Positions 1 to 64,000 of a stretch of DNA of 64,000 nt are shown here, one piece after another; the first letter of the stretch is position 1; every line of letters starts with the position of its first letter. Source of the stretch: Gonapodya sp. JEL0774 (lineage: Eukaryota); contig JADIIX010000039.1 of assembly GCA_027604505.1 (NCBI GenBank), positions 1 to 64,000 on the forward strand, given 5' to 3'. The notes beneath the pieces are model-generated. The model saw only the letters and a program-made list of their open reading frames with translations. It searched no databases and was not told the origin of the DNA. The translations under genes and the position numbers were made by a program.

Positions 1-2700
1 CAGCCCATGGACTACTGGATGGTTGGATTATATTTTGGTCAAGCATGTCTTTGACTTCTTTAGCCATTGCAGGGCGCTCACAAAAGGCTGTGCGACGTGG
101 AGGAACCGTAATAGGTGGATGGTCTCCTGTATCAATGCGATGGCAGATCGTGGGCGCAAACCCTGGTGTCTCTTTGTCAGAGAATACATCAGAATATTGC
201 TCGTGCAACACCCAGGAGAGATAGTTTTGCTCCTGCATTGACAGGTCGGCTGTCTTTGCAAGGTCGAGCCCTTCAATTGGGGTCTTCGGGACATATGGTG
301 TGTCGTTGCTCTGTTGGTTTACTTCCTTGCAAATCTCCTCCAGAGATTTCCGAGGGGGTTTGATAGGAGACAGGGTTAGGTCGTCTGTCTGTTCTCTCAG
401 AGTCATCAAATTGAACTGGGATGACAGGTGGGGCTCTGCCATTGCCACTGGTGTTCCTTTCAGCAATTTGAGTGGACTTGCTGTAAGATTGGACAGAAGG
501 ACTCTGGTGCAACCAGGTGCGACCTTTACTACGCCTTGGGCACAGAGTACTCCAAGTTTGACAGACGTAGCAGGGTGGGGTTTTACAAAGAAGTTGCCGT
601 GGGATTGGCGTTTCGGCACCAGATATTGTACATCACAAAGCGTTGCTGCGTACTGTGGTATTGTTGTTGGTTTGGACAAAACAAGGTCTGTCCAGGGATG
701 TTGAACAGTGCCCATCTGAATATGGATACGGGTGCGATCTCCCAGTTGGTTGTTGGAGTCTTTGCACACTATCCATCCTTCGTCATGGTCAACTACAGCT
801 CGGCAGATGCGAAGGAAGTCAACTCCTAGGAGGACAGAATGGGGAAGGTTTTCAATCACAGCTACCCGTAGGGCCTTGGTGACCCCCGCAACTGTGACAG
901 GTAGGAGAACACAACTGAGTGGCACTAACAATTGGCCATTGCCAACTGTTATAGGGTTCATGTTCCAAGAATCTAGTTGAATAGATCCGAAGTGCTGGCG
1001 GTAAAACGATGCACTGATGGCAGAAAGTGCAGCTCCGGAATCTTGTATGATTGGAACATTATGTAAGTGGCCAATGCTTCCACGCATTGTTGCAGCAATC
1101 CAGACAGCAGCGTAGTCTGGTGCTTCTCTGTTGTTATGTAAGCCGCGCAGCTTCTGCATGATCTCTTGCTGAGATTGCGAGTAATCAATAACATCCCTTT
1201 TCGGTGGAGCCACAGGGAATGCTCCACGTGGGGCAGCATTTGCTGATAGCAGGGTGGGCTCTTGCGTGTTGGTGTCTAGGGACACACGGGAAAACACATA
1301 GGTAAGCTAGCTGTAAGGAAGGGGACACACTGAGAGAGGGACCATTGCAGCCATGGGCCAGAAAAGGGGTAGCTAAGCCCTTTCCCAACCGATGACTGCC
1401 TCAAGACAGCTCCCACAGTAACGTACGCGCTGATGTGAAGTCCAGGGAATGATCCACTTATACGCAACGCACCAGGCCTTAGAGGTCACTGTAGTACGGC
1501 AAGGGACATTAACCACTGAATCCTTGACAACAAGTCGCATTGCCTTTCGAGCAACTACGCTTGGCGGGTGAGCGTTGCCGCCAGTCGGTACGCTACTGGA
1601 TATCCGTCTATCACATTCTCCGTAATGCGCGCAGTAGTCCGGTGGTGGTGCGCAGACGCCACGGGATCCTACCCTTGGCCGCGTCTTTGGGCTAGCCAAC
1701 CATCAGGCAATAGGGGACTCCCTCCACCCAACATTGCACACGATAGCTTCTCGGTGGTTTCACTCCACAACCGAAGGCCACCCGAAGGCAACCAACCGTC
1801 AGGCAATAGGGGACTCCCTCCACCCAACATTGCACACGAGGGCATCTCGACGGTTTCACTCCGCAATCGAAGGCCAGCCAATCCTGACTCTGCACGTGGG
1901 GTGAGCGTTGCCCACTGCAGAGGTTGGACTACATACGGACATTATTCGGTTTTCCGGTCTACTCTCAGTGTGTATTGGTTAGTCATGGCTAGGTTAGTTA
2001 ATTCTCACTTTCGTTGGTATCTAATGGGGCGTGGTGTTCCGACTCGTATTCGTACTGGTCCTCCTGTGACCAATAGTCACCCAATTCCTCTTGGTTTGGA
2101 AGGGTTTCGTCAATTGCCATATTTAGGAGGTGTTGACGCCCTCTCATGGCATATCCTCCTCTCCCCCTTTGTGTGTTAGAACGATTGAAACGCTGGGGAG
2201 GGGGTTGCGCTGCACGTCGTCGGGCGTCAGCCTCGATGGCCATGCGAGCGTGTTCTGGGAGGATGTAGTTGGTACTTGGGAAAAAACCCGGTGGAAGATC
2301 ATTGAAATAGCGGACAAACAAGCGTACGTTGGGTTTTACAGCAAGGGGAGCTTTGGCGCATGAGCGCTCCCAATGTCCACGCTCGAAGCAATTGCAGCAC
2401 ACTTGGTTGGGCACAATTGCTGGAGCTGGCGCTGGTGGTGTCGGTTGGTCGACGCCAGAAGCGGTACCGAGCGGTAGCAAGTCCTGTTGCGTACGCGCAG
2501 GGCGAGCAGCTGAAGGATACTGCTGGGGATATGGTCGGTACATGTTTTGTTGAACCCTTGATGAATTTACAGGGTTCCAACGGCCAGACCCTGTTACACG
2601 CCCCCCTGAACCACTAGCTCCTTGGACGTGGCTCTCTCCAACACCAACACCAGTTCGCCGTATTGATTCTGTGTTCTTGCCACGCCTTCCTACGTCTGCG
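1..2700 (-). mobile_element. Ty3/gypsy-type LTR retrotransposon, gag-pol 5' part, apparently degenerate, continuing off the window start
   Basis: Minus strand: gag zinc knuckle CCNCFERGHWERSC (ORF 1998-2543); retropepsin motifs IQDSGAALS (~1020-1050) and VLLGVDFL (~800-835); RT N-terminus HRIDTGDHPPI...EVKDMLDQNIIQPSSSPWA (1-140). Stops in all three frames just after gag. LTR not located. Confidence 0.85.
1696..1880. repeat. Tandem duplication, 96-bp period, inside the retroelement
   Basis: ccaacc(a/g)tcaggcaataggggactccctccacccaacattgcacacga at 1696 and 1792. Confidence 0.9.
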
Positions 2701-3139
2701 CAGCACCTGGTGGGTGGGGGACTGCGGACCTAGGGTAATGCCGTATTCTTATTTCTTAGCCGTAGACTTCTTAGCTTAAATGTCAATAAACATTGAGTTA
2801 TCAGCATTACTATGTAATTGCTCAGTGTGCTTTGTTGAGGTCGCACTAGTGTGGTTGCTCGATCACCTGACTTCAGATATGCAGCTGCTATTACTGCTAA
2901 ATATGCTGAATACAAGCACGCTTACGAGAGAAAACTGAGGTGGAAGGATCTTCTTTAAAATGTTAAATACTCCAAATCATCTGGTGAATTGAATTCAATG
3001 TTTGTCGTTTCAAATGTCGGAGCTCTGCAGAGTTCAGCTCTAAAGCACTGGCCTCTGTGGAGTACTCTGTGAATGCTTTACTTTGTCTCCAGAGTTGGTA
3101 CAAAGCTGGATTTATGTAAAACTGAAATTTCAGTATAGT

Positions 3140-3340
3140 GACTCAAAATTGACTCGAAATTGACTCGACTCAACTAACATTTTGCTCTCTTGGCTCGAAT
3201 CAAACTCGGCTCAATGCAGTTTGAAATCAAATCAAACTTGACTCAGGTTCCTCTAACTCGACCTTGGCTTGACTCGAGGACCTCCAAAATCGGCTCAGCT
3301 CGACTTCTCTGGGCTCAACTCGACTTGACTCCACTCGTAG
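3140..3340. repeat. Degenerate GACTC/AACTC/GGCTC pentamer array
   Basis: Many copies of gactc, aactc, gctc, ctcga (e.g. gactcaaaattgactcgaaattgactcgactcaact; ggctcaactcgacttgactccactcg). Confidence 0.7.
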
Positions 3341-3563
3341 ATGCTTTACGTGAGGCAGAACTTCATGAGACCCTCTGTATCTCAGCCCAATTGCTTCACA
3401 AGAGACATTACTACAAATTTGTAAAGAGAATGAGCTGCACTGGATATGTTATACTTTGGTTTTTAGATCCATGTTGAGATTTACAGTGGCTCAGCAATAA
3501 AGCGCCGTGAGTAGTGGAGTGTTTGAGGGGTAGCATATCCTAAAAGTTCTTTGAACACAAAAT

Positions 3564-6308
3564 CTACCCAGCAAGAGTTACTTGCACTTGCTTGGCCTCT
3601 GAGTAGAATAATTCTAAGGAAGTGTCAATTCCAACTGTTATCAGGTGCTGGTTGAAAGTTGTTATGCTCATCTTCAGCTGAGTGAGCACTCCTGCAAGAT
3701 TTGAATGTTGAAATTCCTTCAGAGCAGCAGGAACAATAGAATTATTCTGAGCCTTAAGTGTTGACTCTAGAAAACTGAACCCTTGAATTGTGCCTCTAAC
3801 AAGATCATTTGGAGTCTCAAGGCTTGACAGATCTAGTTTTACAATCCAACCTGAAGATCGATCAATGACTGGCAATATTGGATCAAAGGTGCTCTCTCGC
3901 CATTGGTGCTGATAAATAGGCTTTGCAATTGTTGAAGACTTGGGATGCAAGTATGCATCAGCTTCTGGAGCTACATAGTTGTGTGAACATTGAGTGTTGG
4001 ATGCTGCGTGTCTGTTGTCCAGCTTTTTCCTGAAACGACTGCATACTGTGCTATCTACTGAAGGTAAATCACATAAGACACACTGTTGATGTAATGAGTT
4101 GGGTTCATAAAAATTCACAGGCAAGCATTCAAACAACAGAAAAAACTTGTAGTTACCAAATTGTACAGAGAGCCAACCACAATACAACTTTGACAAAACA
4201 GAATCTGTCATTGCACAAGAATTCCTCAAGAAATCTTTCCTTGCAAGTGGTATTTCATAAACTTCCTCCTGAAGCTGCCACTTCCATTGCTTAACTTCCC
4301 ATGTAAGGAGAAATAATGCTCCACGAAGCACACAGCAGGAAGGATCTGTTGAGTCCTCAGTACTACAATTGCCATTTGGCAACATAATAGTAATCTCCCC
4401 AACAGTCAAGACTTTCAAAACTCCTTCACTAGGAGGAATGGCCGATAAGATAACAGAACAGCCTGGCCTTATAACCTCTGCTCCAATTACTAGAACTTTC
4501 TGCATGGCCAATCCTTCATCCTTCATGGAAGTTGCTATCTTTGTGTGTGTAACACATACATTCTTTATTGACCACCTCCTCCCAGAAAGGAGAACAAGAT
4601 TGCCTAGGGATTTTAGCTGAATGTGATTTAAACAGCCTTTGAAAACAGAAAAAAGCTGCTGAACTCTTCCATGATAAGTTTCCACCACAGGCTGTTCAGC
4701 AAATTGCAGAAGCTGATGTAAACTAAAAGGCTCTTGTGTGTACTCTAGAGGGCAGCCAAGAAATGGATCTGTGGAGTTCTGAAGGATGGCAAAGGGCACC
4801 AAGTTCTCTTGACTCATTTTGACCAATTCCACTTCAGCATTAGTGGTTCCTTTTCCAATATCTAATCCACCTGGTGGGTCCAGAAGCTGCACCATGTAAT
4901 GTGCCACTGCAACACTTGCAAGAACTGTTCGAATAACCCTGGCAGGCCACAAGAAACACCATCCATGCACTCCAAATATTAGATGTGGTGAGCCATTAGA
5001 CTTTGCATGCACATGGATTTGCCTATTCCAATCAGATATCCTTTTGAGAAGATGGCTGCCAGAACCAAAAAATTGCTGGGGGCTGCTGTTAAGTTGTAAA
5101 GTGTGAGTGGTCTGATCTGGTGGAACAAGGCTCTGAGCAACATCATGAACAGTCTGAAAATTTGCTGATACAACTTGAACTGGAATAAATATCATATCAC
5201 CAGAGCTGAACCAAAAGAGCAGAAATCAAGTACAGATAAGCTAATGGCCAAAATAATAGTATCTCCAAACTAAAACTTACGTGAACTCAGACCGGGCTTG
5301 CAGGATATGGCCCCAAGCAGGAGCCATAGGTGCAACTGCTAGAAATACATGCCAAAATCATGAAGCAGATCCCATTGGTAACCATCATCATATTTCAAAG
5401 CAAATCACTCACATGGTACTGTGCTAATAGTGTGCATGGAAGCACTTTGCACTTGGTGCTGTGAAGTGCTGTTTTTGGTGGTTGCTGGAGGTGTTGAACG
5501 TAATTGTTTCTCAGAGTTTCCACTGCTAAGTTCCAAGTAATTGTGAAACTTCTTGCTTTCATGCTCTGGTGCTCCAGTGCTCTCATTCATTTCCAGTGGT
5601 GGCAATTTCCTTTTATTGGAAAGAAGTTGATTAGACACCTTCAATGATTTGGGTTTCTGTAAATTGATGCCCTTATTTCCACAAAATCGACATGCACATG
5701 GAGGAACATCACTTGGAAATGTTGCATCAGAGTCAGTGTTGTTCGTAGCTTTTGAAGTAGCAACAAGCCATTGTAGATGTGGTAGAAACTCAGCAGGGGA
5801 GCGATAAAAGGAAGAGGAAGACTTGGGATGCCCTGCCAGGTAGGCGTCAAGCCGCGCAGGAAGGCCTGAAACAGAGTCAATTGGCAGTTTGGTTGGCTGT
5901 TGAGATTGTACTTCAGAACAGGGAGTGATAGAGTTGTTGGCGAGAGCAAAAGTATAGACAAATATCACTCACATTTTGGCTCCCAGGTAGGCGTAAAAAT
6001 GTGCATGTACAGTGAGTAACCAGAGGGAAAGTCAGCAAGCGTGTACTGAACATCCGGCTGCCTTGGACCTAAAGTGAGTTTCTCTCATCAATACAGCACA
6101 GCTGTTCACATGAATTGCATAGCTCACCTTCGGCAATACTGTCCCCAAGCTTGCTCATCCAATCTCGGTGACGGTGGGAACCCGTCAGCTCTTCATAACA
6201 GTTGAGTTTCCCGTTTCCGTCGCCGGTCCGCGGTGTTTGAGAGTATGGCTTGTGCGTTGGAACACCGTCAGAGAACGATGGAGCTGGAATGAGAATGGTT
6301 TTGGGCAT
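3564..6308 (-). CDS. Cryptic loci regulator 2 (Clr2)-like heterochromatin silencing protein, multi-exon
   Basis: N-terminal motifs FSDG...WMSKLG, YTLADFPSGYSL, RLDAYLAGHP...FYRSPAEFLPHLQWL...CACRFC; C-terminal ORF 3564-5195 has WPARV and LVIGAEVIRPG, resembling Clr2 GAEKIWVGD. Confidence 0.75.
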
Positions 6309-6453
6309 TGCGAAGAATGGAGGCAGAACGTCGAGGCGCGGGCAGTTCGAAAGATGAGGATGAGAGTGAGTGCTTTGAGGAGAGCGCGAACCACCGCGCA
6401 AAGGTGATGCTTGAATTTGCGAGAGTGAGCGATTCTGATTCAATGAAAGGAGG

Positions 6454-6695
6454 GATGTGTCTCTGATGGTGGTGCACTGCTCCCCCGCCCGACAGCCCCA
6501 CTTCCTCGAACCCACAAGCGTCGCTGGAGGAGCTCACATGGATCAATCAATTTTAATAGAGTAAGGTGTTGATAAAAACGATGTGAGCTCCTCTCATCGT
6601 CAACGGATGTGTCTCTGATCGTGGTGCACCGCTCCCCCCTCGACAGCCCCACTTCCACCAACCCACAAGCGTCCCTGGAGGAGCTCACATGGATC
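6454..6695. repeat. ~90-bp imperfect direct repeat pair
   Basis: gatgtgtctctgat...gacagccccacttcc...ctggaggagctcacatggatc at ~6454-6544 and ~6607-6695. Confidence 0.85.
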
Positions 6696-6910
6696 GCTCT
6701 ACTAAATATCGCTCAACCCCCACTCAATCGACTTTGCGTACCAACGGAAAGCAATGAAACGTCGATGAATGACTCGTATGTGCAGACCGTAATTGCGGCA
6801 AGTTGGCTGGGAGCAGAAATGAAATACACATAGTCTTGTCTTCCTCCATGAGCACATGCATCTTTGACAAAGCCTTGACGCCAAATATTGATAAATACAT
6901 GCACAGTGTT

Positions 6911-7670
6911 TTAACTTTTACCAATGTCTATTCTGGAGTTCCCGTCTACCCACTTTCTTCGAGCCTGCTCAAGCATTAAAAGCTTGCGATCACGAAGGTT
7001 CTTTGCACGACCTTCGGGGGTGTCTGTCCATTGCCGTGGTGGAGGGTTTGCCACAATCTGCTCTATCTCGTCCTTCCTTATACTCTGCAATGCAGCCAGA
7101 GTTGTTGAGGGATGAGACGCGGAGGGTACAGCTCCTGTTTCTCCAGCTGATGCTTGAGCAGGGCTCACTGCCTTTGGGAACAATTATCCATTACGCCAGA
7201 TACAAAGTTTGCAATCGCTTGCCATGTGGCATACCTGTATCCGTCCGTTCAGAATATTCTCCACCGTTTGTTCAACACTCCCCGTTCGACTGAGGTCCAG
7301 CTCTATCGAGGCAGAAGGGATATTTGGAAAAAGTCTCGCTACCGTGTCAATCTTCTCGCGGCTAACCAAGTGTCTTCTAGTTGTGGCAAGGAGCGCTGGC
7401 GAACGAGTACTAGTGGAAGAGGATCCGTCGGAGTCTGAAGTCCACGCCCCCCAGGTGGACAGTGGCATGATTATATAGAGACAGATAGATTGTGATATGC
7501 ACAAGGTTCGATTGATCGAATACAGTTATGGGCACATGGGAGGGAGGTTCAGCGGTGTGGTGAGAGGGAAGATCGCCGAACATCTGAAGATGCGGAAACG
7601 CACTTGAGAAGATGAACTTGTAGGTAGCGAATAATGCGATCAGCAGAATAGCGAGCGAGAACGTGTCCAT
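6911..7670 (-). CDS. Cue1/Cue4-like ER-anchored CUE-domain protein (ERAD E2 adaptor)
   Basis: N-terminal TM (MDTFSLAILLIALFATYKFIF), CUE domain (IDTVARLFPNIPSASIELDLSRTGSVEQTVENIL), C-terminal E2-binding helix (RAKNLRDRKLLMLEQARRKW). Confidence 0.8.
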
Positions 7671-8836
7671 TGTTGTCCGGTTATGGCATGTACACCAGTC
7701 TATACCTAGCTGTCCTCAGTTCGTGCGCTTTGTGGAGCAGCTGACCAGGTTTCACAAACGCTCGCTGAGCGACATGGGCAAAGGTGATACCGTGCAGTGA
7801 GGAGTCGAGATAGCGGGCTCTTTTCACCTGTTTTTGTTCGTGCTTAAGTCTCTGCAGTGTTCCAAACCTACCTCAACTCGGAGAGGGTCTAGTGAGTGAT
7901 GGATGGAGCTATCACCTGAAATCAAAACTGTCTGTAGACCTGTGAACGGTCAACAGCACCTGTGCCTCTTGCCATGCCCATCTTGCGAGTCACGAAGATC
8001 TTATGTCTAAGGTGAGCGCTGTTAGTTGATTCGTTGGCGCGACCAGTGGATTTGGATGGACGGTTTACTCACCAGTTCTCGGCTTTAATAAGGCATTCAC
8101 GGGTCGGCATGGTCGTGCTTTTCTATTCAAGTACGTTGACAATGTCACTCTGGGCCAGAAAGAGGATCGTGTGTTGATAACTGGGCTCCATTCAGTGTGC
8201 GAGTGAGTCTTCCATTGACGACTGTCGACTAAATATTCCTCCCTTCGATGTGACTAATATGCATCCTTGGAGTGATTAGTATTCACTGTAATGTGTGCCA
8301 AACAGTTGTCGGAGTAAGTGCGGTAGGGACTGCTGCTCCGGTGAACAGCTTTACTGATTTGAACTGCGTTGCATCTTACAGTGGAAATACGTGAGTCACA
8401 CGACAATAATCAATCAATGAACACTTGTATCGAGCATTGTTTTCGTTCGAAAACCAGCTTTACGCGTTTCAGGAGAGTCAAAAGTACAAGGAAGGTGCGT
8501 GATGCGGTGACTCTCGTGGGTGACATAATTATCTAATCGGAAACCTATGGAAACTGCCAGGGAAGTTTGTCGTGAGCAAAAGCTGTCGCGTAAGCTTTTG
8601 TAACTGTCACCGTTGAGTACATTGTTCGCAATCAGGTTGAGAAAACTCGCATGTCAAAAGACACCAACTGGTCATGAAGACGCGTCAGCGGTGTGGGGCC
8701 TAATCAGTTCATTGGTTCGAGAATTTTTCCGCTGCATCGGGGCAAACCAATCTTATGTACATATCAAAGTTCCTATAACCTCTAATTGTCAAAATAATGC
8801 TTGCTTTTTCAATGCACAAAGTCTATCTCCACTCCT

Positions 8837-11800
8837 TCACCTCCCCGCAACCACCCATGAATGCTCTGCCAAGTCACGTATGGCTAACCTCTCCTCCGCT
8901 TTCACCCTAAATATTCCCTTGAGTAATGTCTTAACCTCTCCTGGTGCTTTGGCCCTTTCCAACGGTTCCTCGTCGTACATTCCCTTTAGAATTTTCATCT
9001 GCAACCTGGGCGGAAACTGATCATCAAATGGTAGTAGCCCCGTTATCATCGCGTACAGCACCACACCTAAAGCCCAAACATCTACGGATGGCTGGGCTGC
9101 CTGCGGCGATACAGGTGATGTTGCGTTGGGAGAAGATGAAGGGGACACCAAGTGATACAATTGCGCCGTCCCTGATGACCCCACCGATGCTGCGGTCTTC
9201 CCCCCCACCATGGTCGATCGTTGCAGCTGCAATGTCGACGCGGGCGTTGGCGGTGTCGACTGCCGGCGAATCAGCTCCGGCGCAAGGTAAGCTAGAGTGC
9301 CAGCCGGTGCGTCTTGCTCCCCACGGACAGTGGGGGCGTTGATGTATTGGGAGAGACCGAAATCCGTAATCTTGCAGACGCTTCGATCGAGCGTTAGTAA
9401 GATGTTCTCCAGTTTGACATCACGATGCACCAAGTTCATGTGCAGATGTAAGTACCGTACAGCATCCACCATTTGGGCGAACAACGTTTGAACTTTGTCC
9501 AATGGAAGACCTGCCACTTCTTCATCGTCAACTTTCCCACTCAACCTTGTCCGTAACTTTTGGCGCTCATCCTCAATGTACTCCAGCATAGAACATGCCA
9601 GCCATTCCGTCACGATGAATGTGGAATCGTCCGTATCCAGCACTTCGTACATGCGGGCGATGTGTGGGTGTTCCAAAGATCGCCAAACGTCAATTTCCCA
9701 ATTGAGCTGTTGCTGCTGCTCTTCTGTCGCAGGCGGGAGGCTTCCACTTGAAGGCAAACGCTCCAGATTCCCCATCGTTAGTGCTGGCGAGTACGAGGTA
9801 CTCCTCCAAGGCGAAGGGAGACTTCTCCCTCCCGCACCAGGACTCGGACCGCTTCCGAAACTCCCACCGTATGCAAAGCTTCTACTCCTACTCCCCCCTA
9901 GCAAATGTCCACCGTCATTGCCCGGAGGCGGTTTGCGTACAATCTTTATTGCCACCTTCCTCACGCCTTCCGGCAAATGGGAACCGGCGTCAACCGGATC
10001 CATGAGTGGCTGCAACCGCGACAGTTCCTCCACCGTGTTTCGCTTCTCATCCTCAAATGTCCATCCTTCTACAACCACACTGAATGCGCCCTGTCCCAGT
10101 TTCTTGCCCAAGAGATACCTCCCCACTATATCCCCCTCGTACAAAGCTGAAGCTTCCAGCAAATCACTACCGGTTCCGGATTCAGCGTTCGACGATTCTG
10201 CCAAGCTGGCAAGGAATGACGTTGCAGGAGATTTCGGAAGCGACTGGAAAGAATCAGCTCTCAATCGCGGGGAGTGGGCGCCAGTTCTCGTCGAAGATTT
10301 TCGGGAGACGGACACCACTCGGACTGTCTTAGACCGTGAAAAAGACCCCCACGAGGAAGACGCTGCCATTGTGGATGGAGATGAATCAGGAGAGGACAGA
10401 GAGGGGCGGTGTGAGAACACGGTGGACAGCATGAGTGGTTCAGATTGGTTGCGGGGGAGGTTGGACTGCGACAGGGCGACCGCGTGGGAGGTACTTGAAG
10501 CCGTGGCAGAAGTATCGGACTCCCCTTCAGCGCGGCTCCCTTGTTGGTGTCGGTCACGATTTTGGTGGTGCGCAAGCCGTGGTACCACTACTGGCGGGTG
10601 GAGCGGCAGCGGCAGTCGTGGGGTTGGGTGGTGATGATAATTCTTTGCTTGTTCACTCATCGAGGAGGTTGCGGCGGAAGACAGTGTAGGGCCTGATAGA
10701 AGTAGTGAAATAGGCTCATTGCGATTTACCACGCTGGAGAGTTCGTGTCGAGGGGACATGGTGGGCGACAAGACCATCTCGTGGTCCGTGAGAGGCTCAA
10801 GGAGACCTTTCACCTTCTCTAACCGTGCACTTTCCTTTTCGCCACCTTCCCCAGCAGTACCGCTCAGCGACTGTAAGTCGTCGGACGAGTCCATCGAGTC
10901 ATTTCTGAGCTCAAATGCTCTCAAGCGTGGTCCGTTTGGACGGGAGGCACTGTCCAAGGGAGCAGCGCAAGTTTCCGAGGAAAGCGAGGAAGCGGGAGGT
11001 TGAAAGTCCACTGGCAAGTGTACAAAAGAAGTTCATGCGAGTAAGTCAGAGTTAGATTTGGTTTCTCCGTTTTTCATCCTCTCACGCCGTATGTCCTTGG
11101 CGTTGTCCGTGAAGTCGCAAAGGTACAAAGAAGACTGTACAAATGACCAGCGTGTTGCTGAATCGCTCTCGGCATTCTCCTGAGCACAAGACTGATGTGG
11201 TCTTCCTCGTTGCATGGCAGTGGCATTTTCACTTCCAAGACGCGTGTGCCTTGAAACTTCTGGAAGAAGAGGTGCAAACTCACGCTGTTGGGAATTCTCC
11301 ATTCCCTCCAGTCCATGTAATGTCAAACCGAGTGTTGGCATGGGGTTGCTGTTGTTCTTGTGGTGCCCCGAGAATAAGCGGGAACTCTCGGAACTTCGAT
11401 CAATACCGAGCCCCACAATTGTGTCGACCGAAGTGTTACCAGTTGAGGCAGCCGAACGCCATCGTGCGAGGTCCGAAGTGGGTTCGGAGGCGGGGTCAGA
11501 GGCATTGTCGCTATCAAAATCGAAGTGGTTGTCGTGGAACGTAGCTGCATTTGTGAGAATAGGGCGCGCCGCAGAGCTAGGTGGGCGAGAGGCAAGGACA
11601 GAGGGCGGGGTCGTTGCTCCTGGCGTTCTCGTACTTCCTCCTGCGTATCTATCATCCCCAACACCCCAGCCCAGACCCCACCGCGGAGCGCCTGGAGAAC
11701 CGGCGGCATTGCTGTGAGAGGTTTGGCGCGAACCATTAACCCTAGCATTAGAGTCTTGGGAAGTGAGCGCCCAGACAGGATTGGTCCCTCGTTCACCACC

Positions 11801-12322
11801 CGCAGGTACGCTCACTGATACCGGGGTGACAGAGGCTGTGGCGGAGGAGGCGAGAAAAGTAGAAGAAGGAGGTAGAGCAGGCGAGTAAGAGTGGAGTCTC
11901 TTATTCGGGGCTGGGAAGGCCACTTTGGACGAAGAAGCAGCCACCGCCATCGAGTTTAGTGGGGGGAAGGTTGAGTCCGCATCTGAAAGACGGAGAGGAG
12001 AAAGTGAAGGCAAAGGTTTCCTTTTGAAAGTGGACGGGCCCTCAGTAGGGGCCTGAGGGGGCGACACTTCCTCAGCAACGGGCACCGAAGCAGACGATGG
12101 AGACTTTGAGACATCCGGACTCGGTGAACGCAAGGAGGACAGATGCATCCCGCGCGGGAACGTCGAAGCTGGATTGTTGGTGCTCCCTCCATCACCATTC
12201 GCATCAGCTGCTCCTCTGTCCACTGCATCAGCCTCTGCTGGTCCCTTTCCTCCTATCTCATCTTTCTGAACGTCCCGTGCTTTCGAAGCCAGTGTGCGCG
12301 GTTGTTGTGGTTTGTGGGACAA
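8837..12322 (-). CDS. Ser/Thr protein kinase (CAMK-like) with long disordered N-terminus
   Basis: LGQGAFSVV, VAIK, HRDVKLEN, DFG, YLAPE, DVWALGV in ORF 8837-11017. ORF 11033-12322 is probably joined by an intron (CTGAC branch point, cag acceptor ~11010). Start uncertain. Confidence 0.85.
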
Positions 12323-12709
12323 AACTTGCGGATGCGCATAAACACAAACTGCCGTGGACGTTCTTTCAGGGCTCAGGTGAGTGAGCTAGGCAAGAGTTTT
12401 TTCTTCAGTGGTAATTTAACTGGACTAGTCAGCGTAAAAATTAGCCGAAATACAAAAGATGCTGTCGTTTGAACTATATTCTGCGTTCCTAGGTGAAGAG
12501 ACAAAAGTGCAACATTTCGAGCGATCTGACCCAAATCTGACTTGTTCCGGAGTCCACCATGAGCCAATCGGGATTAACTATATGTAATCCAGAAAGGGGG
12601 TCCGCAGCCGGTCAAATCCGACGCTCCGGGGCGCTCCGGGAAGGTTTGGAGGGACTTGCACTTTTGCTGGTGATAATCGGCACCGTTGTCGTACATTCGA
12701 GTTTGGCAG

Positions 12710-12979
12710 CTCTCACACGGGACAACCGTCGGTGCTAACACCACGCGCCGCACACTTTTGAAATCGTCTGTTTCTGGCGAGTTTGTAACCAATGTACACG
12801 TGGTGGTTCGTTGATTTTTCACTCAACACCCCCGTAGTACGTCCCTAGTCCCCACCCGCCTCAACTCTCACATGGGACAACCGTCGGTGCAAACACCACG
12901 CGTCGCACAGTTTTGAAATCGTCTGTTTCTGGCGAGTTTGTAACCATGTCGCACGTGGTGGTTCGTTGACTTTTCACTC
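12710..12979. repeat. ~115-bp imperfect direct repeat pair
   Basis: ctctcaca(c/t)gggacaaccgtcggtgc...gtggtggttcgttga(t/c)ttttcactc at ~12710-12824 and ~12865-12979. Confidence 0.9.
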
Positions 12980-13952
12980 TCACCCAACTCTCAACGGCTA
13001 TGATGACAGTCACTGTTGACAAGTCCCTTCCTCTGCACAAGTTTAATGATTTCCAACATGGACTGCAAGTGCTCCACCTGCGGCTCCCATCCCAATCCCG
13101 ATCGGCCATCCGCGCCAAAACCGCTCCAAAATTGGGAACATGTACCCTTCAGTCTCTACTGTCTCGCTATCGTGGCTTTTGCAATGCACTCGAATGCTGG
13201 GGACCCGCTGGATTTCTCGTGATGGACATCTTTCCACGCATCCATATCAAGCATGAATAATCATCAATGATAACCTCACTTGTGACTGAATTTGCCACAA
13301 AATGACGTGCAACTTTGGAGGACCACTTTGAACATCCATTTCCTCTCAACAACACAGGTCCCTTTATCCCTTTATCAACATAAGTATTCATCTAACTAGT
13401 TTAATTCTATATCCAAAGGCTCTGACACAGGAGTCATCCCATCCAAGAAACCCTCACAACTCTCAGTCACATCTGTTTCCGCGGTATCTATCGCCGTCGT
13501 GAAACGGCCCATGTTTCTCACCAGCGGCCTTTATGCAGCGGCTTGCGCTGACTTCGTCGCGGAACACTAGATGTGTGCACACGCCGTTTGTAGGATGAGC
13601 TCTTGTGGGCAACGATTATGTACTCACTTTTACGACACCATTTCTCAGCACAATTTGGAACTGCCACCAGCTGAGCCGGTTCGGGAGTAGCTCGGTTAAG
13701 GTTAACAGTTCTGTCGAAAGATGAAGTTCATTATGCATCAGATTATGCATCAGAAGAGTCGGCGCCGTTGGGTGTTCCCACATACTTGGTACCCCATTGA
13801 TTCAGAACCACAGATGATGCGGCATTCCCGTTATTCCTTCGCCGAAGTTTCTTTGCTGCTGAACGACAGGTTCAGGTGAGAGCCGAGCTGAACGGAGCTG
13901 ATGCTTTGTGAACTCACAAGCTTGTTCGTTGAATCTAATGAGCGCCTCGCAG

Positions 13953-14712
13953 TCACCTGAGAATATCGCCAGCCATGAGACACGCAAGCAAAACATAGGA
14001 AAGTAGTTTCCAACCTTTTGTGATTTTGTTCAATTCATACCGTAAGCATGCATCGGGTACAACATCCTCGTCACAAAACAAAAGGCCGGTTCCTTCCCCA
14101 GCAAGATCGCATGTCAGTAGTTCCGCCTGGACGCTGAACACCCCATCAAGGAAAGTTCCCGGACGAATTGGGTTTCCGGAGAAATCGACGGACACAAGCC
14201 TGTGCATTCGTGAGAGAGATTGGCCAATGCGACCGATGTTGTTGTTGGGGACATGGAGAACTCTGAGTTTGGTGAGGTCGGCGAGCTCTTCAGGGACATC
14301 ACCAAGCTATCCCGAATCAGAGATTACCAAAAAAGAAAGTCATGTCAGACAAGGTAACACCTCCATGGAGAAAGCCCGTAGCTTAGTCTTCTTTCACCTT
14401 GTGTTCTGTTTCATGTATTCCATCCAGTTCGAACCAGACAATCCTATGACCCTCATACTGGTGCTTACACAACACATGAACAGCTGTTTTCTCGTCCCCT
14501 CCAACTCGCCACATCCCAAACCTATCTTTCTCCATGCAGCACAGGTTATTCTCCCATGGTACAGAAAGACCGGACGATTTGATCCAGTTGGCGAGCACGC
14601 CACATTCGGTCGACTCCACAACAACCGGGGAGGACGCCGGGGAGCACCCGCCGCCGACCAGGAGCGCCGCAGAAGCACAAATAGCTGCCAGGGATCTGAC
14701 GAGGCTCTTCAT
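13953..14712 (-). CDS. Secreted leucine-rich-repeat protein (3' extent uncertain)
   Basis: Signal peptide MKSLVRSLAAICASAALLV, Cys-containing cap (ECGVL...WENNLCC), LRR units VPEELADLTKLRVLHV..NN and LVSVDFSGN. Confidence 0.6.
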
Positions 14713-15216
14713 CTATGGTCTGTGTTTCTGGTTTGCGTCTGCTGATGTGTCCGTTTTGGTGGTTTCCCCGGCTTGAGGGGCAGGGCGGAATGCCTCACGC
14801 ACAACACCGATAAGTATATCCTGCCTGAAGTACAGATTGAGTGATCAATTCCAGATCGAATCACGTTTTCGGTCTTGTTCAGCGTCATCAATATTATTAA
14901 ATCAACCCGGGACTCATGTGCATGTGTAATTAGTCCTACGTGTTCTGTACTATACAATCAAATGTGTGCTATATTATAATGTTGTTATATATACACGCTG
15001 GATTTCGGTGATCAGGAACAATCCGTTTCTTTTTTCTCCCCTCTTTCCATTCACAACCATTCCCTTATTGCTTGATAACTGTTTGTGTTTCTCAGTGCTC
15101 TGACGACGCATGCTCTCTTCGAGCTGATGGCCTCGATGATTCGCCAGAGATGGATAGTCGACCATCAATTCCCCGGCCATGATGATCCAGAAGGGAAAGA
15201 AAAGCAAATTGGGCGA

Positions 15217-17163
15217 ATGCCGCGGCTGCGCTTGCTTTTGCCGATGTTCCTCATAGTTGCGGGCCTTTTAATTTGGTTTCGCCGGGGTACCCGAAGTCAA
15301 TCGGACACAGAAACCGGTAACAACATCATAACTGAATTCGCGGGAGGGCTGTATTCGTCGGGATGTTCGGATACCCTTCCTCCAGCGATATCGCTTGGTG
15401 ATTTCGACATCACGACACCAATGCGTGATTCTCTGCTATCGCCATTCTCTCCTGAAGACCCGGAGACTCTGGGAGAACGCGCGAGGACCTTTTTCAGCCT
15501 TCATCGGAAGCTTCGCGTTTTAGAAGAACACTTATCCTGTCGCGTGGAAGGAGTCCCCACCGTCGTCCAGGAACAGTTCCTAAGATTCCAGGACTTTATG
15601 GATCGATTCGAGCGATTTATGTTTCCATGGCTTCGGTATCCGGTTTCAAAATTGTACTCCCGATTCCAGAGAACACCAAAAGCACGTGGAATCGTTATTA
15701 CGGCTGGAAATGGGCAGGTGCGATTGGCAATGGTTGCTATTCAATCCATCCGCGGCACCGGATGCGATCTCCCGATTGAAGTGTATCACGTTGGGCCGAC
15801 AGACTTGTCTGGACCGAACCGCGGCCGCCTTGAGAGTTTGGGAAATGGATATGATATTATTGTGAGGGATCTTTTGCAAGAATTGGGTGGCAAAGAGTTT
15901 CACGATGGAGGATCATGGGCTGCAAAACCATTTGCCGCTCTAGTATCAACGTTTTCGGAGGTTCTACTCCAGGATAGTGACGTCACTTGGGTGCGATCAC
16001 CGCAATCAGCTTTCGATGACCCTGTGTACCGTAAGATGGGCACTCTCTTTTACTATGACCGTGTAGGTGCAAAATATTTGTCGGGTTTGCAATACAACAC
16101 TTAATTAACGAGAAAATCTATCACTTCAGCGGGCTCTCGAGCCGATTGTGAAGAAGGCAACAAGAGACACCGCCCTTAAACTCCTCCCAGAAAGTTATCG
16201 GAATGGCATCCTCCCCACGTACCTACTGCACAATTCCATTGCGGGTAACACCTCCCAGCATAATACAGAATCCGGTGTCGTTCTGGTTGACAAGAGTAGG
16301 CTGGAACATTATTACGGGCTCCTGGGAGTGTGCAAGCTAAATAGCAAAAGGGAGAGGGAGTACTTCTACAGATTCTTTTGGGGTGACAAAGAGACTTTTT
16401 GGCTTGGATGGGAAATGGTTGGGAGCGGTGGCCTCTACGGATTTTCCCAATGGCCTGCAGGTCAGTTGGGTATCTTGGTTAGGGGAGATCAGGACCAACA
16501 GAAGGCGGTGTCGTAGTGAGTGTGTTTTTGTTGCTTGTTGCAGCGCATGTTCACTGTCTTACCACCTTGTGCGTCAGTGGGATCTACGAACCTATCAAAA
16601 TAAAACATCCGCCGCCGCCCGATAAGCCCATTCCCGACAAGAGAGTTCTTCGGTTATGCTCTCTTCAGCTTGCCCATGTCGATGCCTCTGGAAAACGCTT
16701 GCTGTGGTACAACGGCGGCGTTGTGCGAAATAAGTTTCTCGCAGAGTCGACGGTTATGACCCCAACCCATTGGGCATTGGAAGCCGTGAACAGCAGGTGG
16801 ACAATCGAGAGTGACAATATTGCCTGCTTACATATGAGTACGAGCTCGGGTCTCACCGTAGATGATAATGGATCGGCGAAAGAGATCTCGGGTGGTGACT
16901 TCTCGGGATTAGAGAATGAAGGTGATGCTTTGCCTGTTCCAATCCGAGGGGAGGAGCTCGCTACCTTCGAAAGAATAGGAAAGTGGTGGGACGAGGCGGG
17001 CCGCAGACTCAAAATGGTGCAATTGAAACCCGAAAAGCAGGTGAAGCACCGTCATAAGGCCGACGAGTACTTTCCCGAAGATCTTTTAAAATACCGCTCG
17101 AAATCGGGCCGGCTAGTTATACCCTCTTCAGACGTGGAGGTGATGAATAATAAAAAGCGGTAG
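15217..17163 (+). CDS. GT71 alpha-mannosyltransferase (Mnn1/Mnn2 family)
   Basis: Type II TM, RGIVITAG, LPIEVYH, KPFAALVSTFSEVLLQDSD, GTLFYYDR, ESGVVLVDK, WGDKETFWLG. Confidence 0.9.
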
Positions 17164-17232
17164 ACGAAGAGTATTCTATAATCGAATTATGCATTCTAAT
17201 AAATACTTTCTAAATATACGTACATCTCTACA

Positions 17233-19004
17233 TTACGACAGAAGATGTTGGCGGATTAAGTTTGTCACGAACCCGCCGTCTACTGGGATATCAACTGCAT
17301 GAAACTGGGGACCGTAATTGGGCCATTTGGTCTTCGAGAGTTCATTGAGGTCGACCTCTTCATCAAACCAAATCCCGTAGTGCTATGTGGGAACAGAAGA
17401 TATTACGTGAAATTCGGTGGCGCACTTCTGCTGAAGACCCACCTTGTGTCCGATGGTCTGCGCTGTGGAATAGAAGTCATATGCAAAATCTAGTGGGAGT
17501 GGTCTCATTTTAGCGAGTCCAAATGGAATGGGGGGGAATAGTGCCATGCAGTCTCACTTTCTGGCCAGAAAATTTCGAGCACCAGAGATTTTCGTGTAGG
17601 GGGCATCCAAAGTTGATGCTGTAAATAGAATTATCAAAGGGGGATGTAAAAACAGACTTACGAGTGGACAATCTTACCGTTAGACCATTGCCATGCACAC
17701 CTAACATAACCGTTGCGTTGTATGCCAACCAGATCTGTTGTTCCATTGATAACTTGTCCATTTCCGCTTCGACAAACGTGCAGATCCCCTCACTCTCCAA
17801 CATTCGAAGCCCTTCGACCAGCCTGTTGTGTGATGAAACATCGAGAGACCTTCGACCCCACTTCTGTCGAGAGATGTACAGCACAACTGGAGTTTTTGGA
17901 CGAGGTGGAATGGTGCCAAATCGGGTTAGGAGCAGGCGGTTACGCAACGGTTTCCAGTGGTCCGGGGCCACAGGAAGGTCGAGAGCGGAGCCGAGGGTCT
18001 TGCCCCACATATTGCCGAAAACACTGGAGGTGATTTGAAACTAAGAAAAACAAAGCCCAAGTTTTTATTTGCGGGGCACTTACTGTTTATTCGTTGAGCT
18101 CCGATCAAGTAGAGCAGCAGTCTCAAGCAGCACTGCGATGTGGAGATGTCTGTACGTCTCCCACTTTTTGGATGTCTCCACGGGAGCCCAGGGGAAGACA
18201 GAGACAGTCAAGGGACCGTTGAGATTAGCGGGGTCATGCCAGCGATCTGTTGGAACATTCTGAAGACCCGACCGATTCACTGCGAGTTCGCCGCAAAAGA
18301 ATGACCACCACTATGTTTTCCAAGAAACTTACCGGTAGCAAGAATCGAGAAGGAAAATTTTGGTTTCGATCCTTTGGATAGACCTGGAGGTGCGAGTTCC
18401 AGAGCCTCCAGGCACCAGCAATCACTTCCGCCCACCAGTGGAAGTAATGGGAAGTGAACTGGTCGGTGTCGTGCAGCAAAAGCGTGGATCCCTCAACATA
18501 TAACGCAGTATTTCGAAAAAGCGTTTTTGCATAGGTCAAATTAATGTACCGTATCTCGTCGCCGTTGAGCACCATATCGACTCCGGGCTTTACATCTCCA
18601 ACTCGTGACAGGATCCGTTCGAGGGGCTCTATCGGCTTTGGAGTTCCGTCCTCAAGAACAATGTACATAGAGCTTTCAAGCAAGTAAAGATTGCGGAGCA
18701 GCGTGAACCCTGGGACGTGTGCAAGGACCTTTGTGGTTGGCAGGGTAATTGGCTCTCCCACATAATGGTCCCCATCCCGGAATGACACGGCCCCAGAGAC
18801 TTCGTAGCTTCCTCCCTCCATACAATATATGAGGAAGAGGACAAGCGATGTCAACTTTGAACAATTAGAATGGTTGAGAACGGCATTGGTCACTTCGCAA
18901 TATCACGCATTATTCACCGCCGCTACGCGCAAGACGTTTCGGGAATTCAAATCACCAAGCCGATAGCGGATGTTCCATAACGTGTTGAGCGAGGGCCAAT
19001 CCAT
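17233..19004 (-). CDS. GT61/DUF563-like glycosyltransferase, multi-exon
   Basis: PGFTLLRNLYL, HYFHWWAE, VVLYISRQ..RRSL, MLGVHGNGLT. Start approximate. Confidence 0.75.
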
Positions 19005-19348
19005 TGTCTGAGGCAAGTATTAACGAGTGATTGCCCGAAAGTGAATGGGGAGGGAAGACTCACCCTGCGGTCTTTGCTATCATCGCTTACAGAACTCATT
19101 TATGCTCGCAGGAGCTGCCAATTAAGATTTTCCACTTGCGAGCCCTCTCGAATGGGACTTCTGAATATATGTGGTCATTCGGTCAAACCCAACAATGGCG
19201 TGCCGGACAGGCTGGAAACGCACCCCCTCTTCCAGGCACGTATTATGTAGGCGCGAAGTTTAGCCTCCCCCCACACTTTAAAACGGGCAATGGGCAGTGT
19301 CACTTCGTGATACAACTGCATTTCAACAACAAACGGAGACCATTGAGA

Positions 19349-21920
19349 ATGGCGCACCGAGGTGGCAATAATGTAGGGCTTCTTTCTATGTTCGATCCCC
19401 TGTCCTCCCTCTCCTCTCCCCTCCCCGGAGCTCAAATGCAAGACCAACAGAGGGAGAGCGATTGCTTGAGCTATCAGACGCGACAAGCTCTTGAGGTGCA
19501 GCAGCCGCATCTGCGCTCCCAATCTGCCACTTCTTCCCCAACCCGACATACCAATGCCACCGCATCCCATCAGCTTGCTCAGACCACTAAACCCGCTCAG
19601 CCTTCTCAACCCCTGCATCTTGGCTCCCTCGATTCGTTTGAGACCTTGCCTTGGCCTTCTCCCTCCTCCCTCGGCCCCACAACAGATTCAACATCGCCTG
19701 CGTCGCGGGACAATTTTCGGCCGGCCTCCCTAAGACGTTCCCTCTCAGTCTCACAAGTCTCGACGTCAGTCAGCTCACCCGCAGCTGGCACTAGTGGGCG
19801 ACCAGCCGCGTCGTCGCCTCCTCCCTCACCCACAGCTGGTATAAAGCGCTTCGTTGTCCACGAAGTCAAGAGGAGCGACACTTTGGCGGGAGTTGCACTG
19901 CTCTACGGTGTTAAGGTGTGTGAAGACCGTCTTTTTACACCGGGTGGAATGCAGAAGGGCGAGAGAGGGGGATTAGAACAATATGATCCAATGGGATGCG
20001 CACTTTAGAGGTTAAATGTTCGTGCCGCGACTCCTTTGCGCTCGCGGGAGTAAGCTATGAAGCGGCTCTTAAATTTGATCATTTGAGGAACTGGTCAGAG
20101 AGTCCGTGGCGCACGCCGCCATCCTGAAGCTGTGCGGCGGTGTTGACGTGCGTCTGGGCCCTTCCTTTCCGTCGTTACTCACTGCAATTGCCCTCATACA
20201 CCAACCACCGTGTCACAACCAGATAACCGACATTCGTGGTGCCAATCCCCACCTCTGGTCCTCAGATGCCATTCACCACTTCCCGAGCCTTCACGTCCCA
20301 CTCGAGGCCATCACAAACCCAACAGTGCGCGGAGCAATCCCGCGGAACCTCATCTTTTCTATGGCGGCCACTGAAAAGGCTCCCTTGCGTCGATTGTCTC
20401 GCGACTTATCGGTGGAGAGATTAAAGGGGCGTTTGTCTGGAGAAAAGGATCGCACAACTTACGGCGTTGACAAAGATGGCAATGTTATTGCTCTAAGACC
20501 GGGGCACGGGCGTTCCATCTCTTCGTCGGGACCTCCATCTCCGAGCACCCAATACATCACTGCTCCACTCCACCGCACTAATTCAACCCACTCTACTTCC
20601 TCGGTCACCTCTGCAACCTCATCACATCGAGAGCGATCGGATCCCACTCCCACATCGTTCCGCACCTCGGTTTCCTCACCGCTTGGTTTGCATGAAGATC
20701 CATTCGGGTCCTCCCCGGGAACAGGGGAGGATCAACCGGATGAGGATGAGGATGAGATTGTTGTGGTAGTCCGTGCTGGGGAAGGGAGAGTGTCACAGAG
20801 ACAGGGTAGCCAGGGTAATGGCGGCATGGCGACTTCAACAGGCACTCCCACCACTTTCTCTGCTCCAACGTCCACCCTCGGGCCTCCGATCCCATTCGCG
20901 CCGAAAGCATCCGCATCCTCCAAGCCACCTGTCCTCGCGCTATCTTCGTCCTCGTCTTCTTCATTCCTGCCATCCTCCGCATCTTCCTCTGTGCGACCAT
21001 TCTCTTCCTCTTCCTCCACCTCACCTCGCCTTGGAACCGCGTCCCCTTCTGGTTCCTCACACCGCGCAACAACATCGTCTCTTCTGCGCGCGGTAGATGA
21101 TGATTTGGAAGCCACCATGCGGAGCCTTCGTGATGTGTTTGGTGATGGGGTGATGAAGGGACTTAAAGGAAAGTCCTCCGACGGCACCTCGACTCTGGCA
21201 TCTTCGAAAGTCGAAGACCCACGGGGAAGAGATATGTTCCGACGTGGGGACTCGAATCGAGAACAGGAGGCACGCGCAGGACGTGGAGGGACGAAATTTG
21301 TGTCTGTGGGTGATTTGAACAACCTCACTGTCCCGCCTCGGACAGGAACAGCGTCCCCACGGCCGGGGTCGGGTTCATCTGGTTCTTCGGGGAAAGCAAA
21401 ACCCGCTTCCCCCGCACCTTTTGTGGATCCGGCAACATTGCCCCGCTTCTCGTCAGGTTTCGCTGATGACCCCACTCTGCACGGTCCAACACATATGCCA
21501 CTGTCGCTCGCGGAGGTGGACCGCCCGGCATCTCCTTCGGGCTCTGCATCATCTTATCGACGGTACCGTCATGTATCCGCGTCTGTGACTCGTTCTGAGG
21601 ACCGTGCGTCGGGGCGGCCCAGGCGCAATATGTCGAGCACTGCTCTCGTATCGCTTGCAAAAGGAAGTGGTGGCATGTCAAAGCTGGCGAGGCAGTTGAT
21701 GGGAAAGAATGGCGGAGAAACGGGGGAGGACGATACCAGGAAGTTTTTCGGGCTGGAGGATGATGAGGAGGAAGGTACTTGGGAAAACGCTGTGTCGTTG
21801 AACACCTCCGGTTCGAATACAACTAGTACAAAAAGTGCTGGGAAGACTGAATCAGAGAGGGCGGACTTTGGGAGAAGGTGGGGGACAATGGAGAGAATTG
21901 AATCTGGTACCGAGATGTGA
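19349..21920 (+). CDS. Intracellular LysM-domain protein with Ser-rich disordered regions
   Basis: HEVKRSDTLAGVALLYGVK spliced to ITDIRGANPHLWSSDAI...LHVP. Confidence 0.8.
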
Positions 21921-22179
21921 GAAGCAGGTGTGCATTCTTTGCAATTATTTTCTTTATTTCGTATTTTCTTATCCAAAAGTCACAGGCATAGATGAGAAAA
22001 GTTTTATTAAATGAGATAAGAGGATTTCCTCAAGTTTCAAGTTTTGATACATGGAAAGTTCCTCTGCCTATAACTACCAGCGATTAGATAGCAGGTCAGC
22101 ATCGCACTATACCGACCAAGAGAAGAGCGAAGGGTGGAACAAAGCAGTGGTTGATCATGCTTTCCTTCATGCTTTCCTC

Positions 22180-25100
22180 TCATTTTGCGCTTGCAGCTGC
22201 TTGCTCCCCGAAAAACTTGGTCAAATAGTTCCTGTTCAATTTGCCTGTTGGCCCTGAAGAACACCAAGAACATCCGTCAATGAAACACATCACAGACTAC
22301 ATTAAGTCGGCATTTTACTCGTTCTCACCTTTGGGGATCTCACTGACGAGCCAAATCTTTTTGGGGACTTTGAACTTCGCGAGTCTCTTGCCAGCTTCCT
22401 CCATGATGACTTTCTCCGTCAAAGTCTCCTGAGCTTCGGGCTTCACAATAATGCATATTTCCAGCTCTTGACCATACAAGCTCGAGGCAACTCCAAAAGT
22501 GCAAGCTTCGGCAATACCCGGTATTGTCAAGAACGCAGCATCAATCTGAAGTGGCAAAGGATGAGTGAACGCCGACGATTCGCTCAATACCCACCGACTC
22601 TCACCTCCAGGGGGCTGATCTTTTCACCACCTCGGTTAATTTGCTCTTTGATCCGACCCACTAGGAACACGAAACCATTTACATCCTGGACAACGGGAGG
22701 TCAAACTCTCGACGAATTCGTTCTTAGCGTGTGTTATGGAGATGCTCACCAAGTATCCAAGATCTCCTGTCCGGAAAAATGGCAGTGCGTTTGCATCATT
22801 CGGGTCGGAGAAGAATGAAGACGCGTTTGCTGTTGGGTTCTTCCAGTATCCTAGAGCCGTCACAAAGCAAAGGTATGCGCTCTTCGTTTCAGCACAAAGA
22901 TCCAAGAACCTTACTCACCGCTCATTACATTGACACCTCTCACGCATACTTCCCCAGTTTCACCGACCGCCTTATAGTTTCCCACATCATCCATAACCAC
23001 CGCATCCACGCCGCGACCCTTACCCACAGAGCCCGCAAAACGCATGCCAGGGGGGAGGAAGTTGGACGAGACCTGATGCGCAGCTTCTGTCATTGCGTAT
23101 GCCTGCATGTGAGATCAAGGAATGTTGCCTCAGATGACCTTTCTCGTGACAAAACAACACTCACTTCCAAGACTGGCGCTCGGAAAACAGTTTCAAGGTC
23201 TTTCAGCACTTGCGGCGCCCTGGTCACAGAATCACATAAGTCACCGATTTACAGTTAAACGCCATGGAACCCACAAGCTGGCACTGCAACTCCGAATGAA
23301 ACGTAGCCTCCCGCTTTGACCGGGGTATGTCTCCGACTTCCTGTTGAGAAGCATCTGGTGTATGGTGGGGACAGCAGAGTACCTTGTGAATATCAAAAAT
23401 TACAATGGACGAGATCAGTGAGAATCACCAGATCCGCGAAGACAGGAAAACTTCGCGAAGAGTTTACCAGCTGCAGTCAAATTCGGTGAAGTCTTTCCAA
23501 AAATCGGTGACACTAAACCTAGGAGGGATCACGGCGGTGCCGCCGGATGTAAGAGTAGAGAGGAGGGCACCGATGAGGCCGCTTGAAAGACAAAGGAAGA
23601 CGACGCTTGAATTCCCCTCAGGAGTTTCAACATTGATCATGTATCACATACTGCACGTGGAACAGAGGCTATTTAAATCCGCCGTGTCAGTTCCAGGTTC
23701 CAACCTCAAAATAAATTTTCACGCAGCAACTCTCACCATCACAACGAGAGTTGTGTCGTTTGGGGCAAGTTGATATGTGGCACGGATGTTATGGAGTGAG
23801 GTGAGAAGGTTACGGTGCGTCAAAGGGACACCTGTTTACCGGAGTAAGTGAGTATGAATGGGAACGGAAAAAGGGTGCTTAAAACAGGAGAGAGATAGAG
23901 ACTCCCACCTTTAGGGCGGCCCTTATGAGATTGATATGATAAAAATGAGTCAACCTTGATAATCTAGAAGCTGCCAAAGAAGATCTTATACTCACAGTAG
24001 TGCCTGATGTCTGAACGATTGCAGTCAATATTGGGGATCAAAGACACACCAATATCGATGATCCCCGCCAGCTCTGTGTACCCATGCCAATTTTGTACTG
24101 CCACTCACATGCAAGAACAACGCTGTCTCTCCTAACAAATCCTCAGCCTCCTGCCCTGTCTTCTTTACTCTCACCGCATCCGGACTCGAATGTCCAATGT
24201 TCGCACCTCCAATGTCCGAGTTGGCGATGGGAGTAGTGAAGGCAGCCCATTCGGTTGGAGCGGTCCCTGTTACAGCATCGGAGGAGTGAGGGGCGTACGC
24301 AATCTGGATGGTGGGAATGTAACCGCGAGCAGTGTCGAGAGTGCTGGAGTTGGTGGTAGTTTCGGTCACGTTGTTAGGATTTCTTGGGTCGTGGCGAGGT
24401 TTGATGCCAGATTTCAGTCAAGGAACTAACTCACTCCACCCACACTTCCCAAACGGGAATCCCAAGTTTCTTAGCAACATTACGACTAGCCTTGGCCTCT
24501 CCTCGCGGAACGATCACAACGCGAGCTTCAAGGTCATTAAAGAAGAAGTCCAGCTCCTCTTCGGTGTACTAGATGTAAGGAGGAATTCGAGCATCATTTA
24601 CGGGACACTTTGACAGGGTATCGACACGGAAGTCGTCTCACGTTTGGGTTCAAAGGGGCAGAGACGGCGCCTCTCCCTGTTACAGCAAAGAATACGGCCA
24701 GATACTGATGAATGTATGTGGCTCACCGATTAGCCTATTGAATGTGTCCGAACCTCGACGGAGAACAGTCTTGCAAAATTCTTACCTCGAGAGAGTTTGG
24801 GATAGGAAATGCGACCTTGTCGCCCTTCTTGAGTTTGTTGAATGGAGGGAGAGAGGTGAAGAGGGCGACCGAAAGCTTCAGCTCGCGATATCTGTGGACA
24901 TGGAACGGAACCGGTTTCGTTGCGACAAAATGAGAATTCGAACTCCAGCCAAGCAATGATGTTAAGAGGAGACGATTGATCGCTGACTTCGAATATTAGG
25001 TTTGTTCCACTTCAATGGACCAACCACCAGCACTGACTAAAACAGAATTGACATGGATTGGTGCCCCCCATCACAAATCTCCGTCGACACGCACGACACA

Positions 25101-25240
25101 CGATAAGGACTAGCCTTCCCCGACTTATCTCGGTTGGGAATGATGATGGCAGTGGAAGGGGAATCCGGAATGGCATCATTCACAGACAATGGAAGCTTCA
25201 AGGTGGTTTCAAAGTTGATGGGGGCACCGCTGGCCGTCAT
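22180..25240 (-). CDS. Acyl-CoA synthetase, oxalate-CoA ligase (Pcs60/AAE3)-like, many exons
   Basis: LFLH|TSGTT|GRPK|GVPLTHRN, PLFHVHGLIG, YSAVPTIHQML, FIRSCSA, QAYAMTEAAHQ, FRTGDLG, GRIKEQINRGGEKISP, PTGK. Confidence 0.9.
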
Positions 25241-25705
25241 TTTGGCAACCAATCCGATGAGAGTATGAGAAGTATGAGCGTGGTGGATGTAAAGCTGACA
25301 CCCTTGGAGTAAAAACAGACTTCTGTCGCCATTGATGGCCAAGACTCTTTTGTTTATAAAGGAACCAACCCTCGGCGAATTCTCAGCTCAGCACGACAGC
25401 AGCGCGGTTAGATACCGTCATTCAACAGCTTTCTGTGGATATATTTAGGCTAAGTGGTGGAAGCAAAACAAGGAATGAAGTGGCGAGGGGATAGTTTTGA
25501 TGTATATTAGAATCCGACGTCACTCCGCATCTAAAAGGTCCAGTTTTCTTCCCAAAGCAGCGCTTTGTTGTCAAGGGAGACGAATTTTTGATAGTGCGAC
25601 ACCGATATTATCACCTTGTCAATCATTCTCGTTATACTACATTGGTCAGCCGTGACAAGCCCCGACCAGCCCACAGCACGCTCGCTCCACAACTCCTGTG
25701 GTGAG

Positions 25706-27450
25706 ATGGGCAGCACAATGGCGCCGTCTAATGGTGACCAACTGCGGCACATGGGCATTACGTGTGCTCACTGCGAGGTGGCAGATTTCGCTGGGTCCCG
25801 GTGGAAATGGTGAGTGAAACGAGTTTCCTGATCGTCCCAATCTTCTTCCGTCTTGGACTGATTTCCGGAAGCACAATCCTTCTTGCTCAGTATCGAATGT
25901 CCCAACTATGATTTGGTAAGCCTCCGCCTCCCTTCGAAGGCCGTTTCGTCGGGATGCTGACCTGTCCTTCCACAATGTCAAAAGTGCTCCACTTGTGGGC
26001 GTGTCTCCCATCTCCACCATCCCATCCACCATAGCTTTTTGAAGCTGTCTCGTCCCGGACCGTTACCCATTCTTCACGACACCACACCACCACCAACTGG
26101 TGAAGGCCCGCGATCGGAAGACAGCGAGACACACTTTTCTGCCCTGCCAGATACTGTTCCTCTTATGCCTACCAAGCGAGAACTGCTGCAACTACTGCAG
26201 GAAGAGGAACGGCGCCGATTTTCACCCGCAGTTCAAGCCCTTTATTTTGAAGCCGAGTCCGACCCGGGGAAGGGAAAGGATTGGCTCACTGTTACTGATC
26301 AAATGCAACTGAAGCTCGTGAGAGATTTTGGTTTTGGAGATGGGGCGGTACAGCTGCTTAGGCGGGCAGCTCAAATGTATCCCAGTCGGTTTCGTCCGGT
26401 TCTGCATTTGTGCTCAGCTGAAACTTACATTACCCGTGTCCTTTGCTCTTCTAGATGACCCTGCTTTCCAAAACGCATCCGTGTATGTGCGAGAAAACCT
26501 TGCCCGGAAGGGGACGCTGAGCCGAGGAGACGAGGCGCCGGACGTGCCCCTTCTCACCATGGACCTCGTTGAAACGTCGACACGCGATTTATTTGCAGCA
26601 GCAAGTAGACCGGTTGTCGTTGTAGCAGGGAGTTATAGCTGACCCCCCTTTCGAGGTGTGGTGGAACTGCTCAAGGTGGGTCAGGTCGAGTTTATCTCCT
26701 TTTCTCGCCTTGTAACGTGATCCCTGTTGTGAACATGGGTTGTCAACCACCTTTTTCAGGACCTCTACAGCATCTACCGCACCTCGTGCGAGTTCGCGAC
26801 CATTTACATGTGAGCACCACATCGTTCTCTCCTTTTCTAAACCTTCCCACGCGGTTCTCGTTCTGTAACCCCCCCCCCCCCAAAACCTACCAATACCGCA
26901 AACGATGTGACCAGTGTGTATACACTAACGAATCCAATTGTAGAGATCTGTTGGCCAACGGCAACGTAGGCGAAAATCCTTGGATTTTTATTGGTAAAGN
27001 NNNNNNNNNCCCCCCGCCCTGACCCTGCCTCTGCCGCAACCGTGTGCTCCTATGTGTCTCCAGTCTCGAAGCCCATGCTTCAGATGTGTGGCCCAACGGA
27101 AACGTCGTCGAAATTCCTGTGAGTTCTGGTGGTACACTTCACCTTTGAGATATCTGTTGACAGGCTGTCCGACATGCTTGTCGGCTATTTTTCCCGTGAA
27201 GCGTCATCGCACTGCCATTGATAGACAAAAAGCTGCGTTGTCCTTCGTGCAGCAGTACAATTACACCATCCCTGTGTTTCTGGACACGCTTTCGGACAGT
27301 TTTGAACGTGCATACGCTCCTTGGCCGTTCCGATTTTACATTGTCAAGGACGGGAAAATGGCTTTCGTGGGCATGCCAAAAGAAGGCACTTATGACACTG
27401 GAGAGGTTGTAGAATGTCTTGCCACGATGGGCTGCTTCCCACAGTCATAA
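25706..27450 (+). CDS. ZZ-finger / iodothyronine-deiodinase-like putative selenoprotein (TGA = Sec at 26640-26642)
   Basis: Exons ~25706-25809, 25891-25915, (25985-25995), 26035-26384, 26455-26675, 26760-26809, 27064-27118, 27202-27450. Gives RPVVVVAGSYS*PPFR...TIYILEAHASDVW...LDTLSDSFERAYAPWPFRFYIV, matching deiodinase motifs FGSCTUPPF, YIEEAHxSDGW and AYxAxPERLY. Confidence 0.88.
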
Positions 27451-27482
27451 AAGTGTTCATGGAGTTAACTCCTTCCCTACTC

Positions 27483-27602
27483 GCCGCGTCCACGTATGAA
27501 GGTCACCACGCCGTTGCCAAATGCCTCTTTGTGAACGCAAGGAGTGGGCACGTTTCGACGGAGTCTGGCGGTGTGAGGATCTGAGTTGGGTTCAGCCGTG
27601 GC
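27483..27602 (+). promoter_or_regulatory. Candidate non-canonical SECIS element in 3' UTR
   Basis: ATGAA at 27496-27500, hand-pairable stem GGTC..CACGCCG / TGGCG-GTG..GATC, 3' TGAG at 27582-27585, AAA at 27519-27521, lower helix gccgcg or ccacg / cgtggc. Apical region longer than canonical. Confidence 0.35.
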
Positions 27603-27809
27603 TCTAGTGTTGAAGGGCACTCCGGATTGCAAAAACGTGGATGAAACTTTCTGCTTCTGGTTTTCAAAATATTCTGTGTAATGCGAAGATAATGACGCAA
27701 TTTATCGGAAGCTATTTCTGAGTGGTTGTGAATCCTCGGCCGTTCTCGGCATCCTTCACCCAGTCACTGTCAGAATCCTCTCCTCCATCGCCCTCCCCCG
27801 ATTCTCTCC

Positions 27810-29597
27810 ATGTCCAGTCAAACGGCCCCTGCGCTCCCACCACTCACGCTGCCCAACCCGTCGCCAATTCACGTGCTTCTTGGTGAGAATTGAAGCAGCT
27901 TGTTTTTTGCATAAAAAGAAGACGAGTGTGGACATCCGAGAAACCTGAGTCCGCGGCTGTGGTATCTTGGATGGGATCGCTTCGTTTTAACGATCATTTC
28001 TGGTTCATCGCCGCATTCTCTTCGCCCGCATCCAGTCGGAGCAGGTGCCATTGGAGTCGTGTATGTTTCCCGCCTGCATTCCCCTCAAAATAACATATTT
28101 TGTTCTGCGGTGTTGCGATCGGAATATGCTCCTGTGGTGAAGAGGGGCAACAAGTTTACGATCCTTACCAAGGAGTTTGAGGGGAAGGATTACGACTGGG
28201 AACCACACAGGATCTTCAACAGTGGTGAGTTTGATGGTGGTGGACGCTGATTTGCATTTTTTTTTTCCAATGCTTGTTAGAACGTGATGGCACTGCGCTC
28301 TTGAATTATTGAGAATGGAGGAAAGCCTGATCGTGCCGTGTGTTGATTAAGTGAACTCTCCGTTCCATCACTACCAGTGGATGCTGCAGGTAAAGCTGGT
28401 ATTGACTGGGACTATATCATAGTCGGAACAAAAGTAGGTGTGGCTATTAGTGTTTTCGATTACCTCTCAGGCTCAGCGAACGAACTTACTTGCCTGATGT
28501 ATGAACAAAAGGCGATCCCGGAATCTTTTTCCTGCGGGGAGCTCGTCAAACCCGCCGTCACTTCCCAAAAAACCGGTATAATTCTTATCCAAAATGGTGT
28601 CGGAATCGAGCGGGACAGTGCCCTGCTCTTTCCCAACAACCTCATCTGCTCAGCTGTCGCCTTCATGGCGGCAACACGAGAAGGCGAGGCTGGAGTGGTA
28701 AAGCACTATGGCGTAACAACTATGCCTATTGGAGTGTACCGCGGGGAGGATCTTGTGGCGCTTGGAAAGAGCTACACACCGCCTGCTGATGGGGACGAGC
28801 GAATCCTGTTGCTCAGCCGGTTATGGAAGGAAGTGGGAGGTATTAGTGCGCGATATGTTGAGGATCTGCAACCTGCCCGATGGTACAAGCTGCTGTGGTA
28901 AGTTTAATTTGAGTTCCTCCCTTGTGTTGTGTCCTCGCGGTAATTTGTGGCACTCAACCCATCGTAGGAACGCTTCGTTTGGTCCCATATCCGTTCTTAC
29001 CAACGTGCCCAGTCACCCAGCGATAGCTGCAGACGCGGGGTTGCTGCAGTTTGCGAGAGAAAACGTGACAGACATTTGGCATGTCGCGGAGAAGGTGGGT
29101 TTGCATGGCGGAAGCCGCAAATTGTGTGGACAGTGCTTCACGCTGGTTGCCATCATCGCTACAGTTATTTCCAGGCCGCTTTCCCCCAAAAATAAGATTA
29201 GGTCCATCTTTGGAGGAGTGGCCGGGCAAGGGTGTCTCACGGGTCGGAGTGAGTTAGATTGTTGGCTGCTCCACCACCAAATAGAACGCGTGGCCTAATA
29301 CTCATAAATTTCAAAGGATCACAAAGCGTCGATGCTTGTTGACGTGGAGGAGTGTCGTGATGCAGAGATCGAAGTTATTTTGGGTGAACCTGTTCGAATA
29401 GCCAAACGAGCAGGCCTTGCACTACCTCGACGTGAGCTTATCGTTTTTGCGATACGTCGCACTAGGACTACGATGCGCGCTAACCGATCGCTCACGTTCT
29501 TACTTTCATAGTGGAGACGCTGTACTATCTTGTCAAAGCAAATGCGCAGCAGCGGAAGAGGGATTCACAGAGCGAAAAGGTTGCCGGCTTACACTAA
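27810..29597 (+). CDS. 2-dehydropantoate 2-reductase (ketopantoate reductase, PanE/ApbA family)
   Basis: VGAGAIG, DYIIVGTK, LIQNGVGIE, RWYKLLWNASF, KASMLVD...EIEVILGEPVR. Confidence 0.88.
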
Positions 29598-29678
29598 GTC
29601 TCCATTTTCAATTCTATTTCTAAGGACGCAGATTAGAATTCTGAACCAAATATTGCTTTATCAAGTTTATATCACGCG

Positions 29679-29814
29679 TGTCATCTCGCAGAGAAGGGGA
29701 GAGTTCCGACAACAAAAATTCGAGCAGGACGGGTCTGCCAGGCCGAGCCAGACCAGCGTGCGCAGTCCCCCACCAACTCCGCATTATGCCGGTCCGCAAA
29801 ACAAAAAACCTTTT
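29679..29814 (-). ncRNA. Candidate Sm-class snRNA, U11-like
   Basis: ~136 nt intergenic; starts AAAAGG, three hand-folded hairpins, Sm site AATTTTTG (29720-29713), 3' hairpin. Confidence 0.35.
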
Positions 29815-30051
29815 GACTGAAACCTACACCACGTGTTTTAGCTTTCTGACCCCAAATGCGCATTTGGGTTGGTCCAACACTCAACTCCACCCTTTATCAG
29901 TATTATTATATAAGACAGACATACTATGAAAGTCTTGCGCATATACGCAGTCTCTATGTATGTACGTAGTCCCCCTTTTACCTCACTTGCGATCGTTTTC
30001 GAGTGCTCGAACTAAGCATCAGTACTACGAACAACTTTGCACTACGGAACC

Positions 30052-30719
30052 TTAAGAGTTCAAAGAGCCACTGGTTTCTTCTTGGAGACATTTTTGTGAA
30101 CTATAATCTATTGCGCACAAAGGGTTGTAGGGTTTTAGCGNNNNNNNNNNTCGGTTCCGTCCGCCTCTCACCCCCTCCGCCCCCGGGACCCCTCCGCCGG
30201 GGGGGGGGGGCGCCCGGGGGGGGGGGGGCGGGGCTGACGGTCGTGTCATGTGATCGGTTCGTTGGCGTTCATGGTGGCTGAGCGGACAGATGGTGGTTTG
30301 TGGAGGTGGAGTGAATTTGAAGGACAGAAAGGGGCGAGGTGCCGTCGATGATTACGTGAGATTGGTACTCACTGCCTGCGGGTACACAGTGTGCATCATC
30401 GAATCTCCCACCCAACCTTCTCCAGCAGTTTGTCTGTACAAACTTTCTTAGTTTAGTTAGTCAAGCCCCTTCAGATCTGCAATGACAAAAGTTTTCTACG
30501 ATTTGGGGGTCATTATTGAACCATTGGCCATCGGTGTTCTCTATCAGTCTCTATCCTGTAGTAGTTGAGCCTGAGCTTCGCAAATAAGCGAAGATAGTCG
30601 ACACTGCATCTCTGGAAGCAGAGAAAATGACGCTAAAACCGTACAACCCTTTGTGCGCAATAGATTATAGTTCACAAAAATGTCTCCAAGAAGAAACCAG
30701 TGGCTCTCTGAACTCTCAA
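30052..30719. repeat. ~85-bp inverted repeat arms flanking an assembly gap
   Basis: 30056-30140 is the reverse complement of 30631-30715 with ~2 mismatches; Ns at 30141-30150. Confidence 0.85.
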
Positions 30720-30993
30720 CATGCACCTTTATGTCGTGTGACGTCGCCCCAACAGGCAGGAGACGTGCCAGAGCATCTTATACAGCTTTCACAGTATTTC
30801 TCGGCGAAAACAACAATCTCTATCTGGAAAGCGCGCTCACTCTCGCGTAGTTTATTTGGGAACGGGTCGAAAATGTGAGCGACTGCTGTGCCACATAACG
30901 AGCAGGAGTAACGATTTGAATTAACATTCAAATCGACACCGGGTGACTGTCACAGTTCCAAAAACGAAAATCGCACTGTTCGCACTTCATGAG

Positions 30994-32790
30994 ATGGGAT
31001 CCGTCGAACCCAATCGTTTATTGAAACCACCAGAAATCACCACGGCGCTTGCAGAAATCTATTCAAATGCAGGCGTTCCATCACTCTTTCGCAAACATCC
31101 CCGCGTCAGTGTAGAGTCTCTCGAAAAGCTTCGCTATCTCTCCGATGAACCCCTGGACCGGTATTTGAAGAGCTCTCTCCTCGACCTGCGGAAAGACGAT
31201 GCAATTGCCAGATTGCAGCTCGATTCAGATGCAGGTGACGCAGCCGCTCGGGAACTTTGGATGGCTCTAAATGACGTACCTCCTTGGGTTGACTGGGACA
31301 GGGTGAAACGCGGGCAGGTGGGAGTATTTGGAACAGCAAGATGTGGAAGTCCGATATGAAACTTCGGTGCAGCGCGTGTTCTGGTTCTTTGCTGGGCCTA
31401 TGCTCCTACTCCTTCTTCACTTCTCACTCATCTTTGGTGCGTATGAGTATTCGAGTGGAATTGATGTAAAAACTCATGTGTACTGGCGACTACACATATG
31501 CAGGAGTTTCTGCTCCCAAGATCAATAAAGTGCTCAAGGCAACGGGTTATCTATCGAAGCCAACAAAAGTGAGAGTTTGAAGAAAGAGATATGCTTTCCT
31601 TTGACTACTGGTTATCTGAGTATCGGTGTTGATTACACGCTTTCCCACGGACAAAGGTGACGTTCCAACGCTTGCTAGAGACTGCTTCCTGGGTTCTCTC
31701 GTGCATGGATGAAGACGGTTAGTGCCGTGTTATGAGGGTGTCTATTTCATGAAACGCACCTGAGTATCGGCTGTCACTTAGCTCTCCGCCCTGGTCACAG
31801 TGGATGGATATCAAGCATTCGCGTTCGATTCTTGCATGGGGGTGTGCGAGCACGTCTCCAGGCTCTGGGCAAGGCGAACCCTCGTTTCTACAACGAAGTG
31901 GAAGGAGGGGTTCCCATCAATATGGTGAGCTCAATCAATTCCGTGTCGATGTACCGTCGAGCCTTCGGGCTCATTCCATCACAATGCGCACCGACTTGCA
32001 AAGGAAGATATGTCGGCAACAATCCTTGCATTCTCTGTGGGGCCTTTGCAGCGACTATCAGTATTGGGATTCTGGGTGTCCGAGAATGAGATGGAGGATT
32101 ATTGCCATCTGTGGCGATACATTGGGTACTTATCGGGTATTCCCGATGATGTAAACCCCCTTGCAAATGGATATGATTATGCAACAAGTTTCGGAGCAAG
32201 CATTGTTTTGCAGTGAGTAGTGAGTGGATAAGGGTGAAAGAAACCGAATATTGTTGACTAACCGATTTTCGTTTGAAGCGTTTGCTTGCCCGATGAGAGC
32301 ACTGTACAACTCGCAAACGCTCTCCTCCGAGGAACTGCGATTGGAAGTGCAGAACTTCAATTGGAGGAAAACGCGGGAACTGCACTCAAGGAACCGGAAA
32401 CGTCATCGTCCGACGCGTACGCCAACCTAATTTACTACTATCTCACACAATTGACTCGTATCGTTCTCGGCAATCAGTATTGCGACTTCCTAGAATTGCC
32501 GAAATCTTGTGAACTACCTTGGAAACAAAGAGTGTACGCGTATGCTACTATTGCGTTCTATCTGGGAACGACATACATCATGCGAATTTCGTCGGGTTTG
32601 ATGGAATGTGAGTTCTGCGTACTGCAACATCAAGTCTCACAATAGGTAGACACACTCTTTTCCCGGGGAAACAGGGCGAATTGCACGTAACAAAAGCATT
32701 ATTCCCAAACTCATTGATCGAGTGTTGTCTGGCAAGCCTCTGAATTTCCGACTGCAATATGAACCAAAAGATGAATCTCGTTCAACTTGA
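30994..32790 (+). CDS. ER-bound oxygenase MpaB / rubber oxygenase Lcp-like (DUF2236) heme protein
   Basis: PPWVDWDRVKRGQ, LKATGYL, RLLET, IRVRFLHGGVR, GVPIN, EDYCHLWRYIGYLSGIPD. Confidence 0.88.
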
Positions 32791-33457
32791 ATCAAAATAA
32801 TCTGGGGAGTTATCTATTGCTTGCAAAACATGAAACAAATAACAATGTAATTTCGAAAATGAGAAACATTTTCCAAATAATGGTGGGGAAGGCGGCGGAC
32901 TGGAACCCTGACCCACGGAGAACATTCCCAGACAAGCTCCCATGAGTAAAGAAGAAGAGGATTAACGAGAAACCTCTGAATTGAACGTTGAGTTTAGAAT
33001 CTTGCTGCCCTGCAAGCAGTGATCGCACACTGAGCAAATACTTTCTGCCAACCAGCCAATGAGTTGGCGCTCACAACGGAAAATGAAACTCCTTCACACC
33101 ACTAGTGATGCACTCCCGAAAATGGGAAAGATACGATGTACGCCGAGTTAATATTCAGAGGCTCGAGAGCTTAAGAGTATTGCAGTTGCATCAAGATATG
33201 AACGAGAAGTGGAGTGTGGAAACAGAGAACAGCGGAGTTGCCTCATTCGATTAACTCTTTTGTATGCTCTTAAGGAGAATCGTAGGGTAAGAATGAGACA
33301 GAAGGAAATGGTTGCAAGTAGCAAGAAAAGTTTGGTATTTCTGTAAAACCAAGATAATGTTTCATCATTCGCAAGATTTGCTAACCGTTGTGTGCTCTCT
33401 CCTCTAACGACCTAATGTGCTTCCCCGCAACTACTCAATCTATTTCATGTATGTACC

Positions 33458-34376
33458 TCACATGTTTGGAATCAACGCGATACGTTGCAGCAAGCGCTTG
33501 CGGATTCTCATCATCGCTTCAGAAGATGTTCCGCCAACGATGATTGTTCCACGCGAGCCTGTGGAAAGAATTGTGGAAGGTGAGGCGAGGGCCAAGTCCT
33601 GTAAGTAAAATGCTATTTTACCATTTGAGCAGGATCCTTCATAAGTGTTAGCAACGTAAAACGTTCCCTGGCACATCAGAGAGAACGAGTGAGATTTCAT
33701 TCACAACATAATCTTTAACCAACTCACAGTTTGGTTGAGTGTGATGTTGTAAGCCCCACCAGGTTGCAGTAGTCCCGAAGAAATTATCGTGTGGTTTCCA
33801 GAAGCGCCAGCGGCTTCAGTTGCAGAAGCCCCACCCGTTGCTGTGCCACCCCCTCCACCAGCCGTGCAAGAAGTGTTTGATGATACTTGCTGCAAACTAC
33901 GGAGTATATCAGAGTGTTGTGAAGAGATGCAATCTCACTTAGTCGCGTAAGTTTTAATCACGTTGCAGATTCCCCCTTGTTGTGTGAAAGAAGTTTTCAG
34001 TCATCACTCTCTGCATCATTGAGCGTTAATCCCCAAACCCTACATTGAGCTTACCTCGATCGTGTAAATAATGGTATCACCAATGTTTGCAGTTACATCG
34101 TTCGGTTGGAAAGCACTGCATGCATGTGTGGGAAACGAAAAGAAAGAGGTTATTGTCGTGCAGCGAACCTTTCTGGATAGTGAAGAAGTTCATTGCTTCG
34201 AGCCATATTCACTCCATGAGTGAATCACTCTGTTTCCTCTCCTCGTTCCCTGCTACCTTCCGCTGAGCAAGCACTCACGTTGGTGTTACCGTAACGTTGA
34301 AAGTTGCGGCATTCACGATTGAGAAAAGCGCAAGGGTGAGGAGTATGACAGGGAGGAAGTTTGAGCTGCGATTCAT
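33458..34376 (-). CDS. Secreted cupredoxin-fold protein lacking type-1 Cu ligands
   Basis: Signal peptide, FQPNDVTANIGDTI, ATLQQVSSNTSC, GTFYVANTYEGSCSNGSRGTIIV. Confidence 0.7.
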
Positions 34377-34523
34377 GGTGATGCGACAGTTTGGGTGGGT
34401 AAATTGCGTGACTGTTGCAAAAATGATGGATTTATAACAGGATTGCGGCGAACAATGCGATTGCGTCATCCTTCACATTGCTGATCAGGAGCGGAAACTC
34501 TCAGAATTTTCTCACTATCAAGA

Positions 34524-35297
34524 ATGTCACGTATCGTCGCTGCTACTGCTCTGACACTTCTTTCCATCGCCTTTGTTGACGCTGCCGTCTGGAATGTGAG
34601 TACGAGGGTGGCATCGCTCTCCTCGTCTCTCCTCTCGGTTTAGCTCGGCAGGTCTGTACGCTCTTAGATCACCGTGGGGATCAACAATACTCTTGCATTC
34701 TCTCCTTCAAATTTGACTATCGCAGTGAACGATACGGTGGTGAGTAATCATGTGCTTGGCTGCCGTGCAATCGATCTAAATCAGGTACTAACACATGTGG
34801 GATCGAAACAGGATTTCATATGGGCCGCTTCAGGGTGAGTTCCGCATCCCAAAAGATGTAGGGTATCCAGTGCTAACAGTGCTTTCTCTCAAGACACACT
34901 GTTCAACAAGTGAATTCCAGCACGTCGTGTGCTCCCCTGAATGCAACTCACGGAAATACAACTGCGATACTCCTAAACTCCGAGCCAATGAACATTGATT
35001 CGGAGTACATTGTGTCTTTCCCATCGCAGGGAGTGTATCACTAGTGGGTGTGAAGGAGTTTTCGGTTCTGTAGCCAGCACCAACTCATCACCGGACTGGC
35101 AAAAAGTATTTGCTCGATAGACGGTCACTGCTTGCAGGGCAGTAAGTTTCCAAAACCAACGTTTAGTTCAGATGTCTTTCGTTTCTCATTTCCGTTCCAA
35201 AGTGCGAGGTGTAATCGTTGTCGGTAACGGAACAGCTCTTGCCCCTCTCCGTGTTTTAGACCAACGTAGACTGAGAAGGCTCATGAAAGCTGCCTGA
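34524..35297 (+). CDS. Secreted cupredoxin (type-1 blue copper protein)
   Basis: Signal peptide, FSPSNLTIAVNDT, HTVQQ, spliced GVYHYICSIDGHCLQGMRGVIVV (His/Cys/His/Met). Confidence 0.8.
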
Positions 35298-36216
35298 AAG
35301 CATTTCTGTTCTTCGCGGCTCAGGGTTCCGCTCTGTCATCTTCCTCCGGCTTTCCGACTCTTCATTGGAAGAATTTTCGTCATTTTCGAAACTACATTGT
35401 TGTTCGTTTGAAGCTTTGCATGCAATAGAGAACTTCCCAGATTCTTTTGATTTAACTTGAACGAGATTCATCCCTGTGTTCATATTGCCCGTTGGAACTT
35501 CACAGGCTTGCTGTTCGAAAAGTGGCGGCGAGTGTCAGCCAATAATTGGAATTCCAATTGCAATTCCACAAGCGGATTGATCGCGCTTCAAGCCCTCTTT
35601 TTCACATCATACATTTTTTCGATACCGACTTCGGTGGGTTCGTTACTGAAATTGGGAGACAGGTTTTTAGCCCGGCAGACCGCCAGTGAGTGTTTTCGTC
35701 AAGTACGGATGTACGAGAAACATCAATCGAATGCTTGGTGAACAAGTAGCTAGATAATCGGAGGCAAACCTGCATTGAATGAGAATTTCATTTGCAAGCT
35801 CTGTGATCGGATGGGGCCGGGGTTAGTTTGGGCTGTGAGGCACTGGTTGTTCCCACCTAACGAGTGGACCTGCAACACCAAATCCAGAAACATGAGCATC
35901 CAGGGTCAACCTCTTCCGGCACGAAATAAGGCGGTGAAAGTTCCGATCACACTTGTGGGTTCTTTTCGACGGAATGCTGCAACTCAGTCGCCTGTTGGCG
36001 CTCACCGCCGCCATGCGCGTTCAATCCATGTTCGACCATCACCGGACCGTTCCCATCGGACATCGACCTGGCTTGAATTTCATGCCTACGCGACCTCGTG
36101 TTTCTTGAACACTCTTACCGTCGTTCCTGTGCTCCCTTTCCGCCCGTCCTCGTTCCGAACAGGTCTACAATGGAACGAAAATTGACACTACAATCGACAC
36201 TTCACTGCCAGTGTCA

Positions 36217-39200
36217 ATGGTAGTCCGCGGCCTCGTTGCAACAATCGAGCTCACACCGGCCAACGCCGCGTCCGTTTCCTCCGCGGGTTCCACCTCCCCT
36301 TCGACATCACCCCTCGAAATGAGACCCGCAAATGAAATGTGCCTCAGGATGCTGGAAACTGACGAACTCGTTACTGACGAGGTGTGTTTTGTGAGCTTGG
36401 GAGAGGAAACTTTCTGCTGGCTTTTGTCTCTTGGAATCGATACCAGAGAGATGTTCCATCCGAACTCGGATCAGAATGTTTCTCTGGAAGGCCGTACAGG
36501 CGTGAAGCAGACGTTGTGCTGGAGGGGTGTACCCCCCCAATGTGGCCGGCCAGAGCCTCTTGGACTTTCATTCGGAGGAACCTCTGCACAAAAACTGGGA
36601 TTCGTCCACCTACTTCGTAGCCCACCAATACCGGTGTCCCACGAATAGGTTGGCGGATAGGTGGTTGGGGACCAGAAATGGTCACGGTCCGCTCTTATGG
36701 ATTCCTAGAAGGTTGTGTTTGGTGAAAGCGAGGAACGTCGCAGAATTGCAATTTTACGACAATTCCCTCTTCTTCCCCAAATATTTTGCAACCCCAGTCT
36801 CTACGCCGCCGTATCAAAGACCAAGATCACCTCAAACTCTGTCCTCACCCTACCATTGAAGCATCCGACCTTGCAGATCGTTTGCGTGCATTGACCACAA
36901 CCCCCCAAGGAGCCGCTGGAGCGGATGCGAAAAGGGTACTATTTGTGTTACAAAGATACTTGAAGGTGAGTTTTGCTGTGCTTCGCGTAGTCTATTGGAA
37001 GTGCATCCTCGTTATATGTTGCGAGCATTGCAACATAGGCAATTTGTTGCCGCGGGGATCAACCACATCATACGTTATTCATCTCAATGTGACCAGTCTT
37101 TCATTCCAAACCTATGTTTTTAATCATCCAGGAGCCTGACTTCTCGGCGTCCTTCGTCCTTCGTGGCGGTGCCCAGGCATTACAGCGTTGCGTCTCAGCA
37201 GCGGATGGGAACACACTGGCTTACGCTTTACAAGCTATGCACTATCTGGTTGAGCAAAAAGGGTGGGAGGGGCTTGATGTGGATGTAGTGGGAGGCGTGA
37301 GTGCGCTGGTGCTGGGAACACAACCCCCTCTCCCGCATAGCTTAATAGAACCGTCTGTTGCCCCCGCCCCCGATATGACAACAATACCACTCGTTGACTC
37401 CCGGGCATCCTCACTGCAGCTTGTCACAATCCTAGTTCGTGAAGAGCTGACAAATATCTGCCGTCCTGCAACTGCCATCCTAGCGAAGCTCGTCTCCTCC
37501 CCACCCACAGCTCCTGCTCAAACTCCTTCCGAGCCCTCCCCTACCCCTCAACCACAAAACTCCACTGACCTCACTGGCTTCGATAGTGTCAGTTCCGCCA
37601 TGTCCACACAGTCCGCGTTTCTCCCTACCCTCGTTCGCAGGCTCTCTGCACCAGACCCAACTATGCAGCTCGCCTCGCTCCACCTACTTAATGTTCTCAT
37701 CCGGCATGCTTCGCACTCGGCAAGAGATGATTTCACCCGCCAGCTCGAAGCTCTTCATTGCTCATCCCACGTGGCTCGCATGGCCCTGGTCGGCGGATCC
37801 GAGGAAGCCAAGACACATCTTGCGGAGTACCAGACCTTGGCGGTCAGAGAACTCCACAGGAAAAAGAGGAGGGCGATAGTTTTGGATGGGAAGGCATCAG
37901 CGCACGGAAAGTTTATGCAAGAGGTGTGGTCAGCAGCGGTCGACGTTGTAGGTGGCCAGGCGGAAGGGCGAAAGTGGAGAAAAGTCGGGTTTTCGGTAAG
38001 TTCACCTCCTAAAATTGGAAAACTGATATAGTCAAGCGCGCTCTGTTGTGACGGCTCAAAACGTGTTTTGAACCAGTCCGAAAATCCTCGTCGTGAACTA
38101 GCACGCGTCGGCGAGCTGGGGTTAGAAAATCTTCACAACTTTGTGCGCACTTGTGGGTCCCTTCCATACGTCGGACCACCAGGAGTGGTCGCACCGACCT
38201 ACCTCCAGGGACCCTCGGGGCCCGCGGCATTCGCACGTCTTCTGGCCGAGCAACAGCAGAAACCAGTCGAAAGGAGGTGCCCGGTGGCAAAGGGGAGCAT
38301 GGAAGTTACAGAGATGCTGAGCGACTACTGGGAGATTGGGACTGGCTGTTAGTAAACCCAAGTTCCCTCTAAATTTTACACTAAAGTCCATATTTGCCTC
38401 CATGAATCAGACTCCACTTCAACGACTCTCCAGCCTCTGCTTCTCGCCTTCGATCAAGCGCATGCCGCAACCCTGGAACTCTGGATTCGAACCTGGCGTG
38501 ACTTGGATGCTGTGCACACCTCTGAGGATGTGCAAAAAGTCTCAGCTATGGTTCGATCTCAGTTCAAGTACTCTGTTGCCGGTGTTGCCAACGCTGGAGT
38601 ACCGCTTCAGCATCAAGGGCAATCGAATCAACTGCAGCAACAACCAATATCTTCCAGCGGGGGGTCGGGAAGTGGTCCTGGTGCGGCTGCGGCGGCTCAA
38701 CAGGCGGCAGCGACCGCCGTGACAGCAATGGTCGAGCGGTTCAGGAAGGACATGCTGGAGGTGCCATTTGTGGTCATCAGGCAGAGGATGCAAAAGGAGA
38801 TTGAGATGGAAGATGATCTGATGTCGAAAGCCGCGATAAAGTAAGACACGGGAAGCACGGCGTGGCCCGAGTTCTGATGGTGGTATCGGCTGTTTTAACA
38901 TCTGTGATCATTGTTCCAAAGGAACCTTCGTGATGCTCTCTTCAAAGAGTCATACCAGTTTGTGAAACAGCAGCGCCTCTCGTGCCTTCAGGCTGGTGCT
39001 TGGTTTCCTGTCGTGACAACCAAGGGAAGGGTCAAGAATACACACAGATTTTACAGACTAACAAGCAACAGGAAAACTCTGCACTGGGCAGAGTTTCAAG
39101 GTGATGGTGTTACAGCAAGGAAACCGGACATGACGGAATTGGGAGAGAAGAGTACGTACTCGAATTTCAATGTGGATCATATTGGGCTCAACGTTTGACT

Positions 39201-40728
39201 CTTCTCGGCAGTCGACCTCACGAACACAATAGACATTCTCACGGGAGCAGCCGTTCCCCTCCTTTCTTCAAAGAAAATTAACGAAAATCCTGCTCTCTGC
39301 TTTTCTCTTTCGTCTTCAAGCGGCGGTGATACAGGAAATGCAGATATCTCCACTCTTGCCGATTTTTTCTGCGAGTCGCCCACCCAGTTGGCGGAGTGGG
39401 TTGACGGGTTTGGGATGCTGTTCGAGCGTAATATGTCATCCAAGGAAACGTCATCATTTGTCCAGCAATTAGCCGATACGGGCGTGAAACTCGCATTGCT
39501 AGATTTAACAGGTGACAAGGTTGACATACCATCGACAGAGCCGGATGTGCCGGAACTGCCTGTGGACGTGGACTTCTACTACCAGAGCGCAACACAACAA
39601 CGAGCAGTGACCGACGTGAAAGATCAAGTTATGAAAGAGGTATTGAGAGCAGGAATTGGCGCAGCGCTTCTCGGCGGGGGGAAACCCAAGCTGCGGCCAG
39701 TGTCAGTTCCTGGTGAGAAAAAGGAGGAACTCCAAGATGGAGACTCCAAGCAGACCTCAAAGAATAGTGGACATTCTTTCATGGATTTGGGGAATGAGGC
39801 GGGTTTTAAAGACGACAAGGTGTTGGAAACAGTTGGCGCCCCAAACTCTAAACCGAAATCTATGCGGCCCCTGTCTCTCATAACGGAAAAGCCAGTACCC
39901 GCGAACATTAGAAAGCTCGGATCTGATTCTGTTTTGGTCAAATCCACGGGTGGTTTGAGCCCGACTTCCTCGCCAAAACATTCCAGACCAGAGGTCGGCA
40001 AAACAATATCATCAAGCTCCTCATTAAGGAGTAATACAGTCCAAACTCACGAGTCAGACGGATTTCATGGAAAGGACAGTCAGCAAAAGAACTCCACGAT
40101 TGCGAACGATGACTGCGTTGGTCCGATCGACGAAGTCCTCATCCAAGACCACAATGTGAAATCACCTCCTGTACAACCAGACGCGGTGGGCTCTGTGGAA
40201 AAGTCGGCGGGTGACATTTCCCTCCCATCTTCAACAGTCATCCAGAAATCGAAAAACAATGAGTCGTCACGGACCTCTTCAAATCAAAGGCTGGAAAAGA
40301 ATTCCGGCGGAATAGATATAACACTGAAGGTCAAGTTGGAAAATGAAACGGATGAGGCTTCACCTCAATTGGATGAACCTCCGTACGCAGTAACTGACAC
40401 CGCGGATGCATCACCGTCAATCATTGGAGCGCCTCTCTATGCACGTAATTCCGAATCGTCGGATTCCAGAGCTCAAGGTTCGTTTTAAATTGCAGTCACT
40501 TGGTTCACGAGGATTTTCTCGACTTCCTGTCGGTCTCCCTTGAATCGTTTACAAGCAAACGAATTTATCCCCCGTGGACCCTCTCCAGAACAACGCGACC
40601 CCACGAGAACGGCACCATCCGTCGACTCTTCTACAGCCAAGCAACCCCAGGAATCATTGCTTTCAGGACGAAGAGAGGGAGAGGATGATGTTGAAAGACG
40701 AGATATCCCCGAACAGCAGCTCCAGTAG
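36217..40728 (+). CDS. ELMO/CED-12 family protein (ARM repeats, ELMO domain, PH domain, disordered tail)
   Basis: LRMLETDELVTDE, WRKVGFS|SENPRREL...GELGLENL, RCPVAKGSMEVTEML, FVKQQRLSCLQAGAWF, EWVDGFGML. Confidence 0.85.
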
Positions 40729-40782
40729 CAGTAGCAACATTCATATTTGTCACATTCTACCAATTTGTTTATGGCATAGGCT

Positions 40783-42484
<1,702 letters not shown>

Positions 42485-42832
42485 TGGGGAGGAAAAGAAC
42501 GATCGGATTCAAGGGGCTGGGTAGTTGGGGTGCGCCAAATGGACCCGGTCGGCTGTGGAGTGGTGTTGCCGTGTGCGGCGGAATCATAAGAATCCAGAGC
42601 ATAATAATCTTCAAAATCCTTTAAATAGTCCCAAGTGTACCAATTTCAAATACTGGAGCAATATTTCGCTGTCAAGAAGGTGCGCTTATTTGATTTCGAT
42701 TCACTTCCGCCCTGACTGTCTCTGAGGGAGATAATCAAACTATGTACTTGCGAGATATCAACGTATTCATATTGTAACATCCTTTCTCTGACATTTCCAA
42801 CTGGCACACCAAAACTCTTTTAAAGCATGTAA

Positions 42833-44824
42833 TCAAAGCCTCTCACTGGAGAGCGCACGTTGAACGAGCTGTAAGGAATGTAAGGTTTGACTTAGCACTC
42901 CCTCTTATTGCACAAATATGCTTCTCACCTTGTTTGTAACGAATTTTCTGATATCACCGATGAGATCAGCTGGTCGTTCGAGGGCAGCAAAGTGCCTGGG
43001 CAAAGGCTCTATGTAACACCCAATATTTGTCTCGCAGCACACGAATGGACTTACCCTCCACGCTCAAACACGGACCATTGTACAAGCTTAGGGCACCAAT
43101 ACTCGGCCCATCCTCTGGGAGGAACAAATATTTCATGGGGAAACGCGGCGCATCCCACAGGAATGTCAAATTTGACAGAGCTGAGAAGCTGAGCATCCAG
43201 CTGACGATGCATTGAGTAATGGTACAGGCGAAAAGACGAAGTTATAGTGTTCGTGATGTAGTAGATCATCACTACACCAAATTCCGTTAATTAATGTGAC
43301 ATTCCTCGACTGTGTGATCAATCTGCTCACCATTCGTCAAAAAATGATCAATCGAGATACTAGACGGAAAATCTCCATCGCCATCTCTCAAATCCGTCCA
43401 TTCATGCTGCGGGGAGAAATTGGTGGAGTCCATTAGAGCCAGCGCAACGTTCATAGTTCTCTCGAACGTCAATGAACCCACAAATTTCTCTCCTATCCAC
43501 GCCATAAGCCCAACAGGACTGTCGCTAACTGAGAATCCCAGTGTCTGTGGCTTGGTTGCTTGGATTCGCTGGTAGCCCGTCCCAGCGTTGCTGAAGTTGT
43601 TCACGTACTTATCAATGCGTTCCTGTTCGGCTGCTGTAGGAGGCACAACATTGGCATCTTTCGGAGGTCGAGGGAACGTCGGCATATTGAGCTGGGAAGA
43701 GAAAGCAAGGGGGAGAAGGAAGGTTAGGTGGTGAGGAGAGAGACAAATGAGGCTTAAAAGAGCAGGCACCCCACATGAATCGCCTTGCAAGAGTTTGGAA
43801 AAAGCAACCCCAATGCCTGGAATCATTGCAAGGTTAAATGGTGGAGCGAACGGTGGGGACGAAGAGTAAACAGATAGACACCTTCGTAACACTCGAGCCC
43901 CAATCGCCACCTTGCGCGACTACGGTATGGATAAATTTGAAAAGAAGCAGGTGATTTTCGCCATTCGGAAGGAAGGGTACATTCGAGACGAACGTTTTAC
44001 CATCTGTGAGGCTAAACAAACGCCAAATGACATACTGTACTACACCACGCACCATACGAATTATACCCGAGGTTCTTCATTACTTCATTGAAAACCTTGG
44101 ACACCTCGACGACTCCAAAGTCTCGGACTGTCGCTGCGGAGGAGAAACCGTATCCCACAAGTGACGGCACCACGACATGGAAAGCAGGGGCGGTAGGGGA
44201 AGGTGGATGGGTGAGCGGACGGATGATGTCGAGGAACTTTCGAAGAATTAGAGTTCGTGGTCAGTTCCAAGGGGCACTCCGCTCATACCTCTGACAGAGC
44301 GAAACGGGGGATGAAAAGAAAAAAAGTCAGCAACCGTACCGCGTGGTCCAATGATAGAAAGGATGGTACGTGCCAACGAAAGATCCCGGCCATCCGTGCG
44401 TCATCAGAATCGGAACTGCATCGGCCCGAGGAGATCGCTCGTGAATGAAATGCACGGAGACGCTCCCGTTTCCCCTCGGGTCCCCTTTCGCTGCTCCTAC
44501 GGGTACCGCGACGTCTAACTTGAAGTGATTGAACTCGTTGATCCGGCGCTCCCATATCGCCCAATCGTATTTATTTAACCAATGTTCAACCAATCTCTTG
44601 GCGACACGATTCGGCATCCTTGAAAAGACAGAAATCTGATCAGTAAGGAGAATTCGAGGCACTGCGCCGGGATTTGAAGTTATTCACCCATACTCCCAAG
44701 TGTCCCCTCCTCCGATGGGATTCGCGAGAGAGTTTTCCGGGAATCTGGCATTCCGAAGGCGTTCTTTAAGCGTAGCTAGAAGGTACGGTGGACAGCTCAC
44801 GCGGAACGGTGTCGGAGTCACCAT
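42833..44824 (-). CDS. Epoxide hydrolase (EHN + alpha/beta hydrolase), copy 1
   Basis: [41 protein letters not shown]...[19 protein letters not shown] acid/His region. Confidence 0.9.
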
Positions 44825-44976
44825 GTTTTCGGTATGTAAGAGTGCTGTGGATTCAGTCGGCTTTCTCTCTTCCGACTTCCAATCCTGAGCAGACAGCAAT
44901 CGAGACGGCTCTCTCTGAATTTTTATCGCGCAACCGGATTCACAGACAGGAGTTCAGAAAACTAATATACATTTTG

Positions 44977-46892
44977 TTAATCAATGTTCAGAAATCCGGT
45001 TCCTACTACACATGCGGGGATTCCCTCCTTCTCTGTAATCAAAGTTTTGAGGATGATAAAGCGGACTGCACTTCCTACAACGAACACTGTATCTGAATTT
45101 CGACGTTTCAAAACTTCTTCGCGATGAAGGCCCACCTTCACTGTTGCAAACTTCCGAATGTCTTCCACAAGGTGAGATGACTGTTCCATAGCGGCGAAAT
45201 GACTGGGAGTGCACAGTCCAACCGTTAAGGTGAGAACTGAGCCGCTTGAATACACAGCTCACCCTCCAGTTTTGAATTCGGTCCAGTGAATCAAATTGGG
45301 ACACCAATAGTTGACCCAGCTTTTAGGTGCAACGAAGATCTCATAAGGAAATGCTGCCACGCCCACTGGTTGGAATATGCGGGATGTATTCATCAAGCCA
45401 TCGTCGATGCCCAAGAAGAACTGATAGCGATAAAGCCGAACGGAAGATGTGATACAATTACTCCGGAAAGGGAAGAAGGAAAGTCAGACAGACATGCGGA
45501 CCCGGGAGCAATGACTAAAACAGAAGACCTACCTTATGTAATAAATCATGATGTTTGTCAACAAGTGGTCGAGTGATATAGATGGCGAAAAGTCTCCGTC
45601 ACCCCCTCGAAGATCAACTATCTCGTGCTATGCAGTGTATCGGTAACCACCTCCAGTTAAGTCCGCCCAATACTCCATGGCTATTAAGGAGCATCCTACT
45701 TACGAATTTTTCACCAATCCAAGCCATCAAACCTATGGGGCTGTCGCTGAGTGCAAATCCAAGAGTCTGCGGTTTGGTTTCCTGTATCCGCTGATATCCA
45801 GTACCTGAGCGTTCAAAGCCAGCTTTATAGTTGACGATTCGCGCGTGTTCTGCAGGAGTAGGAGGCTCCACATTTGCATCTTTCGGTGGTCGGGAGAAAA
45901 TAGGAAAGTTGAGCTTTGCGCGCAACGCAAAATGATTCAGTGACCTAACAGAAGTAGCAAAACTACCAAAATGCACACACGTGAATCGCTTTACAGCTTT
46001 CCGGGTGTACCACAGCGAGTGCCTTGGTGATAAAAGCTCCCCAGTCCCCACCTTGCGCAACTAGACGGAGACACTAATAAGAGTCAGGAAATCATCAAGA
46101 CAGCTTAATGAGAAACCCCACTATAGCGATGGTATCCCAGAGTCTTCATAACGACATTCAACACATTTGCGTTCTCGACCACCCCGAAATCTCGTACAGT
46201 TGCTGCGGAGGAGAAACCGTATCCCACAAGTGACGGCACCACGACATGGAAAGCAGGGGCGGTAGGGGAAGGTGGATGGGTGAGCGGATGGATGATGTCG
46301 AGGAACTTTCGAGGAATTAGAGTTCGTGGTCAGTTCCAAGGGGCACTCCGCTCATACCTCTGACAGAGCGAAACGGGGGATGAAAAGAAAAAAAGTCAGT
46401 AACCGTACCGCTTGGTCCAATGATAGAAAGGATGGTACGTGCCAACGAAAGATCCCGGCCATCCGTGCGTCATCAGAATCGGAACTGCATCGGCCCGAGG
46501 AGATCGCTCGTGAATGAAATGCACGGAGACGCTCCCGTTTCCCCTCGGGTCCCCTTTCGCTGCTCCTACGGGTACCGGGACGTCTAACTTGAAGTGATTG
46601 AACTCGTTGATCCGGCGCTCCCATATCGCCCAATCATATTTATTTAACCAATGGTCAACCAATCTCTTGGCGACACGATTCGGCATCCTTGAAAAGACAG
46701 AAATCTGATCAGTAAGGAGAATTCGAGGACCTGCGCCGGGATTTGAAGTTATTCACCCATACTCCCAAGTGTCCCCTCCTCCGATGGGATTCGCGAGAGA
46801 GTTTTCCGGGAATCTGGCATTCCGAAGGCGTTCTTTAAGCGTAGCTAGAAGGTACGGTGGACAGCTTACGCGGAACGGGGTCGGGGTCATCA
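44977..46892 (-). CDS. Epoxide hydrolase, copy 2 (3' end approximate)
   Basis: Same motifs: [47 protein letters not shown]. Confidence 0.88.
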
Positions 46893-47129
46893 TATTTCTT
46901 GGAGTGCTGTGGATGAAGCAGGATGAATTGGTCGGATCCCACCGGCCGATGCCATCGATTTTTATAATAAGATAAGTCATTAAAGGTGCTATCATAGCTT
47001 AGAGGCATCTAGAGCCCTGAACATCTCATTCACTTTCTTGGAGAGCTGCCAGTCCACCGCAAATCTTAAACAGAAAGACCGTGAGGAATGGGAACAACTC
47101 CCGACACAAGGGCTGCAATCATTTAGTAC

Positions 47130-48754
47130 TCACGCGTCCCTTTTATTCTGCAACTCAACCATGCGACCTGCTAAATACTTCTTAATGTCCGCGACGGACA
47201 TGGGTTTGGACACACCTTTGGCGTCAATCGCGATGAACTCAGACTTGATCGCCTTTGGGTCCTGATTCACTCGCGCGATGAATTCCCCCACTGTTTGCAT
47301 AAGGCGTGCGTACTGTGGCTGGAACGCACCATACCAGACATGCGTTGTCTCCTCCATGGTGACTCCCACAATGGGACTTTTCTCTGAGTACCTTAGAGCA
47401 CATAAAAGTGCCTCGTCGTAGAGCCTTTCCACTGACCCTGCTTCAATGAGCATTGGAGGCAAGTCTGCGCGAGGGCTGGCGAACAGTGGAGACACCAGGG
47501 GATCGGTAAGTTCCTCGTTTTTAAGGTGGGCAACCCATTGGATTGGAGCCTGGACAATCAGTGCGTCAAACGGTGTCCGTACTAGAGATTTGTCTTCGTG
47601 GGCGAAGAAGAGCCAATCTCACCATGTGACCAAGTCGCTCCAGTGGGGGGATTATATCCAACGTGTGCAGCCAACGAGATGGACAACTGGCCGTAAAATC
47701 TGTCACTGGTGCAAATGGAACTACGCCTGCTGGCTTGAGCGCAAATTCTTGTTCTACCAAGAATCGAGATAAATTCATTGCCAGGTTTCCTCCAGCAGAC
47801 CACCCCGATAGAATTATTTTGTTGGGCGAAATGCCTAAACCCTTTGGGGCTTTATCGGTCAGGTAACGGATCGTGGAGTAGCCGTCGTGGATTTGCGCTG
47901 GGTGCTGGCCATAGCAGGCGACGCGGTATTCGGGGCAGTAAACGGTGCAGCCTGTGACCCGTGCGAGTTCGACTGTTTGGACGCGGGCGCTAGCGGCAGT
48001 TCCTACGACGTAGCCGCTACACGGATATTGAAAGGAGATTCCGAAAAAGAAGAGAGAGAACGTTTCCTTACCCTCCAAAAAAGTAAACGATAACCATGCC
48101 CTCACACCCGTTCACCCTTGCAGGCGGAACAGAGCCTGTCCATTCAATGACTTCCATCTTCATGGGGGCATCGGTTTTCGAGGGGGTGAAGTACGGAAGG
48201 TCTACTCGGGGAATGGAGACCTACACAACCCTTGCTCAATTTGAACCAGTCTCACAATAAAAGAAATCATAAGCACAAACCTCGGTTACTTTGGTACCTG
48301 GTTGCAATGGATCTGGCCAACCAAACAATTTGCTCAGTCCAGAAGCCGCTTCGGGTTCCAGGGACTTCCCACCAAAGGAAATCAATCAGAACATCCGTTT
48401 CTTGAGCCAGTCCAAATATCCCATATACCTTGTTTGCCTCTTGCACATGAACACGATCAGAGACACCCATGACTTTTCCGTACGTGAGGATTCCAGAGTA
48501 GAGTTTGTAAATGAAAAGTTCCCGAGCTCCCCAAGACGGGCATTCCTTTCGAATCCGGAAAAACAGCCAGTAGAGAAGAGTAAGTCATCAATCGACATCT
48601 GATGATACCGATCCCCTCGGTCCATCTGGCTCACCTTTGGGGAGCCCCATATGAACGAGCTGGTGACGGCGGTGGTCGCGTCAGCCAGCGCGCGAATCGA
48701 TGCTAGAGCTTGACTGGGCCTTATCGTAGGAGGCGGAATTTCGAAGGTGCCCAT
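47130..48754 (-). CDS. HSL-family alpha/beta hydrolase (esterase/lipase)
   Basis: HG|GGYVVGT, PEYR, GWSAGGNL nucleophile elbow, LPPMLIEAGSVERLYDE, HVW. Confidence 0.85.
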
Positions 48755-49011
48755 TTCGATTTGAGATGTTTGATTGGAATCTATCGGGAGTTCCGTTCCA
48801 CGTTGCCGATCAACAAAGCCAAGGGCAGATAGATATATTGTCATCACAATTATATTATAGTTGTGATATTACATATATATACAGCACTGCCAACAATCCC
48901 ATTCACTTTTTCGCGTTAGCTAATGTGGAACGTGAGAGTGTTTGTGGACTCCTAAAATTTTGCAAGCTGTGTTGCAGATCTCATTAAAGATCGACGAAGC
49001 ATATAATTCTC

Positions 49012-50180
49012 CTACTCCCTCATCTCAACATTACATTCACCCTGCCTTGGCCTTCGCAAGTGCCGGCCAAAGCTCCTACGATATGCAAACGGATGGAAAC
49101 ACGGGCCACCGATGTGAGAACCAAAGCTCGCAGAGTATACACCACGCGGCTCTGCACTCACTTTGCATTCGTCTTCCAGGAACGGCCCTGTCACGATACA
49201 CCCAGGCAGCTGGGGCTCCGCTGCCCCCGGTGTGCCGATGCGGGCAAGGACCTGGTGGTGGGAAGGGGAAGGGAGGTTGGTGAAGGGTAGAGGGGTGCAA
49301 GAGGTAAGGAGGAGAGCTTACCTCACGACATCTAAGGTTAATGGAGCCGGCCCTGATACGGATCCGTGGAGTAAGGTGAGTGCGATGTATGAGGGATTAA
49401 AATAGGAGTGATTTTTGTGTGGAAATGGCCGCGGAGACGCGACGCACCAGTACGGTAAGAAGTCCGGAAACCCAACACCGTACACGACTTCTTTGAAGCC
49501 ACAGTAGAGAATGTCTATCTTGGTGACATGGAGGCACAAGATTTGAATGAATATTGTGTTAGTCTGATGCCGTCGGTGTCTCAAGTGTCATTTGCACGTA
49601 CAGGCCATGCACATGCAGCATGGTTCACCTGGTTTATGGTATGAAAGGAAGTCAGTGGAGGAAGGAAGTGATGGAGAATGAGCGCTGCAAGTTGAAGAAA
49701 GTTGGACTTACCGGTAGTGAACAAAACCATGTTCCTGAAGTTTGGAAGGTTCGGAGACGTTTTTGCGATAAGTTTGCGAATAGCGTCCGTTTCACCGTGG
49801 TTGGTGGGGTCGAGCTTTGATAAGAGCATTGAACTATCAGGGCGGTTTGACTTTCTCAAGAGCGTTTAACTCACTTGTGAGTGATTGACTCCAGTTTCCA
49901 CGACTTCTCCTGATGCGAGATCTACGATAGAGCATCCATAAGGGTTGCTGGGGCTTTTTAAATCAGTGCAGAACAAGGATTGGTGGAGGGATGACGAAAG
50001 CTGGACACCAAGAAATAAGTGTAGAAATCACAGCGCACTTCTCTTTTCCCGCTTCGATCGCGACGCGCATCCACTTCTCGTAATCTTGAACAGACATTTT
50101 TGTGGATTGATGTTACGCAAGAGGGGCGAATCAAAGTGAATCGGTGTTGATTCGGTTTGAGCGGATTGATCGCGCTTCAT
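49012..50180 (-). CDS. Cytidine-deaminase-fold nucleoside/nucleobase deaminase
   Basis: PYGCSIVD, DPTNHGETDAIR, FTT|GEPCCMC, EVVYG. Ends approximate. Confidence 0.8.
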
Positions 50181-50296
50181 GAATGCCAAGCTCCTCAAAC
50201 CCTGCCCCTTAGGTCGTGGAAAGCCAGACTTTCTCTCATCTGCAGCCCATCTGCATTAACCCATCAACAACTTCAACTCAAGTCAGCTAAATCGAT

Positions 50297-52008
50297 ATGG
50301 CTACAGTTCCCTGTGGAAAGGTAATGTCGCTGCTCGTCCATTTGGTGCTCATCTTCCCTCCTTACCCCATCATCGTCTTCTTCACCCCCGTCGCCGACAA
50401 CTTCGCCAAATTCGAATCGCTTGTCCAGTGTGCAAAGTCTGTATACCCTACCGAGAAGGTGAGCCCCTCTTCGTCGTCCATACTATGAGCTGCATTGCTG
50501 GCCTTCTATGCCTCCAATCACCGCATTCATCTTCTAATCCATACATCCATTCTCTCACGTAACCCCGATACGTCTTCAACATCCGCAATTCAATGCCTTC
50601 TTCCATCACTCTTGAATCCCCGATATAACCAATTTACGATTCCTCAATGCCCCGATCGCACATGACCCAGATTGATGCAGCCGGCAAAGTCTTCCATAAA
50701 GCATGTTTCAAGTGTTCAAATGACGAATGTGGTCAGTATGTCGAATCTTGTGTGTCTGAACGCAATGAAAGGATGCGAGCAACGCGGCCCGCTAAAGTTG
50801 GTCCCTCCGCACTGGTTCAGTTCTGGTTCAATGAATTGATGCAGTCGTCACAATGAAAGTGTCTCACTCTTTGATAAGAGGCCGTAACGGTAAAGCAACC
50901 TAAAGTAGCACGGCTTCAGTGTGGGAATCATTTAAGTTGAGGAACTGGAGCTGGTGTGACAAGATGCTGTCACAAAATCCTTCAACTTCTTCTTGATTCC
51001 AGTTCTGCTTTTGTGACTCGTGCATTCAACACAATGAACCTCACCACCGCTTTGCATCTTACGTGGTCACACACTACACACTGCACACAAAGGAATTACC
51101 CTGTCGTTGAAAACCTTCAAGGCCCACGAGGGTGCTGTGTACTGCGAGAAGCACCTCCCGAAGCCCCGCGCGACCGCTGTTGCGGACTCCGTTGCGACAG
51201 TGCATGCCACGAGTAAGCTTCGTGTTTGTTTTGTTGGTTTTGTTGGTTCTTGGTAGTAGCGGCCGGGAAGTGGTGGTTTCAAAGAGAGGATGGCGAGGAG
51301 AAGTGAGGATGGGTGAGAGGAGCCTTACCAGCACTTTGTAGTCTCTCGGGCATTGTGGACCAGCGCGTGGCAACGCAACTGTCCCAACTTGTTCTGCGGC
51401 AAGGGATTTCGCCTTGACCTCAGAACATCTCTTTACCTCTCACATCACTCCTCACCACACCCCCGAACCAGCCGCGCCTAAGAAAGCCGCCGAAGGTCTT
51501 GCCAAGACGGTTGTGGGCACTGGTGATCCTGGCAAAGGTATGACTCTGGACAGCGTTTCACTCAAGCACGCGGTGAATGCACCCAAGAAGTCCATGGAAA
51601 ATCTAGGTGAGTAGTTGCCGCGAAGTGGATGCAGCATTGTCGGCAAGGAATGAAGCAGTGTGAAGCCTGCAGAGGGAGCAGAGTTAGAAGTGTGCACGTG
51701 ATAGCGCAAAGGGGCTCGTGCTTGCATATTGGGGGTCAGAAGAGTTGAAAGATGGAAAAGGGGTCAAGAGTGCGTATTGGAGCGCGAGGTGGAACTGAGG
51801 GAAAGAAAAACCCCATGCAATTGTGAGCGTGTAAAGCCCTCCTGTGTTCGTGTTGTTTTTCACGACTCCCACTGTAATACCCAAACATCCGCCTTTAACG
51901 CAATCTTCCAATGACCACCCTCCAGGCACGGCCCACAAGGGTGCCTCCTCTAACCACGAATCAGTCAACAACCTTGCCGGCGCCGGCGAGGGAACCGGGG
52001 AGCAGTGA
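50297..52008 (+). CDS. Small single-LIM-domain actin-associated protein (LimE/LASP-like)
   Basis: CGK|CAKSVYPTEK|IDAAGKVFHKACFKC...C|GITLSLKTFK...YCEKHLPKP. Confidence 0.85.
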
Positions 52009-52329
52009 ATGTACATGGTTTGGTGGAGCGAGTAGGCGAGAGTCGGGACAGAAAGACTGCAATAGATGTCACACGCGCATTTTTGTTTCGCGAAGCATGA
52101 ATAGATATAAGGGATAGATCTAAACATCGAGCGTAAAAGTACCCTCTCTCGAACGGCCGGCGCACATTGCCATATTAGCAGCCAACAAGACGCACTAGCC
52201 AGAGATGCATGCGTCTCATGCGAATGAAATGAAACTAAAACATAATATTTATGTACATAGACGAATCAAAATTACTCTCAACTCTACGGAAATGCAGGCA
52301 GCTTCTGAAGTCACTGGGAACCGCCAAGA

Positions 52330-53529
52330 CTCAGTACCGACCATCTCTCCTCGCTGCTCCACGGGGCAACTGCAATTTGTCCCAGCCGCAGACTGAACAA
52401 ATTCACATCTCATCATCTGGTGTCATAAAATCTCGCAAGAGCTGCGAGAAGCTGTAATCTTGCATAGGTGCGTGATCTAGGCCCTCCCACAAAAAGGGTA
52501 GTGGGCGATTGTCTATTGCTAAGTCAAGTCCCTGCACGACTTCAATTTTCATCTGGCTCACAGTCACATCGGTGGAGATAGGCGAGTCTAAGTCCTCGCT
52601 CTTGAGGTTGAACAGCGGGAGGTCAAGATCCGAGAAGAGCACGTCCATGTCGAGCTCTGGTGCATTTACAGCCTCACTCATCGCCGTCGGGTGAAAGTCC
52701 GCAATACAAGTGTCACTAGAGACTGGTGATGGAAGACCCGCAAAGAGAGAAAGCCAATCTTCGAGCTTGAGCGCCGTTAAGTCACTTGTGGCTTCGGTTT
52801 CTGAAGTCCAGGACAGACCGTCGTCTGAAGACGGAGCCGGAGATGGTAGTGAGTATCCCATACAATCGTTCACCACAGAAACATCCACGTGGTCGAAAGT
52901 AGGAGCGGAAGAAGGAGAGGGGTAGCCTGTGGTGCTCGCCGGAGACCTTGTGCGTGCTTTTCGAGACACGGTGGAGGTGCTTGGTTCAGATGCCACCGCG
53001 GGATTGCGCTGGCATTTGTTCTCATGTGATACAAGACGGTGTCGCTTGACGAATCTGGCAAGAGTTGGCGAATGAAAGGGACAAGTCAGAACCGTGTCAT
53101 AATGTCGATTCTTCCTCCAACTCACCCTCCATACGACACTCCACACCACTGACACGATGGTACGTTACCAGAACACCGCTTTTCGTGCCTCTTGAGGTCG
53201 CCCGAGTGGTGGAACCCCGTCTGGCACAGCGCACAATGGAATGTGTGGGGTCTGTTTTTAAGGTGTGTTCGAAGGTGAAAGCGGCAGTTGTAGCGACTAA
53301 AGACAGTTCATGAGATTGAGAGGGAATGTATGGTGGTAGGAAAATGAGTGACGATGGGAGGTGACGACGGAGCTTACCACAACGACCGAAACGAGCTCGT
53401 GTAAACTCACGTTGAGCAGGGCTTCAAGCAGTCCGGCAAGGGACATCTAAATTTGCCATCAGAATCTTTGACGATGGACTCTTCCAAGTCGGTGATGTCG
53501 TCCGCAACGAGGAGAATTGGGGATTGCAT
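52330..53529 (-). CDS. C2H2/C2HC zinc-finger transcription factor
   Basis: CPLPDC...HLRTH, CALC...DLKRHEKRC, CQWC...SHENKC, acidic C-terminus. 3' end approximate. Confidence 0.8.
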
Positions 53530-54154
53530 GGTCGATGGCAGGTACGCGTTTGAGGGAATGAGTGCAGCTGAGGGAGTGCGAACCGATGGTGCTTCTTAAG
53601 TTCTTCAGAAGATGGTGGGCAAATGCGAAGACGGCGAGGTGAAGACGCGGGCATTGCTTTTATTTGGTACGAGGATCGAACTGAGGGGGTAGGGTTCTTG
53701 TCCGAGCAAGCAATCTTCGCATTCTGGCACACCACCTCGACCTGATTTCCAAACAATTATCGCGCAAAATACAGCCCCGGGCTGGGGGCTTAATTTTTTG
53801 TTCGTTTTTAGCTTTATGGACAATACAGAAGCGGCCTGAGCCCGGAATTCACAATCGTCATCCATCCATTTCATGCATCCTTCAACATTTCATACTGCAT
53901 CACATATGAGGAAATAGAGAAATCCTGTTGCTCTTTCTTGAGTTTTAATTACTATCTGTATTCAGACAACTGTTTGAGATTCTGTTTCCAGTATACAACT
54001 GCTCTCGCAGGTCTTCAAAAATTGTACCACTCTTTGTAGTGCATAGTCCAGGAGTCCAGACTGAAGTCTCTAAATCTACCCTCACACCTTCTCAAGCCCA
54101 ACACCATCTCTCTCCGAACCCTTCCAAAACGACAAGTGCTCATCCTTATGTCCA

Positions 54155-55310
54155 TCAGAACACCTTGCCCATCACCCAGCCTGCCCAAAACACCCCGATA
54201 GCCATTGACAATTTCACGTCTCGGATCTCCACTAAAGTTGTGATCAACCCAAAAGTCATGGAAAACATTTGGATCGTTCCCCCCGGGTTGCCTTTTGCAG
54301 CCTGACTTCTCAGCCAGATCGCTACATTTGCAAGCACTTCATCAGACAGAATCATGGCAGTGCTACGGCAAGCACTGGTGGCGGGTGCTTGAGATTGGCG
54401 TTGAAGCGGAACTTGAGGGTGCCAAAGCTGTGGTGGTTTGGGTGCGGTAGTTCGCATCACCAAGGACATCTTGTGAGGCGCTGATATTAATCAAGGTTGT
54501 ATCCTCATGTTCAAGAGTCGTTATGCTCGCGAAATTCTGCGACAACGCAGTAAGGCTTGGATGGTCCTCCCGAAGGGTCCTTTCTCCTAAAACTTCGATG
54601 ACGTTGTTGGCTGTGGACTGAAGTGCTTCGAGGGCCTGCTCAACAAGAGAAGAGGGGAATTGAACTACTTCTGAAACAGCGTTGCTCTCTGGAGCAGGCA
54701 TTGCACCAGCTTCCTCTTCACTGGTGTCACGGCCATTGCCTGTGCCTGTTTCATTGGTAGCGTCAGTAGCCCCGCCCTGATCAGATCCATCTTGGACATT
54801 CTCCAAAGGTGGAATGTCGCCTTCAAATGATGACGTGTCGGAGGAAGTTTCCAGCTGATCATCTCCGAACATGGAGCTTTGCTCCGAAATATCTTCACCA
54901 TCATCATTGCCATCATTGCTGTGTATATCGTTGACCGTGGTGCTTTCTGCGCTGGATGGAACAGCGGGCAGAAGTTGGGGTGGATGATCTCCTATCAAAT
55001 TCCTCGAGCCGGTCAAACTCCCGTGAAAACGCATCTACTTCCACTTGATTTGTAAGGGTGAAGTAGGAGTTGTGACCACGACCCAGGGCCTATTTGGAGA
55101 ATTCCCGCAAGTGTGCGATTGTGCAGTGAGTTGGCGTTGGTTCGCTTGGCGAGATCAAACTCCACATCAGATGTGAAATAGACCTGGACGTTCGCAGCCA
55201 TCAGATTGGTGCCAATGGGAGAGGACCTTTTGAAGAAGGAAGGTGTGAGAAAACAAGAGGAGACCCAACTTGATCGCCACGATGAAGCACACGAAGCACA
55301 TGTAATTACC
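54155..55310 (-). CDS. Hypothetical protein with acidic region and hydrophobic C-terminus
   Basis: Consecutive minus-strand ORFs (54363-55034 acidic; 54155-54469 hydrophobic end). No family recognised. Confidence 0.4.
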
Positions 55311-55852
55311 TGTTAGGGAGTAGAACGGTTAGTAAAGCAGTGAGAGCTCGGAAGATGGGAAGGAAATGTGAAAGTTGATTCTCCCAACTCTAGTGTTTTG
55401 AGGGATGAGGCTCATTCCAAATCAGTATTCCAACGCAGGCAAGAAAATCTGTGGCTGAGTCGGGTCAGTTTATGTAACTCCGTGGATTGATAAAAGCCTG
55501 GGAAAGTCTCATTTGAACGCGGCAGCATTTCAGATCTAACTCATCATATTACGCTCTCGCCAAGAGTTTCCGGCACAGAAAATTTATAAAGGGAATACGA
55601 AAGTAAAATCACAGTTCAATCTTTCGAACTGAAAATTATCGACAGATACGGCATAACATATGTACGTTATACACATTACATTGTTGCAATCATGAGGTGG
55701 GAGGTGCCTGGGATGGGGAAACATAGAGTCATTGCAGGTAGTCAGAAAGACAAATAAAAGTCATCCGGACGCGGAATAGTGTTCACGAATCGACTGTTGG
55801 TGAACTGGGCTTTTTGTATTTGGTTGTAATAATACCACCCTCGTCAATCTCC

Positions 55853-58116
55853 ATGTCTCCCTTACCCACCCTACCCGGCGACCCCGCAGGCATCCAGATT
55901 GACCACCCCGACCATCACGGTGGACATAAACAGGCTTTTGCAGCGGGATTGTTGATACAACGAAACGAGTTAAAGCTGAGAGTTGTTCGACTGCAGGCAA
56001 TGCTTGGCCAGGCACAGTCTGATCTTGTAGCGAGGGATGACCTCGTCGCGCGTGCGATACTTGTGGCTGCTCAGGGCTCAAATGGGAAAGCTGAAAAGGT
56101 GAGTTCAACGACCGCGGGTTGGCAGTGCAGATGCTCTCCCGGATTCCACACGGAGTTCGCGATGAGGGCTACAATTACAATTTCTCTTCTATGTTGTCAG
56201 GCTGCCCTTCTAAATGACTCTTCTCATCACGTTTGTTCTTTTATTAATTCGCTAAATTCATACAGCAACTTTCGAACGCGACCACCCAGACGCAGACTTG
56301 CTCCACATCCAACTCTTGCCCCCATGTATCCCTTCTTGCCCGCCTTTCCCGCCAACTCAAAACCCTTAAAGTCCGCCTCGCGAACATGGAGAAGGAGAGA
56401 GATATTGCCCGGGACGTTGCTGGGGGCATGGCAAGGTGGGGTCTGGCAGACCGTGGTGCCCCAAACCTGCACGATGCTCGACGTGAACATGAGTACAGGC
56501 GGCAGTTCTCGAAAGCCTGGACACAAAAGTGTCACGGGCGATCGCCTGCACCTCTTTCCGACCCCATTGTGGTTCCAACACCGATCCGAGGATCGAATCC
56601 CGCTCTGCCGACTGGGAGAGTTTTCATTCACAATAATGAACCCACACTACCGCAACGAAAACATTCCGACTCTCTCCCTCAGTCGGCGAACTCACCACAA
56701 GACCTGAGACTCCTCAACATGACGGATGTGCCTTCATCAATTTCTCCCAATCCATCCGTCCCAGAGAGCTCCACTTTGCCACCACCTCTCCGGAGACCAT
56801 CTAATGAACAAATTCAAAGTCCTTCGTTACAGCCTCGGAGAGCTTACTTCCTTGGCAAATCCCCTGTCGCTGAGGGCGACACCACACTCACTGCTGCGAG
56901 GACTATGAGTAATCGAGACTTTGATCTCCACGGCGCAGTGCACAACAATGTGCCGGATACTACGCAAACCGCTGCTGGCCAACACCCAATCCCGGATAGG
57001 GATCCAGAAGAGGAGTATGTGGACGAAGGGTACGGTTCTCGACAAGGTGGTCATAGAAGTCGTGGAACTGATGATGGAGGCCGCATCACAGCGGTGCGAA
57101 GAAGTGATCTGGGAGTGGAGTCTGTGGGCAATGTCTCTCACAGCAGACCTCATATCACACCAGGCACGGCCTCGGACGGAGACCACCCTCGCCATTCACC
57201 TTACTCCTCACAATCCGAATTGAACCGCGGCATTGCATCTCCTTCGTCACGGTCGTCGTCGTCCGGATCCCAAGCACACCGTAACTACATACACCAAAAC
57301 AACACGTACCACAAACAGTCTCAGAGCTCAACCACGACTTCAATTTCAACACCTCTTTCCGCGGTGCTCGTGCCGACCTTGACCTCGACTTCTTCTTTGA
57401 GCGTGGCAACTTCCTCGCGGTCTAGACTCAGCACCCCCCCCAGTTCAACTTCACATCCCCCACGTATTACCAACACCTTTGCAACACCTCCAACGGGATC
57501 CTCGTCATCTTTGGCGACCTTGCCCTTACCATTTGATCTTCCCTCCTCTTCTTCTTTATCGGTAGGCGGCCCTGCCACCACGTGCACAAGGACTTCGGTT
57601 TCCACATCGAAAAAGGACATCTCTTCATCCGCCCTACCCGCCTCAACGCGAAACCACCCGTCGTCCTCCACGCCGGCGCTGTTTGCATCATCCATATCCA
57701 CATCTTCACTCATGTCCACCTCATCGTCTTCACAATGCCTCTCCGCGGGGAACACCTTGCCTCCACCTCCACCTGGTTCACCAGCACCACGCGACCCATC
57801 GTGGAACATTACCCCACCATCGCAGCCAACCATAGCACATCCTCGTCGTGTCCGAGCTCGTTCGCCATCACTTCCAGTGACTGTTCAGCTCGCACAACCG
57901 GTGTCACTGTCAGCAGTCTCTACTTCCATAACTGGAGTGGCTACCGCTTCAAGCCCAGTGTCGGCTGTGCGCCTTGTATACGCACCTCTGGAGACCAGGC
58001 GAGTTTCAGCACCGTTGGTAAACTCGCGCAGCAGCAAGACGAGTAGATGGGATGAAGACGATCCGGATGGCGAAGGGAGTTGGGTTGTGGGAGGTGCGTT
58101 TCCCAGGGGGGACTAA
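55853..58116 (+). CDS. Hypothetical protein, coiled-coil N-terminus and long S/T/P-rich tail
   Basis: 576-aa ORF 56386-58116 plus an upstream exon ending at a gtgag donor (~56099). Confidence 0.6.
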
Positions 58117-58484
58117 GCAATGATGGAAGAGCGTGGCACACAATATGTGTTTCAGATCACACGAGCAGAGATTGAGGAGGGTAACGCTCTGAGCGTTTTT
58201 TGTAAAGCATTGTTATTCCGTCCTTGTCATCGCCCAAACTTCGAAAGTCAAAGGGGGGAGGAGAGAAAATAGCTAAAGAATGTCGACAGAACGCCGAAAT
58301 AGTACTTATAGAGGATATAGGAAGTGAACGAAGTAATAAAGGGTTGCAGGGGGTAATATCAGTCAGGACCACGGGCTTTCTCGGTGGTCGGCGGCAGAAA
58401 GGTCCCAGCCCCTCCAGCACCTAAAGCCCACTGAGAGAAGGACGTGGTACTGGAGAGGACAGAACATAAAGCCCAACGACGACA

Positions 58485-59216
58485 ATGTTCAGCTGGCTGA
58501 CTCGATCGTCGAAAAAAGAGCAAAAGACTACCTCGGGGCCGTTTCAAGTGATTCCCGGTGTTTCGCTATCCAGCGTCGTCCCCGCCTTGGACCGCGACAC
58601 TCTACGCTTGGCCGGGATTACACACATTCTCAATCTAACGGGGCCTATTAGTCCGTCGGATCCCTCCCCTCGCTATCCAAATCAGTTCCCATCTGAGTTC
58701 ACTTACATGCACATTTGCCTGCCCGACGAAGTGGATCAGCTCATTCGACCATATTTCGAACGTACCCACGCCTTTATTGACAGTGGCTTGAAATCTGGTG
58801 GCCGTGTGCTCCTTCACTGTGAAGCGGGCATTTCGCGTTCGCCGGCGTTTCTTGCATCATATCTGATGCGACGCAAGGGCCTTGTTTTGCGTCAAGCACT
58901 GGCAGTCATAAAAGCTGCCAAGCCTGATATAGGGCCCAACGCGGGTTTCTTTGGCCAGCTTTATAACTACGAGATGGACCTTGTGAAGATGAAAGTGTTG
59001 CCCCAGTCAGAAGTGCCCTCTATCGGACTTAAGGAATACCTGATGGGCCAGTTGCTAGAAGGGCCTTGCAGTGGGATGGAAAGAACAGTTGTTGAGGCTA
59101 CCCTCGTCGCGAATCATTTGGATCCAAACAGAACACTTGAAGTGCTCTTCACGCCCCCAGAACCCACCACTAAGGCACCAGGGCCTCGCAAGATATCTTT
59201 TGGGCGACGTCATTAA
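58485..59216 (+). CDS. Dual-specificity protein phosphatase
   Basis: GITHILN, VLLHCEAGISRS, AxLM, PNAGF. Confidence 0.93.
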   Translation: MFSWLTRSSKKEQKTTSGPFQVIPGVSLSSVVPALDRDTLRLAGITHILNLTGPISPSDPSPRYPNQFPSEFTYMHICLPDEVDQLIRPYFERTHAFIDSGLKSGGRVLLHCEAGISRSPAFLASYLMRRKGLVLRQALAVIKAAKPDIGPNAGFFGQLYNYEMDLVKMKVLPQSEVPSIGLKEYLMGQLLEGPCSGMERTVVEATLVANHLDPNRTLEVLFTPPEPTTKAPGPRKISFGRRH

Positions 59217-59434
59217 CTTGTAGTAGACTATTAGTGCATTTTCCATACTCACGTAGTATTGCGACCTGTTACCGCTATCATTTTTTTTTAATACGCTCTT
59301 TGAAGCGCTGCAATGTCTTTGACTCTAACGTCAAGTCACTTACAGTTCAATTTTGCTCTGTTTGTTACAGGGATTTATGGAACTCAATACTAAGGAAACA
59401 ATAAACTCAGACTTGTATACTGTTGACCACCCAG

Positions 59435-61095
59435 ATGGACTCCCAGCAGTCTGTAGCTATTCCTGTTCCAGAGGGTTCTTCCGACGAGACTTCTTCTCTT
59501 CTTCCGTCCCACACCATTGATCCGGGCGTCGATCCACTCCACCCACCTTCCGTACGCGGGTATTCCACCGCAAAGGAAATGGAGGCTACGATTTTGGAAG
59601 ACTTGGGCCTCTTTTCTATTCCAGAGGAGATTTTGGAAGAGAAGCCTCGCAAAGTACGCGAATTTTATCGTGGTATGTGAGAGAGGTTGTGTGAAGACAA
59701 AGTCATCCATTATCACTCCCTTCCTGCAGAACAAAATGCTACCATAGCCTCCTCCCTTGTTGCTTCCGCCCATGCATCCTCATACCTTTCCCGACTCCGC
59801 GCTGTTGGGGGTGCTGCACGGAAGCCCTCACTCTCCTCTATTCCAAAACTGGGTTCAATCGGAGAGTCACCACCGAAACCTGTTGCCAAACGCGCCGAAA
59901 TCGCAATCTCTGCATCCTTCTTCGTCAATGTCGGGTTGCTAGCCATTAAATTGCTCGTGCTGTTTGCAAGCGGAAGCACAGCGGTGTTGGCAAATGCGGT
60001 CGAGAGCGTGCTGGACCTTTTTGCTGGCTCACTTATTTATGTCTCCTCGAGGCTTGGTAAGATCTTCTGATAATGCAGCTCCCAACGACCACCTCCCCAG
60101 CACTTCCACGATTGGGACTCATGTAAAACCTCCGCACCATTCATCCCCAGCTGCCACCCCCAACAAAACGCACTACCCGACAGGGCGCCATCGACTTGAG
60201 CCCCTCTCCATCATTGTCCTCGCCGTCCTGTCCTCCATGGCAGCTCTTCAAGTCGCCAATGGTGCTGCTGACACCCTTCTTGAAGACCAGCCAAGTATCG
60301 TGGACATGGACACACGCAGCATTGTGCTCATGAGCTTGGTGGTAGTAATCAAGACAGGACTGTGGAAGTACTGTGCCATGGTAACAGAAAGCCCAGGAGC
60401 TCAGGCTCTTGCCCAAGATCACTTCAATGATGTGATCTCAAATATTTTCACGTTGCTTGCGGCAGTGGCAGCGTCAAAGGGTTACTGGTGGATTGATCCG
60501 CTCGCCGCCTTGCTGATTTCTCTATATATTGTCGTCAACTGGGTTAGGTATGGTCACGGACTCGTCCCTCCTTGCGTACCTCAGCTCATCCGTTCTCCTA
60601 GCACCACCTTTGAACAGATCAAAACCCTCACCGGCCCCGCTGCAAGTGCTCATGAACTCCGTGTACTCACCCACCTCGTCTATTCATTTCTCACAAAGTA
60701 TCCCACATCTCGATACGTGCTCGCCAATCCGGACTCTGCTCGTTGGGCTGACGAGTTGAAGAAGTGGTACGTGGATACAGTCCGAGCGTACCATATGGGG
60801 AATCACTTGTTCGTGGAGTGCGATGTGGTATTGCCAGAGGATATGCCATTGAGGATCGCCCATGAGTGAGGTTCATTGCTAGGCCTAGTTACCCTCCTGG
60901 ACTGATTCCTCAAACTGCTCCCCTCACACGTACGTTTCATCTAGTCTCGCACAATCTCTCCAAGACTGCCTTGAAGCATTCCCCGAGTACCTCGATACTT
61001 TACCTTTTGATATTCAGGACACGCTGGACATGTCGCGCATAGAAAGGGCGTTCGTCCATTTGGATTGGGAATGGGATCATGCGCCTGAGCACTGA
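59435..61095 (+). CDS. Cation diffusion facilitator, Mn-CDF (MTP8-11)-like
   Basis: ESVLDL, YPTGRHRLEPL, AQDHFND, DTVRAYH, IERAFVHLD...PEH. Confidence 0.9.
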
Positions 61096-61508
61096 CACTC
61101 GTGGAAGTACGAAGACTATGAGGAAGAAAGTGTCACAACTTCCTGCTCAAACATGAGCTCCCCAAACCCTTTGAACCTCTGGTGTCGCCGTGTTCGAACG
61201 AGGGAAGGCCATGGCGAATCGAAAGCAACTACTGCATGCTGAATTTTGGTTAACTCTTCAAAGCATGTGCATTGATATTTGATTTTCTGCTAGAAGTAAT
61301 GATTGAACCTGAGCATATACGCGCAGGTATAGAGACTGTGTTGAAGTAGTGATGTAGTACATCCATGAATCATGCAAATCATCAATCCTCAAAATGTCAA
61401 AAAATGAGAGCACCATTTCCCTCCCATCCGTCCAGTTCAATCAGTGTCGTTTGCATTGAACAACATGAAAATCCTGGAAGTGCCAACCACGCGCGTCCAC
61501 AAAGGAGT

Positions 61509-62300
61509 TTATTTCGCAGCCTTTTCGAGTTCGGCGTCAATGAGCGGGATCTGGAGGAGCAAGGAGGAGGGTGAAGAGAGAGTCACGAAGGGGATTGCGG
61601 TGCAGAAGCGGACAACAGCTATTGCAAACGGCCCATCGACATGGGAGCGCTGGCCTCGACTCAGCTTTGTCGTTCGCCGAATAGTTCTCTCACAGCTCGA
61701 TGTGTGTACGCTCTCCGGCAACATGAGATTCATCACCAGTTCCCCTTCTAATCAGGCACTGTATGAGTCTCTTCCGTTCTCATGACTCGGTAACAACACG
61801 CACAATTTTTTTTAGCAGCTCAAACTGCTCGAAGGGTAGCGAGATGCCCTTCTTGCCTGGGAAACATTGACGACAAGACAAGGATTGAATGCAGGGCATG
61901 CAGAACAACGGGGACGGAACTTCAGACACAAGCTATAGCAATGAAACGAAAAAGGAGCCTCACCTGGTTTCATCTCGCCTCCGGCGGCCGAATAGTACTC
62001 TCGAATGTCCACCATTTTGCGTCCTTTGTACGTCGAGAGCGTCACCCTCCTGTCACCCGTGAGCTTCCAGTACGGACTTCCATCATCATTTGTTGCACGT
62101 GGAACATCACCAAGTCCAGATCCGGATGCCGATTTGGATGATTTGGCTTCTGATTCAGCTGTTTCAGCTCTCTTGGCCTTCTTTGATTTTTTCTCCTCCT
62201 CGCCGTCCTCCTCTGCTCTGTCGCCACCTTTTTGGGGCTTCTCAGATTCGTCGTCAGAGTCTTGGACGTGCTCGGAGGATAAGATTTTTCTCTTGGACAT
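61509..62300 (-). CDS. SUB1: PC4/Sub1 transcriptional coactivator
   Basis: RRVTLSTYKGRKMVDIREYY...MKPG|KKGISL. Confidence 0.88.
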
Positions 62301-62836
62301 TTGGATTCCCTCTAACCTTTCCTAAAACAGGAGCATCCCCGAAATGCGAAGATCAGATTCAACAGCACGCACGCGCCAGCTGCAGAGACAATGCAAGATG
62401 CGACAACACAATATCGAAAAAGTATCTTCTGAGGACTCGTACAGCTCTGCCGCACCAGGCTACATGATGGCCATTGCAGATCCATTGTTCTTGCACTCAC
62501 CATTTACTCTGCTGCATAATTAAAACTATACCAACATAATGTATTGCGTATGCTTCCCATCAAAGCTCGTACAGCTTTTAGCAACATCGATGGCGAGTAA
62601 ATTTTAGCGGTCCTATCCGGCTGGATAATCTTATTACTGTAACTATTGACTGCTTCGTCGAAGGTGAAGACAACAGCTGGCTGAGGACACCGAGAGCCCT
62701 GGGAAGATTAAATAAAGACAAGCCGACTCCGTTTTACTGACCACAATTAATCAAACTTGACCGCCTTCGAACGGAGTCGCCAGCAGAGAACTGTGTCTAG
62801 AACAGCACAGGACGTGGCATTTCAGCTTTCGAGGTC

Positions 62837-64000
62837 ATGGAGCACATCCTATTGCCTGAGTCGAACATCACCGACCTCATATCCAAACTAAAACCTGGCG
62901 TTGGACGATGCCCGTGTCCCGTTCCCGGTTGCACAAAGTTTTTCTCCAAGTAAGTCTTCTGTGCTTGCATTTGGATTGGGTCCAGTCCCCACCTCTTGCT
63001 GATTGGATTCTCTTCGTTATCATCACATTACCCACTGGCTATCACATTCCATTCTTGTCATTACTTCGCTCATTGCAAACTCCAGCAAAGAGAATGGGAA
63101 AGCGCACCTGAGAACTCACTGTCAAGATCGTCCTCATCCCCGCCTCTGCACTTTATGCCAAAAGGGATTCTACAACGTGGGCGATTTAAATCGCCACATC
63201 AACAATTGTGGGGGCAACATTCTCAGCTGCCAGTATTGTGGCACGCAGCACAAAGGCTTCGTGAGGAAGCATCGGCGGTTAGCTCACGAGAACAAGTGCC
63301 CCGCACGCTCGAAACACGAAACCGAACCTCAACTGAGACTCAAAGCCAAAACAAGGTCAGACATCGGCACCGTCGTCAAAGTCAACAGAAAGGCAGAAAA
63401 GTCTGGATCCCGAAGAAGCAATCGCCTTAATACGCAGAGAACCGTCTCGAGAGACGCCGGCACAGAGTGTGACGACATCGTGGAGTTTGACAGTGGTGAC
63501 GATTGCACCGTTGAACCCAATAATCGCACCGTCACTTTTGCTTCCGGATCAAGAAGGAAGAATCGCTTTAGTGGACAGAGCTCCCGGCCTGTGGACGTCA
63601 CCGTTGCTTACGACGAGATCGCGGAGTTTGATAGTACTGAAGATCAATGCTCTTCTGCCTTGCCTGTCACGGACACCGCAGCATCTCAAATCAGGCCCCT
63701 GCTTCAACTGCCAGTCCCTTCGTCACTACCTGGGCGAGTCGCCTTCGTGTCCCTCTCACCTTCACCTAGCCCCTCGCCGTCACTTCCCCCCCGCTCGCCC
63801 TCCCCATCTGCGCTCCCGAACCAAGTTCCTGAATCACGAGGATCAGTCTATTTCAACTTTTCGCACATCGCACCACTCCTACCCCCGTCAACCTTTCCCC
63901 ATTCCTCAGTCCACCCCCCTCCGTCGCCGATCCTTCAAGATCTCTCCCAAGAGTGGTCGTACAGCTCCCAGGGTTCATCCGGCATATCTCAGTCGCAGCT
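62837..64000 (+). CDS. C2H2/C2HC zinc-finger protein, paralog of 52330-53529, truncated by window end
   Basis: CPVPGC...HLRTH, CTLC...DLNRHINNC, CQYC...AHENKC. Confidence 0.8.

What the first reader, a model, noticed from the sequence alone, without database searches (positions are those of the whole stretch)
26455..27450. In-frame TGA at the deiodinase catalytic position: probable fungal selenoprotein
Seen: AGT TAT AGC TGA CCC CCC TTT CGA (TGA at 26640-26642). The ORF track ends the gene here, yet the frame continues PPFRGVVELLK to a GT donor. Downstream exons splice in phase to give IYILEAHASDVW and AYAPWPFRFY. Established: deiodinases carry SxxU-PPF and EAHxSDGW; Dikarya lack Sec, but some early-diverging fungi retain it, and deiodinase-like selenoproteins have been reported there. 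Inference: the TGA is decoded as Sec, and standard annotation would truncate or mis-splice this gene. The substrate in a fungus is unknown (haloaromatic dehalogenation or a redox role).
Basis: partly seen in the sequence, partly recalled or inferred. Interest (0 to 1): 0.92.

Follow-up and report, generated by a model that had tools for sequence, protein, structure and literature searches.

The report
Fungal zinc-finger deiodinase-like selenoprotein
This gene of the water fungus Gonapodya has a stop codon exactly where related enzymes carry their catalytic cysteine or selenocysteine, so it likely makes a selenium enzyme; selenoproteins were already reported in this genus, but the zinc finger, the cysteine-type relatives in mycorrhizal fungi and a predicted RNA hairpin just behind the stop codon were not found in the papers I could read.

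Summary
Observation confirmed. TGA 26640-26642 is in frame at the deiodinase catalytic column. The window matches Gonapodya sp. JEL0774, whose public annotation splices the TGA out and fuses the gene to its neighbour. The G. prolifera ortholog is cut at the same codon. Of 162 homologs, 53 end right before this column and 67 have Cys. Sec machinery and a DI-like selenoprotein are published for G. prolifera, so the core is known; machinery in this species could not be tested.

Three things go beyond the papers I could read:
(1) Glomeromycota carry Cys orthologs (100/98 support, shared intron), against the preprint's statement that fungi show no Sec-to-Cys conversions.
(2) No canonical SECIS was found, but a predicted 18-bp hairpin starts 9 nt after the UGA (0 of 5000 synonymous recodings as stable).
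(3) The subfamily is soluble and fused to ZZ or ubiquitin domains.

Sec decoding is about 90% likely; the substrate is untested.

The parts
25706..25809 (+). Exon 1: start codon (25706, or 25718) and first half of the ZZ zinc finger
   Evidence: aligns to G. prolifera P0003, whose ZZ scores 37.3 bits on PF00569. The exon alone gave no Pfam hit. Missing from the public annotation.
25891..25915 (+). Exon 2: 25-nt micro-exon, middle of the ZZ finger
   Evidence: GT-AG introns on both sides; in phase with P0003.
25985..26384 (+). Exon 3: end of ZZ, Pro-rich linker, and a four-helix domain (26165-26384) with no Pfam family
   Evidence: AF2 mean pLDDT 93.3; no Foldseek match at E<=0.001.
26385..26454 (+). 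Intron 3 (phase 1), at the same position as the intron in Glomeromycota-type loci
   Evidence: Found in 9 of 10 metagenome loci, L002-L010; L001 has no intron there.
26455..26675 (+). Exon 4: start of the deiodinase fold, with the catalytic motif
   Evidence: PF00837 E=1.5e-4, 21.6 bits, below the cut-off on its own.
26640..26642 (+). In-frame TGA, inferred selenocysteine 239
   Evidence: aligned to Dio3 Sec170 through P0044.
26652..26786 (+). Predicted mRNA hairpin: 26652-26665 pairs with 26773-26786 (14 bp) and 26668-26671 with 26769-26772 (4 bp). It starts 9 nt after the UGA and spans intron 4.
26760..26809 (+). Exon 5
   Evidence: present letter for letter in P0002.
26870..27009 (.). Likely assembly artefact: noisy duplicate of 27010-27137 plus a 10-N gap inside intron 5
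27064..27118 (+). Exon 6: Glu269, His271 and Trp276 of the deiodinase loop
27202..27450 (+). Exon 7: His287, Arg293, rest of the fold, TAA stop
   Evidence: PF00837 E=1.5e-6, 28.2 bits, above the cut-off of 27.
27496..27586 (+). Weak, non-canonical SECIS-like candidate in the 3' region; not supported
   Evidence: z=+0.20 for 27480-27600; not found by Rfam or by my pattern scan.

Best explanation
The gene likely encodes a soluble 367-residue selenoenzyme (ZZ zinc finger, four-helix domain, deiodinase fold) in which the UGA would be read as selenocysteine 239, likely helped by a predicted hairpin 9 nt downstream, and which would strip halogen from halo-aromatic substrates as deiodinases do. SHOWN: the exon structure, the TGA in the catalytic column, the same cut point in G. 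prolifera, Cys in Glomeromycota orthologs, and the conserved active-site network. INFERRED: (a) Sec insertion by the eukaryotic machinery published for G. prolifera, about 0.9; (b) the coding-region hairpin slows the ribosome at the UGA as an SRE-type element and makes up for a weak or non-standard SECIS, about 0.55; (c) the selenolate attacks a C-halogen bond of a halophenol or halotyrosine, with the Ser/Glu/His network supplying the proton and an outside thiol re-reducing it, as no resolving Cys sits at the Dio positions, about 0.45; (d) the ZZ domain, and ubiquitin in relatives, tie the enzyme to protein partners or proteolysis, about 0.3.
For: TGA in frame. Of 162 stored homologs, which are redundant and not independent: 53 end exactly before the column (52 without the partial P0123), 67 have Cys and 5 have Trp; 6 others are mostly misaligned, 18 start after it and 13 were unclassed. 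G. prolifera P0003 is 75% identical over the N-half and ends at the same residue. The read-through model scores 315.7 bits against 230.5 for the public annotation on a profile without Gonapodya rows; its columns came from a seed that included the model. The C-half keeps up to 48% identity to Glomeromycota-type homologs (N-half up to 55%), so it is not decaying. The AF2 model of the Rhizophagus ortholog P0044 has Dio3 (4tr4) as best match, Z 22.0, rmsd 2.6, 168 aligned; the next hit is Z 17.0. Dio3 Ser167, Thr169, Tyr197, Glu200, His202, Trp207, His219 and Arg225 map to S236, S238, Y266, E269, H271, W276, H287 and R293. G. prolifera has eukaryotic Sec machinery and a DI-like selenoprotein (10.1101/314781). 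Hairpin: -29.0 kcal/mol, z -4.93, 0 of 5000 synonymous recodings as stable; the three best of 115 gene windows all cover it; 0 of 133 other coding windows fall below z -3; no such structure in 6 of 6 Glomeromycota-type loci examined (z -0.98 to +0.51); 1 of 484 genomic windows as strong.
Against: Sec machinery was not tested in this genome (no genome held). No canonical SECIS was found; the preprint found one for only 5 of 16 fungal candidates. No DNA of a TGA-bearing relative was obtained, so 'ends before the column' is inferred to mean TGA, and conservation of the hairpin is untested. The hairpin arms also pair in the pre-mRNA across intron 4 (probability 0.87-1.0), so a splicing role fits too. 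The Cys control loci are AT-rich (GC 0.31-0.37). Residues of the Dio3 thyroxine pocket (Arg176, Asp211, Tyr257, Glu259, Arg275) and both resolving cysteines (Cys168, Cys239) are not kept. The ZZ lacks the Asp that p62 uses to bind N-termini. The fold model is of the ortholog, not of the spliced window protein.
Confidence: 0.75

Rival explanations
1. Same selenoprotein, different chemistry: a peroxiredoxin- or thioredoxin-type reductase of peroxides or oxidised protein thiols, used in protein quality control; the deiodinase label reflects fold ancestry only.
For: The thyroxine-pocket residues are not kept. The next structural neighbours are thiol-disulfide oxidoreductases and 1-Cys peroxiredoxins at Z 14-17. 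Relatives are fused to ubiquitin, ZZ or SAM domains. The family occurs in amoebae, a ciliate, a foraminiferan, Vitrella and rotifers.
Against: The deiodinase-specific loop and its anchor (Tyr, Glu, His, Trp, His, Arg) are all kept, and Dio2/Dio3 stand clearly above other folds (E 2e-12 and 1e-11 against 6.5e-7; Z 22 against 17).
Confidence: 0.35
2. The hairpin has nothing to do with recoding. It bridges intron 4 to aid splicing, or is incidental, and an undetected SECIS does the work.
For: The arms pair across the intron in the pre-mRNA. One other window in 484 is as stable. Glomeromycota-type loci lack this intron as well as the hairpin, so the control cannot separate the two roles.
Against: It is the strongest structure in the gene and starts 9 nt after the UGA, where a recoding element would sit (SRE in SELENON, PMC6844570). 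None of the other five exon junctions shows a comparable structure.
Confidence: 0.35
3. The UGA is read through by a near-cognate tRNA (Cys or Trp), stimulated by the hairpin, without selenium.
For: No SECIS found. The SELENON SRE also promotes readthrough of other stop codons. Five homolog records show Trp at the column, although these may be translation-table or splice artefacts.
Against: The congener has the whole Sec machinery. The column is a known Sec site. Trp there could not be catalytic (established knowledge).
Confidence: 0.06
4. The TGA is a true stop (a ZZ-helical protein of 238 aa, or a pseudogene), or it is spliced out as in the public annotation.
For: KAJ3340653.1 skips it and KXS20255.1 ends at it. 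No separately annotated G. prolifera C-half turned up (a word-based search over 45-144 aa).
Against: The annotation's donor (26619) lacks the +5 G that all six donors of my model have, and it deletes 19 codons including the catalytic motif. The C-half is intact and conserved. The same cut point recurs in about 50 homologs.
Confidence: 0.04

Closest known systems
DI-like selenoprotein of Gonapodya prolifera (Mariotti et al., bioRxiv 10.1101/314781; whole main text read, figures and supplements not seen)
   Same: Same genus, same family, TGA at the Sec position; most of their fungal candidates also lacked a SECIS. KXS20255.1 is the ortholog of this gene and probably the gene they reported (not verifiable without their Fig. 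2 and supplement).
   Different: A second species. The preprint text mentions no ZZ or helical domain, no hairpin, and states that no Sec-to-Cys conversions were seen in fungi. The 2019 Nature Microbiology version was not available; from memory it mentions other RNA structures in fungal selenoprotein genes and may cover some of this.
Vertebrate iodothyronine deiodinases DIO1-3 (PF00837; PDB 4TR3/4TR4, 9H48)
   Same: Fold, S-x-S/T-U-P-P-F motif, deiodinase loop and the Tyr/Glu/His/Trp/His/Arg network.
   Different: No membrane anchor (highest 19-residue hydropathy 1.12); ZZ and helical domains instead; neither resolving Cys; thyroxine pocket changed; no canonical SECIS found.
Glomeromycota 'iodothyronine deiodinase-domain' proteins (e.g. 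Rhizophagus P0006/P0044, Dentiscutata P0053)
   Same: Sister clade at 100/98 support; helical domain plus deiodinase fold, often with ZZ; shared phase-1 intron.
   Different: Cys (TGT in the loci seen) instead of TGA; one or more N-terminal ubiquitin-like domains, the last ending in Gly-Gly; many paralogs and pseudogenes; no downstream hairpin.
Sec redefinition element (SRE) of SELENON (PMC6844570, passages)
   Same: Coding-region stem-loop close behind a Sec UGA.
   Different: Unrelated gene; the arms lie in two exons; function here is untested; SELENON also has a canonical SECIS.

Membership tests
DI-like selenoproteins (PF00837 homologs) | Homology to the deiodinase catalytic domain | tested here: met
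   PF00837: exon 7 at 28.2 bits (cut-off 27), P0002 at 57.1 bits; ortholog model matches 4tr4 at Z 22.
DI-like selenoproteins (PF00837 homologs) | In-frame TGA at the column where homologs have Sec or Cys | tested here: met
Eukaryotic selenoproteins | Sec machinery (tRNA-Sec, SPS, PSTK, SecS, eEFSec, SBP2) in the same genome | not testable with these tools
   No genome held; no tRNA in the window; published for G. prolifera only.
Eukaryotic selenoproteins | Canonical SECIS in the 3' UTR | tested here: inconclusive
   None by Rfam over 24000-30000 or by a home-made pattern over 27451-28200, which was not validated on known SECIS elements. The preprint found none for 11 of 16 fungal candidates. 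SECISearch3 was not available.
Eukaryotic selenoproteins | Selenium in the protein; TGA kept in the mRNA | not testable with these tools
   No RNA holder listed.
Iodothyronine deiodinases DIO1-3 proper | Active-site network Ser167/Thr169/Tyr197/Glu200/His202/Trp207/His219/Arg225 | tested here: met
   All kept, Thr as Ser; mapped through P0044.
Iodothyronine deiodinases DIO1-3 proper | N-terminal membrane anchor | tested here: not met
   Hydropathy maximum 1.12; ZZ and helical domains instead; DIOs are membrane-anchored.
Iodothyronine deiodinases DIO1-3 proper | Distal Cys conserved in all three isoenzymes (Cys239 of Dio3) | tested here: not met
   Aligns to Ile308; the proximal Cys168 aligns to Tyr237.
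Iodothyronine deiodinases DIO1-3 proper | Deiodination of T4, T3 or rT3 | not testable with these tools
   Needs an assay; pocket residues differ.
ZZ-type zinc finger (PF00569) | Six Cys and two His zinc ligands in ZZ spacing | tested here: met
   C20, C23, C35, C38, C44, C47 and His residues at 54-58; ortholog P0003 at 37.3 bits.
p62-type N-recognin ZZ | Asp129, Asp147, Asp149 acidic pocket | tested here: not met
   Ala (window) or Ser (P0003) after the first Cys, and only the last Asp kept. Read from the HERC2, MIB1 and KCMF1 alignments, with the position rule from PMC6098011.
SRE-type recoding element | Stable stem-loop a few nt 3' of the Sec UGA | tested here: met
   9-nt spacer, 18 predicted pairs, z -4.9.
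SRE-type recoding element | Conserved with covariation, and needed for efficient recoding | not testable with these tools
   No DNA of a TGA-bearing ortholog was obtained.

The most novel reading that the evidence does not exclude
This gene is the fungal branch of an unrecognised, eukaryote-wide subfamily of soluble deiodinase-fold selenoenzymes with their own four-helix domain and repeated fusions to ZZ and ubiquitin domains. In Gonapodya its UGA is recoded mainly through a coding-region hairpin rather than a canonical SECIS, which offers a testable answer to how SECIS-less fungal selenoproteins are made. Arbuscular mycorrhizal fungi kept and multiplied it by a TGA-to-TGT change, a Sec-to-Cys conversion of the kind reported as absent from fungi.
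Probability: 0.25. Interest if true: 0.8.

Novelty: new variant of a known kind. Interest (0 to 1): 0.5.

Why it matters
A fungal DI-like selenoprotein is not news in itself. What would matter is threefold.

(1) How fungal selenoproteins without a SECIS are decoded was left open in the preprint. A single strong hairpin beside the UGA gives a direct reporter experiment, and may help attempts to make selenoproteins in yeast.

(2) Cys orthologs across Glomeromycota would overturn the statement that fungi lose selenoprotein genes without converting them. They also supply ordinary, easily expressed enzymes for finding the substrate.

(3) A soluble, possibly full-length-expressible deiodinase-fold enzyme is a handle on what this fold did before thyroid hormones.

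Both public Gonapodya gene models are wrong at this locus.

Tried and rejected
No genome is held for this window, so the Sec machinery could not be searched. No RNA holder was listed, which is no evidence either way.

SECIS searches: Rfam gave only a chance snoRNA match at E 7.2. The SECIS-like candidate at 27496-27586 has z +0.2, a long apical part and misplaced adenines, and was rejected. A stable structure at 27847-27986 (z -2.7 and -3.4) lies in the first exon and intron of the downstream ketopantoate-reductase gene (ATG 27810), so it is unlikely to belong to this mRNA. A second structure just upstream of the UGA (26556-26635, z -3.05 against dinucleotide shuffles) was not among the 12 strongest windows under the synonymous null.

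Stretch 26870-26999 first looked like an alternative exon; it copies intron and exon alike and was rejected as an artefact.

Homolog searches: exon 7 found no protein of 45-144 aa. A viral-contig scan with P0005 found nothing.

Helical domain: no Pfam family; ESM Atlas best scores 0.79 and 0.76, leads only; no PDB match by sequence or by Foldseek. The wide VIA-align search of this domain could not be run, so a new fold is not claimed.

Trees: with two long C-half fragments included, support for the group holding Gonapodya and Glomeromycota was 91/92 and the group included those fragments. The quick N-half tree gave 94 with one long row inside. The 100/98 figure comes from 30 hand-picked rows without those fragments. 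No AU test was run.

Earlier scan findings: none. No complex prediction was run.

Full report
OBSERVATION. The TGA is at 26640-26642, in frame, followed by Pro-Pro-Phe-Arg and a GT donor at 26676. The downstream exons splice in phase to a TAA at 27448-27450. Comparison with the G. prolifera ortholog extends the gene upstream to seven exons: 25706-25809, 25891-25915, 25985-26384, 26455-26675, 26760-26809, 27064-27118 and 27202-27450. That gives 367 residues, with the TGA at codon 239 as the only internal stop (a second in-frame ATG at 25718 is possible). All six donors have G at +5. Intron 5 is inflated by a noisy duplicate beside an N gap.

ORGANISM AND ANNOTATION. The best homolog, KAJ3340653.1 of Gonapodya sp. 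JEL0774, is letter-for-letter identical to the model over long stretches, so the window is from that species. That record lacks the ZZ exons, removes 57 nt including the TGA through a weak donor at 26619, and runs on into the downstream ketopantoate reductase. G. prolifera KXS20255.1 has the ZZ finger and helical domain and ends exactly before the Sec column.

THE COLUMN. An HMMER search of 1.84 billion representatives with exon 4 gave 36 hits. A profile search gave 182 hits, 120 of them listed. Among the 162 proteins then stored (redundant), 53 end right before the column, 67 have Cys, 5 Trp, 6 other letters (mostly misaligned), 18 start after it and 13 were unclassed. One of the 53 (P0123) is a partial record. 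That the truncated ones end at a TGA is inferred; I saw no DNA for them. Named members come from amoebae (Arcella, Clastostelium), a ciliate, Reticulomyxa, Vitrella and bdelloid rotifers. The read-through model fits a 17-sequence non-Gonapodya profile far better than the annotation does, 315.7 against 230.5 bits.

CYS ORTHOLOGS IN GLOMEROMYCOTA. Named hits from Rhizophagus, Dentiscutata, Racocetra, Gigaspora, Cetraspora, Funneliformis, Ambispora, Diversispora and Paraglomus have Cys. Rhizophagus P0006 is ubiquitin-like repeats + ZZ + helical domain + PF00837. In a careful tree of 30 rows with the Sec column removed, the two Gonapodya genes and six Glomeromycota proteins form a clade at 100/98. 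Of the 22 other rows, 17 end at the column, 4 show Trp and 1 shows Cys, so Sec is the likelier ancestral state (inference). Two other row sets gave weaker support. Nine of 10 metagenome loci share intron 3 in position and phase. Of the 7 loci that reach the motif, 6 have TGT and one broken copy has TAT. Their ZZ intron sits three codons from Gonapodya's first intron, and the DI domain has no introns in these loci, so one of six intron positions is shared. The preprint 10.1101/314781 (whole main text read; figures and supplements not seen) found eukaryotic Sec machinery in five of 1197 genomes, none of them Glomeromycota, and states that no Sec-to-Cys conversions and no orthologs in Sec-less fungi were seen. 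That Rhizophagus was among the 1197 is my inference, since Table T1 is closed. The 2019 journal version (nine species according to passages in PMC11378755 and PMC10778597) was not available and may have revised this. Searches for deiodinase + Rhizophagus (3 listings, all on biofortification), DI-like, Sec-to-Cys in early-branching fungi and ZZ or ubiquitin fusions showed no paper on these points at listing level. Gonapodya + selenoprotein or selenocysteine gave 4 papers, with none on JEL0774 in what I read.

RECODING SIGNAL. No canonical SECIS was found. A scan of the spliced mRNA found one outstanding structure (z -5.1 against dinucleotide shuffles): 14 contiguous pairs plus 4 more, starting 9 nt after the UGA, with its arms in exons 4 and 5. 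Keeping the protein fixed and redrawing synonymous codons, 0 of 5000 versions were as stable (z -4.93). The three best of 115 gene windows all cover it, the next is -2.68, and 0 of 133 windows from other ORFs fall below -3. One of 484 genomic windows was as strong, and six Glomeromycota-type loci show nothing. The position resembles the SRE of SELENON, which raises UGA recoding (PMC6844570, passages). Against this reading: the arms also pair in the pre-mRNA around intron 4, the controls are AT-rich and lack that intron, and conservation in a TGA-bearing relative is untested. From memory, not from a call, the 2019 paper reports non-SECIS RNA structures in fungal selenoprotein genes.

PROTEIN. 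An AF2 model of the Rhizophagus ortholog (pLDDT 80) matches Dio2 and Dio3 best. Through that ortholog, the network described for Dio3 (PMC7506546 and PMC9141512, passages) is kept: S236, S238, U239, Y266, E269, H271, W276, H287 and R293. Not kept are both resolving cysteines, the thyroxine-pocket residues Arg176, Asp211, Tyr257, Glu259 and Arg275, and the membrane anchor. The helical domain has three invariant residues among 26 sequences, folds confidently as four helices (pLDDT 93) and has no Pfam or Foldseek match. The ZZ finger resembles those of HERC2, MIB1 and KCMF1 but lacks the key Asp of the p62 N-degron pocket (PMC6098011, passages). Eighteen stored homologs matched a ubiquitin-type Gly-Gly end followed by Met, as in linear ubiquitin fusions that would be cleaved (inference). 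Others carry a ubiquitin-like or SAM domain.

MECHANISM AND VERDICT. Most likely the UGA is decoded as Sec (about 0.9) with help from the hairpin (about 0.55), giving a cytosolic enzyme whose selenolate reduces a carbon-halogen bond of a small halo-aromatic (about 0.45; thiol or peroxide redox about 0.35) and is recycled by an outside thiol. It is a DI-like selenoprotein, works like a deiodinase by inference, and is not a member of DIO1-3 proper. The core claim is known for the genus. The architecture, the Cys sister clade and the hairpin make it a new variant with testable consequences. Interest 0.5.

Noticed in passing
window 26870-27009: A noisy copy of the sequence that follows the 10-N gap, starting after a poly-C run; a likely read-phasing or assembly artefact that mimics an alternative exon.
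   Followed up: yes
window 27810-29600 (+): Ketopantoate reductase (ApbA/PanE) gene, wrongly fused to the deiodinase-like gene in KAJ3340653.1.
   Followed up: partly
window 44105-44828 and 46174-46897: Tandem duplicate of an epoxide hydrolase gene segment, 97% identical over 724 nt.
   Followed up: no
window 30055-30140 and 30631-30716; 32732-33191 and 34956-35511: Inverted repeat pairs (98% over 86 nt beside the second N gap; 78-84% over 148-230 nt), possibly ends of small transposons.
   Followed up: no
L003, L006, L009, L010: Several Glomeromycota-type copies have stops, frameshifts or insertions, and named genomes hold many paralogs, suggesting rapid birth and death of this ubiquitin-fused family in arbuscular mycorrhizal fungi.
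   Followed up: partly
P0062, P0128, P0130 and the Glomeromycota fusions: A short M-x-x-x-S-G-R-x-G-F motif begins several non-fungal homologs and directly follows the ubiquitin Gly-Gly in Glomeromycota, so cleavage would expose the same N-terminus; both Gonapodya proteins lack it.
   Followed up: no
P0004, P0005, P0012, P0062, P0098: Five records show Trp at the Sec column; they may be TGA read under a TGA=Trp table or real TGG codons. No DNA was seen.
   Followed up: no
window 36433-36498: The only other 66-nt genomic window with folding z below -4.
   Followed up: no
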